Shown here: one piece after another, positions 1-64,000 of the stretch | How the letters are laid out: each line of letters starts with the position of its first letter | Numbering within the stretch: the first letter of the stretch is position 1 | Source of the DNA: an uncultured Thiotrichales bacterium | GTDB lineage: Bacteria > Pseudomonadota > Gammaproteobacteria > UWMA-0217 | Direction: 5' to 3' | Assembly: GCA_964614535.1 (NCBI GenBank) | Contig: CAZTOZ010000023.1 | Coordinates: 81,552 to 145,551, forward strand | Length of the DNA: 64,000 nt | Translations under genes and position numbers: made by a program | Notes under the pieces: model-generated | Database searches by the model: none | Told to the model about the DNA's origin: nothing | What the model saw: only the letters and a program-made list of their open reading frames with translations

Positions 1-642
1 GTATTCATCGTCGACGACGACGACGCCGTCAGAGACTCGCTCCGATACCTGCTGGAATCCGCCGACCTGCGGGTCGAGGACTTCGCCAGCGCCGAGGAAT
101 TTCTCGAGGTCTACTCCCCCTACCGCGTCGGCTGTCTGCTGCTCGATATCCGCATGCCCGGCATGGGCGGAATGGAGTTGCTGGAGCGGCTCGCCGAGCG
201 CAAATTCTTCTTGCCGATCATCATCATCACCGGCCACGGCGACGTGAGCCTGGCGGTGCGGTCGATCAAGACCGGCGCATTCGACTTCATCGAGAAACCG
301 TTCAACACCGAGGATGTGCTGGCCCGCGTCAATGCCGGCATCGCGCTGGACAAGAAATACCGCTACGAGCGGCTGGCCTACGACGCGGTGGAGGCGCGCA
401 TCTCCAACCTGACGCCGCGGGAGAAGCAGGTGCTGGATCTGGTCATCAGCGACAACTCCAACAAGCAGATCGCGCAGACGCTGGGCGTCAGTATCAAGAC
501 GGTGGAGTTTCATCGGGCCCGGGTGATGGAGAAGATGCACGCCGATTCGTTGCTGCATCTGTCACAGATGGTGCGGGACGTGTTGCCGGTGCGCAAGGCC
601 GAGGCAGCGGACGAGACACCACCGCTCGATATGGCGCGTTGA
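1..642 (+). CDS. FixJ/LuxR-family two-component response regulator (5' end lies outside window)
   Basis: Frame 1 is open from nt 1. The translation has a receiver domain (LLLDIRMPGMGGMELL, IIIITGHGD) plus a C-terminal LuxR-type HTH (LTPREKQVLDLV...QIAQTLGVSIKTVEFHR). Confidence 0.85.
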   Translation, partial: VFIVDDDDAVRDSLRYLLESADLRVEDFASAEEFLEVYSPYRVGCLLLDIRMPGMGGMELLERLAERKFFLPIIIITGHGDVSLAVRSIKTGAFDFIEKPFNTEDVLARVNAGIALDKKYRYERLAYDAVEARISNLTPREKQVLDLVISDNSNKQIAQTLGVSIKTVEFHRARVMEKMHADSLLHLSQMVRDVLPVRKAEAADETPPLDMAR

Positions 643-675
643 GGACGGCGGACGGAATGGAACCGGGGGGGCGTG

Positions 676-1389
676 TCACCCGTCGATCGGGTGGTAGGCC
701 TTGAGGAACATCGTGAACGACGTCCCCTTCTCCACATGGGTGATCGTCACCGGCAGATAGTTCAACTCGGGGGCGAGACAGAGGCTGGTGCTGCGTTTCC
801 TACTGTGGCGCTCGACGCGGTATTCGACGCAGTCGAAACGGCCCGCCGGCGTGTCCACCCGGCGTTTCCCCACACGCTGGAATTCGAGCCGTTTCGAGCG
901 CCCCCGTTCGGCAATGTCGTAGCCGAAGCGCTCCCTGTCGAGTCCCGCGTCGCGCATCAGCGCAATCTCCACCGACGCGCGGTCCAGGGTGTTGGCGGGC
1001 ACCTGATAGTCGTAGTCCTTCTCTTTGTAACGCTCGACGATGCGATCGCCCTCGAGCAGCCGGATGGTGTTGCGCAGGCGCCGCTTGCCGTCGTCACGGA
1101 CGTAGCGGTAGCGATCCATCGTCAACCGGCCATCTTCGACGCGCCCCTCGCTGGTTTCGTTGATGACGTCCCGGCGAAACAGTGCCAGCAGCCCGCGGCT
1201 GCGTGTCTCCTTGTGGTAGCGATAGCGGTCGTTGTCGTAACGTAATGAGATTTTCACGTCACCCAGCGTCAGTCCCGCCTTTTTCACCGTATAGACGGCA
1301 GTGAACGCCGGCGGCAGCGACCGCGGGCCGGCCAGGGCGGGCAACAGCGTGGCGATGCCGAGCAGCAGGGTGAAGAAGATCCGTCTCAT
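676..1389 (-). CDS. DUF3108-like secreted protein
   Basis: Chosen start MRRIFFTLLLGIATLLPALAG is a signal peptide. The basic, Arg/Tyr-rich body is typical of DUF3108. The longer upstream ORF extension is GC-frame noise. Confidence 0.55.
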   Translation of the reverse strand: MRRIFFTLLLGIATLLPALAGPRSLPPAFTAVYTVKKAGLTLGDVKISLRYDNDRYRYHKETRSRGLLALFRRDVINETSEGRVEDGRLTMDRYRYVRDDGKRRLRNTIRLLEGDRIVERYKEKDYDYQVPANTLDRASVEIALMRDAGLDRERFGYDIAERGRSKRLEFQRVGKRRVDTPAGRFDCVEYRVERHSRKRSTSLCLAPELNYLPVTITHVEKGTSFTMFLKAYHPIDG

Positions 1390-1540
1390 GGGGTTTCCGG
1401 TTACCGATGTTGCCCGGCAGCTTGGTGACAGGCGAGTGAACGAACGATGAACGGGTTGGTGAGACAACGCGTTTTTCCGTCGTTGGCCAGGGCCGATCTT
1501 ATCATGAGCGATCCACATACCCGGAGCGGGGGAGATCACA

Positions 1541-3400
1541 ATGCAACACTTTCGATCCATTCTGCTGGTGGCGCTGCTGGCGTCGCTGCTGCCGCTGGCC
1601 GGTGCCAACCAGCTCAAACACCATCCGTCACCCTACCTGGCGTTGCACGGCGACGATCCGGTGGCATGGCTTCCCTGGGGCGCCGAGGCGCTAGAGAAGG
1701 CACGGAAGGAGAAGCGGCTGATCTTCGTCTCGGTGGGCTATTTCTCCTGCCACTGGTGCCATGTGATGCAGCGTGAATCGTTCTCCGACCCGGCCATCGC
1801 CGAGGTTCTCAACCGCCACTACGTCTCGATCAAGGTGGATCGCGAGCTGAATCCGGCACTCGACCGACGGCTGTTGGATTTCGTCCAGGCCACGAGCGGG
1901 CGGGGTGGCTGGCCGATGAATGTCTTTCTCACGCCCAGCGGTTATCCCATCGCCGGGCTCACCTATGCGCCACCAGGGCGTTTCAAGCGCATCATCGAGG
2001 ATCTTCAGCAACGCTGGCAGCGTGACCGGGATGAACTCGAGGCGGCCGCGCGCGATGTCGACCGGGAGCTGGCGGCGCGTCGTGCGCAACAGAACGCCAC
2101 CACCGACGCGCGGCCACCCGCCGCCCTGGCCGAGCCGCTTCGACAGGCACTGATGCAGGTCGCCGACCGGCTCAAGGGGGGGTTCGGCGATCAGGCCAAG
2201 TTTCCGTCGGTCCCCCAGCTCTGGGCGCTGATGATGCTTGCGCCCGATGCGGAAAGTGACGAATTCCTGCGGCTGACGCTGGATGTGATGGCGACCCACG
2301 GGCTGCACGACGCCGTCGGCGGCGGCTTTTTCCGCTATACCGTCGATCCCGACTGGGAGACGCCCCACTACGAGAAGATGCTCTATACCAACGCCTTGCT
2401 GGCCATGCTCTATTTCCGTGCGGCCGAACGCTTCGACGAGCCACGCTACCGCGACATCGCGCTCGAGACGCTGCGCTTCATGACACGGGAGATGACGGGC
2501 AGGGGTGGCGCCTTCATCGCCAGTCTCTCCGCCGTCGACGACGAGGGCATCGAGGGCGCCTACTATCTCTGGAGCCAGCAACAGCTGCGCCGCCATCTGA
2601 CCCCGCAGGAGATGGACCTCGTCAATGTCGGATGGGCGATGAATCGCTACGACGATGACGAGGTGGAGGTGTTGCCGTTGCAGCGGGTGGATGAAGAGTC
2701 ACTGGCCGAGCAGTTCGGCCTCGAGCCGGCGGAACTTGGTGTCAGAATGGAGCGGATCCGGCAGAAACTGCGGCAGGCGCGTGAGCGCAGCCGCAGCCTG
2801 CCACGGGACGACAAAAGGTTGGCGGCCTGGAACGGCATGGCGCTGGCGGCGCTGGCCGATGCCGCCGCGATGGACGAGCGCCTGCGGGCCCGGGGCAAGC
2901 GTGTGCGGCGCTTCATCGCCGAGACGCTGTGGAATGGCAGGGCGTTGTACCGGGCGGTCGATGCCGACGGTGGTGGCATCGGGCCGGGCGGGCTCGATGA
3001 CTATGCCTGGGCCGCGCTGGGTCTGCTGCGCTGGGCCGAGGCCAGTGGCGATGCGGCCGCCGCGCGACTGGGCCACGAGCTGGTGCAGCAGGGGTGGCGC
3101 CGTTTTCACGACGCCGATGGCTGGCGCGAGACCGAAGAGACGTTGTTGCCGGCGCCGATCCGCCAGCGTCACATACCCGATGGCGCGCTGCCGTCGGCCG
3201 AGGTGGTGTTGTTGCGAGCCACCGCGCTGAGCCTGCGGCACAAGACCGATCCCACGCTGCAACGCCGGCTCCGGCAGGTGCTGACGACGGCCACGCGGGC
3301 ATTGGAGGAATCCCTCTATTGGCATGGCACCCTGATTGCCTGGGCCCACGAGGCGGAAAAGCGACCACAGGTTAATTCCCAACGGGCCGGGGATGGCTAG
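1541..3400 (+). CDS. thioredoxin-domain protein, YyaL/DUF255 family (N-acylglucosamine-2-epimerase-like C-terminal domain)
   Basis: Signal peptide present. FSCHWCHVM thioredoxin-like motif and YyaL family-wide similarity over 619 aa. A GGGGGAG ribosome-binding site lies 6 nt upstream. Confidence 0.85.
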   Translation: MQHFRSILLVALLASLLPLAGANQLKHHPSPYLALHGDDPVAWLPWGAEALEKARKEKRLIFVSVGYFSCHWCHVMQRESFSDPAIAEVLNRHYVSIKVDRELNPALDRRLLDFVQATSGRGGWPMNVFLTPSGYPIAGLTYAPPGRFKRIIEDLQQRWQRDRDELEAAARDVDRELAARRAQQNATTDARPPAALAEPLRQALMQVADRLKGGFGDQAKFPSVPQLWALMMLAPDAESDEFLRLTLDVMATHGLHDAVGGGFFRYTVDPDWETPHYEKMLYTNALLAMLYFRAAERFDEPRYRDIALETLRFMTREMTGRGGAFIASLSAVDDEGIEGAYYLWSQQQLRRHLTPQEMDLVNVGWAMNRYDDDEVEVLPLQRVDEESLAEQFGLEPAELGVRMERIRQKLRQARERSRSLPRDDKRLAAWNGMALAALADAAAMDERLRARGKRVRRFIAETLWNGRALYRAVDADGGGIGPGGLDDYAWAALGLLRWAEASGDAAAARLGHELVQQGWRRFHDADGWRETEETLLPAPIRQRHIPDGALPSAEVVLLRATALSLRHKTDPTLQRRLRQVLTTATRALEESLYWHGTLIAWAHEAEKRPQVNSQRAGDG

Positions 3401-3413
3401 AATGCCCCATCGG

Positions 3414-3429
3414 CATGATATTTATCATG
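3414..3429. promoter_or_regulatory. AT-rich 7-2-7 palindrome CATGATAttTATCATG upstream of the hemerythrin-like gene (Fur-box-like)
   Basis: Perfect inverted repeat built from GATAAT-like hexamers, in the promoter region of the downstream gene. Confidence 0.25.
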
Positions 3430-3584
3430 ATTCCGGAGAATTACGGGGCAGGCTGTGGCGCTTCGGTCATGAGCGGGGTTCTACCCTGATTTCATTGGGC
3501 GTATATTCCGCTTGCCGGGCATCGGCGGGTGGGTTTGGCAGATCTGCCCGCCGCGCTGGTGATCAGAGAATGGAGGAAAAGAAT

Positions 3585-4019
3585 ATGGTCACTTTCGACT
3601 TGTTGAACGAACAGAACCACAAGATCTCGGAGCTCATCAACGTGCTCGACGTGTTGATCCGCGATCGCGCGTCGCTGGACAACCGGGTGGTCAGCGAAAT
3701 GTTCTTTCGCTTCGTCGATGCCGTCAAGGAGCACCTCGACCTCGAAGACAAGTCGGTCTATACCTGCCTCATCACCCATCGCGACAGCAACATCAACAAC
3801 ACCGCCAAGCTGTTCATGTCCGGCGCGTCCGAAATCCGCCGCATCTTCGACAAGTACGTGCGGAAATGGACCCGTCACAAGCGTCTGCACGTAGCCGATC
3901 ACGAGACGTTTCTGAAAGAGACCGAGGAGATGTTCGACTTCGTCCTCAACCGCGTCCAGGACGAGAGCGAGAAGCTCTACCCGCTGCTGCGCAAGATCGA
4001 GGATTGCGGGATCAAGTGA
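3585..4019 (+). CDS. hypothetical protein, possibly hemerythrin-like (HHE cation-binding) domain
   Basis: 144-aa ORF. A GGAGG ribosome-binding site sits 7 nt before the ATG. HxxxE spacing motifs are present (HKISE, EHLDLE, HVADHE). GC content is lower than in neighbouring genes. Confidence 0.4.
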   Translation: MVTFDLLNEQNHKISELINVLDVLIRDRASLDNRVVSEMFFRFVDAVKEHLDLEDKSVYTCLITHRDSNINNTAKLFMSGASEIRRIFDKYVRKWTRHKRLHVADHETFLKETEEMFDFVLNRVQDESEKLYPLLRKIEDCGIK

Positions 4020-4111
4020 GCGTCGCCGTCTTCACCGGGCGGCGGGCGGTTTCTCCCGGCCCGGTCTCGCGCCAGGGCACGGCCCGCGGCCGGTAGAAGA
4101 ATGCAACGCCA

Positions 4112-5062
4112 TCAGATCCCGAGGCGCTTGACCTCCAGCCCCTCTTTCAACCCTTCCAGCTGATCCGGGTCGAACAGCATCGTGCCCGGCTGGGTCACGG
4201 CGCCGCTGCCGCAGGCCAACCCCTGTAGCAACACCTCCTCGGCGGAGCGGCCATCGGCCAGTGCATCGAGCAGCCCCGCCACCATTGCGTCCCCCGCGCC
4301 GACGGAGCACATGATGCGGATCTTCGGTGCCGGCGCATAGAAGCTGTCCTCGTCGTTGACGAAGACGGCGCCTTCGGCCCCCATCGAGACACAGACGTTG
4401 GCGACGCCACCGCGCTGCAGCTGCCGCGCCTGCTTGGCAATCGATTCGATGGTCGGCAATGCCTTGCCGCTGGTGATCTCCAGTTCATAGACATTGGGCT
4501 TGATGAGATAGGGGCGCGTCTCGAGCGCGCTGATCAGCATGTCGTCCTTGGTGTCGATGACCACCTTCGCGCCCTGTTCACTGAGCTGGGCGCTGAGTTT
4601 GGCATAGAGGTCGGTTGGCACGCCGTTGGGCAGTGAGCCGGTGAGCACGCCGTACCCGTCGCCGGCGAGCTTGAGAAAGCGCCGGGTGATGGTGGCGATC
4701 TCGTCGCTACCGATGCTTTCGGGGGCGACGCCGCTGATCTTGAATTCGGTGGGCGGCCGACGCTGTTGAATGGTGCTGTTGATGCGGGTCTCGCCCTCGA
4801 CGGTGATGAACTCGGGGACGATGCCCTCCAGGCCGAGCAGGTGCTTGAGCATGGCACCACTCTCGCCGGCGAGGATGCAGCAGGTGTGGGCCTCCTTGCC
4901 GAGCCGCTTCAGCGCCCGTGAGACGTTGATGGCATTGCCACCGCAGTCGTAGCGGGCGTGTCGGGCCTTGGTCTTGCGAAATGGCACCAACTCCGAGACC
5001 AGATAGGAGAGGTCGATGGCGGGGTTGAGGGCCAGGGTCGCGATGGGCTTGTTGTCTGCCAT
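4112..5062 (-). CDS. PfkB-family sugar kinase (1-phosphofructokinase/tagatose-6-P kinase subfamily)
   Basis: Ribokinase-fold motifs (GGNAINVSRAL; C-terminal GAGDAMVAGLL). 316 aa, the typical size. Confidence 0.8.
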   Translation of the reverse strand: MADNKPIATLALNPAIDLSYLVSELVPFRKTKARHARYDCGGNAINVSRALKRLGKEAHTCCILAGESGAMLKHLLGLEGIVPEFITVEGETRINSTIQQRRPPTEFKISGVAPESIGSDEIATITRRFLKLAGDGYGVLTGSLPNGVPTDLYAKLSAQLSEQGAKVVIDTKDDMLISALETRPYLIKPNVYELEITSGKALPTIESIAKQARQLQRGGVANVCVSMGAEGAVFVNDEDSFYAPAPKIRIMCSVGAGDAMVAGLLDALADGRSAEEVLLQGLACGSGAVTQPGTMLFDPDQLEGLKEGLEVKRLGI

Positions 5063-5064
5063 GT

Positions 5065-6609
5065 TCAGAATCCCAGTGAGTGTTTTTTCAGGATGAGGCT
5101 GCGGCCGGTCATGTTCACCGGTTTGGACAACCCCAGCAGCTCCAGCACCGTCGGTGCGATGTCGGCGAGCCCCCGGCCGGTGCCGAGCTGGACGTCGCCG
5201 GCGCCGATCATCAACAGCGGCACCGGATAGGCGGTGTGCTGCGTGTGCGGCTCGCCGGTCAGGGGATCGACCATTTCGTCACAGTTTCCGTGATCGGCGG
5301 TCAGCAGGATACGGAAACCGTGTCTTTTTGCGGCCTCGATCACGCGATGCACCTGCACGTCCAGCGCCTCCACCGCCTTGACGACCGCATCGAGATCCGC
5401 CGTATGTCCGACCATGTCGCCATTGGCGAAGTTCACCAGCACGAAGTTGTATTTCTCGGTTTCGATGGCCTCGATCACACGATCGGCGACCTTCGGCGAA
5501 CTCATCTCCGGTTGTTGGTCGTAGGTGGCGACCTCGGGTGACGGTATCACCTCCCGATCCTCGCCGGGGAACGGTTTTTCCCAGCCCCCATTGAAAAAAT
5601 AGGTGACATGGGGGAATTTTTCAGTCTCGGCGCAGTGAAACTGCCGCATGCCGGCGTTGCTGATCACCTCCGCCAGCACTTTCTTCGGGTGGATCGGCGG
5701 GAACAGCACCGGAAACGGGAAGCGGGCGTTGTACTGGGTCAGGCAGGTGATCGGGCGCGGACCGATGTCGCCACGGTCGAAGTCGCTGAAATCCGGCAGG
5801 CCGATGGCGGCGGCGAGCTGCCGCGCGCGGTCGCTGCGAAAGTTGAAGAACAGCACATGCTCGTTCGCCTTGATCAGTGGCGGCTTGGGGTGGTCGATGA
5901 CGGTCGGTTTGAGGAATTCATCGGTTTCGCCGCGAGCGTAGGCGTTTTCGATCGCTTCGCGCGGCGTGTTGGCGCGTTCGCCCGATCCAAGTACGATGGC
6001 GCGCCAGGCGCGCTCGGTCCGCTCGCGGTGTTTGGCGCGATCCATCGCCCAGTATCGGCCGCAGACCGTGGCGATATGGCCGCTGCCGAGGCTCTCCAGT
6101 TTCTTCTCCAGTTGCTCCAGATAGCTCAGGGCCGATTTCGGCGGCGTGTCGCGGCCATCGGTGATCATGTGGATCACCGGCTCGACGCCCGCCTTGACGA
6201 TCAGCGGCAGCAGGTCGAGCAGGTGGGCGATGTGAGAATGGACACCACCGTCGGAGACCAGCCCGACCAGATGCAGTCGCGAGCCACTTTCGAGCAGCGC
6301 CTGCCAGTCGGGGTGTTTCTCCAGATCGCCGTCGTGAATCGCTTCCGCGACCCGGAGCAGCTCCTGTTCCAGCACCCGGCCGGCCCCCATGGTCAGATGG
6401 CCGACCTCGGAGTTGCCGAACTGTCCGTCCGGCAGGCCGACGGCATGCCCCGAGGCTTGCAGCAGCGTATGCGGATTGGTGGCGAAGTACTCATCCAGGT
6501 GGGGCGTGCGGGACTGCGCCCAGGCGTTGTACTTGCGGCTGGGATTGACGCCGAAGCCATCGAAGATGATGAGTAGTACCGAATTCGAATTCACTGCGTT
6601 TCCTGTCAT
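5065..6609 (-). CDS. gpmI: 2,3-bisphosphoglycerate-independent phosphoglycerate mutase
   Basis: Full-length iPGM similarity (N-terminal LLIIFDGFG, metal-binding DHG/ADHGN motifs). Lies 2 nt downstream of the pfkB-like gene, so co-transcription is likely. Confidence 0.95.
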   Translation of the reverse strand: MTGNAVNSNSVLLIIFDGFGVNPSRKYNAWAQSRTPHLDEYFATNPHTLLQASGHAVGLPDGQFGNSEVGHLTMGAGRVLEQELLRVAEAIHDGDLEKHPDWQALLESGSRLHLVGLVSDGGVHSHIAHLLDLLPLIVKAGVEPVIHMITDGRDTPPKSALSYLEQLEKKLESLGSGHIATVCGRYWAMDRAKHRERTERAWRAIVLGSGERANTPREAIENAYARGETDEFLKPTVIDHPKPPLIKANEHVLFFNFRSDRARQLAAAIGLPDFSDFDRGDIGPRPITCLTQYNARFPFPVLFPPIHPKKVLAEVISNAGMRQFHCAETEKFPHVTYFFNGGWEKPFPGEDREVIPSPEVATYDQQPEMSSPKVADRVIEAIETEKYNFVLVNFANGDMVGHTADLDAVVKAVEALDVQVHRVIEAAKRHGFRILLTADHGNCDEMVDPLTGEPHTQHTAYPVPLLMIGAGDVQLGTGRGLADIAPTVLELLGLSKPVNMTGRSLILKKHSLGF

Positions 6610-6803
6610 TTTATTGTCTGGCTATGGCTCTGCGGCTCGCTGCTGCAACAGCGTTTCCGGCCGGTGGAGCCTCTTGTTGTTGTCGAGGCCGTATCCGCCT
6701 CCTGAGTAGCGGCCATGGTGCGGTGCACCGCTGGTGCCGGCGGGAATCGCTCGCCCCGTCGGGAAGGGGGAGGAAACCCGGCGCCGGATAGGGCGAGAGG
6801 TTG

Positions 6804-7181
6804 TCAGTCGTCGCCGAGCAGATCCTTGAGGCCGGCGAATGGATTGTGCGTGGCACCCGGTTTCCGGGATGTGCCGTCGCCTGCACCGGAAGCGGCGGCG
6901 ATATGGTCTTCGTAGCGGGAGTGTTCGTTGTCGTGGCAATAGATGCAGAGCAACTCCCAGTTGCTGCCATCGGGCGGATTGTTGTCGTGATTGTGGTCGC
7001 GATGATGAACCGTCAGCTCCCGCAAGTTCTTGTGATCGAACGCCCGGCCACAACGTCCACAGACCCAGGGGTACATCTTGAGCGCCTGTTCGCGGTAGCC
7101 ACGTTCCCTGGCCTCCATCTCCTGCCGGGCCCGGGCCACGATCCGGGCGCGTTTCTCCTCCGCCGATTCGCCTGTTGTCAT
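6804..7181 (-). CDS. yajD: HNH-endonuclease-family protein YajD
   Basis: 125 aa. HNH core VHHRDHNHDNN...NWELLCIYCHDNEHSRYEDH. Start chosen at MTTGESAEEK, because the upstream ORF extension is non-coding-looking. Confidence 0.75.
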   Translation of the reverse strand: MTTGESAEEKRARIVARARQEMEARERGYREQALKMYPWVCGRCGRAFDHKNLRELTVHHRDHNHDNNPPDGSNWELLCIYCHDNEHSRYEDHIAAASGAGDGTSRKPGATHNPFAGLKDLLGDD

Positions 7182-7319
7182 CCCAACGGTTCCAATCGTG
7201 TGACACAGCCGACGATCATACTGGTTGACAGCGGTCGATTTCAATTGGCGCACCCCTCGCGGGGGTGGGGCCGATTGGTGCGGAAGCTGTGATGGATGGC
7301 AGGCGCAGTGATCCGGCAC

Positions 7320-7350
7320 AAAAAAACCCGGGCAGCCGACGCTGTCCGGG
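7320..7350 (-). terminator. rho-independent terminator (10-bp GC stem CCCGGACAGC/GCTGCCCGGG + T7) on minus strand
   Basis: Read directly from sequence. Located ~220 nt downstream of the amtB stop, between amtB and yajD. Confidence 0.6.
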
Positions 7351-7568
7351 TTGGAGGAATATGCCCGATGAATCTCTAGGCGTAGTGTGCTTGTTGTTAT
7401 TGTTGTAGCGCGCCGAGATTGTCGCGGATATCGGCATACCTGCCACGTACGCTGGTCACGCACTTTGCGTGGGCGGGACCGTGGACTGGCCCGGGTTGTG
7501 ACCGGTTCGGCAGCGCCGCTGTCGGCGCCACCCTCGCCAGGATTGCCCCATCTCATGGAGTCTCCGGG

Positions 7569-8873
7569 TCAGTGGATGTCGTAGCCGCGCTCCTCGTGGG
7601 CGGAGATGTCGAGACCTTCGGTCTCCTCTTCGGGGGAGATCCGCAGTCCGACCAGCAGGCCGACGATCTTCAGCAGTACCCAGCTGACCACAGCGGTATA
7701 GAGCAGTGTCGCCACGATGCCGATGACCTGCACCTTGAGCTGCGCCGGTATCGAGTCGATGCCGTCGGCGAAGCCCTGGCCACTGAACAGCCCCAGTTGG
7801 GTGGAGGCGAATATTCCGGCCAGAAAGGTGCCGAGTATGCCGCCGACACCGTGCACGGGAAAGACATCGAGCGAATCGTCGATCTTCAGCACGCGCTTGA
7901 TGAACATCGTTGCATTGAAGCAGACGAAACCGGCCAGCACGCCGATCACCAGCGCGGCCGCGGGACCGACGTAACCGGAAGCCGGCGTGATGGTGCCAAG
8001 CCCGGCCACCATGCCCGTGACGGTGCCCAGCACGGTCGGTTTCTTGAAGCGGATCCATTCGATGAACATCCAGGTCATGGCACCGGCGGCGGCGGAGATG
8101 TGGGTTACCAGCATCGCCATCGCCGCGTCGCCGTTGGCCGCCAGTGCGCTGCCGCCATTGAAGCCGAACCAGCCCACCCAGAGCATGCCGGCGCCGGTCA
8201 CCACCATGGTGAGGTTGTGCGGCATCATCGGTGTCTCGGGGAAGCCACGGCGCGGTCCGAGCACGATGGCAGCCACCAGTGCCGCGACACCGGCGGTGAT
8301 GTGGACGACGGTCCCGCCGGCGAAGTCCAGCAATCCCATTTCACCGAGCCAGCCGCCACCCCATACCCAGTGGGTCACCGGTGCATAGACCGCCAGCAAC
8401 CAAAGGCAGGAGAACAGCACGACGGCGCTGAACTTCATGCGTTCGGCGTAGCCGCCGACGACCAGCGCCGGGGTGATGATGGCGAACGTCATCTGGAACA
8501 GCACAAACAGCGATTCGGGAATGCCGCCCGAGAGCGTCTCTTCGCCGATGCCGGCGAACATCGCCTTCGACAGGCCGCCGACGAAGGCGTTGCCTGGCGC
8601 GAAGGAGAGGCTGTAACCGGCCACCAGCCACAGCACCGTGACCAGGCCGGCAATGACGAAGCACTGCATCAGAATCGACAGCACGTTCTTGCTCCGCACC
8701 AGCCCGCCGTAGAAGAGGGCGAGGCCGGGCAGGGTCATGAACAGTACCAGTGCGGTAGAGGTGAGGATCCAGGCGGTATCGCCGCCGTTGAGGGTTGCTT
8801 CGCCGGCGAACAGAACCCCGGGCAACAGCAGGCCGCCCAGAGCCATGGCGAAGCGTTGGGAAAACAGACGCAT
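7569..8873 (-). CDS. amtB: ammonium transporter
   Basis: 11-TM Amt family with signal peptide. Conserved motifs (DFAGGTVVHI, GAxAER-like) and a downstream position relative to glnK. Confidence 0.95.
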   Translation of the reverse strand: MRLFSQRFAMALGGLLLPGVLFAGEATLNGGDTAWILTSTALVLFMTLPGLALFYGGLVRSKNVLSILMQCFVIAGLVTVLWLVAGYSLSFAPGNAFVGGLSKAMFAGIGEETLSGGIPESLFVLFQMTFAIITPALVVGGYAERMKFSAVVLFSCLWLLAVYAPVTHWVWGGGWLGEMGLLDFAGGTVVHITAGVAALVAAIVLGPRRGFPETPMMPHNLTMVVTGAGMLWVGWFGFNGGSALAANGDAAMAMLVTHISAAAGAMTWMFIEWIRFKKPTVLGTVTGMVAGLGTITPASGYVGPAAALVIGVLAGFVCFNATMFIKRVLKIDDSLDVFPVHGVGGILGTFLAGIFASTQLGLFSGQGFADGIDSIPAQLKVQVIGIVATLLYTAVVSWVLLKIVGLLVGLRISPEEETEGLDISAHEERGYDIH

Positions 8874-8986
8874 GTTCAAGGGACTCTCCAGTCGGGTTGA
8901 GGTGTAGGCGTGTAGGGGAAACCATGAAATAGACGGCCGGGTCCGCGTTGGCGGCGGTGTGCCGGCGGGGTGCCTTCGGCGCCCGG

Positions 8987-9385
<399 letters not shown>

Positions 9386-9552
9386 TCACTACCCGACCCG
9401 GCCGGAAGCACGCTGGCTTCCGGCCCTGGCTGGTTTGCCGATGCGCCGAAATGCGCAGCGATGGCCGCCTCGACGGCGGCACCCGGAAACCGGATCGTCC
9501 AGCCGGCTGGCGCATTTACCGGCCGGCCGCCATCGAACCCTACGCAACGGGC

Positions 9553-10167
9553 TCATATGAACAGATTGACGTCCGCTTTCTGGGCGCGGGGCAGAAACGA
9601 CGCGGCGCCGACCCAGTCGCTCACTTCGTCGATGAAGTCCGCCTGATCCCAGCCGAACAGATCGACCGTCATCTGGCAGGCGATCATCTTCACGTCGGCC
9701 TCGATCGAGAGTTCGCGCAGCTGCTCGATGCTGGCGACCCCTTTTTTCTCGATCGTCTTTTTCATCATCGCGGTGGCCATCGACTCGAAGCCGGGGACGA
9801 TGGACATGATGGCGTTGGGTATCGACAGTTCCTTCTCCTGCAGCCACTGTGGCCCTTCGGGCATTTTCATCGGCATCGCCGGATTGCCGAGCGGGCTGAT
9901 CTTCAGATCGAGCTCCTTTTTCAGCAGCGCCAGGCCGTAGAAGGTGAAGAATATCGACACCTCCCAGCCCAGCGCCGCGGCGGTCGAGGCGAGAATGAAC
10001 GGCGGATAGGCCATGTCCAGCGTTCCCTTGGTGGCGATGATCGTCATCGATGGTTGGTGGGCCGCTGCCCGTTCGGCCATCTTCCGGTCGAATCTCTCGT
10101 CGAACCAGGCATCGAGGTCGTCGGGCAGGGTGGATTTGTCGGTCGAGGTGACTTCTGCGGTGCTCAT
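9553..10167 (-). CDS. DsrE/DsrF/DsrH-like (DsrE2-type) sulfur-relay family protein
   Basis: 205 aa from MSTAEV (GGAG ribosome-binding site). The motif TIIATKGTLD...FFTFYGLALL and a conserved Cys in KMIACQMTV fit the DrsE_2 family. Lies immediately downstream of a TusA gene. Confidence 0.55.
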   Translation of the reverse strand: MSTAEVTSTDKSTLPDDLDAWFDERFDRKMAERAAAHQPSMTIIATKGTLDMAYPPFILASTAAALGWEVSIFFTFYGLALLKKELDLKISPLGNPAMPMKMPEGPQWLQEKELSIPNAIMSIVPGFESMATAMMKKTIEKKGVASIEQLRELSIEADVKMIACQMTVDLFGWDQADFIDEVSDWVGAASFLPRAQKADVNLFI

Positions 10168-10177
10168 CGGGATCTCC

Positions 10178-10411
10178 TCACTGTTTGCGAATGACGAAAT
10201 GGAACGCGCCATCCTGTTCCATCGACTCGAGCAGGGCATGCCCGGTCTGTTGGCAGAACGAGCGGATGTCCTTGACCGAGCCGGGATCGGTGGCGACGAC
10301 CTTCAGCAAGGCGCCGCTGTCGAGCGCGGCGATGGCCTTTTTCGTCTTCAGAATCGGTAATGGGCAGTTGAGGCCGCTGGTGTCGAGGGTGGTTACGGTC
10401 GGTTGGTTCAT
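10178..10411 (-). CDS. tusA: TusA-family sulfurtransferase
   Basis: 77 aa with the canonical CPxP active-site motif (LNCPLPIL). Confidence 0.8.
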   Translation of the reverse strand: MNQPTVTTLDTSGLNCPLPILKTKKAIAALDSGALLKVVATDPGSVKDIRSFCQQTGHALLESMEQDGAFHFVIRKQ

Positions 10412-10587
10412 GGTGAATACCTCTCGGATGGGTTGGCTGACCGTACGGTCAAGCCGTGGGTGAAAAAAACCGGCCAGCCATGACCCGGCACGCCTGCTAT
10501 CGAACCGCAGGTGCAGGGGACTTGGACGACCGATCGGTCAAGCTGGTGGGTGCGGCGGGTGGGGTGGCTGGGCGACATCGTTCGGAT

Positions 10588-11196
10588 CTACTGCTGGCGT
10601 TCGATGCGGAGCGAGCGGAGCGCCGGCCCCAGGCGATGGATGAGCTCGGGGTCGTTCTGTGTCTTGGCGAGCAGAATCATCCCTTCGAGGTAGGCAAGCA
10701 TCGCCTCGGCGGTGCTGGTGGTGTCCAGGGGAGCGACGTCTCCTCGCTCCACCGCCTCCTCCAGTGCCTCGCGAAAGCGGTCGCGGGCCAGACGAAAGAA
10801 GGCCGACAGCCTGGCGCGCAACACCTCGTCCTTGGTGCTGACCTCCAGCGCGAGATTGCCAAACAGACACCCCGGCATGCGACCATCGGCATCCTTGCTC
10901 TGGCTGGCCTTCTGCCAGAAATAGGCGGCATCGACCAAGTAGTCGAACCGCTCCATCGGCGGCAGGGCAGGGTCGAAGGCCTCGGCGATGAAGCCGCTGG
11001 CCCAGTCGGCGGCGAACGCCTCGATGACCGTCAGCGCCAGGTCGCGCTTGGAAGGGAAGAAGTGGTAGAAACTCCCTTTCTGAATCTCTGCGGCGTCGCA
11101 GATCTCCTTGATGCCGACATCGGCATAGCTGCGCGAATGGAAGCGCTGCTTGGCCACTTCGATGATGCGTTCCCTGGTACCGACGGCGTGTTTCAT
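10588..11196 (-). CDS. TetR/AcrR-family transcriptional regulator
   Basis: N-terminal HTH (RERIIEVAKQRFHSRSYADVGIKEICDAAEIQKGSFYHFFPSKRDL). ATG at MKHAV preferred over the upstream GTG. Confidence 0.85.
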   Translation of the reverse strand: MKHAVGTRERIIEVAKQRFHSRSYADVGIKEICDAAEIQKGSFYHFFPSKRDLALTVIEAFAADWASGFIAEAFDPALPPMERFDYLVDAAYFWQKASQSKDADGRMPGCLFGNLALEVSTKDEVLRARLSAFFRLARDRFREALEEAVERGDVAPLDTTSTAEAMLAYLEGMILLAKTQNDPELIHRLGPALRSLRIERQQ

Positions 11197-11374
11197 GCCG
11201 TTCACTATGACTTGACCGGGCGGTCAAGTCAAGCGCGAAGCCTCTGCGGGCCGGCTGCCATGGAGGGGCCGGACCATCCGCTATCGGTTCACGCTGGACG
11301 GGTGTGCGCCGGTGGCACGGGCGGGGCAAAACAGCGATAATCCGCCGTTTCCACCGTTTTGGGAGTTCCACCCC

Positions 11375-12853
11375 ATGCAATTCATCGAAACCCGTGGCAA
11401 CGACGGGCAACGCCCCGAGCAGGTGAGCTTCTCGAGCGCCATTCTGTCGCCGATGTCCTCCTATGGCGGTATCTACTCGCCACGGCGGTTGCCGACGATG
11501 GGGGCGGGTTTCCTCGAACGGCATCTCGAGGCGGGGTACAAGACGCTGGCCCGTGACCTGCTGGCCTTGTTCGATATCGACATCGAGACAGAAGTGATCG
11601 ATGCGGCCCTGGATCTGTACGACCGTTTCGACGATCCCGCCAACCCCGCGCCGGTGACCAGGGTGCGTGACGGCCTCTACGTCAGCGAGTTGTGGCACGG
11701 GCCGACGCGGGCCTTCAAGGACATGGCGTTGCAGCCCTTCGGCTATCTGCTGGCGGCCTTGGCGCGGCAGCGCGACGAGCAGTATCTGATTCTCGCCGCC
11801 ACCAGCGGCGACACCGGGCCGGCCGCGCTGGAAACCTTCAAGAACCGCGACAACGTTCGGGTCGCCTGCCTCTATCCCGATGGCGGCACCTCCGATGTGC
11901 AGCGTCTGCAGATGGTCACCGAAGAAGCGCCGAATCTGAAGGTCATCGGCATCCACGGCGATTTCGACGACGCCCAGAGCGCGCTGAAGACATTACTTGG
12001 TTCCGAGCGTTTCAACGCCACGCTGCAACAGCAGGGGATTTCGCTGTCCGCCGCCAACTCCGTCAACTTCGGTCGCATCATCTTCCAGCTCATCTACCAT
12101 GTGCACAGCTACCTGGAGTTGGTGCGGCAGGGGGCGATCGAGCTGGGGGAGAAGGTCTACCTCGACGTACCCAGCGGCAACTTCGGCAATGCGCTGGGCG
12201 GCTACTACGCCATGAAGATGGGACTGCCGGTGGAGAAGATTCTCATCGCCTCCAACCGCAACAACGTGCTCACGCGGCTCATCAACGACGGGGAGTACGA
12301 CATGCGCGGCACGTCACTGGTCGCCACCACCTCGCCGGCCATGGACATCCTCAAATCCTCCAACGTGGAACGCATCCTGTTCGACTTCTATGGCGCCGGG
12401 CGTACCCGCGAGCTGATGCAGCAACTGGACGAGACGGGGTACTACCGGCTGACGGCGGACGAACTGGAGCGGCTGCAGGCCGTCTTCTCCGCCGACTATT
12501 GCAGTGACGAAGAGGGACTCGCCTATATCCGCCAGACCTTCGACGAAGACGGTTATCTGATGGATCCTCACACCGCCACCTGCTTCAAGGCGTGGGAGAC
12601 ACGGGCCGACCAGTCGATTCCGACCATCGCCTACTCGACCGCCGAGTGGACCAAGTTCTCGCCGACGATCGCCGCGGCCCTGACCGGGCAGGCGGGATTG
12701 AGCGACATCGAGGCGCTGGAGACGGTCGCCACCCGGGCCGGCATCGCCATTCCGCCGCAGATCGCCGCCCTGTTCGACAAGGAGATCGCACAGAAGACGG
12801 TCATCGACAAGGGGAGCATCGAGCAGGAGATCCTGCGTTTTCTCGACGCCTGA
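11375..12853 (+). CDS. thrC: threonine synthase (long form)
   Basis: Full-length ThrC similarity, including the PLP-Lys region (PTRAFKDMA). GGGAG ribosome-binding site 9 nt upstream of MQFIETRG. Confidence 0.9.
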   Translation: MQFIETRGNDGQRPEQVSFSSAILSPMSSYGGIYSPRRLPTMGAGFLERHLEAGYKTLARDLLALFDIDIETEVIDAALDLYDRFDDPANPAPVTRVRDGLYVSELWHGPTRAFKDMALQPFGYLLAALARQRDEQYLILAATSGDTGPAALETFKNRDNVRVACLYPDGGTSDVQRLQMVTEEAPNLKVIGIHGDFDDAQSALKTLLGSERFNATLQQQGISLSAANSVNFGRIIFQLIYHVHSYLELVRQGAIELGEKVYLDVPSGNFGNALGGYYAMKMGLPVEKILIASNRNNVLTRLINDGEYDMRGTSLVATTSPAMDILKSSNVERILFDFYGAGRTRELMQQLDETGYYRLTADELERLQAVFSADYCSDEEGLAYIRQTFDEDGYLMDPHTATCFKAWETRADQSIPTIAYSTAEWTKFSPTIAAALTGQAGLSDIEALETVATRAGIAIPPQIAALFDKEIAQKTVIDKGSIEQEILRFLDA

Positions 12854-12884
12854 GCAGGGCACCCGGCCAGGCCGATGGCGGGTC

Positions 12885-13442
12885 TCAGTAGAGCGCCCCG
12901 GCCTCCAGCAGCGCCTGCAGCGTCGGCGCGTCGCGATCCTTGGCGGAGAGAATCACCTGCTGACCATCTTCGATCGGCCAGGTGATGTTCAGTTCCGGGT
13001 CGTTCCAGCGCAGCTCGTAGGAGTCATCGGCGTGATAGTAGTCGGTGCATTTGTAGGCGAAGATCGCCGTCTGGCTGATGGTGTAGTAGGCGTGACCGAA
13101 GCCTTCCGGTACCCACAGCTGACGTTTGTTGTCCTCGGAGAGGATCGTGCCGACACTCTTGCCGAAGGTGGGGGAGTCGCGGCGCAGATCGACGGCGATG
13201 TCATAGACGCTGCCGACGACGGCCCGTACCAGCTTGCCCTGGGGATTCTTCAGCTGGTAGTGGATGCCTCGCAGCGTCCCTCGGGTGGAGTAGCTTTCGT
13301 TGTCCTGGACGAAGCGGACGTCCAGCCCCGCCTCATGGAGAGTGCGGTAGTTCCATGTCTCCATGAAATAGCCGCGGTCGTCGCGGAAGACCCGGGGCTG
13401 GATGATTTTGACCTCGGGAATCTCGGTATCGATCAGTTCCAT
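12885..13442 (-). CDS. rfbC: dTDP-4-dehydrorhamnose 3,5-epimerase
   Basis: RmlC cupin motifs (RGYFMETW, RGIHYQ, QLWVPEGFGHAY). Confidence 0.9.
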   Translation of the reverse strand: MELIDTEIPEVKIIQPRVFRDDRGYFMETWNYRTLHEAGLDVRFVQDNESYSTRGTLRGIHYQLKNPQGKLVRAVVGSVYDIAVDLRRDSPTFGKSVGTILSEDNKRQLWVPEGFGHAYYTISQTAIFAYKCTDYYHADDSYELRWNDPELNITWPIEDGQQVILSAKDRDAPTLQALLEAGALY

Positions 13443-14603
13443 CTAGGCAGCCTTTTCTTGTTGTTCCTTGAGCTTCATCACGATGTCCAGTGCCATCGAT
13501 TCGGGCAGATCCACATCGTCCCAAGTGAGGATTTCGCCAGCTTCGATATCACGGGTCAACACCGCGTTGGAGAGCAATCCGATGGGCACGTGCTTCTCCG
13601 GTGCCTCCGACAGCCGGGCCGCCTCGCCGCGCACCTCGAAGCCGCCGATGCCGCGCTTGATCGTCGTTCCTGCCTCGAGGTCGGTCTTGGCGATCGACAC
13701 CATGCCGATCGTCGGCGTCGGTGAATTGTTCAGCAGCACCGGCCCTCCGGCCATGACGCGGCGAATGGTCTTGACGATCTCGATGGCACAGAGGTGATAG
13801 TTGCGCATCAGGACGTAGTAGGGCCCCTCGCCCATCTTGATGTTGGCGAGCATCCCGCGTTCGGCCTCGTCGTGTTTGGCGGTGATGAAGACCCCCGGCG
13901 GCTGTCCCATCGAGACGATGAAATCGGCGATGGGCTGGCCCAGCTCGACGGCGATTTCCGCCAGCTGCTTGGCCGTCTCGGTGGTGTCGTCGGTGCGCGG
14001 CCCCTCCATGCCCTGTTTGGTGATGGTGGCGCCGAGCCCGTTGGCGATGAAGGCCTGTTCGAACTGGAGCTTGGTGCCGTCGGTGAACGAAGTGGTCTGG
14101 TCTAGGCTGAAGCCCTGCTTCTTCGACCAGAACTCCATGTCCTCCCGCGATGGGTTGTGGTTCAGATACCCCTTCATGTTGCCGTAGACCAGCGGCTCGA
14201 ACCCCATCTGCACGATGTCTTCGTGCAGCGCGGCGAGGCAGCCGGGCTGGTCGCCCTCGGCCTCGGTCAGATACCCCTTGTCGGCAAACCAGGAACCGGT
14301 GGTGACATGGAATTCGGTGTCCATCGTCACCACCGGCAGGCCGGCGGAGAAGGCCTTGTCGACCGCCACCGTGGCATTGAGCACGTCACCGCTGCATTCG
14401 AGGATCAGATCGGCGTTGTCGATCACCTGGTCGAGCGAATTGCTCAGTACCCCGGGCAGCGGATAGTCGTCGATGCTGTCGATGTCGCGCCGGGTGTAGG
14501 CACCGGTGATCCGCAGATCCGGGTGGTGGTTGACGATCAGCCGGGAGACGGCCCGGGCGATGAAGCCGGTGCCGATGATGCCGATGCGAGTGCTTGCTGT
14601 CAT
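13443..14603 (-). CDS. COG4091-type oxidoreductase (homoserine-dehydrogenase-like NAD-binding domain + C-terminal SAF domain)
   Basis: N-terminal Rossmann fold (RIGIIGTGFIARAV). The C-terminal ~70 aa look SAF-like. Start placed at MTASTR, where a GGAG ribosome-binding site sits 10 nt upstream. Confidence 0.65.
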   Translation of the reverse strand: MTASTRIGIIGTGFIARAVSRLIVNHHPDLRITGAYTRRDIDSIDDYPLPGVLSNSLDQVIDNADLILECSGDVLNATVAVDKAFSAGLPVVTMDTEFHVTTGSWFADKGYLTEAEGDQPGCLAALHEDIVQMGFEPLVYGNMKGYLNHNPSREDMEFWSKKQGFSLDQTTSFTDGTKLQFEQAFIANGLGATITKQGMEGPRTDDTTETAKQLAEIAVELGQPIADFIVSMGQPPGVFITAKHDEAERGMLANIKMGEGPYYVLMRNYHLCAIEIVKTIRRVMAGGPVLLNNSPTPTIGMVSIAKTDLEAGTTIKRGIGGFEVRGEAARLSEAPEKHVPIGLLSNAVLTRDIEAGEILTWDDVDLPESMALDIVMKLKEQQEKAA

Positions 14604-14691
14604 GCCGTGTTGCTCCATGATTGGTCGAGGGTGACCAGGGTCACCGTTGTTCTTCCCGATTGTAGTTGTTGTCCTTCGATGCGGTGGCCCG

Positions 14692-16173
14692 TCAGTAGGC
14701 CGTCTCGCCGGTGAACCCTTTGATGATGGTCATCAGAATGATCTTGATGTCGAGGAATATCGACCACTTGCGAATGTAGTCGATGTCGTAGATGACACGG
14801 CGCTGCATCTTGTCGAGGGAGTCGGTCTCGCCCCGCAGGCCGTTGACCTGGGCCCAGCCGGTGATCCCCGGCTTGATCTTGTGCCGCAGCATGTAGCCCC
14901 CGATGATGTTGCGGTAGGCCTCGTTGTGGGCCACCGCGTGCGGACGCGGGCCGACGATCGACATCGTCCCCATCAACACATTGATGAACTGGGGCAGTTC
15001 GTCCAGCGAGGTCCGGCGCAGATAGGCGCCGAAACGCGTCACCCGGGGATCGTCCTTCGTCACCTGACGGAAGTCGGTGCCATCCTCCAGCACCCGCATG
15101 GTGCGGAACTTCCACACCTTGATCGGCTTGCCGTCGAGCCCGTAGCGGGTCTGCTTGAAGATGATGGGGCCCTTGGAGGTGGCCTTGATGCCGATGGCGA
15201 TCAGAATCATCGGCACGGCGATGACGGTGAGGATCGCCAGCGAGAAGACGATGTCCTCGGTGCGCTTGACGACCCCTCGCAGGCCTGAGACCGGGTTTTC
15301 ATAGACGCTCACCGCCGGCACGCCATTGATGTCGACGATATGGGTGAAGTGGGTCTCCATCGAGTAGAAGTCGGGCACCACGTAGACCGCGACCATGGTG
15401 TTGGAGAGCATCCGGGTGATTTCCAGGATCTTGTGTTCCGCCCGCATCGGCATGGTGATGAAAACGACGTCGAACTCGCCTTTCTCTGCCGCTTTGACCA
15501 TGTCCTCGAAGGTGCCGTCCACCGGCAGCCCCTGTTTCAGGCGGCCCACGGCCTCCTGCTTGCGCCGGTTGATGATACGGCCGACGTGGTGGTAATCGAG
15601 GTGGGAGCGGTTGTCGTAGACGCCGACCAGCTCGTAGCCCACCCACGGGTTGTCCTCGATCTGGCTCTTGACGTGACGGCCGATCGGCCCGGCACCGGCG
15701 ATGGCGATGCGGCGGGTATTGATGCCGTGGGCCCGCAGAAAGCGCACCGACGCATTGAGCACGATCCGCACCAGCATGAACCCCAGGATCGAGATCACGA
15801 ACCAGGCCCCGGCCAGCACCCAGTCCAGGTGTTCGATACTCTGGTCGAAGATCAGGGCGATGATCAGCAGCGTCAGGCCGGTGAACATCCAGGCGAGGGT
15901 CGCCAATGCCACCATCCAGAAGCGGGACAGAAAGGTGTTGGTGATCTTCCAGTTCTGATAGACGTGGAAGAACTCGGCGTAGAACTGCATCAGCAGAATG
16001 GCCAGCAACGCGTAGAAGGCGTGGACGCGGATCCAGCCTTCCTCCGCGGTGCCGGTGATATTGACGGCGATGAACAGCGAGATGCCGATGGCGAGCGAGT
16101 CGAGCACCCGTGCCAGCAGCGACAGCGGATGTTGTGATGCCACGATCGGTGTTCTTGAGGAGAGCGTCTGCAT
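14692..16173 (-). CDS. undecaprenyl-phosphate sugar phosphotransferase (WbaP/WcaJ-type initiating glycosyltransferase)
   Basis: N-terminal TM helices, a CoA-binding-like middle domain, and the C-terminal bacterial sugar-transferase domain ([36 protein letters not shown]). Confidence 0.9.
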   Translation of the reverse strand: [493 protein letters not shown]

Positions 16174-16508
16174 GGTTGTTGGCGATCAGGGTTCCCGAGT
16201 CAGGCTCGTTGGTTGCTATTTTTGTTGTTGTTGTTCAGCCGGATGTTCCGATCCTTGGTCGACACGAACCATGTTGCGCTGGCAACGCACCGAGGCGTCT
16301 CACTCGCCAGAACCTGCCTGGTCGGTGTGCGGCATCTCCCTGTACCGTCTGCTCCTTGCGCGGCCGAATCGTTCGGGCCGGTCAGCGCTGCATTAGAGCA
16401 GAGCCCTACAAGCCGAGTATATAGGCTTGATCACAAAACCGGTCGGCCGCAGCCCCCAACCCACGGCGAAACCGCGTGGGGTGTGACGGGGTGAGGATTC
16501 CGGGTGGT

Positions 16509-16598
16509 GCCACGGGCGGCCAGCCCGGATATTGCACGAGAATACAGGATGTTGGGAGAATCTCGGCGAGACCGTTTGTTTGATTCGCCGAAAAGCAT
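16509..16598 (-). repeat. copy 1 of a ~90-nt conserved non-coding element (second copy at 42769-42860)
   Basis: About 80% identity over ~90 nt to the iscX-ndk intergenic region when read on the minus strand. Its translations differ in a non-synonymous-dominated way, so it is not protein-coding. Confidence 0.5.
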
Positions 16599-16634
16599 AG
16601 CGGTTTTTCCCAACGATCTTGTGAAAGATCCGGG

Positions 16635-17306
16635 CTAGGCGGAGGAGGGGTCGCCGAGAATGTCTTCCACTGGCTTGATGATGCCATGGCGCATCGCCAG
16701 TCGCACCAGCTCGGTGCTGTTGTGGACCTGCAGCTTGGCCTTGATCTGGGTGCTGTAGTTGGCGACTGTCTTGTAGCTGAGCGCCAGCTCCTTGGCCGCC
16801 TCGTGGGGCGACATCCCCTGTGCCAGCAGGCAGAAGATCTCGAACTCACGCGTCGTCAGACAGGCGAAGACGTCCTCGTCGCCGCGGGACTTGCGCAACG
16901 CCAGATTCTGCGCCAGCGCCTTGTCCAGGTAGGACTTGCCGGCGGCCACGGCGCGGACGCCATCGAGCATGACCTCGGGTGCGCAGTTCTTGGTGATATA
17001 GCCGAGCGCGCCGGCTTGCATCGCCTTCTCCACGAAGGCGATGTCGTCGTGCATGCTGAAGACCAGGATCGCGGCCGACTTGTCGCGTGCAATGATGCGG
17101 CGGATCGCCTCCATGCCGCCGATGCCCGGCAACGACAGATCCATGACGACGACGGTCGGATGCAGCTTGGCGAAATACTCGCAGGCCTGTTCGCCGCTTT
17201 CGGCCTCGGCCACCACCTCGATGTCGGGGGCGGTGTCGAGCAGGGAACGATACCCGGCGCGCACCACCGCATGATCGTCTACCAGCAGTACCTTGAGCTG
17301 TTTCAT
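16635..17306 (-). CDS. NarL/FixJ-family response regulator
   Basis: Receiver domain (KVLLVDDH...VVVMDLSLPG) plus LuxR HTH (LTTREFEIFCLLAQGMSPHEAAKELALSYKTVANY). Confidence 0.9.
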   Translation of the reverse strand: MKQLKVLLVDDHAVVRAGYRSLLDTAPDIEVVAEAESGEQACEYFAKLHPTVVVMDLSLPGIGGMEAIRRIIARDKSAAILVFSMHDDIAFVEKAMQAGALGYITKNCAPEVMLDGVRAVAAGKSYLDKALAQNLALRKSRGDEDVFACLTTREFEIFCLLAQGMSPHEAAKELALSYKTVANYSTQIKAKLQVHNSTELVRLAMRHGIIKPVEDILGDPSSA

Positions 17307-17321
17307 CGTCGCTCCTCTCGT

Positions 17322-18647
17322 TCAGGTTTCAGGAGATGCCGGAATGACGAGGTCGATCTTTACACCCCGTCCGGGCCGGCCTACAAGGGAGAGGCTCCCG
17401 TTACATGAGTCGGCGCGATTCTGCATCCCGGACAACCCCATTCCCAGCGGCCGGGTCTTCGGGTCGAATCCCTGGCCGTCGTCCTCGATGTGCAGGCTGA
17501 TGCGGCCATCGTCGCTGCGCTGCAGCAGGATGGTGACGTTCGATGCCCGGGCATGCTTGGCGATATTGGTCAGCGCCTCCTGCACGATACGATAGATGTG
17601 GATGCTCACGTCGTCGTCCAGATCCTCGAAACGGCCGTTGATCGACAGTGCCGTGAAGGTGTTCTCGTGGATACTGTTCCAGCCGTCGACCAGACGCTCG
17701 ATGGCGGTGACCAGCCCCAGCTCGTCGAGCACCACCGGCCGCAGGCGGTTCATCATGCCGCGCACCACCGAATACATGTGGTTGCAGATATCGGTGATGG
17801 CACCGGCCGCCGCACCATTCTCCGGACAGGCCCGGGTCAGCGACGCCGCCTGTGCCTTGATGGCGGTGATCGACTGCCCCAGCTCGTCGTGCAACTCCTG
17901 TGCCATGTGGCGCTGGTTCGCCTCCAGCATCTGCAGCATGCGGCGGCTCAGTGCCTTGTTCTCGGTCTTCTGCCGGTCCAGTACCGAGGCCATGTGGTTG
18001 AACTTCTGCGACAACTGGTTCAGCTCCGGCAGATCGAACGCCGGCAGCCGCGCCTTGTAGTCGCCGGCCTGGATGATGTCGAGGCCGGAGGAGATCTCGT
18101 TCACCGGGCGCAGCGCACGGCGCACGATCAGCCAGGTGAGGACGATGCTGATGGCCGTGAAGGTGCCGATCAGCAGCAGGATGGTGCGGGTGTCGCGCCA
18201 GACCCGGCCGATCTCGTGGCGCGGGTCGGGGGTGATGGTGATCTCCACCGGCGTGCCGCCGGCGCCGTCGAACTGACGGTGGTACGCCCTCAGCCCCGGT
18301 GTCACCATCTTCATGAACCACCACGGCGCGCTGCCCTGGTGGTGAGGATTGCTGATGGTGACCATCCGTGGTGCGGCGTAACCGACCTGGTTGATCGTCA
18401 GATTGAGGTCGCGGATGCTCTCGATCCGGCCGAGCTGCTCGACCAGCACGTCCATCGGGGTGCGCCCGCCGCTGGCCTGACTGCTGAGGAAGACGGCGGA
18501 CAACAGCTGCATCGTCACCTCGGCGTCGTTGTCCAGCTCGTTGGCGACGCTCACGCGGGCGTTCTTGATGACCAGCAGCGCGCCGGCCATCAGCATCGTG
18601 GCGACCACGGCCAGAATCAACAGCGTGATGCGGGTGGCGAGACTCAT
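17322..18647 (-). CDS. sensor histidine kinase (NarX-like, HisKA_3 family)
   Basis: Two TM helices flank a periplasmic domain. HAMP domain, H-box HDELGQSITAIK, and HATPase region (IVQEALTNIAKHA...DDGQGF). Confidence 0.85.
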   Translation of the reverse strand: MSLATRITLLILAVVATMLMAGALLVIKNARVSVANELDNDAEVTMQLLSAVFLSSQASGGRTPMDVLVEQLGRIESIRDLNLTINQVGYAAPRMVTISNPHHQGSAPWWFMKMVTPGLRAYHRQFDGAGGTPVEITITPDPRHEIGRVWRDTRTILLLIGTFTAISIVLTWLIVRRALRPVNEISSGLDIIQAGDYKARLPAFDLPELNQLSQKFNHMASVLDRQKTENKALSRRMLQMLEANQRHMAQELHDELGQSITAIKAQAASLTRACPENGAAAGAITDICNHMYSVVRGMMNRLRPVVLDELGLVTAIERLVDGWNSIHENTFTALSINGRFEDLDDDVSIHIYRIVQEALTNIAKHARASNVTILLQRSDDGRISLHIEDDGQGFDPKTRPLGMGLSGMQNRADSCNGSLSLVGRPGRGVKIDLVIPASPET

Positions 18648-18707
18648 GGCGACATTATGGCCGAGAGCGGCCGAATTCTCACCCTGCCCGGGCGCCGTCC
18701 AGGACGA

Positions 18708-18863
18708 TCACACCAGGCGCAGGAAACCGGCCGCCAGCAGCACCAGCATGGTCGCCGCGATCCCGAACAGCAGGTTGGACTGCCGCCGTTTCAGCGGCCG
18801 GATGGCCCAGGCGTACCAGGCCATGACCAGCGCCACGGCGAACAGGACGAACAGCAGCCGCAT
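18708..18863 (-). CDS. small hypothetical membrane protein (51 aa)
   Basis: Two hydrophobic helices (MRLLFVLFAVALVMAWYAW...LLFGIAATMLVLLAAGFL). Its ATG overlaps the ygfZ stop in an ATGA arrangement. Confidence 0.35.
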   Translation of the reverse strand: MRLLFVLFAVALVMAWYAWAIRPLKRRQSNLLFGIAATMLVLLAAGFLRLV

Positions 18864-19930
18864 CAGGTTTTCTTCTCTTTCGGTGGCGGAAAGTCGTAGG
18901 GTGGTGGCGTCACGCGACCGGCGGGGCCGTCGCGATCGCCCAGCAGAATCGGACCGTCGCCGTCCGCATAGTGGGTCTTCAGCACGGCCAGGCTCTCGAT
19001 GCCGCCATCGGGATGGTGTGCCGCCATGACGACATTGCCGACTGGCTGCTCCCCCTCGGTGGAGTAGAGCTTCGTGCCCGGTTCGGGCAGCGCCTCGATA
19101 TCGAAGTGGAGCCGGTACATGCGTCGCTTGGGCGCGCCGAGATAGTGCATGCGCGCCACCACCTCCTGACCGGTGTAGCAACCTTTCTGGAAGCTGACGC
19201 CACCGATGATCTCGTAGTTGATCATCTGCGGGACGAACAGTTCCCGGGTGCCGGCCGAGACGGTGGGTATTCCGGCAAGGATGTCCAGCAGCCGCCAGTT
19301 TTCGGCACCGACCGGTGCGCAGCGGACGTTCAGCGCGGTCCACAGCGAGGTCATCTCGTCCAGCTCGCCGAACATCTCGAAGCGGGGCAGAGGGCCGGGC
19401 ACCCGGATCACGGTGACGCCACCGAGGGTGGCCACCTCGTCGATCGCCCCGGGACAGCCACCGAGCGCCTGTTCCAGCTCCTCCACGGCGGTGGCGCCGG
19501 AGATGCCGAAGCGCACCAGCGCGTCGTTGCCATCCTCCAGCGTCACGTCGCTGCGCAGCACATACATGCGCAGGCGCTTGAGCGTCTCCTCCAGCAGATC
19601 GCAGGCCACCGTCATGTAGATGGTCCGATCGCGGCGGAACAGGCGAAAAGTGGCCAGCGCCCGACCTTTCGGCGTGCAGAACGCCGCCAGTCGGGAGTGG
19701 CCGGCATCGACGGTGCGGACGTCGGCGGTGAGCTGCCCCTGCAGGAACGTCTCCATGTCGTCGCCATAGGCCTGAAGAAGGCCGACATGCGAGAGATCGC
19801 AGATGACGGTGCCGCCGAGGGTGGCGCGGCGCTCCCGCTCGACATTGCCGAAGCTGGCCACTTCGTGCTCGTTGTCATCGGCAAATTCGGCGCCGCTATC
19901 GATCAGTAGCTCTTTCCATTCAGGTTTCAT
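18863..19930 (-). CDS. ygfZ: tRNA-modifying folate-binding protein YgfZ
   Basis: GcvT-like fold with the conserved C-terminal KGCYTGQE motif. Confidence 0.85.
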   Translation of the reverse strand: MKPEWKELLIDSGAEFADDNEHEVASFGNVERERRATLGGTVICDLSHVGLLQAYGDDMETFLQGQLTADVRTVDAGHSRLAAFCTPKGRALATFRLFRRDRTIYMTVACDLLEETLKRLRMYVLRSDVTLEDGNDALVRFGISGATAVEELEQALGGCPGAIDEVATLGGVTVIRVPGPLPRFEMFGELDEMTSLWTALNVRCAPVGAENWRLLDILAGIPTVSAGTRELFVPQMINYEIIGGVSFQKGCYTGQEVVARMHYLGAPKRRMYRLHFDIEALPEPGTKLYSTEGEQPVGNVVMAAHHPDGGIESLAVLKTHYADGDGPILLGDRDGPAGRVTPPPYDFPPPKEKKT

Positions 19931-20124
19931 AGTGGTTGTTCGTTTCTCTTTGGTGGTTGTGGTCGTCGGCTGGCCCCGGTGCGGGGCGTTGAAAAATGGG
20001 AAAATGGCCGGATCGTAGTCCTGACAACGGTGGACGGGCCATTGACAAAGATGCGGATACTTTACCCCAACTCAAGCGCCGGCGCAGAGTGCCGCCGACG
20101 GGGCGGGGGCGTACCGGCGCCAGC

Positions 20125-20547
20125 GTGAGCATACGCCCGCCGACGCTGAAACTGCGCCCGTCGCGGGCGATGGGCGTGTGGCGCATCGCCACCCATCTGC
20201 TGGCGGCGGCCGCCATCGCGCTGGCGAGGCTGCCAACACCGCTGGCCGCCATGCTGCTGCTGGTCGTCGCCGCCAGTCTGTGGCTCGGGTTGCGGCGTGA
20301 GCAGCGGCGCGGACGCTGGGTATTGACGCCGTTGACCGCGGACGACTGGCATCTGCGTTACCACGACCGGGAGGAGCGCGGCAGGGTGTGCGGGGGACGG
20401 GTCTTCCGCCACCTGGTGACGCTCCGTTTCCGCGTCGAGGGAAGGCGGTGGCCGCGCACCATCGCCATTGCCGCCGACGCCGTTCCGGCCGACGTCCATC
20501 GCCGTCTGCGTGCCTGGCTCAACCTGCGGGAGGGGGATCGCCAATGA
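20125..20547 (+). CDS. ygfX: YgfX/CptA-like inner-membrane protein
   Basis: Two TM helices followed by a basic Arg/Trp-rich tail. The N-terminal pattern LRPSRAMGVWRIATHLL parallels E. coli YgfX LRVSWRAQWLSLLIHGL. The start is uncertain: GTG at 20125 or ATG at 20170. Confidence 0.5.
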   Translation: MSIRPPTLKLRPSRAMGVWRIATHLLAAAAIALARLPTPLAAMLLLVVAASLWLGLRREQRRGRWVLTPLTADDWHLRYHDREERGRVCGGRVFRHLVTLRFRVEGRRWPRTIAIAADAVPADVHRRLRAWLNLREGDRQ

Positions 20548-21998
20548 AACGCTGGATCGACCATCTGCTCGAGACCGATCCCGAACAACGGCTGACGAGC
20601 TGGCTGTTCCTGCGCCTGCTCGCCATCGTCTACTTCGTCGCCTTCGCCTCGCTGTCGGTGCAGATCGTCGGGCTGGTCGGGCCGGACGGCATCCTGCCCT
20701 TCACCGAAGCGGCCAGGGTGGGCTACGAACGCTTCGGTCACGACGCCTGGTGGATGTTCCCGACGCTGTTCTGGATCGACGCCAGCGATGCCGCGCTGCA
20801 TGGCGCCACCTTCGCCGGGATGCTGCTGTCGCTGTCGCTGCTGTTCGGCTTCTATCCGCGCTTCTGCCTGACGCTGATGTTCGTGCTCTACCTGTCACTG
20901 CTGACGGCGGGGCAGACGTTTCTCACTTTCCAGTGGGACATCCTGCTGCTCGAGACGGGGTTCTTCGCCATCTTTCTCGCCGCCAACCCGAGCCGGCTGG
21001 TGATCTTCTTCTTCCACTGGCTGCTGTTCCGGCTGCGTTTCCTCTCCGGCCTGTCGAAAATCCTCAGCGGGGATCCGGTCTGGGCCAATCTGACGACACT
21101 CGACTACTACTTCGAGACCCAGCCGCTGCCCCATATCGGCTCCTGGTATGCGCACCATCTGCCAGAGGCGGTGCACCGTTTCGGTACCGGCTTCACGCTG
21201 TTCGCCGAGTTGATCGTGCCGTTCTTCATCTTCATGCCGCGGCCGTTCCGTATCGTCGCGGCGATCGTCACCACGCTGCTGCAGCTGGTCATCATCGCCA
21301 CCAGCAACCACAACTGGATCAACATCCTGACCATCGTGCTCTGCCTCTTTCTGCTCGACGACCGCATCGTCGGCCGACTGATGCCGAAGAACCTCGTGCG
21401 TTCGATTCTTGCCGCGACGCCACGCGTCGACCGGCGCTGGGGCGGCGCCCTGCTGCTGGGTGGGCTGCTGGTCTTCTCCACCAGCCTGCTGTCGATCCAT
21501 GCCCGCGTCATCGGCCAGATACCGCCGCCGTCGGTTGCTTTCGTCGCCGACGTGGTGCGTCACTACGGACTCGGCCATGTCTATCACGTCTTCCCGACGA
21601 TGCAGACCGAACGCCAGGAGCTGGAGATCGTCGGCTCCAACGACGGCAAGCGATGGCTGGCATACCGCTTTCGTTACAAGCCGGGGCCGCTCGATCGGCC
21701 ACCCCGGTTCAACGTGCCGCACCAGCCACGGCTCGACTGGCAGATGTGGTTTCTGCCACCGCAGTTCCCCGATCAGCTGGAGTGGTTCGACCGCTTCATG
21801 GGCAAAATCGCCGCCGGCGAGAAAAAGGTGCTGGCGCTGCTCGATGAAAACCCCTTCCCGGACCGGCCGCCAAGATATCTGCGTGTCCGCGTCTGGCGCT
21901 ACCACTTCACCACGCCGGAAGAACGGCGCCGCACCGGACAGTGGTGGAAGCGGGAGTTCCTCGGCTACTTTCCCCATACGCCGCCACGCCGGCCGTAG
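20544..21998 (+). CDS. lipase maturation factor (LMF1-like, DUF1222) family membrane protein
   Basis: Polytopic membrane protein with LMF family-wide similarity (LSGLSKILSGDPVWANLTTLDYYFETQPLP). Its ATG overlaps the ygfX stop in an ATGA arrangement. Confidence 0.8.
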   Translation: MKRWIDHLLETDPEQRLTSWLFLRLLAIVYFVAFASLSVQIVGLVGPDGILPFTEAARVGYERFGHDAWWMFPTLFWIDASDAALHGATFAGMLLSLSLLFGFYPRFCLTLMFVLYLSLLTAGQTFLTFQWDILLLETGFFAIFLAANPSRLVIFFFHWLLFRLRFLSGLSKILSGDPVWANLTTLDYYFETQPLPHIGSWYAHHLPEAVHRFGTGFTLFAELIVPFFIFMPRPFRIVAAIVTTLLQLVIIATSNHNWINILTIVLCLFLLDDRIVGRLMPKNLVRSILAATPRVDRRWGGALLLGGLLVFSTSLLSIHARVIGQIPPPSVAFVADVVRHYGLGHVYHVFPTMQTERQELEIVGSNDGKRWLAYRFRYKPGPLDRPPRFNVPHQPRLDWQMWFLPPQFPDQLEWFDRFMGKIAAGEKKVLALLDENPFPDRPPRYLRVRVWRYHFTTPEERRRTGQWWKREFLGYFPHTPPRRP

Positions 21999-22043
21999 CC
22001 GTCGGCACCTTGAAATCGCCGCCCTCAACCGCAGCTTTTCGAT

Positions 22044-22916
22044 ATGGGCGAGCAACGGCGAGACAGCAATCTCCTTGATGATCCGCTCTGGGTCGAACAG
22101 GTGGGTGATGGACCGGTGGTGGCCACCGCGATCCATGCCGGGCACGAAGTGCGGCGTGATCTGTTGCCACTGCTGGCGATCGACGAATCGACCCGGGCGC
22201 GGGAGGAAGATCCCTATACCGACGCGCTGGTCAAGGTGGTGCCGTCCTGGATTGCGTTCAAACGTTCCCGCTTCGAGGTGGATCTCAACCGGCCGAAGAA
22301 CGAAGCGGTCTATCTCTCGCCGGAGATGGCCTGGGGGTTGCACGTCTGGAAAAAACCGCTCGATGAAACCGAGATCGAACGCTCGCTGGAGGAGTACGAC
22401 GCCTTCTATGACGAACTCTATCGACTGCTGAAGAAGATCGAACGGCGGTATGGCTGTTTCGTCGTCTTCGACCTGCACAGCTACAACCATCGCCGCCGGG
22501 GACCACATGCGCCACCGGAGGATCCCGCTGGCAATCCCGATGTCAATGTGGGCACCGGTTCACTGGATCACAAGCGTTGTGGTGCGGTGGTAAGGCGGTT
22601 CATCGAGGATCTGCGCAACTACGATTTTCTCGGTCACCATCTCGATGTGCGGGAGAACGTCAAGTTCAAGGGGCGTCAGCTGGCCGAATGGATCCACCGG
22701 AAATTCCCCGATACGGCCTGTGTCCTGGCCATCGAATTCAAGAAATTCTTCATGGACGAGTGGACCGGTGTGGCCGACATCGATCAGGTGGTGGAGATTC
22801 GCAAGGCGCTGCAGGCAACGCTGCCCGGCATCGTCGAGACCCTGCACCGGATCCCGCAGTGCCAGAAAAAACGGCATGAGACGCCCCCCGGGAGCAGCGG
22901 CGATGCAGCGCGTTGA
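22044..22916 (+). CDS. N-formylglutamate amidohydrolase (FGase) family protein
   Basis: FGase-family similarity (VATAIHAGHEVR...DLHSY). The first gene of a conserved triad. Confidence 0.8.
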   Translation: MGEQRRDSNLLDDPLWVEQVGDGPVVATAIHAGHEVRRDLLPLLAIDESTRAREEDPYTDALVKVVPSWIAFKRSRFEVDLNRPKNEAVYLSPEMAWGLHVWKKPLDETEIERSLEEYDAFYDELYRLLKKIERRYGCFVVFDLHSYNHRRRGPHAPPEDPAGNPDVNVGTGSLDHKRCGAVVRRFIEDLRNYDFLGHHLDVRENVKFKGRQLAEWIHRKFPDTACVLAIEFKKFFMDEWTGVADIDQVVEIRKALQATLPGIVETLHRIPQCQKKRHETPPGSSGDAAR

Positions 22917-24744
22917 TGCACTGGCCGACCGGGTCATCGAAACGCTCGACAATGGCGAGCCGGTGGATCTTGCCTTGCCCGGTGGTGGCCGGCTGCACAT
23001 CGACCGTCCCCTGCCTTTTCTCTGCATCCACCGTAATGAAGAGGGTGCCGCCGACGACGTCACGGCCGCGCTGGTGGCTACCCAGTCGGCCTGGATGGTG
23101 GTGCCGGCGCCAGCAGCGCCCGAGGCATTGCTGAGTGCGCTGGCGGACTACCAACAGGCGCGGTTTGGCGCCTGCCTGTTGCTGGAGCTGTGGGCTGCCC
23201 CGCACGATGACGAGCAGTTGCCCGATCACGCCTTTTGCATCGTTGCGCCACAACGGCATCCGCCCCGGGAGGTGATCGACGAGCTGGAGAGTGCCCTCGT
23301 CAAGGTGACGATTCATCGCCGTACCCCCCGTATCGAGGTGGCCTACCGGCAGCGAGTGTCGCCCCCGGGATTGCCGCCATTGCCGGCAGGCGGGCCATGT
23401 CGGCGGCTCGGACTGGAGGTGAGTCCAGTCTATCGGGATCCCGAAAGCGGCGAGGTCTTCACCTTTGCGATGCGCGTTTTCCGGCAACGGCTCAATACGG
23501 CGCTCAAGCGCGCTTTCTACCGTTTTTCTCAGTGCTGCACACGGCATCGGCCCGCCCATTTCCATGCCCTCGGGCCGCGCTCGATCACGCCGGCGGTCAA
23601 GGCGGTCGATGCCCGGCTTGCCGAGATCAGCGAACGATTCGATCTGTTGCTGCACGTCACCCCGGTCAATGTGGCGCAGGCCTGGGCGGCATTCCAGGCG
23701 AGCCGCTTCGAGCAGGCCCCTGAATTTCTCTACCGCCCACGCACCATCGATCCCGACAGGATGAAACGGGCCCTCTACCAGATCGAGATGGAGAGCATCG
23801 AGGATCCCACGCTGGCCGATATCTTCCGTGCCAAGCGTGATGAACTGGATCGTCAGATCACGCTGGTGGCAGACCGCAATACTCCCCGCTTTCTGCTCGG
23901 CAGCCGGCAACTGTTCCCCGACCCCTCGACGGGGTTGATCGAACAGGCGCGACGGATTCTCGAGATGCCGCCCGCCAGCGAGCCGGAAGGGGGGGACGAG
24001 CGGCTCGACGCCAACGCTTTCGCCGCCCTGGCCGAAGCCGAGATGGCCCGGTACCGGGCTCGCGATCCCGACTTCGCCAGCCGGGTGGAGGTACGCGACG
24101 ATATCGCCGGTATCATGGTCTCCCACGGTAATTTTCTGATCGGTGCCCAGGCGACGGTGGCCCGCGCCAGGGTCGATGCCGCACTCGCCCACGAAATCGG
24201 GACCCATGTGCTGACCTGGCACAACGGCGGCAAGCAGCCGCTGCGGGAGTTGCGTAGCGGCATGGCCGACTATGAGGGGCTGCAGGAAGGGCTGGCGGTG
24301 TTGTCGGAGTTTCTCGTCGGTCAGCTCGATCGTGGCAGGATGCGGCAACTGGCAGCCCGGGTGCTCGCGGTGCAGATGATCTGTGCGGGCGCCAGCTTCA
24401 TCGATGCCTTTCGCCAGCTGCATCGGGGCTGGCAGTTTACGGCCAGGGATGCCTTCATGATCACCATGCGGGTCTGGCGGGGCGGGGGATATACCAAGGA
24501 TGTGATCTATCTGCGCGGGCTGGCGGATTTGCTCGACCATCTCGGCCGTGGGGGGGCGCTCGAGAACCTCTGGCTCGGCAAACTGGCGCAGCAGCGCCTG
24601 TCGCTGATCGATGAGCTGCGCTGGCGCGGGATCCTCCGGCCGCCGGCGCTGATACCCGCTTTCCTCGACGATCCGCGAACCGCCTCGCGTATCCGGCGTC
24701 TCGCAAAAGGGCTGTTGGTCAGTGATTTGTTGCCTGCGCAATGA
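22903..24744 (+). CDS. flavohemoglobin-expression-modulating QEGLA-motif protein (DUF1704, putative Tyr/Phe-carboxypeptidase-like)
   Basis: Contains the diagnostic EGLQEGLA motif and HEIGTHV (HExxH-like). Starts at an ATG with a GGAG ribosome-binding site 8 nt upstream, overlapping the FGase-gene end by 14 nt in another frame. Confidence 0.85.
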   Translation: MQRVDALADRVIETLDNGEPVDLALPGGGRLHIDRPLPFLCIHRNEEGAADDVTAALVATQSAWMVVPAPAAPEALLSALADYQQARFGACLLLELWAAPHDDEQLPDHAFCIVAPQRHPPREVIDELESALVKVTIHRRTPRIEVAYRQRVSPPGLPPLPAGGPCRRLGLEVSPVYRDPESGEVFTFAMRVFRQRLNTALKRAFYRFSQCCTRHRPAHFHALGPRSITPAVKAVDARLAEISERFDLLLHVTPVNVAQAWAAFQASRFEQAPEFLYRPRTIDPDRMKRALYQIEMESIEDPTLADIFRAKRDELDRQITLVADRNTPRFLLGSRQLFPDPSTGLIEQARRILEMPPASEPEGGDERLDANAFAALAEAEMARYRARDPDFASRVEVRDDIAGIMVSHGNFLIGAQATVARARVDAALAHEIGTHVLTWHNGGKQPLRELRSGMADYEGLQEGLAVLSEFLVGQLDRGRMRQLAARVLAVQMICAGASFIDAFRQLHRGWQFTARDAFMITMRVWRGGGYTKDVIYLRGLADLLDHLGRGGALENLWLGKLAQQRLSLIDELRWRGILRPPALIPAFLDDPRTASRIRRLAKGLLVSDLLPAQ

Positions 24745-24781
24745 CCGCCCGCATCAGCGGGCTTGAAACGGAGAAAGCACC

Positions 24782-25846
24782 ATGCGGATCGGCATCATCG
24801 TCAACAGCCTGTTCACCGAGAAGGCGAGCTACACCACCACGTCGCTCGCAATGACCGCGGCCAATCTGGGACACGAGGTGTGGTACATCGACGTGGACGC
24901 CTTCGCCCTGCGGCCGGACGACCACAGCTGGGCCCACGCCTGGCCGGTGCCGGCCGAACGCCACCGCAAACCCGCGACGTTCCTTGCGGCGATGTGGCGG
25001 CAGGCGCCGGGAACACGGCGTGAGATCGACCTGCATGCGCTGGACGTGCTGATGCCACGCAACGACCCCAGCCAGGACGCCATCAGCCGTCCCTGGGCAC
25101 GCACGGCCGCCATCAACTTCACCCGTCTGGCGCGGCGTGCCGGCGTATTGGTGCTCAACGACCCCGACGGGCTCGACCTTGGCCTGACGAAACTCTATAT
25201 GGAGTATTTCCCCGAGTCGGTACGGCCCCGGACACTGGTGACGCGAGACAAGGACGAGGCAAAGGATTTCATTGCCGGGCAGGGGGGGTATGCCGTACTC
25301 AAGCCGCTGGCCGGCTCGGGCGGGCAGAGCGTTTTTCTGGTGCGCCCCCACGACACGCCCAATATCAACCAGATGCTCGATGCGGTGGCACGGGACAACT
25401 ACTTCATCGTCCAGGAATATCTGCGCGATGCCATCCATGGCGACACCCGCCTCTTCCTGCTCAATGGCGAGCCGTTTCAGGTCGAGGGGCGCTATGCCGC
25501 ACTGCATCGCCGCCGTCGCAGTGGCGATGCCGACATGCGCAGCAACCTCACCGCTGGTGCCGAGGCCGCCCCTGCCAAGGTGGATGCCGGCATGCTTGGG
25601 CTGGCCCGACAGACCAGTGAGCGTCTCAAGGAAGATGGCATTTTCCTTGCCGGTCTCGATATCGTTGGCGACAAGATCATGGAGATCAATGTCCAGACAC
25701 CCGGCGGCCTGCCAGCGGCCGAGAAGTTCGAGGGCGTGCCATTCACGACGGCGTTGCTCGAAGCGATCGAACGCAAACTGCCCTATCGGGGAAAACTGGA
25801 GAACAAAGCGCTGGCGGTATTCGATCCGCTCGTCCAGGCACCGTGA
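24782..25846 (+). CDS. GshB/RimK-like ATP-grasp ligase (alpha-L-glutamate-ligase-related)
   Basis: ATP-grasp motifs (GYAVLKPLAGSGGQSVFLV, EINVQTPGG). GGAG ribosome-binding site upstream. Confidence 0.85.
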   Translation: MRIGIIVNSLFTEKASYTTTSLAMTAANLGHEVWYIDVDAFALRPDDHSWAHAWPVPAERHRKPATFLAAMWRQAPGTRREIDLHALDVLMPRNDPSQDAISRPWARTAAINFTRLARRAGVLVLNDPDGLDLGLTKLYMEYFPESVRPRTLVTRDKDEAKDFIAGQGGYAVLKPLAGSGGQSVFLVRPHDTPNINQMLDAVARDNYFIVQEYLRDAIHGDTRLFLLNGEPFQVEGRYAALHRRRRSGDADMRSNLTAGAEAAPAKVDAGMLGLARQTSERLKEDGIFLAGLDIVGDKIMEINVQTPGGLPAAEKFEGVPFTTALLEAIERKLPYRGKLENKALAVFDPLVQAP

Positions 25847-25871
25847 GCAGGACGGGCCGGCGACCCCGCGA

Positions 25872-26495
25872 TCATCGCCGACCGGCCAGCGGCAGCGGGG
25901 CGCTGAAATGGCGTCCCCGGCATTTGATGATGTCGACCCTGTCCGGTGGCAGCAGCCGCAGCCGTAGCGCGGCGGGGGAGTGTTGTCGGCGGGCATCGGC
26001 GTGACGCAACAGAAAACCGCAGGCGTCGCCGGCCTCGGCCGCCAGTTGCAGGCGTCGCAGGGCCTTGGTGGTGATGGCGGGGGCGGGCCAGGCAAGCACG
26101 GCCCGGCAATGGCCGGCGCGCAGCGTCTGCTCCAGTGCCCACTCGTCGTCGCCCCGGTTGCGCGGTGCAATCACGACGAGCCGGGTGAGATCGACACCGG
26201 CTTGTTGTAATGCGGGTGCGTAGGGCGGCCAGGGCGGGGCCACGAGGGCGACATGGTGGCGCTGTCGTGTCAGCCGGCGCAGGGCCGGCAGCAGCAGTTG
26301 CCACTCCCCCTGGCCGGGATGGTCGTGGAGGATCTCGGTCAGCGCGCCCCGCGGCCAACCCCCGTCGGGGAGTCGGGCATCGAGGTTGGGATGGCCGCTG
26401 GGCAGACCGTTGGCGCTGCCGGGGCGGGCCTGGTGAAAATCATGGTCGCGGCCACGCCAGATACCGGGCTGGCGAAGCAGCTCATGCAGGCTCAT
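25872..26495 (-). CDS. imuA: SOS-regulated ImuA/SulA-like protein
   Basis: RecA-fold-like motifs typical of the ImuA/SulA superfamily (GALTEIL...GQGEWQLLLPALRRL). The start overlaps the lexA 3' end by 14 nt. Confidence 0.6.
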   Translation of the reverse strand: MSLHELLRQPGIWRGRDHDFHQARPGSANGLPSGHPNLDARLPDGGWPRGALTEILHDHPGQGEWQLLLPALRRLTRQRHHVALVAPPWPPYAPALQQAGVDLTRLVVIAPRNRGDDEWALEQTLRAGHCRAVLAWPAPAITTKALRRLQLAAEAGDACGFLLRHADARRQHSPAALRLRLLPPDRVDIIKCRGRHFSAPLPLAGRR

Positions 26496-27096
26496 TGCGG
26501 ATGACGCCGACGACGATCCCTTCGATGCCGAAATCGATATTGGCCGCGCTGACGATGATCGGCTTGTAGGCCGGATTCTCCGGTAGCAGACGGATCTGCT
26601 TGGGCGTGATGCGAAGCCGCTTGACGGTGACCTCGCCATCGATACGGGCGACGACGATCTGGCCGTGCTCGGCATGCGCCGTCTTGTGGATCGCCAGCAG
26701 ATCGCCGTCGAAGATGCCGGCGTCGATCATGCTGTCGCCGTGGACACGCAGCAGATAGTCGGCCGGCGGCTGGAACAGCCGCGGATCCACCTCGTAGTAG
26801 TCCTCGATGAACTCCGCGGCGAGGATCGGCTCGCCCGCCGCCACCCGGCCGACCATCGGCAAGCCGGTGGGCTCGGACGCTTCCCCTTCGATCAGGCGGA
26901 TACCGCGGGAGGTGCCGGACAGCAGCTCGATCACCCCTTTCTTCTCCAGCGCCTGGAGGTGTTTTTCCGCCGCATAGGTGGAGCGGAAACCGAAATGGTC
27001 GGCGATCTCGGCCCGGGTGGGGGGCATGCCGGTCTTCTTCTGGTGACGGCGGATCAGACGGAGGATTTCACGCTGGCGGGGGGTCAGGGATCGCAT
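26482..27096 (-). CDS. lexA: LexA repressor
   Basis: Full-length LexA. N-terminal winged HTH, cleavage site VAAGEP, and S24 peptidase Ser/Lys motifs (GDSM...VKRL). Confidence 0.95.
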   Translation of the reverse strand: MRSLTPRQREILRLIRRHQKKTGMPPTRAEIADHFGFRSTYAAEKHLQALEKKGVIELLSGTSRGIRLIEGEASEPTGLPMVGRVAAGEPILAAEFIEDYYEVDPRLFQPPADYLLRVHGDSMIDAGIFDGDLLAIHKTAHAEHGQIVVARIDGEVTVKRLRITPKQIRLLPENPAYKPIIVSAANIDFGIEGIVVGVIRNEPA

Positions 27097-27454
27097 GCTG
27101 TCTTCCTGTCGTGTTCTGTCGGGGTGCTCATTTTGTCACCTCTATGGAAACGATGCAATTCTCCCCTGTTCCACCACGGGCGCGGATGGGCGGTCTCTTC
27201 CGGCATCCTGCTATACTCCGGACAGCGCACGGCCCCTGCCGGGCATGTTGCCGGCAACGTTCCGCCGGGTTGCGGCAGCCGTTTTCGATGGCGTGTTGCA
27301 TCGGGTATCCGACGACGCTCGATCACCCTTGCCGGGAGAAGATTCGGTAACCCGTGAAAATCGATAGGGCGACCAATACCGCCGCTGCATCGGGAACCCG
27401 GATCCACGTCCGTGGTCCAATGCGCGAAACCGCTTTTTGGGGGCAACAACGACG

Positions 27455-28345
27455 ATGAGCAGACTTCCCGCCGCCACGCTGGCGCTACTGATGATCCTGA
27501 TCGTGACCATGGTGCTGACCATCAACACGGTCGAGCGGGTGCGTGATTTCGAGAAGACCCAGTACGAGATCCAGGAGACGGTGGTCAATGGCGCGGCCTA
27601 CGCGGCGGCCAAGCACATTCTGCAGACCAAGAAGATGGTGGCACTGTTCGCCGACGAGTACCGCGACATGATCACCCGTCTGGCCATCTATCCCCAGGAC
27701 GAATACACCCTGTCCGCGCTGCGCCAGCGCCTCCACGAGCGTTTCGACAACGTCTTCGCCTTCACCATCGCCACGCCGGAGGGGCTGCCGGTGCTCTCCG
27801 ACATCGAGACGAAAGTGGGGGCGGTCTGTCAGCGTGATCTGACCGAATTTTCCGAGCGGGTGGCCAAAGGGCAGTCGCTGCGAAACAACAACCGCCTGGT
27901 CATCCATCCCAATCCAGTGGGTTATCACTACGACGTGATGGTGCCATTCGACGTCGGCGGGGTGGCACGGATCTTTTTCGTCAGCTTCTACCCGACCCAT
28001 CTGGCCGAGATCGCCGCCACCCACGCACCGCCCGGCCACAAGCTCTATTTCCTCCACATCGACAAACCGGGACTCATCGAGATCGGTGCCGAAGGCGCGC
28101 GGGACGTACTGGGGCGTGATATCCACCTCACCGAGGAGGAGCAGCGGCTGGCCAAGGCGATGAAACCGATTCTCGGCAGCAAATGGATGCTGGTCGATGT
28201 CCCCGATTCCTCCCTGGTGGCGGAGTACAAGCGCCGTCTCTGGACCGAGGTGGGGATCATCATTGCCTTCGTCGCCCTGATCAGCCTGATCATGATGATG
28301 TACATGGTCCGGCTCTGCCGTCAGTGTGACCGCCGTTGTCAATAG
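27455..28345 (+). CDS. membrane protein with periplasmic sensor-like domain and no output domain
   Basis: N-terminal TM (LALLMILIVTMVLTI), a ~240-aa extracytoplasmic domain, a second TM (VGIIIAFVALISLIMMMYMV), and a short Cys-rich tail CRQCDRRCQ. Divergent from lexA. Confidence 0.55.
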   Translation: MSRLPAATLALLMILIVTMVLTINTVERVRDFEKTQYEIQETVVNGAAYAAAKHILQTKKMVALFADEYRDMITRLAIYPQDEYTLSALRQRLHERFDNVFAFTIATPEGLPVLSDIETKVGAVCQRDLTEFSERVAKGQSLRNNNRLVIHPNPVGYHYDVMVPFDVGGVARIFFVSFYPTHLAEIAATHAPPGHKLYFLHIDKPGLIEIGAEGARDVLGRDIHLTEEEQRLAKAMKPILGSKWMLVDVPDSSLVAEYKRRLWTEVGIIIAFVALISLIMMMYMVRLCRQCDRRCQ

Positions 28346-28481
28346 AGGCGGCCCCTCCGCCTTCTTCTTGCAAAGCTTCGTAAATTTCCGGTTCCAACTC
28401 GTTGAATTTCCCCGTCGATGCCCTATTTTTCGAGAGGAAAGTCCATAAACGGGGAAAATCCCGGCAGGGACGGTTCTTTAT

Positions 28482-28497
28482 TGTGATGGTTGTCACA
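28482..28497. promoter_or_regulatory. CRP/Vfr-family consensus site TGTGA-N6-TCACA
   Basis: Perfect half-sites (TGTGAtggttgTCACA) in a lower-GC intergenic stretch, ~80 nt upstream of a small ORF. Confidence 0.4.
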
Positions 28498-28577
28498 GAA
28501 AAATGTCGGAACAACAACCATCCTGATTCTCAAGGAGAGCCACCCTGCATGACAAGGTTCGATTAGAGGTGAAGAGC

Positions 28578-28673
28578 ATGGAAACCAGGAAGAGTTCCGT
28601 TGTGAAAGTGAACATGGACAGGGTATTGGGCCTGTTGCTGCTGCTGGCGGCGTTGCTGATGCTGCGGTACTGA
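28578..28673 (+). CDS. putative 31-aa hydrophobic small protein (METRKSSVVKVNMDRVLGLLLLLAALLMLRY)
   Basis: GAGGTG ribosome-binding site 6 nt upstream of the ATG. A single predicted TM helix. An intrinsic terminator follows ~60 nt downstream. Confidence 0.3.
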   Translation: METRKSSVVKVNMDRVLGLLLLLAALLMLRY

Positions 28674-28736
28674 CAGCAACGGATCCGGAACGTTTTTCAG
28701 CCTTGTCGCAGGGAAGCGACTTTTTTGTTCTCATAA

Positions 28737-28766
28737 AAGCCCGCCCCGGTGGCGGGCTTTTTCTTT
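28737..28766 (+). terminator. rho-independent terminator (GCCCGCCccggtGGCGGGC + TTTTTCTTT)
   Basis: Stem-loop plus T-tract, read directly from sequence. Confidence 0.6.
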
Positions 28767-29119
28767 GCATCGCGCCGACCGCCGCCGATCCCGTCGCGCG
28801 GGAATGGTCCTCGGCGGATCGTGCTGTCCCGGTGAGGCCGTCGTTTCACCGGATCGCTGAAAACAAGACCCAATACATTGATTTGCCGTGCGCATGGTGA
28901 GAGGTTGGCAGGGCGCATGGCGTCCCCGACACCGCCATGCGGTCTCCAAGAAATCTCAGCGGTCATTTTGTTCGATTCACCCGCGACCCTGGCGACGCCC
29001 ATGCGTTGCGGCGGGACGGGCGAATCGACGCACCGCGCTGTTGTCGACCGATTGCGGTCACATGGGGCATTACGGGTCGGGCCATGCCGATAACCCGCTG
29101 AATCAACGGGCGTTCTCCG

Positions 29120-30091
29120 ATGAAGGAAAAACTCAGAGTCCGCACGGCCATCGTGCTGCGCACCACCACGGGCGTCTCCCTGGAGGCCGCGCGGCTGGCG
29201 CTGTTCAATGCCCTGCTGGCGCGTCGCTACGACCAGCCGCTGGTGCTGCGGATCGACAATCCGATGGACGACGATGGCGCCGGCACCGAGGCCATGCTGG
29301 ACGATCTGCGCTGGCTGGGGGTGGAGTGGACGGCGGGCCCCGATGTCGGTGGTGAACACGCCCCCTATCTCCGCTCACACCGCAGCAGCATCTACGCCGC
29401 TTTCTACGTCAAACTGATCGAGATGGGGCGCGCCTACCCCTGTTTCTGCACCGAGCGGGAACTGGAGGCCATGCGCCGTGCCCAGATCGCGTCCGGCATT
29501 ACGCCGCACTACGCCGGTGGCTGCAACCGGCTGAACCGGCAGGGGCGCCAGCACCGCATCGACAAGGGCCTGCCCGCCGTGCTGCGGTTCGCCATCCGCC
29601 GGGACTGGCGTTGCCACTACGACGACCTGCTGCTGGGACAGTACCACTGCGGCCCCGACGAGGTGGGGGATTTCGTGATCCGTGGACGCAACGGGGATGC
29701 GCAGCGGGTATTCACTACCACGGTGGACGATGCGCTGTTTGGTGTCACCCACCGCTTCCGTGGCATCGACGAACGCCAGCAGGTGCCGCAACAACTGGCG
29801 CTGGCCGATGCGCTGGGTTTGCCGTTGCCACTCTACGGACATCTGCCGCGGCTGCTGCCGGCGGCGTCGGAACAAGACGGCCTGCCCACGCTGACCTCGC
29901 TGCGCCGGGCGGGCTACCGACCGGAGGCGGTGCTGAACCATCTGGCCCGGCTCGGACACCGTTACGACAGCGAGCTGGTGCTGGACTTCGACGAGCTGGC
30001 CCGCCAGTTCCGCCTCTCCCGCCTCTGCGAGGAGCCGGTGTTCCACCGCCGTGAACGGCTCGACGCCTGGCAGGCGGCGGTCACCGCCTGA
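29120..30091 (+). CDS. glutamyl-tRNA synthetase catalytic-domain paralog (GluQRS-like) with degenerate HIGH and KMSKS motifs
   Basis: Aligns to the GluRS N-terminus (VLRIDNPMDD vs VLRIEDTDLE; CxC zinc knuckle YPCFCTERELEAM; THRFRGIDE vs THVIRGEDH). The HIGH motif is SLEA, and the KMSKS position reads LTSLRR. No anticodon-binding domain is present. Confidence 0.75.
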   Translation: MKEKLRVRTAIVLRTTTGVSLEAARLALFNALLARRYDQPLVLRIDNPMDDDGAGTEAMLDDLRWLGVEWTAGPDVGGEHAPYLRSHRSSIYAAFYVKLIEMGRAYPCFCTERELEAMRRAQIASGITPHYAGGCNRLNRQGRQHRIDKGLPAVLRFAIRRDWRCHYDDLLLGQYHCGPDEVGDFVIRGRNGDAQRVFTTTVDDALFGVTHRFRGIDERQQVPQQLALADALGLPLPLYGHLPRLLPAASEQDGLPTLTSLRRAGYRPEAVLNHLARLGHRYDSELVLDFDELARQFRLSRLCEEPVFHRRERLDAWQAAVTA

Positions 30092-30183
30092 CCGCCACCG
30101 GACGGCATTTTGCCAGCGCGGCTCTCAGGCCGGCCTGATTCCCGTTACAATAACGCCTTTTTCGCCCAAACCCGGCCCGCACC

Positions 30184-31842
<1,659 letters not shown>

Positions 31843-31849
31843 GCGACGG

Positions 31850-31965
31850 TGGGGTATTCACCCCCTCCCTGGCCCTCCCCCTGGGAGGGGGAGGGAAGCC
31901 CCTTCTCCCCGAGGGGAGAAGGTTGGGAAGAGGGGGAGGATCCTATGCCGGTCCCCCCCTGCGTT
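31850..31965. repeat. cluster of 3-4 GC-rich hairpins (REP-like) in a convergent intergenic region
   Basis: GGGGTattcACCCC, CCCTCCCCCtgggaGGGGGAGGG, CCTTCTCCCcgagGGGAGAAGG, AGGGGGAGG...CCTCCCCCT-like. Lies between the glnS stop and the udg stop. Confidence 0.5.
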
Positions 31966-32577
31966 CTAGGCCACGATGGCCCGATAGGCCGGATGGGCCG
32001 CGATCAATGCCAACGCATCCTGCAATAAGCCCTTGCCCGGTTCGGTCACATGCCAGGTGGAGGCGCCGGAGGGGTGGGGCAGCGGGATGAAGTCCACCGG
32101 CCGGCCATCACATTCGATGCGGTGCCGCTGACCGATCACCGTCTTCAACGTGTCGACGGCCATGAAGCGGCCGATCGCGAGCTTGCCGACGGGGATGATC
32201 AATTCAGGCCGGAGAATCTCGATCTCGCCGTCGAGCCATTGCCGGCAGCGGGCGATTTCGTCGCGATCGGGTACCCGATCGCCGCCCCGGGGTTTCTTGC
32301 CGGGGAAGCAGCGGCAGACGGCGCTCATATAGACGCGCTGGCGGAACCGTGGCTCGTCGAGACCGATCTGCGAAAACCATCGAAACAGTGTCTTGCCCGC
32401 GGTCCAGGCAAAGGGGCGACGGTGCTCGATCTCCTTTTCTCCCGGCGCCTGGCCCACCAGCAGCAGCTTCGATGCCACCGCTTCCCCGTGCACTGGCGGC
32501 CCGTGCATCTTCGGGCAGGCGCGACAGGCCTCGAGGCGTTCTTGTAGCCGTCGCAACCGCTGTTGCGTCGTCGCCAC
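31966..32577 (-). CDS. uracil-DNA glycosylase, family 4
   Basis: Fe-S Cys motif CRACPKM, the GQAPGEKE active-site region, and HPSGAS near the C-terminus. GTG start. Confidence 0.85.
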   Translation of the reverse strand: MATTQQRLRRLQERLEACRACPKMHGPPVHGEAVASKLLLVGQAPGEKEIEHRRPFAWTAGKTLFRWFSQIGLDEPRFRQRVYMSAVCRCFPGKKPRGGDRVPDRDEIARCRQWLDGEIEILRPELIIPVGKLAIGRFMAVDTLKTVIGQRHRIECDGRPVDFIPLPHPSGASTWHVTEPGKGLLQDALALIAAHPAYRAIVA

Positions 32578-32580
32578 GTC

Positions 32581-33261
32581 TCAGCCGCCAGTGTTGCAGG
32601 CCTTGGCGGCGCGTTTGATCAGTTCGAGCTGTGGCGCGGCGAAGGCGGTGGAGCGGCCGGCCTGTTCCAGCCGGCCGAGCAGGTTGGTGGCGTCGTCGAG
32701 GATGGCCTCGCACTGCGCTGTGGAGAAGAGCGTCAGCGCATGCTCGACCAGTTTCGGGTGTTCGGACAACAGCGTGGCTGCCAGTTCGTCCGGCGCGATC
32801 GGGGAGTTCTCGGCCAGCAGATCGGCAGCCAGTGGATTGGAGAGGGTGGTGTAGTGGGCCGCGCGGGCGTTGTCCTCGTCCTGCAGCGTCGCGATCGCCA
32901 CCGGGTCGTTTTCGGCGTTCTTGTAGATGGCCTGCATCATCGGTGCCATCAGCTTGGCGATGGCATCGTGGATCGGGGTCAGATCACCGGGCAGCGTGGC
33001 GCTGGCCTCGAAGGCCTGGTCCAGCCGCGTCTTCAGGTCGAGCACCACCTGGGTGTCGGCCTGTGGCTCGAGCGCGGCGATCTCTCCCACCAGCGTCTCG
33101 AAATCGGCGAGGAAGGCGTCGTAGTCGGCCTCGTCCGCCTGGCGGGCCGTCTCGACCGCCTCGGCCGTGACGCTGTCGAAGTCGTCGAACAGCGGATTGT
33201 TGTATTTGCGTTTCAGATGTCGTTCGCGTGCGCCGGGGCGGGCGCTGAAGGGAATGCTCAT
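32581..33261 (-). CDS. hypothetical acidic protein (226 aa)
   Basis: ORF with coding-like composition from MSIPFSARPG, adjacent to pdxH and udg on the same strand. No family was recognised. Confidence 0.5.
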   Translation of the reverse strand: MSIPFSARPGARERHLKRKYNNPLFDDFDSVTAEAVETARQADEADYDAFLADFETLVGEIAALEPQADTQVVLDLKTRLDQAFEASATLPGDLTPIHDAIAKLMAPMMQAIYKNAENDPVAIATLQDEDNARAAHYTTLSNPLAADLLAENSPIAPDELAATLLSEHPKLVEHALTLFSTAQCEAILDDATNLLGRLEQAGRSTAFAAPQLELIKRAAKACNTGG

Positions 33262-33295
33262 CGTCGGTTTTCTTCCGGTTGTATCAACGGGGTTG

Positions 33296-33930
33296 TCAGG
33301 GTGCCAGGCGCACGATCTCCCAGCCATCCTCGCGACGCCGATATTCGAAGCGGTCATGCAGCCGATTCGGCCGTCCCTGCCAGAATTCCACCGTTTCCGG
33401 CACCACACGGTAACCGCCCCAGAAATCGGGCAGCGGCACATGACCCTCGCCAAAGCGGCGCTTCATTTCGTCGAGTTTCAGCTCCAGTATCCTGCGGCCG
33501 CTGATGACCTCGCTCTGGTTGGAGACCCAGGCGCCAAGCTGGCTGCCGCGGGGACGGGTGAGAAAGTACTTGAGCGATTCGGCGGTCGATATCCTTTCGG
33601 CCCGGCCGCTGATCTCCACCTGCCGCTCCAGGGCGGTCCACGGAAACAGCAGGCAGACGCTGGGGTTGGCGTCGATCTCCCGCGCCTTCTGACTGCGATA
33701 GTTGGTGTAGAAGACGAAACCCTGGTGGTCGAAGGTCTTGAGCAGCACCGTCCGCAACGATGGCCTGCAATCGGGCGAGACGGTGGCCAGGGTCATGGCG
33801 TTCGGATCGGTGATCCCCGCCGTCGTGGCCTGTTGGAACCAGCGCTCGAACTGCGTCACCGGGTCGGTGGAGAGATCCCGCCGATGCAGCCCCCCGCGGG
33901 TGTACTCACGCCGGTAGTCGCCGATGTCCA

Positions 33931-33931
<1 letters not shown>
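33296..33931 (-). CDS. pdxH: pyridoxamine 5'-phosphate oxidase
   Basis: PNPOx motifs ([44 protein letters not shown]). ATGA overlap with the pgm stop. Confidence 0.9.
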
Positions 33932-35637
<1,706 letters not shown>

Positions 35638-35651
35638 TTAAGCTTTTTTAC

Positions 35652-36134
35652 ATGAGATGGCCCGACGTTTGTCATATTTGCGAAAGCCCCCGTCCAGGCA
35701 GTTTTTCGGCGCTGATGGAGATGTACGAACAGAACTACATCCGCCTGCGTTGCCTCTGCCCGGAGATCCGCCGGCTCGATGGCCACCACGTCTCGAGGGT
35801 GCCCGGCGCCCACGATCTGCATCTGATCGTTCAGGAGCAGGCGCGACATACCACCACGGTCAAGCTCACCTATATGATGGACGATGGGGCGTTACGACCC
35901 GACGTGGTGCTGCGGATCTATCACGATGCGTTGCAGGCGGAAGTCCTCAGCCGCCGCTGCCAGCTCAATGGCGCGCTGATGCGGGCGGAACGCAGCCCGA
36001 CACAGGCGGCGCTGGCCTGTCGCTGGAGGATCAACCGCTTTCTCTACAAATGGCTCAACTACGTGGGCCGGCAGGGACACGGCTTTCGTGACCGGGTGTC
36101 ACGACACTGCGAATGCGTACTCTGCGAGGCCTGA
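35652..36134 (+). CDS. DUF1249 (YqiB-like) protein
   Basis: Family pattern (FSALMEMYEQNYIRL...ALACRWRINRFLYKWLNY). Confidence 0.65.
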   Translation: MRWPDVCHICESPRPGSFSALMEMYEQNYIRLRCLCPEIRRLDGHHVSRVPGAHDLHLIVQEQARHTTTVKLTYMMDDGALRPDVVLRIYHDALQAEVLSRRCQLNGALMRAERSPTQAALACRWRINRFLYKWLNYVGRQGHGFRDRVSRHCECVLCEA

Positions 36135-36143
36135 GGAACCACG

Positions 36144-36839
36144 ATGGCTGAAATGCTCGTCACCGGCGCCAACCGGGGCATCGGCCTCGAACTGGCGCGA
36201 CAATACGTCGCCGACGGCTGGCGGGTGCACGCCTGCTGCCGGCGGCCCGAACAGGCACCGGCGTTGCAAGCACTGGCGCAAGCTCACCCCGGGCAACTGC
36301 GGATCCACCCGCTGGAGGTGACCGACGACGCCCAGATCGAGGCGCTGGCCGAGCGCCTCGATGGCCGTCCCATCGATATCCTGTTCAACAACGCCGGCGT
36401 CTATGGCCAGGCCGACGCCTGGTTTGGCAATACCCGCCGCGACGACTGGCTGGCGGCCCTGAACGTCAACACCATCTCGCCGATGAAGGTGATGGAGGCG
36501 CTGGTGGACAACGTTGCCGCCAGCGAGCGCCGGATCATCGCCACGCTGAGCAGCAAGATGGGCAGCATGGCCGACAACCGTTCCGGCGGAAGCTACGTCT
36601 ATCGCTCCACCAAAGCGGCGCTCAACGCCGTCATGGTCAGCGCCGCCCACGACCTCAGGCCGCGCGGCATCAGCGCGGTCGTGCTCCATCCCGGCTGGGT
36701 GCGGACCGACATGGGCGGCCCCAACGGCGAGCTGTCGGTGAGCGAGTCGGTCGATGCCATGCGGCGGATCCTCGCCGGGGTGACAGTCGACGATGCCGGC
36801 AGCTTCTATGAGATCGACGGATCGATCATTCCGTGGTAA
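36144..36839 (+). CDS. short-chain dehydrogenase/reductase (C-factor/CsgA-like SDR)
   Basis: TGANRGIG cofactor motif, NNAG, catalytic YRSTK. Confidence 0.85.
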   Translation: MAEMLVTGANRGIGLELARQYVADGWRVHACCRRPEQAPALQALAQAHPGQLRIHPLEVTDDAQIEALAERLDGRPIDILFNNAGVYGQADAWFGNTRRDDWLAALNVNTISPMKVMEALVDNVAASERRIIATLSSKMGSMADNRSGGSYVYRSTKAALNAVMVSAAHDLRPRGISAVVLHPGWVRTDMGGPNGELSVSESVDAMRRILAGVTVDDAGSFYEIDGSIIPW

Positions 36840-36942
36840 GCATGGCGCCCCGATGCCAGCAGCGACCGCCCGAGCCGGGGCGGAAGGCAGATGAGTGGCG
36901 GCATCGACTGTGCTATAAATCAGCGATCACTGATATTTATTC

Positions 36943-36972
36943 TTGACTGTTTTACTCGGGAATTGCTAGACT
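36943..36972 (+). promoter_or_regulatory. isc operon promoter (TTGACT-N17/18-TAGACT) with embedded TTTACTCGGGAAT motif resembling the enterobacterial IscR autoregulatory operator
   Basis: -35/-10 hexamers with 17-18 nt spacing, ~55 nt upstream of the iscR ATG. A CCAGAC-N10-GTCTGG inverted repeat lies just downstream at ~36976-36997. Confidence 0.5.
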
Positions 36973-37026
36973 CAGTCCAGACATACATTCGGGTCTGGTC
37001 TGAATGCACTACCGAGGAGTAGAATC

Positions 37027-37503
37027 ATGAAGCTATCAACCAAAGGACGTTATGCCGTAACGGCAATGATGGACCTGGCGATCCACGATCGCGAGGGTCC
37101 GGTGACACTGGCAGACATCTCGCAGACACAGGGCATCTCCCTATCCTACCTCGAACAACTCTTCGCCAAGCTGCGCAAGCGCGGCCTGGTCGAAGGGGTG
37201 CGTGGTCCCGGCGGTGGCTACCGTCTGGCGCGGATGCCCCACCAGATCACGGTGGCGGAGATCATCACCGCGGTGGACGAGAACGTCGACGTCATGCGCT
37301 GCCACGGCGATGGCAACTGTCAGGACGGCGAACGCTGCCTGACCCATGAGCTGTGGTCGGAACTGAGTCAGCGGCTGTACGATTTTCTCGACGGCATCAC
37401 GCTGGATCAATTCGTCGAGCGCCCGGAGATCCGCGAGATCGCCCGCCGTCAGGACGAGGAGGCCAAACGCATGAATTTCGTCTTTCCGCGTCCCGCAGCC
37501 TGA
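37027..37503 (+). CDS. iscR: Fe-S cluster assembly transcriptional regulator IscR
   Basis: Rrf2 HTH ([18 protein letters not shown]) and the three cluster-ligand Cys (C92/C98/C104). GAGGAG ribosome-binding site. Confidence 0.95.
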
Positions 37504-37519
37504 TTTCAGGAGAAACCCC

Positions 37520-38740
37520 ATGTCCGTAAAACTCCCGATCTATCTGGATTACAGCGCAACCACGCCAGTGGACGAGCGTGTCGCCGAAAAGATGAGTGAG
37601 TGTCTGACCATCGATGGCGTGTTCGGTAATCCGGCATCGCGCAGCCACGCCTTCGGCTGGGCCGCCGATGAGCGCGTGGAGAATGCCCGTCGCCAGGTGG
37701 CCGAGCTGGTCAATGCCGATCCCAAGGAGATCGTCTGGACCAGCGGCGCCACCGAGAGCGACAACCTCGCCTTGAAAGGCGCGGCGCATTTCTACCGCAA
37801 GCGGGGGCAGCACATCATCACCTGCAAGACCGAACACAAGGCGGTGCTCGACACCTGTCGCCAGCTGGAGCGCGAAGGTTACGAAGTGACCTATCTCGAC
37901 CCGCAGGAGAACGGCCTGATCGATCTGGCCACGCTCGAGGCGGCGATGCGCGACGACACCATTCTCGTCTCGATCATGCATGTCAACAACGAGATCGGCG
38001 TCATCCAGGACATCGAGGCCATCGGCGAACTCTGCCGCGACCGTGGCATCCTCTATCACGTCGATGCCGCCCAGAGCGCCGGCAAGGTGCCGATCGACCT
38101 ACAGAAGCTCAAGGTCGACCTGATGAGCTTCTCGGCGCACAAGATCTATGGGCCCAAGGGCGTCGGCGCTCTCTACGTGCGGCGCCGGCCACGGGTGCGG
38201 ATCGAGGCGCAGATGCACGGGGGCGGGCATGAACGCGGCATGCGTTCCGGCACGCTGGCGACACACCAGTGCGTCGGCATGGGCGAGGCCTTCCGCATCG
38301 CCGGCGAAGAGATGGCGAGTGAGAACGAGCGGATTCTCAATCTGCGCAAGCGGCTCTGGGAAGGCTTCAAGGACATGGAGGAGGTCTATCTCAACGGTGA
38401 CGAGGAGCGCCGCGTGGCCGGCAATCTCAACGTCAGCTTCAATTTCGTCGAGGGCGAGAGCCTGATCATGGCGTTGAAGGATCTGGCGGTATCGAGCGGC
38501 TCGGCCTGCACCTCGGCCTCGCTGGAGCCCAGCTACGTGCTGCGCGCCATCGGCCGTGACGATGAGCTGGCCCATTCGTCGATCCGCTTTTCCATCGGTC
38601 GCTACACCACGGCCGAGGAGATCGAATACACGATCCAGAAAGTGCGCGATGCCATTGGAAAACTCCGTGATCTGTCCCCACTGTGGGAGATGTATCAGGA
38701 TGGTATCGATCTCAAGTCGATCCAGTGGGCGGCGCACTGA
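37520..38740 (+). CDS. iscS: cysteine desulfurase IscS
   Basis: PLP-Lys ([12 protein letters not shown]), active-site [17 protein letters not shown], and full-length similarity. Confidence 0.97.
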
Positions 38741-38800
38741 CGTCTTCGCCCGGTTCTGTCGCCGGGACGACGACCACAACGCATTCAGAGGTGTACGAAA

Positions 38801-39190
38801 ATGGCATACAGTGAAAAGGTCATCGACCATTACGAGAATCCGCGCAACGTCGGCGTGCTGGACAAGGACGCCGACGACGTCGGCACCGGCATGGTCGGCG
38901 CGCCCGCCTGTGGCGACGTCATGCGGCTGCAGATCAAGGTCAACGACGATGGCGTCATCGAGGACGCCAAGTTCAAGACCTACGGCTGCGGCAGCGCCAT
39001 CGCCTCCAGCAGCCTGCTGACCGAGTGGGTCAAGGGGAAGACCCTGGAGGAGGCGGCGCAGATCAAGAATTCCGACATTGCCGAAGAGCTGGCCTTGCCC
39101 CCGGTCAAGGTTCACTGCTCCGTTTTGGCGGAAGATGCGATCAAGGCCGCCATCGAGGACTATCAGGGCAAGCGCAAGCGGGATGCCTGA
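38801..39190 (+). CDS. iscU: Fe-S cluster scaffold IscU
   Basis: Three Cys (GAPACGD, GCGSAIASS, HCSVLAEDA) and the LPPVK motif. Confidence 0.97.
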   Translation: MAYSEKVIDHYENPRNVGVLDKDADDVGTGMVGAPACGDVMRLQIKVNDDGVIEDAKFKTYGCGSAIASSSLLTEWVKGKTLEEAAQIKNSDIAEELALPPVKVHCSVLAEDAIKAAIEDYQGKRKRDA

Positions 39191-39211
39191 ACGGCCATAG
39201 CCAAGAGAGGT

Positions 39212-39541
39212 GTGATCATGGCGATTACCTTGACCGACGCGGCCGCCGACCGCGTCAGGAACTTCCTCGAAAAGCGCGGTTCGGGCATCGGCCTGCGGCT
39301 CGGGGTCAAGACCACCGGTTGCTCGGGGATGGCCTATGTGCTGGAGTTTGCCGACCAGGTGGAGCCGCAGGATACGGTCTTCGAGGACAAGGGCGTCAAG
39401 ATCATCGTCGATCCGAAGAGCCTGACCTACCTCGACGGCACCGAGCTGGATTTCGCCCGCGAGGGGCTCAATGAGGGTTTCAAGTTCAACAACCCGAACG
39501 AGGCCGATCGCTGTGGGTGCGGAGAGAGCTTCACCGTCTGA
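39212..39541 (+). CDS. iscA: iron-sulfur cluster insertion protein IscA
   Basis: A-type carrier, C-terminal CGCGESF. Confidence 0.95.
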
Positions 39542-39565
39542 TCGCAGCCCGACCGCACCCAGCCC

Positions 39566-39598
39566 GAAAAAAGCCGGCCCGAGCCGGCTTTTTTCTTC
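39566..39598 (+). terminator. intra-operon stem-loop + T-tract between iscA and hscB (AGCCGGCccgaGCCGGCT TTTTTC)
   Basis: Read directly from sequence. Likely a partial terminator or attenuator. Confidence 0.5.
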
Positions 39599-39618
39599 CA
39601 ACGCATTCGAGTCAAGCC

Positions 39619-40161
39619 ATGCCGATTGATCTGACCGACAACTATTTCGCGCTGTTCTCACTACCGGTGGCCTTCGACATCGACCTGGCCGAGTTGGGCG
39701 AGCGGTATCGCGCACTGCAACAGGCGGTGCATCCCGACCGTTTTGCCGCCGCCGACGCGCAGGCGCAGCGTGCCTCGGTGCAGCACACCACCCACCTCAA
39801 CGAGGCCTACGAGACGCTCAAGGATCCGCTGCGACGCGGCTTCTACATGCTCAAGCTCAAGGGCGTCGGTTCCGACCATCACGATTACACCACGGCCGAC
39901 GGCACCTTCCTGATGCAGCAACTGGCCCACCGCGAGGCGCTGGAGGAGATTCCCCGGCAGGACGACCCGTTCGCCGCGCTGGATCGCCTGCGGGACACCG
40001 TCGAGGCCGAGGAGCAGGCGCAGATGGCGGCCTTCCGCGATGCCTGGGCGGTGGCCGACTACGAGGCCGCCAACGACGCCCTGACCAAGGTGATGTTCAT
40101 CCGCCGGCTGCAACAACAGCTCGACGAAACCGAAGAACAGCTCGAAGAGACATTGGATTGA
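39619..40161 (+). CDS. hscB: co-chaperone HscB
   Basis: J-domain HPD motif (QQAVHPDRF) plus a C-terminal helical domain. Confidence 0.9.
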
Positions 40162-40163
40162 CG

Positions 40164-42038
40164 ATGGCACTACTGCAGATCTCCGAACCTGGCATGTCCA
40201 CCGCGCCCCATCAGCGCAAGCTGGCGGCGGGCATCGACCTCGGCACCACCAATTCGCTGGTGGCCTCGGTCCGCAGCGGCGTGGCCGAGACGCTGCCCGA
40301 TGAACAGGGACGGCACCTGCTGCCGTCGGTGGTCCACTACCGCGAAGACGGGCCGCCGCTGGTGGGCTACGAGGCGCTGCAACGGGCCAGTGACGATCCG
40401 CTGAACACCATTGCGTCGGTCAAACGACTGATGGGGCGTGGCGTCGAGGATCTGAAGCGACTCGGCGGCCAGCTCTCCTACCGCATCGCCGAAGGCGAGG
40501 GCCATGTTCCACGCATCGTCACCGCCGCCGGGGAGAAGACGGCGGTCGAGGTCTCGGCCGACATACTCAAGGCGCTGAGGGATCGCGCCGAGGCCACGCT
40601 GGGAGGCGAGCTGGAGGGGGTGGTCATCACCGTCCCCGCCTATTTCGACGATGCCCAGCGGCAGGCAACCAAGGATGCGGCCAGGCTGGCGGGGCTCGAG
40701 GTGCTGCGGCTGCTCAATGAGCCCACCGCAGCGGCGGTCGCCTATGGGCTGGAGAGCGGCGACGAAGGGGTGATCGCGGTCTACGACCTCGGTGGTGGCA
40801 CGTTCGATATATCGATCCTCCGGCTCCACAAGGGGGTTTTCGAGGTGCTGGCCACCGGAGGCGACTCGGCGCTCGGTGGCGACGACCTCGATCACGCCAT
40901 CGCCGAATGGCTGCTGCAATCCCTCGGCATCGAATCGTCCGACGATCACCGCCTGATGCGGCAGCTGATGACGGCGGCCCGCCAGGCAAAGGAGGCTCTT
41001 ACCACCGGCGAGGCGACCACCATCGAGATCACGCTGCCCGACGGCACAACCTGGCGGACCGAGCTGACGCGCGCGCGCTTCGACGAGCTGGTGCGACCAC
41101 TGGTCCGCAAGACCACCAGCGCCTGCCGCCGCGTGCTGCGCGACGCCGGCATCGACAAGGCGGCAGTGCGCGAGGTGGTGATGGTCGGCGGTTCGACGCG
41201 GGTACCCCTGGTGCGGCAGATGGTGGGCGAGTTCTTCGGTCGTGAACCGCTGGTGAGCATCGACCCCGACAAAGTGGTCGCCGTCGGCGCCGCGATTCAA
41301 GCGGACGTGCTGGTCGGCAACAAACCCGATGGTGACCTGTTGCTGCTCGATGTCATCCCGCTGTCGCTCGGGATCGAGACGATGGGCGGGCTGGTGGAGA
41401 AGATCATCCCCCGCAACACCACCATTCCGGTGGCCCGCGCCCAGGAGTTCACCACCTACAAGGATGGTCAGACGGCGATGGCGATCCACGTCGTCCAGGG
41501 CGAGCGGGAACTGGTCGCCGACAATCGCTCGCTGGCCCGTTTCGAGCTGCGCGGGATCCCGCCGATGGTCGCCGGCGCGGCCCGGATCCGCGTCACCTTC
41601 CAGGTGGATGCCGACGGCCTGCTCAATGTCTCCGCGCGCGAGGAGACCAGCGGCGTCGAGGCGTCGATCACGATCAAGCCCTCCTACGGCCTGTCGGACG
41701 AGGAGATCGAAACGATGCTGCGCGATTCGATGGAGCACGCCGCCGAAGACATGGCCGCCCGGATGCTGCGGGAGCAGCAGGTGGAGGCCGACCGGGTCAT
41801 CGAGGCGCTCGACGCGGCGCTGGCCAAGGATGGCGACGAACTGCTGACGGCACAGGAGAAGGCCGCAATCCTCGACGCCCGTCAGCAGCTCATCGAGGCT
41901 CGCCAGGGCAGCGACACCGCCGCGATCAAGGCGGCCATCAAAACCGTCGAGAAACGCGCCGAAACCTACGTGGAGCGACGCATGAACAGCAATATCCGCC
42001 AGGCGATGGCGGGTCACAACGTCGAGGAATTCGAGTAA
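40164..42038 (+). CDS. hscA: chaperone HscA (Hsc66)
   Basis: Hsp70 ATPase motifs ([17 protein letters not shown]). Confidence 0.95.
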
Positions 42039-42045
42039 ACACACC

Positions 42046-42384
42046 ATGCCGAAACTGATCTTTCTGCCGCACGAGGAACTCTGCCCCGAGGGGGCCGTCA
42101 TCGAAGCCGAGCCCGGCACCACCATCTGCGATGCAGCGCTGGCGCACGGCATCGAGATTGAACACGCCTGCGAGAAGTCCTGCGCCTGCACCACCTGCCA
42201 CGTCTACGTGCGGGAGGGGTTCGACTCGTTGAACGAAGCCAGTGACGACGAGGAGGACATGCTCGACAAGGCCTGGGGCGTCGATCCCGACTCCCGGCTG
42301 AGCTGTCAGGCGGTGGTCGACCACGAGGATCTGGTGGTCGAGATCCCCAAATACACGATCAATCAGGTATCCGAAAACCATTGA
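42046..42384 (+). CDS. fdx: [2Fe-2S] ferredoxin of the ISC system
   Basis: Cys ligands CEKSCACTTCH...C, with adrenodoxin-type spacing. Confidence 0.95.
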   Translation: MPKLIFLPHEELCPEGAVIEAEPGTTICDAALAHGIEIEHACEKSCACTTCHVYVREGFDSLNEASDDEEDMLDKAWGVDPDSRLSCQAVVDHEDLVVEIPKYTINQVSENH

Positions 42385-42400
42385 CGGAGGAGGTGACACG

Positions 42401-42601
42401 ATGGGGCTGAAATGGACCGATACGCTCGATATCGCCATCGCGCTGGACGAGGCGCATCCGGACGTCGATCCGCTGACGGTCAACTTCGTCGATCTGCGCA
42501 ACTGGATCCTCGGACTCGACGACTTCGATGACGACCCGGAACACTCCGGCGAACGCATCCTCGAGGCGGTGCAGATGGCCTGGATCGACGAGCGGAGCTA
42601 A
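42401..42601 (+). CDS. iscX: Fe-S assembly protein IscX (YfhJ)
   Basis: 66 aa, acidic. MGLKWTDTLDIAIAL...FVDLRNWI matches the IscX family. Confidence 0.9.
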   Translation: MGLKWTDTLDIAIALDEAHPDVDPLTVNFVDLRNWILGLDDFDDDPEHSGERILEAVQMAWIDERS

Positions 42602-42768
42602 ACCGAATATTTCACGAAAACGGAGAAATCCGCGTAACACGCTGATTCATATTGCTTTTCCGGAGTATCGGTAAAGCGCGAGGTGGCACCAGCATCGCCA
42701 TGCGGTGATTGGAAGAACCTCAAGTGGCCCCTTCTTGTCCGATCCACCTGTAACGCATGGCGACGGCC

Positions 42769-42860
42769 ATGCTTTGCGGCGAATCGAACCAATGGCCTCG
42801 CCGAGATCCTCTCAATATCCTGCATTCTCATGAAACCATCGGGCCAACGCCCGTTTGCCT
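42769..42860 (+). repeat. copy 2 of the ~90-nt conserved non-coding element (pairs with 16509-16598)
   Basis: ATGCTTTGCGGCGAATCGAACCAATGGCCTCGCCGAGATCCTCTCAATATCCTGCATTCTCATG... It is followed by a sigma70-like promoter TTGCCT-N17-TAGAAT ~100 nt before ndk. Confidence 0.5.
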
Positions 42861-42967
42861 GTACCGCTCGCGGCCAGTAGAATCCGCTCACTTTCGAATA
42901 TCCTCGCAAACCCGCGGCCAAGGCGGGTTTGTGTTATTTTGTCCACCTGAAAATACTGGAGTTTTTC

Positions 42968-43399
42968 ATGGCGATCGAACGCACCATTTCCATCATCAAG
43001 CCCGACGCAGTAGCCAAGAACGTCATCGGCGACATCTACCGCCGTTTCGAGGAGGCCGGTCTCCGCATCGTCGCCGCCAAGATGAAGCATCTGAGCCGCC
43101 GCGAGGCGGAGGGCTTCTACGCCGTTCACAAGGAGCGTCCGTTCTTCAACGACCTGGTCGAGTTCATGACCTCCGGGCCGGTGATGATCCAGGTGCTCGA
43201 AGGCGAGAACGCCATTGCCAGAAACCGCGAGCTGATGGGGGCCACCAACCCGGCCGAGGCCGCGCCGGGCACGATTCGCGCCGATCACGCCTCCACCATC
43301 GACGAGAACGCCGTCCACGGTTCCGACGCGCCGGAGACGGCAGCCACCGAGATCGCCTATTTCTTTTCCGAGATAGAGATCTGCCCCCGCACGCGCTGA
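42968..43399 (+). CDS. ndk: nucleoside diphosphate kinase
   Basis: NDK motifs ([17 protein letters not shown]). GGAG ribosome-binding site 7 nt upstream. Confidence 0.95.
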
Positions 43400-43428
43400 A
43401 CCCGGGGGAAACCCTGCTGGAGCCTCAT

Positions 43429-44535
43429 TTGGATACGCCGGAGAAGAAGGTCAATCTGCTGGATTTCGCCCCCGAGGGGCTGACCGCCTGGTTCCGTGAA
43501 CTGGGCGAGCCGGCCTTTCGCGCCCAACAGCTCTTCAAGTGGATGCACCAGCAGGGGGTCAGCGACTTCGCCCGGATGACCAATATCAGCAAGGCATTGC
43601 GGGCGCGTCTGGCCGACATCGCCCAGATCCGGGGCCCGGAGATCGTCATGGAGCAACCCTCCAGCGATGGCACCCGCAAATGGTTGCTGCGCCTCGATGA
43701 CGGTCAGTGCATCGAGGCGGTCTTCATTCCCGAGTCCGGTCGCGGCACGCTCTGCGTCTCGTCACAGGTGGGCTGCGCGCTGGACTGCACCTTCTGCTCC
43801 ACCGCGCGGCAGGGGTTCAACCGCAACCTCGCGGTACACGAGATCATCGGCCAGCTCTGGTCGATCGAACACCGGTTGCGGGAGGCGTCGGGCGGCGAAC
43901 GGGTCGTCAGCAACGTGGTGATGATGGGCATGGGCGAGCCACTGGCCAACTACGACAACGTCGTCGCCGCGCTGAAGATCATGCTCGACGACAACGCTTA
44001 CGGGCTGTCGAAACGGCGGGTCACGTTGAGTACCTCCGGCGTGGTGCCGGCCTTGGACCGGCTCGGCACCGAAGTCGACGTGGCGCTGGCCGTCTCGCTG
44101 CACGCGCCCAACGATGCACTGCGCGACCAGCTGGTGCCACTGAACCGGAAGTACCCGATCGCCGAGCTGCTGGCGGCCTGCAAGCGCTTTCTCGATCACA
44201 AGGCGCAGCGCGACCGGGTGACGATCGAATACGTCATGCTCGACGGCGTCAACGACAGCCCCGAGCACGCCCACGAACTGGCCCGGCTGCTGCGCGGCCT
44301 GCCGTCGAAGGTCAATCTCATCCCCTTCAATCCGTTCCCGGAGACCCGCTATCGGCGTTCACCGCCAGCGGCGATCGACCGCTTTCGGGACATCCTCTAC
44401 CGCCAGGGGATCAACACCATCACCCGCAAGACCCGGGGCGACGACATCGATGCCGCCTGCGGCCAGCTGGCTGGCAAGGTCAACGACCGCAGCCGCCGCA
44501 GGATCCACTTCGCTCGCATAGAGCACGCCTCATGA
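43429..44535 (+). CDS. rlmN: 23S rRNA/tRNA m2A methyltransferase RlmN (radical SAM)
   Basis: Radical-SAM motif ([17 protein letters not shown]) and C-terminal Cys. The start is uncertain: TTG at 43429 with a GGAG ribosome-binding site 7 nt upstream; no in-frame ATG precedes the conserved KVNLLD. Confidence 0.85.
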
Positions 44536-45272
44536 CAGCCGCCCGTTCGCTTCTGTTGATCGTATCGATACTGCTGGCGACCGCTTGCGTCGGCCCCGGC
44601 AAGCCGACGGTGGACAAGGCCCAGGTGGCCGAGCTCAACACCCGTCTCGGCCTGGAGTATCTGGAGCAGGGGCGGCTCGATCTGGCGCGGGTGAAACTGG
44701 AGCGCGCACGGCAGGCACAACCCCATTCGGCCGAGGTCAACTGGGCCAACGCGATGCTCTATGAAAAGCTCGGCGACATGGAAAAGGCCGAAACCTTTTT
44801 CCGCCGTGCCATGCGGGCCGATCCGACATCGGCCGAGGCACACAACAACTTTGGCGCCTTTCTCTGCCGCCAGGGGCGCATCGAGGAGGGGCTCGGGCAC
44901 TTCGAGAAAGCGGCTGCCGATCCGCTCTATCCAACGCCCGAGTATGCGCTGGCCAACGCCGGCCTCTGTCTGCTCGAGGCTGGCGACGAAACCCGGGCGG
45001 AGGTCTACTTCCGCAAGGCGCTGGACAGAAATCCACGCTATGCCTCGGCGCTCTACCAGATGGCGCTGCTCACTTACCGGCAGAAGCGCTATCTGGCATC
45101 GCGGGCATTCCGCGAGCGCCTCGCCAATGTGTTGAAAAAGCCGCAACCGAAGGTGTTGTGGCTCTGCGTCGTCACCGAGCGGGCCATGAGCAACTATGAC
45201 GAAGCGGACCGCTGTGAGAAAACCCTGAAAACCCGGTTCCCCGAATCGGACGAAGCCTCATCACTCTACTGA
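44532..45272 (+). CDS. pilW: type IV pilus biogenesis/stability TPR lipoprotein PilW (PilF)
   Basis: Lipobox LLATAC and TPR repeats. ATGA overlap with the rlmN stop. Confidence 0.8.
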
Positions 45273-46246
45273 TGGAAGACAACGGCAACAGCTTTGGCAC
45301 GCTCTTCCGCGAGGCGCGCGAACAGGCCGGACGTCAGCTCGGCGACATCGCCGCCGAACTGCACATCAATGCCGCCCATCTGCGCGCACTGGAGGAGGAG
45401 TCCTTCGAGCGCCTTCCCAGCCACTCTTTTGCGCGGGGCTACATTCGTGCCTATGCACGCGCCCTCGAAACCGACCCGGAACCGCTGCTCAAGGCCTATC
45501 TACGTGCCGCACCGCCAAGCGAGGAGTGGCATGCCAGCAAGCCGCTGGACGAGGAGATCGAGCCGTCCCGGCTGCCGCTGGTGATCGGCACCGCCGTGGT
45601 CGTGGCCACGATGGTCGCGCTGTTCGTCACTTGGTTCCTCGGCAGCGGCTATCTCGACAAGGAGCCGACGGTCGTCGATGCGCCGGCGGTGACGCCGGTG
45701 ACGGCAGAGGCCGGCGCGCCACCCGTCAGCACGATCGCTTCGCCCGCCGGAGCCGATGAACCGGCGATCGACGAGACACCCGAGCTGTCGGCCGGACGCG
45801 TGCCCGACGAGACGGAGCCGGTGGCGAAGCAACATTCACCGGAAGAACCGGAAGGGGCAGCAGACGACACCACGACGGCATCGTCCCCCACCACCACCGA
45901 GACCGCATCACTGGAGAGCCAGCGCAAGACGACGCAACACCCGACGGCCGACCCCGCCGCCCCCGACCCGATTCGCGCGCCGGCGGGGGACGACCGGCTG
46001 GAGATCACGCTCGACGGCGACTCCTGGGTGGTCGTCAAGGACGCCAATCATCGCCAGTTGATGTATGGTCTCTACCGCAAGGGCGCCAGCAAGACACTGA
46101 TCGGCGAAGCGCCGTTCCAGGTGTTTCTCGGCAACGCCCCGGCGGTGACGCTCAAGGCCGATGGCAAGCCGTTCGATCCCTCCGGGTTCGTGCGTTCCAA
46201 CAAGACGGCCCGTTTCACCGTACCCAATCCGACAACCGGCAACTAG
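45272..46246 (+). CDS. rodZ: cytoskeleton protein RodZ
   Basis: N-terminal XRE HTH, single TM, a Pro/Thr/Ala-rich linker, and a C-terminal DUF4115 (LEITLDGDSWVVVKDANHR). Confidence 0.85.
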   Translation: MEDNGNSFGTLFREAREQAGRQLGDIAAELHINAAHLRALEEESFERLPSHSFARGYIRAYARALETDPEPLLKAYLRAAPPSEEWHASKPLDEEIEPSRLPLVIGTAVVVATMVALFVTWFLGSGYLDKEPTVVDAPAVTPVTAEAGAPPVSTIASPAGADEPAIDETPELSAGRVPDETEPVAKQHSPEEPEGAADDTTTASSPTTTETASLESQRKTTQHPTADPAAPDPIRAPAGDDRLEITLDGDSWVVVKDANHRQLMYGLYRKGASKTLIGEAPFQVFLGNAPAVTLKADGKPFDPSGFVRSNKTARFTVPNPTTGN

Positions 46247-47512
46247 ATGGCAACACAGATTCAATCGATACGCGGGATGCACGACATCCTGCCGGACCAG
46301 AGCGGCCGGTGGCATGCGCTGGAGCGGCGCGCCCGCGCGGTGCTCGAACGCTATGGCTACCGCGAGATCCGCACCCCGATCGTCGAGAAGACCGAGCTGT
46401 TCAAGCGGTCGATCGGCGAGGTGACCGACATCGTCGAAAAGGAGATGTACAGCTTCGACGACCGCAATGGCGACAGCCTCAGCCTGCGGCCCGAGGGCAC
46501 CGCCAGCTGCGTCCGCGCCGGCATCCAGCACGGGCTGTTCCACAACCAGCAGCAGCGGCTCTGGTATCAGGGCCCGATGTTTCGCCACGAACGGCCACAG
46601 AAGGGGCGCTACCGCCAGTTTCACCAGATCGGGGTCGAGACCTTCGGCTTCGCCGGCCCCGACATCGAGGCCGAACTGATCGCGCTGTCGAAGCGGCTCT
46701 GGGACGAACTCGGCATCGGCGCGGTGACGCTGGAGATCAACACCCTCGGCACCCCCGAGAGCCGCCAGGCCTATCGCGACACGCTGGTGGCCTTCTACCG
46801 TGACCACTACGAGCGGCTAGACGACGACAGCCGCCGTCGCCTGGAGACCAATCCGCTGCGGATCCTCGACAGCAAGCACCCCGACGTGGTGGCGCTCAAT
46901 GCCGACGCACCGTTGCTGCACGATCACCTCGACGACGCCTCGAAGGCCCATTTCGATACGCTCCGCGCGCTGCTCGACGACATCGGCATCGCCTACGTCC
47001 ACAACCCCCATCTGGTCCGCGGACTCGACTACTATGCCCACACCGTCTTCGAGTGGACCACGACGGCACTGGGCGCCCAGGGCACCGTCTGCGCCGGCGG
47101 GCGTTACGACGGACTGGTCACCCAGCTCGGCGGCAGGCCGACACCGGCCGCCGGGTTCGCGATGGGCGTCGAGCGGCTGCTGGAGCTGATCCACGTCACC
47201 GGCGGCGAAACGCCGGGCTATCACCCCGATGCCTATCTGGTGCTGGCCGGCGAGGCGGCCCAACGGCAGGGATTCACACTGGCCGAACGGCTGCGCGACG
47301 ATCTGCCGGCGCTGAAGTTGCAGATCAACGTCGGTGGCGGCAGCTTCAAGTCGCAGATGAAACGCGCCGACAAGAGCGGCGCCGTGGTGGCGCTGATCGT
47401 CGGTGACGACGAACTGGCCGCCGGCACCATCACCGTCAAACCGCTGCGTGATCGCGAGGCCGCGCAGCAAACCGTATCCTACGACGAAGCACTCGGCTTG
47501 CTGCGTGCCTAG
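46247..47512 (+). CDS. hisS: histidyl-tRNA synthetase
   Basis: Class II motifs ([19 protein letters not shown]) and full-length similarity. Confidence 0.95.
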
Positions 47513-47534
47513 CCGCTGAACCGGAGAGAGGGAA

Positions 47535-48185
47535 ATGACCGACTACGTAACCGACGAACAACGGGTTGAGGAACTCAAGAAGTGGTGGAAGGAGAACGGC
47601 AACTACCTGATCGGGGGCGTCGTGCTGGGGCTCGCCATCCTGTTCGGCTGGAACGGGTGGAAGGACTACAAGGAGAACCGCGCGCGCGCCGCCTCGGGTC
47701 TCTATACCCAGCTGGAGCAGGTCGTCGCCGCCGGAGACGCCGACAAGGCGCGGGTGTTGCACGGGCAACTGGTCGGCGACTATGCCGCCACCCCCTACGC
47801 GGCCGCCGCCGAAATGACGATGGCACGGCTGGCCGTGATGCGGGACGATCTCGACACCGCGGCGCTGAACCTGCGTAGCGCCATCGAACTGGCCGATCAG
47901 CAGGCCATCCGCGAACTGGCCGAGCTGCGGCTGGCCTATGTGCTGACGGCCGCCGGCAAGCCGGACGAGGCGCTGGCCATTCTCGATCGCGACTGGAATG
48001 CCGCCTGGACGTCGCTGCGCGAGGAGCTGCGTGGGGACGCCTATGTGGCCCAGGGGCGGCTCGATGCCGCGCGCCAGGCCTACGACAAGGCGCTGCTGAC
48101 GGCCGCCGGCCCGGCCAGCTATCTGCAACTCAAGCGCGCTGCACTCGGCACCGCCGACACCGCTGCCGCGGAGGAGGCTTCTTGA
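47535..48185 (+). CDS. yfgM: YfgM-family membrane-anchored TPR-like protein (ancillary SecYEG subunit)
   Basis: The N-terminal pattern EQRVEELKKWWKENGNYLIGGVVLGLAILFGWNGW is typical of YfgM. Sits between hisS and bamB. Confidence 0.75.
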   Translation: MTDYVTDEQRVEELKKWWKENGNYLIGGVVLGLAILFGWNGWKDYKENRARAASGLYTQLEQVVAAGDADKARVLHGQLVGDYAATPYAAAAEMTMARLAVMRDDLDTAALNLRSAIELADQQAIRELAELRLAYVLTAAGKPDEALAILDRDWNAAWTSLREELRGDAYVAQGRLDAARQAYDKALLTAAGPASYLQLKRAALGTADTAAAEEAS

Positions 48186-49321
48186 AACGCTTTGTTCTGA
48201 TCCTGCTGGCCGGTTGGCTGCTGGCCGGCTGCGCCGGCACCGACAACGTCGCGCCGCCGACGGCGCTGCAACCGATCGACGCCACACTGACGGTGAAAAA
48301 GCGGTGGTCGCACGATACGGGCAAGGGGGAGGGCGGCTACTTCCAGCGGTTGCGTCCTCATGTCGAGGGCGACCGCATCTTCGTCGTCAGTCAGGCCGGG
48401 GAACTCTCGGCCTGGGATCGTGACGGCAAGCCACTGTGGAAGACCAACCTCTCGCCGGGGATCACCGCCGGCGTCAACGGCGGCGGCAACACCGTCGCCG
48501 TCGGCAACGAGGAGCGCGAAGTGATCGCCGTCGATGCCGACAGCGGCGAGGTCCGCTGGCGGCAACGGCTCGGCAGCATCGTCACGGCGCTGTCGCCGGT
48601 GCGCGACGGTGTGCTCGTCGCCCGCAGCGGCGACGGCTATATCGTTGGTCTCGATGCCGCCACTGGCGAGATCCTGTGGAAGATCAACCGCAGCGTGCCG
48701 GCATTGTCGCTCCACGGCCAGAGCGAACCGCTGCTGGCCGGCGGCGCCGTGCTGGTGGGGCTGGACAACGGCCGCCTGTTGTTGGCATCGGCGCGCAACG
48801 GCAATGTCGCCTGGGAGAAGGTCGTCGCCATCCCGAAGGGGCGGAGCGAGATCGAGCGGATGGTGGACATCGACGGCCCGCTGGCGCTGCGCGGCGCCAT
48901 CGTCTTCGTCGTCAGCTACCACGGCAAGGTGGCGGCCATCGACGCCCGCAGCGGCAAGACGCTGTGGATGCGCGACGCCTCCTCGGTCACCGGTGTCACC
49001 GAAGCCGGTGGCCGCGTGCTCTACAGCGATGAGGACAGCGTGGTCTGGTCGCTCGATGCCGGTAGCGGCGTGCCGGTATGGAAACAGGAAGCCCTCAAGT
49101 TCCGGCGGCTCACCCGCCCGGTCGTCATCGGCGATCACGTCGTGGTCGGCGACTACGAAGGCTATCTCCACTGGCTCGACGCCGCGACCGGCAGGATCGT
49201 CGCCCGCAGCCGTGCCAGCAGCAGTGCAATTCTGGCGGCGCCGGTGGTGGCCGGCGACCGGCTCTATGTGCTCGCCAGCGATGGCAAGCTCAGCGCCTGG
49301 GAGATTGCGTCACCCCGATGA
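48182..49321 (+). CDS. bamB: outer-membrane protein assembly factor BamB
   Basis: Lipobox LLAGC, PQQ-like beta-propeller repeats. TTG start overlapping the yfgM stop. Confidence 0.9.
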
Positions 49322-50706
49322 GCACCGTCATCGCCCTGGTCGGCCGCCCCAATGTCGGCAAGTCCACGCTGTTCAACCAGCTCACCCGTTCCCGTGACGC
49401 CATCGTCGCCGACTTCCCCGGCCTGACGCGCGACCGCCAGTACGGCTTCGGCAAACTCGGCGGCCGCTATCTGGTCATCGACACCGGCGGGGTGGGCGAG
49501 GAGAGCGCGCAGATCGACGAGCTGATGTCGGCCCAGACCTGGCAGGGAATCGAGGAGGCCGACCGGGTGGTCTGGCTGCTCGATGCCCGCGCCGGCCTCA
49601 CCCCCGGCGACGAAGCCATTGCCGAACGGCTGCGGCGCGCCGGCAAACCGGTGTTCCTGGCCGTCAACAAGACCGACGGGCTCGACGCCGAACAGGCGCT
49701 GGCGGAATTCCACGGCCTCGGTTTCTCCACCCCGCTGCCCATTGCGGCGGCGCACGGGCGTGGTCTGCTGAAACTGATGGAGGTGGTGCTGGCGGACAGC
49801 GACGCCCTCGACCCGGCGACGACGCCAGACGAGGAGGAGCGGGCCGGTATCCGCATCGCCTTCGTCGGCCGGCCCAACGTGGGCAAATCGACACTGCTCA
49901 ACCGGATGCTCGGGGAGCAGCGCGTCGTCGTCAGCGACCTGCCGGGCACGACCCGGGACAGCATCGCCGTCCCCTTCGAGCGCGACGGCCAGCGCTACAC
50001 GCTGATCGACACGGCCGGGGTGCGCCGCCGTGGCAGGGTGAAGGAGACGGTGGAGAAGTTCAGCATCGTCAAGACGCTGGCCTCCATCGACGCGGCCGAT
50101 GTCGTGCTGCACCTGATCGACAGCCAGGAGGGCATCACCGACCAGGATGTCAGCCTGATCGGCCTGTCGGTCAACGCCGGCAAGTCGGTCATCGTCTGTC
50201 TCAACAAATGGGACGGCCTCGGTGAACAGCAGCGCAAGCAGCTCAAACAGGACTATGGCCGCCGCCTCGCTTTTCTCGACTTCGCCGAACACTTCACCAT
50301 CTCGGCGCTGCATGGTACCGGTGTCGGCCTGCTGTTCGACGCCGTGCGGCGGGCCTGGCGTTCCGCCACCGTCGATATCTCCACGACCCGGATGACGCAG
50401 CTGCTGGAGATGGCCGTGGCCCGCCACCAACCCCCGCTGGTTCGGGGGCGTCGCATCAAACTGCGTTATGCCCACCAGGGCGGGCGCCGGCCGCCGGTGA
50501 TCGTCATCCATGGCAACCAGACCGAGCAGGTGCCGGCCGCCTACAAGCGTTACCTGGAGAACTTCTTTCGCAAGCAGCTCAAGCTGGTGGGCACACCGAT
50601 CCGGCTGGAGTTCAAGACCACCAAGAACCCCTATGCCGGGCGCAAGCCACGCAAACCGGCCAGTGGCGCACCGTCCCGCCGGGAACACCGGCGGCGCCGG
50701 CGTTGA
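49318..50706 (+). CDS. der: ribosome-biogenesis GTPase Der (EngA)
   Basis: Two tandem GTPase domains (GRPNVGKST x2) plus a KH-like C-terminus. ATGA overlap with the bamB stop. Confidence 0.95.
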
Positions 50707-50876
50707 GCCTTGCTGGCCGCGAGCGGATCACGACGATCCGGCCGGGGTCAGGCCTCCCCAGCCCCAGACCCGCGGTGAGGCAGGGGGCATCGTAGCGCGA
50801 TGCAGCGTGGCAGGGTTCTCGCCCTCCCGGTGGTTTGCCGGCACAATCTCCGTCGTCTTCCGACCGCATCATGCCC

Positions 50877-51857
50877 ATGTCTCTGCTCGAACCGCTCGTC
50901 ATCGGCCCCTGCCGGCTGGAGAACAATCTGATCCTGGCGCCGATGGCGGGCGTCACCGACCTGCCGTTTCGCAACCTCTGTCGCCGCCTCGGGGCGGGCA
51001 TGGCCGTCTCCGAGATGGTGCATGCCAGCCCGCGGCTGCGCGGCAGCGGCAAAAGCCGGCAACGTCTCGACCACACGGGGGAGCTGGCACCGGTGGTGGT
51101 GCAGATCCTCGGCAACGAGCCGTCGGCGATGGCCGAGGCAGCCCGTTACAACGTCGCGCGCGGCGCGCAGATCATCGACATCAACATGGGTTGTCCGGCG
51201 AAGAAGGTCTGTCGCAAGGCGGCCGGCTCGGCGTTGCTGGCCGACGAGGCGTTGGTGGGGCGGATTCTGACGGCCGTGGTTGCGGCGGTCGAGGCGCCGG
51301 TGACGCTGAAGATCCGTACCGGCACCGATCCCGATCGTCGCAATGCCTTGCGAATCGCCCGGATCGCGGAACAGTGCGGTATCGCTCTGTTGACGATTCA
51401 CGGCCGCACGCGCGCCGACCGCTTCGACGGCGCGGCCGAATACGACACCATCGCCGAGGTCTGTGCCGCGTCGTCGTTGCCGGTGATCGCCAATGGCGAC
51501 ATCACCAGTGCGCAAAAGGCCGAGGCAGTGCTGCGCCATACCGGTGCCGCCGGGGTGATGATCGGCCGCGCCGCCCAGGGCAATCCGTGGATATTCCGGG
51601 AGATCGCCGCCTGGCTGAGTGATGGCGAGACGATGGCACCACCGACGGCCGAGGAGCGGCGGGCGGTGTTGCTCGGACATCTCGAGGCGCTCTACCGCTT
51701 CTACGGCGTCGTCCAGGGCGTGCGGATCGCGCGCAAGCACATCGGCTGGTATCTGGCGGGGCTGCCCGGCGGCGGGGAGATGGTGCGGCAGGTCAACCGC
51801 ATCGACGATCATCACCGGCAGTTCGCGCAGGTGGCGGCGTTTCTGGGGGATTATTGA
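50877..51857 (+). CDS. dusB: tRNA-dihydrouridine synthase B
   Basis: The DUS TIM-barrel motif (LAPMAGVTD, DINMGCP, LTIHGRTR). Start placed at MSLLEP by analogy with DusB N-termini, but it could be 6-42 nt upstream. Confidence 0.88.
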   Translation: MSLLEPLVIGPCRLENNLILAPMAGVTDLPFRNLCRRLGAGMAVSEMVHASPRLRGSGKSRQRLDHTGELAPVVVQILGNEPSAMAEAARYNVARGAQIIDINMGCPAKKVCRKAAGSALLADEALVGRILTAVVAAVEAPVTLKIRTGTDPDRRNALRIARIAEQCGIALLTIHGRTRADRFDGAAEYDTIAEVCAASSLPVIANGDITSAQKAEAVLRHTGAAGVMIGRAAQGNPWIFREIAAWLSDGETMAPPTAEERRAVLLGHLEALYRFYGVVQGVRIARKHIGWYLAGLPGGGEMVRQVNRIDDHHRQFAQVAAFLGDY

Positions 51858-52042
51858 CAGCGTCGCGGCGCGGCGTGAAAGCAGCTGTCCAGCGCCGACT
51901 GGAAGGCCGGCCGGATGCCGGCCGACAGCAACGCGATCACCAGGCTGTAACCCAGCGTGCCCAGCTCCTCCCGCTGCCGGATCAGGCCGGACAGCAGCTC
52001 TCGGGTGCGTTGCAGTTCATCGGGGTCGTGTCGTTCCATCAT
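51851..52042 (-). CDS. small hypothetical protein (63 aa) with C-terminal hydrophobic segment
   Basis: ORF MMERHDPDELQRTRELLSGLIRQREELGTLGYSLVIALLSAGIRPAF... Its stop overlaps the dusB stop convergently. Weak call. Confidence 0.25.
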   Translation of the reverse strand: MMERHDPDELQRTRELLSGLIRQREELGTLGYSLVIALLSAGIRPAFQSALDSCFHAAPRRCQ

Positions 52043-52173
52043 CGTTGGCCCTCGGGTTGAGTCTGTCTGGCATCGGGGCGCCTTCCGGGAACTCCCGCGC
52101 CAGCCACCGGATTTTCGACGTTCGTGGGTCTTTCGGCGTAAAATCCTGCGTCCCTTCACTTCAACTATAGCAA

Positions 52174-53061
52174 ATGAGCCAGGCGCCCAACGTCATCAAG
52201 CGTGGTCTTCCCTACGTCCACGATCTCGACACCGAACAGCTGCTGGCGCTGCAGCGGGAAGCGGCCGAGCGGCACGGACTGGAGGTCGTCTTCCGCGACC
52301 CGGCGCAGGCGATGCCGGCGGGACCGGAGATGGTGGTCATTCCGCAGGGCATGTTCGAAATGGGCGCGCCGCCCGAGGAGTTCGGCTACATGCCGGAGGA
52401 GGGGCCGCAGCACTATGTGGGCATCGACCGGGACTTTGCGCTGGGCCGCTACGTGGTGACGGCCGACGAGTTCGCCGTGTTCCAGCGCGAAACGGGGTAT
52501 CGGCCACGTCCCGAGCTGATCTGGGCGAAGGAGGATCATCCGGTGATCAACATCCGCATCGAGGTGGCCGAACGCTACTGCCGGTGGCTCAGCGAGCAGA
52601 CGGGGCGACGCTACCGCCTGCCCACCGAGGCGGAGTGGGAATATGCTGCCCGGGCGGGTTCGCTGACGCCGTTCTCGCTCGGCGAATCGGTCACCTGCAG
52701 AGAGGTACACTTCAACGCGGCCTTTCCCTACGAGGAGGCCCGGCAGGAGAAGCGCTGGTTCATGCCGCGCTGTTTTCCGATGCCGAAGGCCATCCGTGTC
52801 GGCAGCAAGCCACCCAATCTCTGGGGTCTCCACGAGGTCCACGGCAACGTCTGGGAGATGACCGAGACGCCGTGGTCCAACTCCCACCACGACAACCGCC
52901 GCGATGGCCGCTCCCGCGACCTTTCCAGCGACTGGATCGTGACCAAGGGGGGCTCCTGGTTCGATGCCGCCATCTGGTCACGCAGTGCCGCCCGCAAGCC
53001 ACGGCTACGGGACGAGCTGGACGTCAATCTCGGCTTCCGGCTGCTGCGCGAACTCGACTGA
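52174..53061 (+). CDS. formylglycine-generating-enzyme (SUMF1/EgtB-like) family protein
   Basis: FGE-sulfatase domain hallmarks (RLPTEAEWEYAARAG, GNVWEMT, KGGSWF). Confidence 0.85.
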   Translation: MSQAPNVIKRGLPYVHDLDTEQLLALQREAAERHGLEVVFRDPAQAMPAGPEMVVIPQGMFEMGAPPEEFGYMPEEGPQHYVGIDRDFALGRYVVTADEFAVFQRETGYRPRPELIWAKEDHPVINIRIEVAERYCRWLSEQTGRRYRLPTEAEWEYAARAGSLTPFSLGESVTCREVHFNAAFPYEEARQEKRWFMPRCFPMPKAIRVGSKPPNLWGLHEVHGNVWEMTETPWSNSHHDNRRDGRSRDLSSDWIVTKGGSWFDAAIWSRSAARKPRLRDELDVNLGFRLLRELD

Positions 53062-53154
53062 CGGTGGCATCCATCGGGAAGAAAGCCGATTGCAATTCGG
53101 CGCCGTCGGGGCTATTGGTAAAGCAATAACAACAGCACGACGGCGGGGCACATC

Positions 53155-54819
53155 GTGGAAAGAATCTGGCTGAAGAACTATCCTCCCGGCATCCCGGCCG
53201 AGATCGACCCCGACAAGTACCGGAACATACCCGAGATCTTTGCACACAGCGTTTCGCGGTTCGCCTCGCTGCCGGCCTGGTCCAATCTGGGGCGAACACT
53301 GCGCTTCGCCGAGCTCGATCGACTGTCACGGGATTTCGCCGCCTGGCTGGTGGCCGAGGCAGGGTTACAGCCGGGTCAGCGGGTGGCGCTGATGATGCCC
53401 AACCTGCTGCAGTATCCGGTGGCCCTGTTCGGCGTGCTGCGGGCCGGGCTGGTCGTCGTCAATGTCAATCCGCTCTATACCGCGCGGGAGCTGGAACATC
53501 AGCTCAAGGACTCCGGCGCCAGCGCCATCGTCATTCTCGAAAACTTTGCCGACAAGCTGGCGGCGGTGATCGACCGCACCGCGGTCGAGACGGTGGTGAC
53601 CACCCAGGTGGGTGATCTGGCGGGCTTTCCCAAATCAGCGCTGGTCAATTTCGTCGTCAAGCGGGTGAAGCGGATGGTGCCACCCTTCTCACTGCCGGGG
53701 CGGACCACCTTTCCCGCGGTGCTGCGGGCCGGCCGGAGACGGCCGTTCACCGATGCCTCCCCGGCGCCGGAGGAGACCGCCTTTCTCCAGTACACCGGCG
53801 GCACCACCGGCGTGGCCAAGGGGGCGGAGCTGACACACCGCAACATGGTGGCGAACATGCTTCAGGCCGGGGTCTGGGCCTCGGCGAAGATGAACGAGGG
53901 GGAGGAGGTCTTCATCGCCGCGCTGCCGCTCTACCACATCTTCGCGCTGACGGCGAACCTGCTCTACGGGCTGGAGATCGGCGCGAAGAACGTCCTCATC
54001 ACCAATCCCCGCGATTTCTCCGGCTTCGTCAAAACCTTGGCCGCGGAGCGTTTCACCTTCATGACCGGCGTCAACACGCTGTTCAACGCCCTGCTCGAAA
54101 CCCCCGGTTTCGACGACCTCGATTTTTCGGCTTTCAAGGTGACGCTGGGCGGTGGCATGGCGGTCCAGCAGCCGGTGGCGGCACGCTGGAAGAAGGTCAC
54201 CGGGGTCAACATCACCGAAGCCTACGGCCTGACCGAGACCGCGCCGGCGGTCTGCATCAACCCGCTGGATCTCGACCACTTCAACGGCATGATCGGCCTG
54301 CCGTTGCCCTCCACCGAGGTGGAGGTCCGTGACCCCGACGGCCGTCCACTGCCAACCGGAGAGCGGGGCGAGCTGTGGATTCGCGGCCCGCAGGTGATGA
54401 AGGGCTACTGGAACCGGCCCGAGGAGACGGCCAACGTTTTCGACGCCGACGGCTGGCTGCGCACCGGCGACGTCGCCATCATCGACGACGAGGGGTACGT
54501 GAAGATCGTCGACCGGCTCAAGGACATGATCAACGTCTCCGGTTTCAACGTCTTCGCCAACGAGATCGAAGAGGTGATCGCGGCTCATCCGAAAGTGCTG
54601 GAGGTGGGGGTGGTCGGCGTGCCGGACGAACACTCGGGTGAAGCGGTCAAGGCCTTCGTCGTGAAAAAGGATGCGTCACTGACCGAGCAGGAACTGAAAG
54701 ACTACTGCCATGAACGGCTGACCGCCTACAAATGCCCCAAGGCAGTCGCCTTTCTGGAGGAGCTGCCGAAGACCAACGTCGGCAAGGTATTGCGCCGCGC
54801 GCTGCGGGCGCTGGGCTGA
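53155..54819 (+). CDS. fadD: long-chain-fatty-acid--CoA ligase
   Basis: AMP-binding motif (YTGGTTGVAKGA) and the FACS signature region. N-terminus matches E. coli FadD (WLNRYP). GTG start. Confidence 0.9.
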   Translation: MERIWLKNYPPGIPAEIDPDKYRNIPEIFAHSVSRFASLPAWSNLGRTLRFAELDRLSRDFAAWLVAEAGLQPGQRVALMMPNLLQYPVALFGVLRAGLVVVNVNPLYTARELEHQLKDSGASAIVILENFADKLAAVIDRTAVETVVTTQVGDLAGFPKSALVNFVVKRVKRMVPPFSLPGRTTFPAVLRAGRRRPFTDASPAPEETAFLQYTGGTTGVAKGAELTHRNMVANMLQAGVWASAKMNEGEEVFIAALPLYHIFALTANLLYGLEIGAKNVLITNPRDFSGFVKTLAAERFTFMTGVNTLFNALLETPGFDDLDFSAFKVTLGGGMAVQQPVAARWKKVTGVNITEAYGLTETAPAVCINPLDLDHFNGMIGLPLPSTEVEVRDPDGRPLPTGERGELWIRGPQVMKGYWNRPEETANVFDADGWLRTGDVAIIDDEGYVKIVDRLKDMINVSGFNVFANEIEEVIAAHPKVLEVGVVGVPDEHSGEAVKAFVVKKDASLTEQELKDYCHERLTAYKCPKAVAFLEELPKTNVGKVLRRALRALG

Positions 54820-54914
54820 CCCCGATCCGGCATCGGCCTTCCCGTCCCGGGAAATACCCCCCGGGGCGGGGACAGGCTATGATATGCCGCCTCCGGAACC
54901 TGGATTCTTCGACC

Positions 54915-56807
54915 ATGAGCAGCAGCTACAACGCCGCCGACATCGAGGTGCTGAGCGGCCTCGAGCCGGTGCGCAAACGCCCCGGCATGTACACCGACAC
55001 CACCCGTCCCAACCATCTGGCGCAGGAGGTGATCGACAACAGCGTGGACGAGGCCATCGCCGGCCATGCCAGACGCATCGACGTGGTGCTGCACAAGGAT
55101 GGCTCGCTGACGGTGGCCGACGACGGCCGTGGGATGCCGGTGGACATCCATCCGGAGAAGGGCCGTCCGGGGGTCGAGGTGATCCTCTCCACGCTGCATG
55201 CCGGTGGCAAGTTCTCCAACAAGAACTACCAATTCTCGGGTGGTCTGCACGGTGTCGGCGTCTCGGTGGTCAATGCACTGTCGAAACATCTGGAGATCTG
55301 GGTCAAGCGCGATGGCAAGGAGTACAACATCGCATTCGGCGGTGGTGAGCTGGTGTCGCCGCTGGAGGTGGTGGGCAGTGTTGGCAAGCGCAATACCGGC
55401 ACCACCCTGCGCTTCTGGCCCGATCCGCAATATTTCGATTCGGCGAAGTTCTCGGTGCGTCAGCTCAAGCATGTGCTGCGCGCCAAGGCGGTGCTCTGCC
55501 CAGGGCTGCATATCACCTTCGAGGACGAGACCACCGGGGAGAAGCTGGAGTGGCACTACGAGGATGGTCTGGTGGACTATCTGCTCGAAGCCATCGGCGA
55601 TGCGCCACGACTGCCGGAGAGGCCGTTCACCGGCTCGATGGAGGGGGAGAGCGACGCGGTGGCGTGGGCGCTGTCCTGGCTACCCGAAGGGGGGGAGGCG
55701 GTCACCGAGAGCTATGTCAATCTGATCCCCACCCCCCAGGGTGGCACCCATGTGAACGGGCTGCGCACCGGGCTGACCGAGGCGGTGCGGGAATTCTGCG
55801 AGTATCGCAACCTGTTGCCCCGCGGCGTCAAGCTGGCGCCCGACGACGTCTGGGAGCGCTTGAGCTTCATCCTGTCGGTCAAGCTGGCCGATCCGCAGTT
55901 TGCCGGCCAGACCAAGGAACGGCTGTCGTCGCGGGAAGCGGCCGCGTTCGTCTCCGGCGTGATCAAGGACGCCTTCTCGGTCTATCTGAACCAGCATGTG
56001 AGCATAGGCGAGCAGATCGCCCAGCTCGCGATCGACAATGCCCAGCGACGTCAGCGGGCCGGCAAGAAGGTGGTGCGGAAAAAGGTCACCAGCGGCCCGG
56101 CGCTGCCCGGCAAGCTGGCCGACTGCACGCTGCAGGACCTGTCGCGTACCGAGCTGTTTCTGGTGGAAGGGGATTCCGCCGGCGGCTCGGCCAAGCAGGC
56201 GCGGGATCGCGAATTCCAGGCGATCATGCCGCTGCGGGGCAAGATTCTGAACACCTGGGAGGTCGACGCCGACCAGGTGCTCGCATCCCAGGAGATTCAC
56301 GATATCTCGGTCGCCATCGGCGTCGAACCGGGATCGGGTGATCTCAAGGGGCTTCGCTACGGCAAAGTCTGTATTCTGGCCGATGCCGACTCCGACGGCC
56401 TGCACATCGCCACCCTGATCTGCGCGCTCTTCTTTCGTCATTTCCGGCCGCTGGTCGAGGCCGGACACGTCTATGTCGCCATGCCGCCGCTGTATCGCAT
56501 CGACGTCGGCAAGGAGAAGTTCTATGCGCTGGACGATGCCGAGCGCGACGGCATTCTCAACCGCCTGCAGGCAGAGAAGAAGAAAGGCAAGATCACGGTC
56601 ACCCGCTTCAAAGGGCTGGGGGAGATGAATCCGTTGCAGTTGCGGGAAACGACGATGGCGCCGGAGACCCGCCGCCTGATCCGCCTGACGATCGACGAAG
56701 AGCACGAGACCTCGAAGACCATGGACATGCTGCTGGCAAAGAAACGCGCCGCCGACCGCAAACAGTGGCTGGAGGCCAGCGGCGATCTGGCCGAAGTGGT
56801 GCCGTAG
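54915..56807 (+). CDS. parE: DNA topoisomerase IV subunit B
   Basis: GHKL ATPase and TOPRIM domains (LVEGDSAGGSAKQARD). At ~630 aa it lacks the GyrB-specific insert. Confidence 0.9.
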   Translation: MSSSYNAADIEVLSGLEPVRKRPGMYTDTTRPNHLAQEVIDNSVDEAIAGHARRIDVVLHKDGSLTVADDGRGMPVDIHPEKGRPGVEVILSTLHAGGKFSNKNYQFSGGLHGVGVSVVNALSKHLEIWVKRDGKEYNIAFGGGELVSPLEVVGSVGKRNTGTTLRFWPDPQYFDSAKFSVRQLKHVLRAKAVLCPGLHITFEDETTGEKLEWHYEDGLVDYLLEAIGDAPRLPERPFTGSMEGESDAVAWALSWLPEGGEAVTESYVNLIPTPQGGTHVNGLRTGLTEAVREFCEYRNLLPRGVKLAPDDVWERLSFILSVKLADPQFAGQTKERLSSREAAAFVSGVIKDAFSVYLNQHVSIGEQIAQLAIDNAQRRQRAGKKVVRKKVTSGPALPGKLADCTLQDLSRTELFLVEGDSAGGSAKQARDREFQAIMPLRGKILNTWEVDADQVLASQEIHDISVAIGVEPGSGDLKGLRYGKVCILADADSDGLHIATLICALFFRHFRPLVEAGHVYVAMPPLYRIDVGKEKFYALDDAERDGILNRLQAEKKKGKITVTRFKGLGEMNPLQLRETTMAPETRRLIRLTIDEEHETSKTMDMLLAKKRAADRKQWLEASGDLAEVVP

Positions 56808-56815
56808 ACTCCGCG

Positions 56816-58033
56816 CTACGGGCCGTTGCCGTAGCGGCGCTCGACGTAGCGTTCGACGATCGCCTGAAACTCGACGGCGATGTTGTCGCCCTTGAGCGTG
56901 ACATCCTTTTGTCCGTCGATGTAGACCGGCGCCACCGGCCGCTCTCCGGTACCGGGCAGGCTGATGCCAATGTCGGCCTGCTTGCTCTCGCCGGGACCGT
57001 TGACCACGCAACCCATGACCGCCACGCTCATGTTCTCGACACCGGGATAACGGCTGCGCCAGTCCGGCATCTTCTCCCGCAGGTAGTGCTGGATGTCGGC
57101 CGCGAGCCGCTGGAAATAGTCACTGGTGGTGCGGCCGCAACCGGGGCAGGAGACCACGGCCGGGGTGAAGGCCCGTAGCTCCAGCGCCTGCAGAATCTGC
57201 TGTGCGACCACCACCTCCTCGGTACGCGAGCCACCCGGCTCGGGCGTCAGCGAGATGCGGATGGTGTCGCCGATACCCTCTTGCAGCAGAATCGAGAGCG
57301 CCGCCGTGGAGGCGACGATCCCCTTGCTGCCCATGCCCGCCTCGGTCAGGCCGAGATGGAGCGCATAGTCACACTGGCTGGCCAGCGCCCGATAGACGGT
57401 GATCAGATCCTGCACTCCGCTCATCTTGCAGGAGAGGACGATATGGTCGCCGGGCAGCCCCAGTTCCTCCGCCTTGCGCGCGCTGGAGAGCGCCGATTCG
57501 ATCAGTGCCTCGTGCGTGACTTCGTCGAGCGCCTTCGGCTGGGCTCGGGCGGCGTTCTCATCGAGCTTCTCCGCCAGGATCTGTTGGTCCAACGATCCCC
57601 AGTTGACGCCGATGCGCACCGGCTTGTCGTATCGGCAGGCAAACTCGATCATCTGGGCGAACTGTTCGTCGCGTTTCTTGCCACGGCCCACATTGCCCGG
57701 ATTGATCCGGTACTTGGCCAACGCCTCGGCACAGGCGGGATATTTCGCCAGCAGTTTGTGGCCGTTGAAGTGAAAGTCGCCGACCAGCGGCGTGTAGCAC
57801 CCCATCTTCGCCATCCGCTCGCGGATCTGGGGTACCGCGGCCGCCGATGCCTCGTTGTTGACGGTGATACGCACCAGCTCCGAACCGGCGTTGGCCAGTT
57901 CCGCCACCTGTGCGGCGGTACGAATGGGGTCGGCGGTATCGGTGCTGGTCATCGACTGCACCACGATCGGCGCATCACCGCCAATGGTGACCCCGCCGAC
58001 ATCGACGGGACGGGTTTTGTGTCTGTTGTGCAT
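56816..58033 (-). CDS. ispG: 4-hydroxy-3-methylbut-2-enyl diphosphate synthase (flavodoxin)
   Basis: Full-length GcpE. The C-terminal Fe-S Cys motif is CPGCGRT...[10 protein letters not shown]. Confidence 0.95.
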
Positions 58034-58123
58034 GATGGATTGGCAGTCGCTGGCGACTGATCGACGGGAAAGCGCGGATTATAGCGAAGTGATGCCAGCG
58101 GGGCAGTGGTGATTCCCGAACGA

Positions 58124-58159
58124 CACCAAAAAGAAAAGGCCCGCGAATGCGGGCCTTTT
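58124..58159 (-). terminator. rho-independent terminator for the Gly/Tyr-rich gene (GGCCCGCattcGCGGGCC + TTTTCTTTTT on minus strand)
   Basis: Stem-loop and T-tract, read directly from sequence. Confidence 0.6.
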
Positions 58160-58188
58160 CCACGTGCCTTGCGGCGAGTAAGCGATGC

Positions 58189-59022
58189 TTACTTGCCTTC
58201 GGCCTTTGCAGCCGGCTTCGGCGCTTCGGCAGCCGCTTTCTTGGACTGGGCTTCGAACGCCTGGCGCTGGGCCTGCATCTGCTTCTGGAACTCGGCGAAG
58301 GCCTTCTGCTGGGCTTCCATGGCAGCCTTACGCTGGGCCTGCATCTGCTGCATCATCGCGCTGTTGTCGGGACGCGCGGGACGCTGAGGCATCTGCATGG
58401 CAGGACGCTGGGGCGGTGCCATCATCGGCGCGGGGGCGGCAGCCTGCCCCGCTGCGGCAGGTGCGGCTGCGGGCGCAGCAGCAGGTGCGACCGGAGCCGG
58501 TGCCCAGCCGTAGCCACGGCCGTAGTACGGACGACCGTAGTAGTTGTCGCCGGACCAGTTCTGGTAGCCGTCACCATAACCGTAGCCGCTGCCATAACCG
58601 TCGCCATAACCGCTGCCATAGCCGTCACCGTAACCGTAGCCGCTGCCATAGCCGTCGCCATAACCGCTGCCATAACCGTCACCGTAACCGCTGCCATAGC
58701 CATGACCACGACCCTTGCCACGGCCACGAGCCTTGCCGGAGATGCTCAGGTTGAAGGAACCATCGACATCACCATCGACATCGCCGTCGGTGTAACCGGA
58801 ACCATAGCCGCTGCCGCGGGAAGTGCCGTAACCGGAACCGTAGCCGCGGGTGTCGCCATAGCCGTAACCACGGGTATCGCCATAGCCATAGCCACGGGTA
58901 TCGCCGTAGCCGTAGCCGCGACCATCGCCCCAGCCGGAGCCATCATCGAACCAGTCGCCAGCGACGGCGGCGGAAGTGGAAACTGCGATTGCAGCTGCAA
59001 GTGCAAGCTTGGTGTATTTCAT
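58189..59022 (-). CDS. secreted Gly/Tyr-repeat low-complexity protein, sulfur-globule-protein-like (Sgp-like)
   Basis: Signal peptide MKYTKLALAAAIAVSTSAAVA. Tandem GYGDTR and GYGSGYGDGY repeats, then an Ala/Pro/Gln/Met-rich tail. GAGGA ribosome-binding site. A dedicated terminator follows. The ORF-finder TTG extension was not used. Confidence 0.7.
   Translation of the reverse strand: MKYTKLALAAAIAVSTSAAVAGDWFDDGSGWGDGRGYGYGDTRGYGYGDTRGYGYGDTRGYGSGYGTSRGSGYGSGYTDGDVDGDVDGSFNLSISGKARGRGKGRGHGYGSGYGDGYGSGYGDGYGSGYGYGDGYGSGYGDGYGSGYGYGDGYQNWSGDNYYGRPYYGRGYGWAPAPVAPAAAPAAAPAAAGQAAAPAPMMAPPQRPAMQMPQRPARPDNSAMMQQMQAQRKAAMEAQQKAFAEFQKQMQAQRQAFEAQSKKAAAEAPKPAAKAEGK
58556..58930. repeat. in-frame tandem nucleotide repeats (18-24-nt units) encoding the GYG repeats
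   Basis: Visible periodicity (ccgtagccgctgccataaccgtcgccataaccgctgccatagcc...). This is a coding repeat, not a CRISPR array. Confidence 0.6.
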
Positions 59023-59926
59023 TACGATGTCCTCGTATTTTTGAACAAAAGAAGGTTGTTGTTGGTAACTCAAGAGTCGCGGCGGGGATTCCTCTCCGTC
59101 AGTCCGTTGACAACCCGGTTGCCGTTCCTCGAGCGTTGCATAAGTATATTCTAATATATCGAATTTAGTAAACCCGATACCGGCTCCCGCTTGATGTATC
59201 TCAAGCTTTTTAAGTCACTGGTTATCAAGGAGATTTCCTCTAAAACCACGACAGCCGACGGCTGCTTTAGGGTAACCCCTAGTGAAATACAAATTCACTT
59301 TTCGCCGCGGCCAAACCGTGGCCCTCGTGACCCACGTGCCACGGTTCGGGAGGGAACCAAAAGCATTGCCGGGAATCAGTATCCTGAGCGGACGTCATCG
59401 TCCTGCCGTTGGATAAAACGTTGGCGGGGAGGCGTCGGCAACAGCCGTGTCGCCCACATGGCCTCCCTGCCGGGTGTCGATTCCTGAAGGGTGGATACCC
59501 CATCGCTCGGTCGCGGATAGTAGGGGCGACGGGCATGGCCGGCAACGACAAGACGACGTATCCGTCATCTGAGCAAGATGAACGGTACCCTGGTACTGCC
59601 ACCAGTGACCGTGGTTCAAAGCCCGGGCGTCGGAGACAGGAGACACGAGGATGTGCAACCGTTCCAGGCGCCAAGAAGGGATTAGTGGTATGATTCGCAC
59701 GACAAGATGTCATTTTCCCATCCGAATGGAAACAACTGTTTACGATGCAATACAGTAGTACGCAGTAAAATACGCCGCGAATCCAGGCCGGGTCGCTTCC
59801 CGGTTTGTGAAAACATCTGTAATTTCAACATCATGGAACGGAGCCGGAGGGAGCCGGCGGTGTATTTGACAATATAATGAACGGGCACAAAGCCCCAATT
59901 CCCGTCGCAGGGGGAGACTGAGAGCC

Positions 59927-60679
59927 TTGAGAATAGCCTACCTAGAAGACGACCCGGACCAGGCGCGCCTGAGCCGCCTCTGGCTCGAAGACGCCGGTCA
60001 CCAGGTAACTTGTTTCGAGACGGGGCGCGAGCTGGTGCGAGTGCTGCGTTCCGAGAGCTTCGACCTGTTGGTGCTGGACTGGATGGTGCCCGATATGTCC
60101 GGCATCGAGGTACTCGACTGGACACGCAGCCATTACGACTGGAACGTGCCGGTACTGTTCTGCTCCCAGCGGGGCAGTGAGGAGGACATCGTCCGCGCGC
60201 TCGAAGCCGGTGCCGACGACTACATGGAAAAGCCGCTCAGCCAGCGGGAACTGATCGCACGCGTCGGCGCGTTACAACGCCGCATGCTGTTGGGCAGAAG
60301 CAACTCGCAATCGCTGGAGTTCACGCCATACACCATCGACCTCGCCAACCGTACCATCGCATTGGACGGCATACCGATCGAACTCACCCAGAAGGAGTAC
60401 GATCTGGCGGTCTTCCTGTTCAAGAACCTTGGGCGAGCGATCTCTCGCGGTCATATCCTCGACACGGTCTGGGGCATGTCCCCCGATCTCAACACCCGAA
60501 CCGTCGATACGCACATCAGCCGACTGCGCAAGAAACTCCGGCTGGGGCCGGAAACCGGGTGGGTACTCACCTCCATCTATCAGCACGGCTACCGTCTCGA
60601 CCAGATCGACAAGCAGGTCTCCTCCGGTGGTGGCATGAGCAGTGCAGCGGAAATGCAGGACGCTGGCAACGCCGGCTGA
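59927..60679 (+). CDS. OmpR-family response regulator
   Basis: Receiver domain (DLLVLDWMVPDMSG) and a winged-helix output domain (ELTQKEYDLAVFLFKNLGRAISR...YRL). TTG start with a GGGGAG ribosome-binding site 10 nt upstream. Confidence 0.85.
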   Translation: MRIAYLEDDPDQARLSRLWLEDAGHQVTCFETGRELVRVLRSESFDLLVLDWMVPDMSGIEVLDWTRSHYDWNVPVLFCSQRGSEEDIVRALEAGADDYMEKPLSQRELIARVGALQRRMLLGRSNSQSLEFTPYTIDLANRTIALDGIPIELTQKEYDLAVFLFKNLGRAISRGHILDTVWGMSPDLNTRTVDTHISRLRKKLRLGPETGWVLTSIYQHGYRLDQIDKQVSSGGGMSSAAEMQDAGNAG

Positions 60680-60830
60680 TCGGACCCGTCTCTCGGGCGA
60701 ACCCTGATATCACGGCCATACTCTTTGCGTCGCATGGTGCTGGCAGGTGCCAACGCCATGTGACGGGCACGGCGAGTCGCCGGTCCTGACGTAGTAGAAT
60801 AGGGGGCCTACAGCTTCTGACGGTGATCCC

Positions 60831-61346
60831 ATGACATCCGAATCCGACCTGCGTGACCTGGCACCGACGACGCCCTCCCGAGACCCTGCGGGCGGTGTCC
60901 CATCCCCCACCGCCGACGACCAGATTCTGGCCGAAGTGCGTGAAATTCTCATCGGCCCGCAACTGCGCGCGCTCGACGAGCGCTTTGGGCGTGTCGAAAA
61001 GATGGTGCTGACGCACAACAGCCGGCTGCTCAAGTTACTCGACCGCCGGATCACCGTCGTCGAGGAGCTGGTGAAGAGCCGGATCAGCAGATTGCAGGAG
61101 AAGCTCGATGCCCAGGATCACGCCATCGACGATCTCGACACCCGGCTGCTCGATCAGAGCCGGGCTCTGCGCGCCGAGTTCGATGCCCTGGACGCCTCGC
61201 TGAAGCAACAACTGTCGGCACTGCAAGCCACTCTCGATGCCGAGACCGCGGCGCTGCGCGAAGGTGCCCGCAGTCACGACAGGGATCTGGCGAAGCTGTT
61301 CCAGGAAATGGCCGCCCGGCTGCTCGATGGCAACCCCGACCGATGA
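60831..61346 (+). CDS. coiled-coil hypothetical protein (171 aa)
   Basis: Heptad-rich sequence (EELVKSRISRLQEKLDAQDHAIDDLDTRLLDQSRALRAEFDALDASLKQQLSALQATLD). Confidence 0.6.
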   Translation: MTSESDLRDLAPTTPSRDPAGGVPSPTADDQILAEVREILIGPQLRALDERFGRVEKMVLTHNSRLLKLLDRRITVVEELVKSRISRLQEKLDAQDHAIDDLDTRLLDQSRALRAEFDALDASLKQQLSALQATLDAETAALREGARSHDRDLAKLFQEMAARLLDGNPDR

Positions 61347-62857
61347 CCACCTCGTCCGACCTGAAAAAGCTGCAGTCACTGCTGTTCGGGCCACAGCAGG
61401 AGAGGCTCGACACGCTGGCCGCGCGGCTGAATGATCCGGAACAGCGCGCCGACGACGTCGCCGACGTCATCGTCGACGCGTTGCAGCGCACGCCCAACAA
61501 GGAAAACCTCTCCCGCGTCATATCGGAACCCACGACCGAAGCGATCCGTCTCTCCATCCAACGCGACAGTAAGCACGTAGCCGGCATCCTCTATCCGGCG
61601 GTACTGCCGGCCATCCGCAAATCCATCGAGCAGACGATGCAGAACTTCATGGAGGGCATCGATCTGCTGGTGAAACAGCAGTTCTCGATCGACTCGCTGA
61701 AATGGCGGTTCGAGTCCCTGCGGACCGGCGTGCCTTTTCACGAGATCATGCTACGCAACCTGCTGCGTTACCAGGTCGAGCAGCTCTTTCTGATCCATCG
61801 TGAAAGTGGGCTGTTGATCGAGCATGTCTCTTGCTCGGAGGAGATTGGCAGGGACCAGGATGCCGTCTCCGCGATGCTGACGGCGATCGAATCGTTCGTT
61901 CGGGAATCGTTCGCCGACGAGAACGACGCCGACGACCGGCTCGACCGCGTCACCGTGGGTGACCGCATCGTCTATCTGGAGCACGGCCCCCATGCCATCG
62001 TCGCCAGCGTGGTTCGGGGCGTGGCGACACCGGCCTATCGGGAAAAGCTGAAACAGATCAACGAGGAGGTGCATGCCGCCTACAGCCGGCAGCTGCGTTA
62101 TTTTTCCGGCAGGGAAGGGGACATCGATGGTCTGAAAAACCTGCTGTCGCAAGGGCTGGCCCGTGAATTCCAGGTCCAGGAGAAGCGCAGCGAAGAACAA
62201 AAGGCAAGACGGCTCAAAATGCTCGGCGGATCAATGGCCGCGGCTCTGCTGCTGGTGGCCGGCTACCTCGCTTGGGGGGCCTGGGAAAAATCCCGCGTCA
62301 ACCGGCTGATGGACCAGCTCACCCAGCGGGACGGCATCGTCACCACGCGCCTCGACAAGCACAATGGCCGGTGGCGAATCAGCGGCCTCAGGGATCCGGC
62401 GGCCATTCCGCCCGACGACATCGTTACGCGACTCGGCCTCGACGACGACGTCCAACTGCAATTCGAGCCCTACCTCTCCCTCTCCCCGGCGGTGGTGATC
62501 GAACGCGCCCGAAAAAAATTGAACATTCCGGCCACGGTGACGTCTGAACTGGAAGGGGAGACGCTGCGGCTGTCGGGGCCCGCCCCGCTGGACTGGTATC
62601 TGTCGCTGCCACGGACCGGCGGGTTACCGCCAGGCAGCGCCCGCCTCGCCCCCTCCGGCCTAGAACTCGATCCCGATGAAGTCAGGGCACTGCTGGCGGC
62701 GCGTCTGCCCGGGATCGAACCGGTTGAGATTCACCGCAACACACAAGGCATACTGGAAATCAGGATCGGTAGCGACGTCGCGGCGGAGAAGGCCGCCGCC
62801 ATCGAACGGCTCGCAACCATGCTGGCGCCGCGGGCAAAAATCATCATCTCGGGCTGA
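61343..62857 (+). CDS. membrane protein with cytoplasmic roadblock/LC7 (MglB-like) domain and C-terminal periplasmic BON-like repeats
   Basis: ATGA overlap with the upstream gene. Residues ~150-230 fit the roadblock pattern (ESGLLIEHVS...DAVSAMLTAIESF...RVTVGDRIVYLEHGPHAIVASVVRG). A single TM (MAAALLLVAGYLAWGAW) is present. Confidence 0.55.
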   Translation: MTTSSDLKKLQSLLFGPQQERLDTLAARLNDPEQRADDVADVIVDALQRTPNKENLSRVISEPTTEAIRLSIQRDSKHVAGILYPAVLPAIRKSIEQTMQNFMEGIDLLVKQQFSIDSLKWRFESLRTGVPFHEIMLRNLLRYQVEQLFLIHRESGLLIEHVSCSEEIGRDQDAVSAMLTAIESFVRESFADENDADDRLDRVTVGDRIVYLEHGPHAIVASVVRGVATPAYREKLKQINEEVHAAYSRQLRYFSGREGDIDGLKNLLSQGLAREFQVQEKRSEEQKARRLKMLGGSMAAALLLVAGYLAWGAWEKSRVNRLMDQLTQRDGIVTTRLDKHNGRWRISGLRDPAAIPPDDIVTRLGLDDDVQLQFEPYLSLSPAVVIERARKKLNIPATVTSELEGETLRLSGPAPLDWYLSLPRTGGLPPGSARLAPSGLELDPDEVRALLAARLPGIEPVEIHRNTQGILEIRIGSDVAAEKAAAIERLATMLAPRAKIIISG

Positions 62858-62860
62858 ACC

Positions 62861-63355
62861 ATGATCTCTTACCGCAAGAAAATCTGTCTGATCGGCGATT
62901 TTGCCGTCGGCAAGACGAGCCTGGTCCGGCGATACGTCGATCATGTCTTTTCCGAAGACTACATGACCACCGTCGGCGTCAGCATCGTCACCCGTGAGGT
63001 ACAACTGGATCGCAATGCCCGGGTCAAACTGGTCATCTGGGACATCGCCGGCGCCGACAAACTGACGACCGTCTCCCGCGCCTATCTGGCGGGCGCCAAC
63101 GGCTATATCCTGGTGGCCGACGGCACGCGCCGGCAGACGCTGGAAACCGCGATGGAACTGGAAAAGGCGGCCAATGCCGCGCTGAACCATCCCCGTAGCA
63201 TCAAGCTGATCAACAAGCACGATCTGGCCGATGCCTGGGAGGCCGACGACCAGGATGGCTTGGCCGACTGGCAAATAACCAGCGCCAAATCGGGAGAAGG
63301 GGTGGAGCAGGCATTTCTCACGTTGGCCCGTCGCTTTCTGGACGATGCTCGATAA
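62861..63355 (+). CDS. Ras-like small GTPase (MglA/Rup-type)
   Basis: G1 GDFAVGKTS, G2 Thr in YMTTVG, G3 WDIAGAD (no Gln after DxxG), G4 NKHD, G5 SAK. Confidence 0.8.
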   Translation: MISYRKKICLIGDFAVGKTSLVRRYVDHVFSEDYMTTVGVSIVTREVQLDRNARVKLVIWDIAGADKLTTVSRAYLAGANGYILVADGTRRQTLETAMELEKAANAALNHPRSIKLINKHDLADAWEADDQDGLADWQITSAKSGEGVEQAFLTLARRFLDDAR

Positions 63356-64000
63356 CTGCTTTCATCCATTGCTGGCGGCCCGGTACCATCCCGCCATGCT
63401 CGAAGTGGACCGCAACGGCAGCCTGCGGCGCTGGAGCGGCGATCTCGGCTGGTACGGCCTGGCACCCCGCACCGAAATGATCGGCACACCGGCGGAAGAT
63501 CTCCTGCCGGTCATTATCGGACTGGATCTCGATACCGCGCAGACGCTGCCGCTCGTCCAGCTTCCCGGCGGGCAGCCGGCGGATATCGTCATCGAGCCCG
63601 ATGCCAACGGCGACGGCAGCCGTATCTTTCTGCTGGCGGCACAGGAAACCCACGACACGATTCAGCCGGTCCAACAGCACAGCCACGAAATCACGCTGCT
63701 CTATCAGAAACTGCAGTCGCTGTCCGAACAACTGCAACAAAAAAATATCGAGCTGGAGCACGCCATCGATGCGCGCAACCAGTTCATCTCCGGCGTATCG
63801 CACGAATTCCGCACACCGATCACCACGATCCTTGGCCATTGCGACCTGCTCGCCTCCTACTGCACGAAGGGGGACGACGACATTCAAAACAGCTTTCAGG
63901 CCATCGACAAAAACGCAAAATACCTGCTGGCCCTCATCGACAACCTGTTGGAGCAGGGCGAGATCAGCGCCAAACGGCTGGTCATCACACCGGCCCCCCT
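63345..64000 (+). CDS. cytoplasmic sensor histidine kinase (3' end outside window)
   Basis: HisKA H-box (ISGVSHEFRTPITTILG) after a ~150-aa N-terminal domain with no TM. The start overlaps the GTPase gene end by 11 nt, and the frame stays open to nt 64000. Confidence 0.8.
   Translation, partial: MLDNCFHPLLAARYHPAMLEVDRNGSLRRWSGDLGWYGLAPRTEMIGTPAEDLLPVIIGLDLDTAQTLPLVQLPGGQPADIVIEPDANGDGSRIFLLAAQETHDTIQPVQQHSHEITLLYQKLQSLSEQLQQKNIELEHAIDARNQFISGVSHEFRTPITTILGHCDLLASYCTKGDDDIQNSFQAIDKNAKYLLALIDNLLEQGEISAKRLVITPAP

What the first reader, a model, noticed from the sequence alone, without database searches (positions are those of the whole stretch)
59927..64000. Ras-like GTPase + roadblock (MglB-like) + coiled-coil protein embedded in a two-component system
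Five co-directional, tightly packed genes (two of the junctions overlap) encode the following:
- an OmpR-type response regulator;
- a coiled-coil protein;
- a membrane protein whose cytoplasmic part fits the roadblock/LC7 fold, which is the fold of MglB, the GAP of MglA;
- a Ras-like small GTPase with canonical G1/G4/G5 motifs but Ala in place of the catalytic Gln after DxxG, which implies dependence on a GAP;
- a cytoplasmic HisKA histidine kinase.
The architecture parallels the Myxococcus MglA/MglB/RomR polarity module. It is also consistent with reports that prokaryotic Rup/MglA-type GTPases often sit next to two-component system genes. In a gammaproteobacterium, a roadblock domain fused to a TM/BON-like periplasmic module has not, to my knowledge, been characterised. 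It could couple envelope or periplasmic signals to a GTPase switch and a phosphorelay.
Basis: partly seen in the sequence, partly recalled or inferred. Interest (0 to 1): 0.75.

Follow-up and report, generated by a model that had tools for sequence, protein, structure and literature searches.

The report
Bacterial Rup1 GTPase signalling operon
This is a real, widely conserved bacterial operon in which a Rab/Ras-like small GTPase sits between a membrane protein and a histidine-kinase phosphorelay; the gene set was described by computer analysis in 2014 as the "Group 1 Rup" system, its function is still untested, and structure prediction here suggests what two of its unknown domains are.

Summary
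Five co-directional genes lie at 59927-64000, and two of the junctions overlap.

- **Genes.** They encode an OmpR-type regulator, a coiled-coil protein, a 504-aa single-pass membrane protein, a 164-aa Ras-like GTPase (Ala at the Ras-Gln61 position) and a soluble histidine kinase.
- **Beyond the window.** On the source contig the kinase is a hybrid HisKA-HATPase-REC protein followed by an Hpt gene. The whole unit is a six-gene His-Asp-His-Asp phosphorelay operon.
- **Not new and not MglA/MglB.** This is the "Group 1 Rup" (Rup1) module of Wuichet & Søgaard-Andersen 2014: coiled-coil protein, unknown-domain/TM/OmpA protein, Gln-less Rup GTPase, and an output protein with an invariant N-terminal Gln. 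The trio recurs in 68 of 79 related loci across many phyla, with interchangeable outputs.

Likely mechanism (inferred): envelope signal, then the membrane platform sets the Rup nucleotide state, then Rup acts on the PAS domain and the phosphorelay.

Verdict: new member of a known kind; moderate interest.

The parts
59927..60679 (+). OmpR-type response regulator (250 aa): receiver domain with Asp51 plus a winged-helix DNA-binding domain. Presumed terminal acceptor of the phosphorelay.
   Evidence: Pfam Response_reg 3.2e-24 and Trans_reg_C 2.7e-20. NCBIfam hits fall below every equivalog cut-off, so it is not PhoB/OmpR itself. LDWMVPD motif.
60831..61346 (+). 171-aa soluble coiled-coil protein, the conserved upstream partner in Rup1 modules.
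   Evidence: Only weak coiled-coil-type Pfam hits. Heptad pattern and no TM. A homologue lies directly upstream of the membrane gene in 62 of 79 loci. Conserved N-terminal motif K.RDILFG.QMR.
61343..62857 (+). 504-aa N-in single-pass membrane protein, the Rup1 'Unc' protein. This copy lacks the OmpA domain that most homologues carry.
   Evidence: 110 homologues; 55 of 80 aligned ones carry C-terminal OmpA and 6 carry BON. AlphaFold2 pLDDT 87.
61343..61735 (+). N-terminal helical region of the membrane protein (residues 1-131, five helices). Begins with a short motif shared with the coiled-coil protein.
   Evidence: Model secondary structure. hhalign of the coiled-coil family against this region matches 20 columns, E 0.005, probability 7%, so the link is weak.
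61736..62098 (+). Cytoplasmic roadblock/longin-superfamily domain (residues 132-252), the proposed GTPase-regulating platform.
62219..62287 (+). Transmembrane helix (residues 293-315).
   Evidence: The only Kyte-Doolittle 19-residue windows above 1.6. Lies within model helix 284-328.
62330..62854 (+). Periplasmic part (residues 330-504): three BON-like beta-beta-alpha-beta units.
   Evidence: pLDDT 92-98. Foldseek hits to the YscD periplasmic domain, DolP dual-BON and BonA.
62861..63355 (+). 164-aa Rup1-type Ras/Rab-like small GTPase.
   Evidence: Pfam Ras 4.6e-26. Best solved relatives are Thorarchaeota Rab and Rab1 (3.8e-22). Phe14 at Ras-Gly12, Thr37 at Ras-Thr35, Ala65 at Ras-Gln61. Found immediately downstream of the membrane gene in 68 of 79 loci.
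63345..64000 (+). 5' part of a soluble hybrid histidine kinase. The full protein is 508 aa on L001 12003-13529: PAS-like N-domain, HisKA, HATPase_c, REC.
   Evidence: Translation. Pfam on the full protein: HisKA 3.2e-14, HATPase_c 6.1e-29, Response_reg 1.2e-17. No TM segment. The Hpt gene follows at L001 13526-13858.
63345..63641 (+). Divergent PAS-fold N-domain of the kinase (residues 1-99), shared by the output proteins of Rup1 modules.
63672..63677 (+). Gln110-Gln111 of the kinase. Gln111 is the invariant glutamine of Rup1 output proteins. It lies three turns into the long helix that links the PAS domain to the DHp domain.
   Evidence: Q111 is invariant and Q110 is at least 90% conserved in 25 locus-derived sequences. 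Both are at least 90% conserved in 54 representatives. The helix spans residues 100-142.

Best explanation
The locus is a Group 1 Rup (Rup1) small-GTPase signalling module that feeds a four-step phosphorelay.

**Shown here**
- The gene content and order match the Rup1 description.
- The nucleotide-binding motifs of the GTPase are intact, but the catalytic Gln is missing.
- Every phospho-accepting residue of the relay is present: HK His153, the HK receiver domain, Hpt His48 and RR Asp51.
- The module is conserved across phyla, with interchangeable output enzymes.

**Predicted from structure models**
- The membrane protein carries a cytoplasmic roadblock/longin-type domain, one TM helix and periplasmic BON-like repeats. 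Most homologues add a peptidoglycan-binding OmpA domain.
- The kinase begins with a PAS-fold domain followed by a long helix bearing an invariant Gln-Gln.

**Inferred mechanism**
1. The periplasmic BON/OmpA part reports a state of the cell envelope.
2. This changes the cytoplasmic roadblock/longin platform, probably dimeric and probably associated with the coiled-coil protein.
3. The platform then controls the GDP/GTP state of the Rup GTPase, as such platforms do for MglA, Rag and Rab GTPases.
4. GTP-bound Rup binds the PAS-like domain of the output protein and switches it through the signalling helix.
5. Here the output is a hybrid kinase that passes phosphate through Hpt to the OmpR-type regulator and so changes transcription.
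6. Because the GTPase has Phe at the Ras-Gly12 position and no Gln61, hydrolysis must rely on a partner. The partner could be the platform or the invariant Gln of the output protein.
For: **Identity as a Rup1 module**
- The description in PMC4316618 matches point by point: coiled-coil protein; unknown domain plus TM plus OmpA protein; Gln-less Rup GTPase; HK or other output with an invariant N-terminal Gln.

**Conservation**
- At least 593 relatives of the membrane protein were found among species-representative genomes.
- Of 79 loci with the membrane-protein ORF, 62 have the coiled-coil gene upstream, 68 have the GTPase immediately downstream, and 71 have it within the stored flank.
- Of 65 genes next to the GTPase, 30 carry a histidine-kinase ATPase domain (25 of them HisKA and a receiver), 6 are SpoIIE/PP2C phosphatases, 3 are HD-GYP proteins and 2 are sigma-54 activators; PAS-only proteins also occur.
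- Gammaproteobacterial relatives keep the RR...HK-Hpt arrangement: L004, L026, L048, L078 and L002.

**Fold assignments**
- (roadblock/longin; BON).
- (PAS).

**Relay and alternatives**
- Relay residues.
- No defence-system model matches.
Against: - Nothing here shows any protein-protein contact, GTP binding or hydrolysis, or kinase regulation.
- The roadblock/longin assignment rests on a predicted model. No sequence profile (Pfam Robl_LC7 or Longin) matches any of 80 homologues.
- I could not inspect coordinates to decide between roadblock and longin, or to test dimerisation.
- The invariant Gln lies on a helix expected to form the kinase's dimeric coiled coil. It may therefore be structural rather than catalytic.
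- This copy lacks the OmpA domain, so its envelope input may differ from most of the family.
- Locus statistics use crude ORF calling on the best 80 of at least 593 hits, and those are dominated by Acidobacteriota MAGs.
Confidence: 0.6

Rival explanations
1. Wuichet-type model without a regulatory platform. The PAS-like N-domain of the output protein is itself the GAP and supplies the invariant Gln in trans, as TBC RabGAPs do for Rabs (my own knowledge). The membrane protein and coiled-coil protein only tether or localise the complex at the envelope.
For: Q111 is invariant, and Q110/Q111 are at least 90% conserved, across outputs of different enzymatic types. The GTPase family usually lacks Gln after DxxG: E in 38, Q in 9 and A in 7 of 71 sequences. 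The hypothesis is stated in PMC4316618.
Against: The Gln-Gln lies about three turns into a long helix predicted to continue into the DHp dimer, an unusual place for a catalytic finger. This model leaves the strongly conserved roadblock/longin-like domain without a role. It overlaps with the best explanation rather than excluding it.
Confidence: 0.25
2. The GTPase is not a cycling switch. It is a permanently GTP-bound (or nucleotide-locked) structural subunit of a membrane-associated sensor complex, comparable to the heterocomplex proposed for the actinobacterial conservon.
For: Phe or Tyr occupies the Ras-Gly12 position in 69 of 71 sequences, and Gln61 is absent in 62 of 71. In Ras, both changes cripple hydrolysis (established knowledge of Ras G12/Q61 mutants). 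PMC4316618 draws the conservon analogy.
Against: The switch-I Thr, DxxG, NKxD and SAK motifs are all strictly conserved, which fits a working nucleotide switch. A platform domain of the kind that regulates GTPases is always encoded next to it.
Confidence: 0.1
3. One reading: an MglA/MglB/RomR-type cell-polarity or motility module.
Against: The G3 motif keeps Asp (WDIAG), whereas MglA has Thr (PMC3000849). The best relatives are Rabs, not MglA. No Robl_LC7 sequence match exists. The regulator is a DNA-binding OmpR type, not RomR. In other genomes the outputs are kinases, phosphatases, HD-GYP proteins and sigma-54 activators. No motility genes are adjacent.
Confidence: 0.03
4. A MotB/Pal-like envelope anchor or Zorya-like stator/defence system, with the GTPase as an accessory.
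For: Homologues carry OmpA peptidoglycan-binding domains similar to MotB/PomB/Pal. The coiled-coil protein gives a weak ZorA C-terminal hit, E 0.033.
Against: No MotA/ExbB/ZorA-like multi-TM partner is present. The TM helix has no acidic residue. PADLOC finds nothing for the coiled-coil or membrane protein. The ZorA hit is a generic coiled-coil match far below its cut-off.
Confidence: 0.02

Closest known systems
Group 1 Rup (Rup1) small-GTPase system (Wuichet & Søgaard-Andersen 2014, PMC4316618)
   Same: Same four conserved components in the same order: a coiled-coil protein; a protein with an unknown cytoplasmic domain plus TM; a small Ras-like GTPase with eukaryote-like G motifs but no G3 Gln; and a signalling output with an invariant N-terminal Gln. 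A histidine-kinase output is one of the types described.
   Different: This copy's membrane protein lacks the OmpA domain and ends in BON-like repeats. The output is embedded in a complete relay of hybrid HK, Hpt and OmpR-type RR. The paper left both conserved domains as 'unknown' and stated that Rup GTPases are not coupled to MglB homologues. Models here place them in the roadblock/longin and PAS folds.
MglA-MglB (Myxococcus, Thermus) polarity switch
   Same: A small Ras-superfamily GTPase is encoded next to a protein with a roadblock-type alpha/beta sandwich. The GTPase depends on a partner for hydrolysis.
   Different: MglA has Thr instead of Asp in G3 and forms a separate family. MglB is a soluble single-domain Robl_LC7 homodimer that sequence searches recognise. 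Here the domain sits inside a 504-aa membrane protein, has no sequence match and scores better against longins.
Actinobacterial conservon (CvnA-D, Mfp)
   Same: An operon combining a histidine kinase, a roadblock-fold protein, an extra protein of unknown function and a small GTPase. It is proposed to form a membrane-associated, G-protein-coupled-receptor-like signalling complex.
   Different: In the conservon the kinase is the membrane sensor, the roadblock protein is soluble and Pfam-recognisable, the third protein is DUF742, the GTPase is MglA group 2, and there is no response regulator. Here the roadblock/longin protein is the membrane component and the kinase is soluble.
Eukaryotic and Asgard longin/roadblock platforms (Mon1-Ccz1, TRAPP, Ragulator-Rag, GATOR1/FLCN)
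   Different: No sequence homology is detectable. Here there is a single domain fused to a TM helix and periplasmic sensor domains. Dimerisation and GEF or GAP activity are untested.
PAS-linked sensor histidine kinases
   Different: The PAS domain is not recognised by Pfam PAS models. It is specific to genes next to Rup1 GTPases and carries an invariant Gln-Gln on the linker helix. Its presumed ligand is a GTPase rather than a small molecule (inference).

Membership tests
Group 1 Rup (Rup1) system | Single-domain Ras-superfamily GTPase of 150-240 aa with eukaryote-like G1-G5 motifs | tested here: met
   164 aa; Pfam Ras 4.6e-26. Motifs GDFAVGKT, T37, WDIAG, NKHD, SAK. Best solved relatives are Rabs.
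Group 1 Rup (Rup1) system | Catalytic Gln of G3 absent | tested here: met
   Ala65 aligns with Ras Gln61 and with Thorarchaeota Rab Gln. Family distribution: E 38, Q 9, A 7 of 71.
Group 1 Rup (Rup1) system | Phylogenetic placement inside the Rup1 clade rather than MglA or another clade | not tested
   No tree with reference Rup1 and MglA sequences was built. Only motif and best-hit evidence is available.
Group 1 Rup (Rup1) system | Adjacent gene for a cytoplasmic coiled-coil protein | tested here: met
   171-aa protein at 60831-61346. Homologue upstream in 62 of 79 loci.
Group 1 Rup (Rup1) system | Adjacent gene for a protein with a conserved unknown domain followed by an inner-membrane helix | tested here: met
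   504-aa protein with a single TM at residues 293-315. Homologous over 80-100% of its length to 'OmpA family' proteins.
Group 1 Rup (Rup1) system | C-terminal OmpA peptidoglycan-binding domain on that protein (described as 'often' present) | tested here: not met
   No OmpA hit in the window protein. Present in 55 of 80 homologues. The closest ~500-aa relatives P0001-P0012 also lack it.
Group 1 Rup (Rup1) system | Signal-output protein (HK, GGDEF/EAL, etc.) with an N-terminal region containing an invariant Gln | tested here: met
   Hybrid HK. Q111 is invariant in 25 sequences, and Q110/Q111 are at least 90% conserved in 54.
MglA/MglB/RomR polarity module | MglA-type G3 motif (Thr in place of the conserved Asp) | tested here: not met
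   Asp61 is present and invariant in 71 of 71 family members. The MglA feature is taken from PMC3000849.
MglA/MglB/RomR polarity module | Stand-alone MglB recognisable as Roadblock/LC7 (Pfam Robl_LC7) | tested here: not met
MglA/MglB/RomR polarity module | RomR-type response regulator (receiver plus non-DNA-binding output) | tested here: not met
   The regulator has a Trans_reg_C winged-helix DNA-binding domain.
Roadblock/longin structural superfamily | alpha-beta-beta-alpha-beta-beta-beta(-alpha) or beta-beta-alpha-beta-beta-beta-alpha-alpha sandwich | tested here: met
   Predicted elements H132-140, E141-152, E158-163, H166-190, E202-205, E208-214, E218-226, H230-252. This is a prediction, not a solved structure.
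Roadblock/longin structural superfamily | Significant structural match to several solved members | tested here: met
Roadblock/longin structural superfamily | Assignment to roadblock rather than longin | tested here: inconclusive
   The order of secondary structure fits the roadblock type (N-terminal helix plus one C-terminal helix). Longins nevertheless score higher and align over more residues (121 against about 100). Coordinates could not be inspected.
Roadblock/longin structural superfamily | Forms a dimeric platform that binds a small GTPase | not testable with these tools
   No multimer prediction or experiment was available.
Actinobacterial conservon | CvnA membrane HK, CvnB Robl_LC7, CvnC DUF742 and CvnD MglA-group-2 GTPase | tested here: not met
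   The kinase is soluble. There are no Robl_LC7 or DUF742 hits. The GTPase has the Rup/Rab-type G3 motif.
His-Asp-His-Asp phosphorelay | HisKA/HATPase_c kinase with H-box His, fused receiver, Hpt protein with His, and terminal response regulator with Asp | tested here: met
   Pfam HisKA, HATPase_c and Response_reg on the 508-aa HK; Hpt 4.5e-11. His153, Hpt His48 and RR Asp51. The receiver and Hpt lie outside the window, on L001.
PAS domain (kinase N-domain) | Five-stranded antiparallel sheet with intervening short helices; structural match to solved PAS domains | tested here: met

The most novel reading that the evidence does not exclude
The conserved 'unknown' domain of the Rup1 membrane partner is a genuine roadblock/longin platform that acts as the GEF and/or GAP of a bacterial Rab/Ras-like GTPase. 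The GTPase in turn gates a dedicated PAS domain on interchangeable output enzymes. This would be a widespread bacterial transmembrane 'receptor, small G protein, effector' pathway that senses the cell envelope. It would also mean that the pairing of longin/roadblock platforms with Rab/Ras-type (not only MglA-type) GTPases exists in bacteria, which bears on where the eukaryotic Rab/Ras regulatory logic came from. I found no paper in the searchable library that makes this fold assignment for Rup1 partners. That does not prove it is unpublished.
Probability: 0.35. Interest if true: 0.7.

Novelty: new member of a known kind. Interest (0 to 1): 0.45.

Why it matters
- **Link to eukaryotic GTPases.** Published trees place Rup1 GTPases as the bacterial proteins closest to eukaryotic Rab/Ras/Rho/Ran (PMC4316618; bioRxiv 10.1101/2024.02.28.582541). 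No member has been studied experimentally.
- **A testable wiring diagram.** If the membrane partner is a roadblock/longin platform and the output domain is a GTPase-gated PAS domain, the system has a concrete order: envelope sensor, then G protein, then kinase, phosphatase, c-di-GMP enzyme or sigma-54 activator.
- **Relevance to an evolutionary question.** It would show that platform-type regulation of Ras-like GTPases is not confined to MglA, archaea and eukaryotes.
- **Value of this locus.** It is a compact example whose output is easy to read out, namely phosphorylation of an OmpR-type regulator.

Tried and rejected
1. **Sequence detection of roadblock or longin.** Pfam on the window protein and on 80 homologues at E <= 1 gave no Robl_LC7 or Longin hit. 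A PDB profile search hit only the OmpA domains of homologues.
2. **Homology between the two conserved domains.** hhalign of the roadblock/longin-like domain against the kinase N-domain showed no similarity, probability 0.2%. The two domains are different folds, as searches confirm.
3. **Searches on the kinase N-domain.** The word-indexed homologue search returned nothing. A PDB profile search gave only chance hits to APC armadillo repeats.
4. **AlphaFold2 input.** The job worked with hits from the representative search.
5. **Defence-system reading.** PADLOC found nothing relevant. The weak ZorA and FliD hits of the coiled-coil protein are generic coiled-coil matches.
6. **MglA/MglB membership.** Rejected on the G3 motif, best relatives and the type of regulator.
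7. **Promoters, terminators and repeats.** Scans around the operon start and between the RR and coiled-coil genes gave nothing above shuffle expectation that I would interpret.
8. **Rfam.** No hit on the whole window or on the upstream spacer.
9. **Literature.** The search term 'Rup1' mostly returned plant UVR8 papers.
10. **Organism identity.** The closest relatives carry no source names. Gammaproteobacterial origin rests only on named relatives at 38-47% identity.

Full report
**1. What is in the sequence**

Between 59927 and the window end there are five co-directional ORFs on the + strand.

| Coordinates | Size | Identity | Evidence |
|---|---|---|---|
| 59927-60679 | 250 aa | OmpR-type response regulator | Response_reg 3.2e-24, Trans_reg_C 2.7e-20; below every NCBIfam equivalog cut-off, so not a named regulator |
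| 60831-61346 | 171 aa | Coiled-coil protein | Only weak matches to many coiled-coil families; heptad pattern, no hydrophobic segment |
| 61343-62857 | 504 aa | Membrane protein | No Pfam or NCBIfam family; one TM at residues 293-315 |
| 62861-63355 | 164 aa | Ras-family GTPase | Pfam Ras 4.6e-26 |
| 63345-window end | partial | Histidine kinase | H-box SHEFRTP, His153 |

The coiled-coil/membrane junction overlaps by 4 bp and the GTPase/kinase junction by 11 bp. The regulator and coiled-coil genes are 151 bp apart.

**2. What lies beyond the window**

The exact 504-aa protein is found on one 145-kb metagenome contig, L001.
- There the kinase is a 508-aa hybrid kinase: HisKA 3.2e-14, HATPase_c 6.1e-29, Response_reg 1.2e-17.
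- A 110-aa Hpt protein (4.5e-11) overlaps its end.
- The kinase has no hydrophobic segment.
- H-box His153, the fused receiver, Hpt His48 and regulator Asp51 are all present.
- The operon therefore encodes a complete His-Asp-His-Asp relay ending in a transcription factor.

**3. The GTPase**

- Its best solved relatives are a Thorarchaeota Rab and Rab1/Sec4/Rab8, E about 1e-22 to 1e-20.
- Aligned to H-Ras, Lys18 matches Lys16. Phe14 therefore sits at Gly12, Thr37 at Thr35 and Ala65 at Gln61.
- In 71 family members from related loci:
  - the P-loop Gly/Lys/Thr, DxxG, NKxD and SAK are invariant, and the switch-I Thr is present in 68 of 71;
  - the Gly12 position is Phe in 64 and Tyr in 5;
  - the Gln61 position is Glu in 38, Gln in 9 and Ala in 7.
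- Nucleotide binding is therefore expected. Unaided hydrolysis is not, by inference from Ras G12/Q61 knowledge.
- The invariant Asp of DxxG separates it from MglA, which has Thr there (PMC3000849).

**4. It is a known kind of system**

Wuichet & Søgaard-Andersen 2014 (PMC4316618) defined "Group 1 Rup" GTPases.
- They are Ras-like with eukaryote-like G motifs, lack the G3 Gln and are never coupled to MglB.
- They always lie in a neighbourhood of three further conserved genes:
  - a cytoplasmic coiled-coil protein;
  - a protein with a conserved unknown domain, an inner-membrane helix and often a C-terminal OmpA domain;
  - a signalling output, either a histidine kinase or a GGDEF/EAL protein, whose N-terminal region has an invariant Gln.
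- They proposed that this Gln is supplied in trans by an unknown GAP, and they compared the system to the actinobacterial conservon.
- Later papers call the clade Rup1 and place it with Asgard RasL and eukaryotic Rab/Ras/Rho/Ran (bioRxiv 10.1101/2024.02.28.582541).
- I found no experimental work on any member.

**5. Testing that identification**

- Homologues of the 504-aa protein: 110 in the word-indexed search. Most are 580-830 aa and annotated "OmpA family protein". Of 80 aligned, 55 carry Pfam OmpA and 6 carry BON.
- The closest ~500-aa relatives, like the window protein, lack OmpA.
- A scan of species-representative genomes found at least 593 relatives. They occur in Acidobacteriota, Gemmatimonadota, Nitrospirota, Planctomycetota, Armatimonadota, Cyanobacteria, Desulfobacterota and Gammaproteobacteria.
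- In the 79 stored loci where I could call the membrane ORF:
  - a coiled-coil homologue lies directly upstream in 62, a lower bound from single-sequence phmmer;
  - the GTPase lies directly downstream in 68;
  - the GTPase lies somewhere in the stored flank in 71.
- The gene after the GTPase varies. Of 65, 30 have HATPase_c (25 with HisKA and a receiver, 17 with Hpt), 6 are SpoIIE/PP2C, 3 are HD-GYP and 2 are sigma-54 activators. PAS-only and stand-alone N-domain proteins also occur.
- Despite this variety, at least 26 of these proteins share the ~115-aa N-domain of the window kinase.
- Gln111 is invariant and Gln110 nearly so. The same holds in 54 representatives from a 1.8-billion-protein library.
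- Gammaproteobacterial relatives keep the RR...HK-Hpt arrangement (L004, L026, L048, L078 and L002).
- Every defining feature of the Rup1 system that I could test is met. The exception is the optional OmpA domain. Clade membership by phylogeny was not tested.

**6.

AlphaFold2 with an 80-sequence alignment gave a confident model, mean pLDDT 87. Its parts are:
- five N-terminal helices (residues 4-128);
- an alpha/beta domain at residues 132-252, pLDDT 72-97, with elements H132-140, E141-152, E158-163, H166-190, E202-205, E208-214, E218-226, H230-252;
- a long TM-containing helix (residues 284-328);
- three beta-beta-alpha-beta units (residues 332-502, pLDDT 92-98).

Structure searches gave the following.
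- Foldseek matched the periplasmic part to YscD, DolP and BonA. It matched the cytoplasmic domain to Mon1-Ccz1, LAMTOR, Ego3, TRAPP, AP sigma/mu and MglB.
  - Roadblocks are lower: Asgard Roadblock3 9.4, MglB 9.0 over 102 residues, Streptomyces Robl_LC7 9.0, LAMTOR 8-9, MglC 8.5.
- PMC10933270 describes the difference. Roadblock has an N-terminal helix. Longin lacks it and places an extra C-terminal helix in the same position.
- The predicted order of elements is formally the roadblock order, yet longins superpose better. Without coordinates I cannot decide.

"MglB-like" is too specific, because no sequence method sees it.

**7. The kinase N-domain**

- With 53 representative homologues, AlphaFold2 gave pLDDT 95.8.
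- The elements are helix 3-14, strands 17-21 and 26-32, short helices 34-57, strands 66-72, 78-85 and 92-98, then one long helix 100-142 running into the HisKA domain.
- The "N-term" region of Rup1 outputs is therefore a divergent PAS domain that Pfam does not recognise.
- The invariant Gln-Gln lies about three turns into the signalling helix.
- It is unrelated to the roadblock/longin-like domain.

**8. Mechanism**

- Shown: the components, their conservation, and intact switch and relay residues.
- Predicted: the folds.
- Inferred:
  1. The periplasmic BON (and, elsewhere, OmpA) part senses an envelope or peptidoglycan-related state.
  2. The cytoplasmic platform, with the coiled-coil protein, sets the nucleotide state of Rup.
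  3. Rup-GTP acts on the PAS domain and its helix to switch the output, here a hybrid kinase feeding Hpt and an OmpR-type regulator.
  4. Hydrolysis needs a partner.
- The main rival is the original proposal that the output's Gln is the catalytic finger and the membrane protein only tethers. The two are not exclusive.
- A locked, non-cycling GTPase is possible given Phe at Gly12. The MglA-like polarity reading and the MotB/Zorya-like reading are rejected.

**9. Verdict**

The system, however, is a member of a family already described in silico.
- The window copy is a compact variant: no OmpA domain and a full phosphorelay.
- The modest additions here apply to the whole family and rest on predicted structures. 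They are a roadblock/longin-type fold for the unknown domain and a PAS fold, with the Gln-Gln on its linker helix, for the output domain.

**10. Caveats**

- Gene calls in the loci use the first start codon after a stop.
- The 80 loci are the best of at least 593 and are taxonomically skewed.
- No coordinates, multimer models or experiments were available.
- The literature library does not cover most subscription journals.

Noticed in passing
window 58189-59073 (- strand): A 294-aa protein with an N-terminal signal-like segment, long Gly/Tyr-rich repeats (GYGYGDTR, GYGSGYGD) and an Ala/Pro/Gln-rich tail. It has a sub-threshold Pfam hit to SGP, the sulphur globule protein (E 6.5e-4, 20.9 bits against a cut-off of 26.7). 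This suggests the organism is a sulphur-storing, sulphur-oxidising gammaproteobacterium.
   Followed up: partly
window 59074-59926: An ~850-bp spacer between the divergent Sgp-like gene and the regulator gene. It has lower GC (0.54-0.57 against 0.62-0.65), no convincing ORF and no Rfam hit even at E <= 1. The minus strand of 59270-59700 folds unusually well (MFE -179.7 kcal/mol, z = -3.84, 0 of 100 shuffles as good, MFE close to the centroid). The plus strand gives z = -2.16. It may be a structured leader of the Sgp-like gene or an unknown RNA.
   Followed up: partly
window 60915-60974 and 61349-61408: The coiled-coil protein and the membrane protein begin with a similar short motif. The family consensus is K.RDILFG.QMR for the first and LE.LR.LLLG.E for the second. 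In the window the sequences are ILAEVREILIGPQLRAL and DLKKLQSLLFGPQQERL. hhalign aligns 20 columns, E 0.005, probability only 7%. This may be a shared docking motif or a remnant of common origin.
   Followed up: partly
window 62900-62902 (GTPase Phe14) and related loci: An aromatic residue occupies the Ras-Gly12 position in 69 of 71 Rup1 GTPases (Phe 64, Tyr 5). In Ras, any bulky residue here blocks GAP-assisted hydrolysis. This is a family hallmark that any catalytic model must accommodate.
   Followed up: partly
L037, L040, L082; L015, L068, L083; L028: Variant arrangements of the module. In L037 and L040 the GTPase gene lies nearby on the opposite strand, and in L082 it lies upstream. Desulfomonile-type membrane proteins are about 720 aa with no GTPase in the stored flank. 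L028 encodes a 1337-aa homologue.
   Followed up: no
L002 11850-13225 (Marinicella sp. W31): In Marinicella the module is followed directly by a Band_7 (stomatin/flotillin-like) and NfeD gene pair. This is a possible link to membrane microdomains. It was not seen in the other loci I inspected by eye.
   Followed up: no
window 54732-58033: Housekeeping genes lie upstream: a ParE/GyrB-type topoisomerase subunit (+ strand; the contig annotation calls it 630 aa, whereas the window ORF is listed as 691 aa from an earlier start) and IspG/GcpE (- strand). The module is chromosomal, with no sign of a mobile element around it.
   Followed up: no
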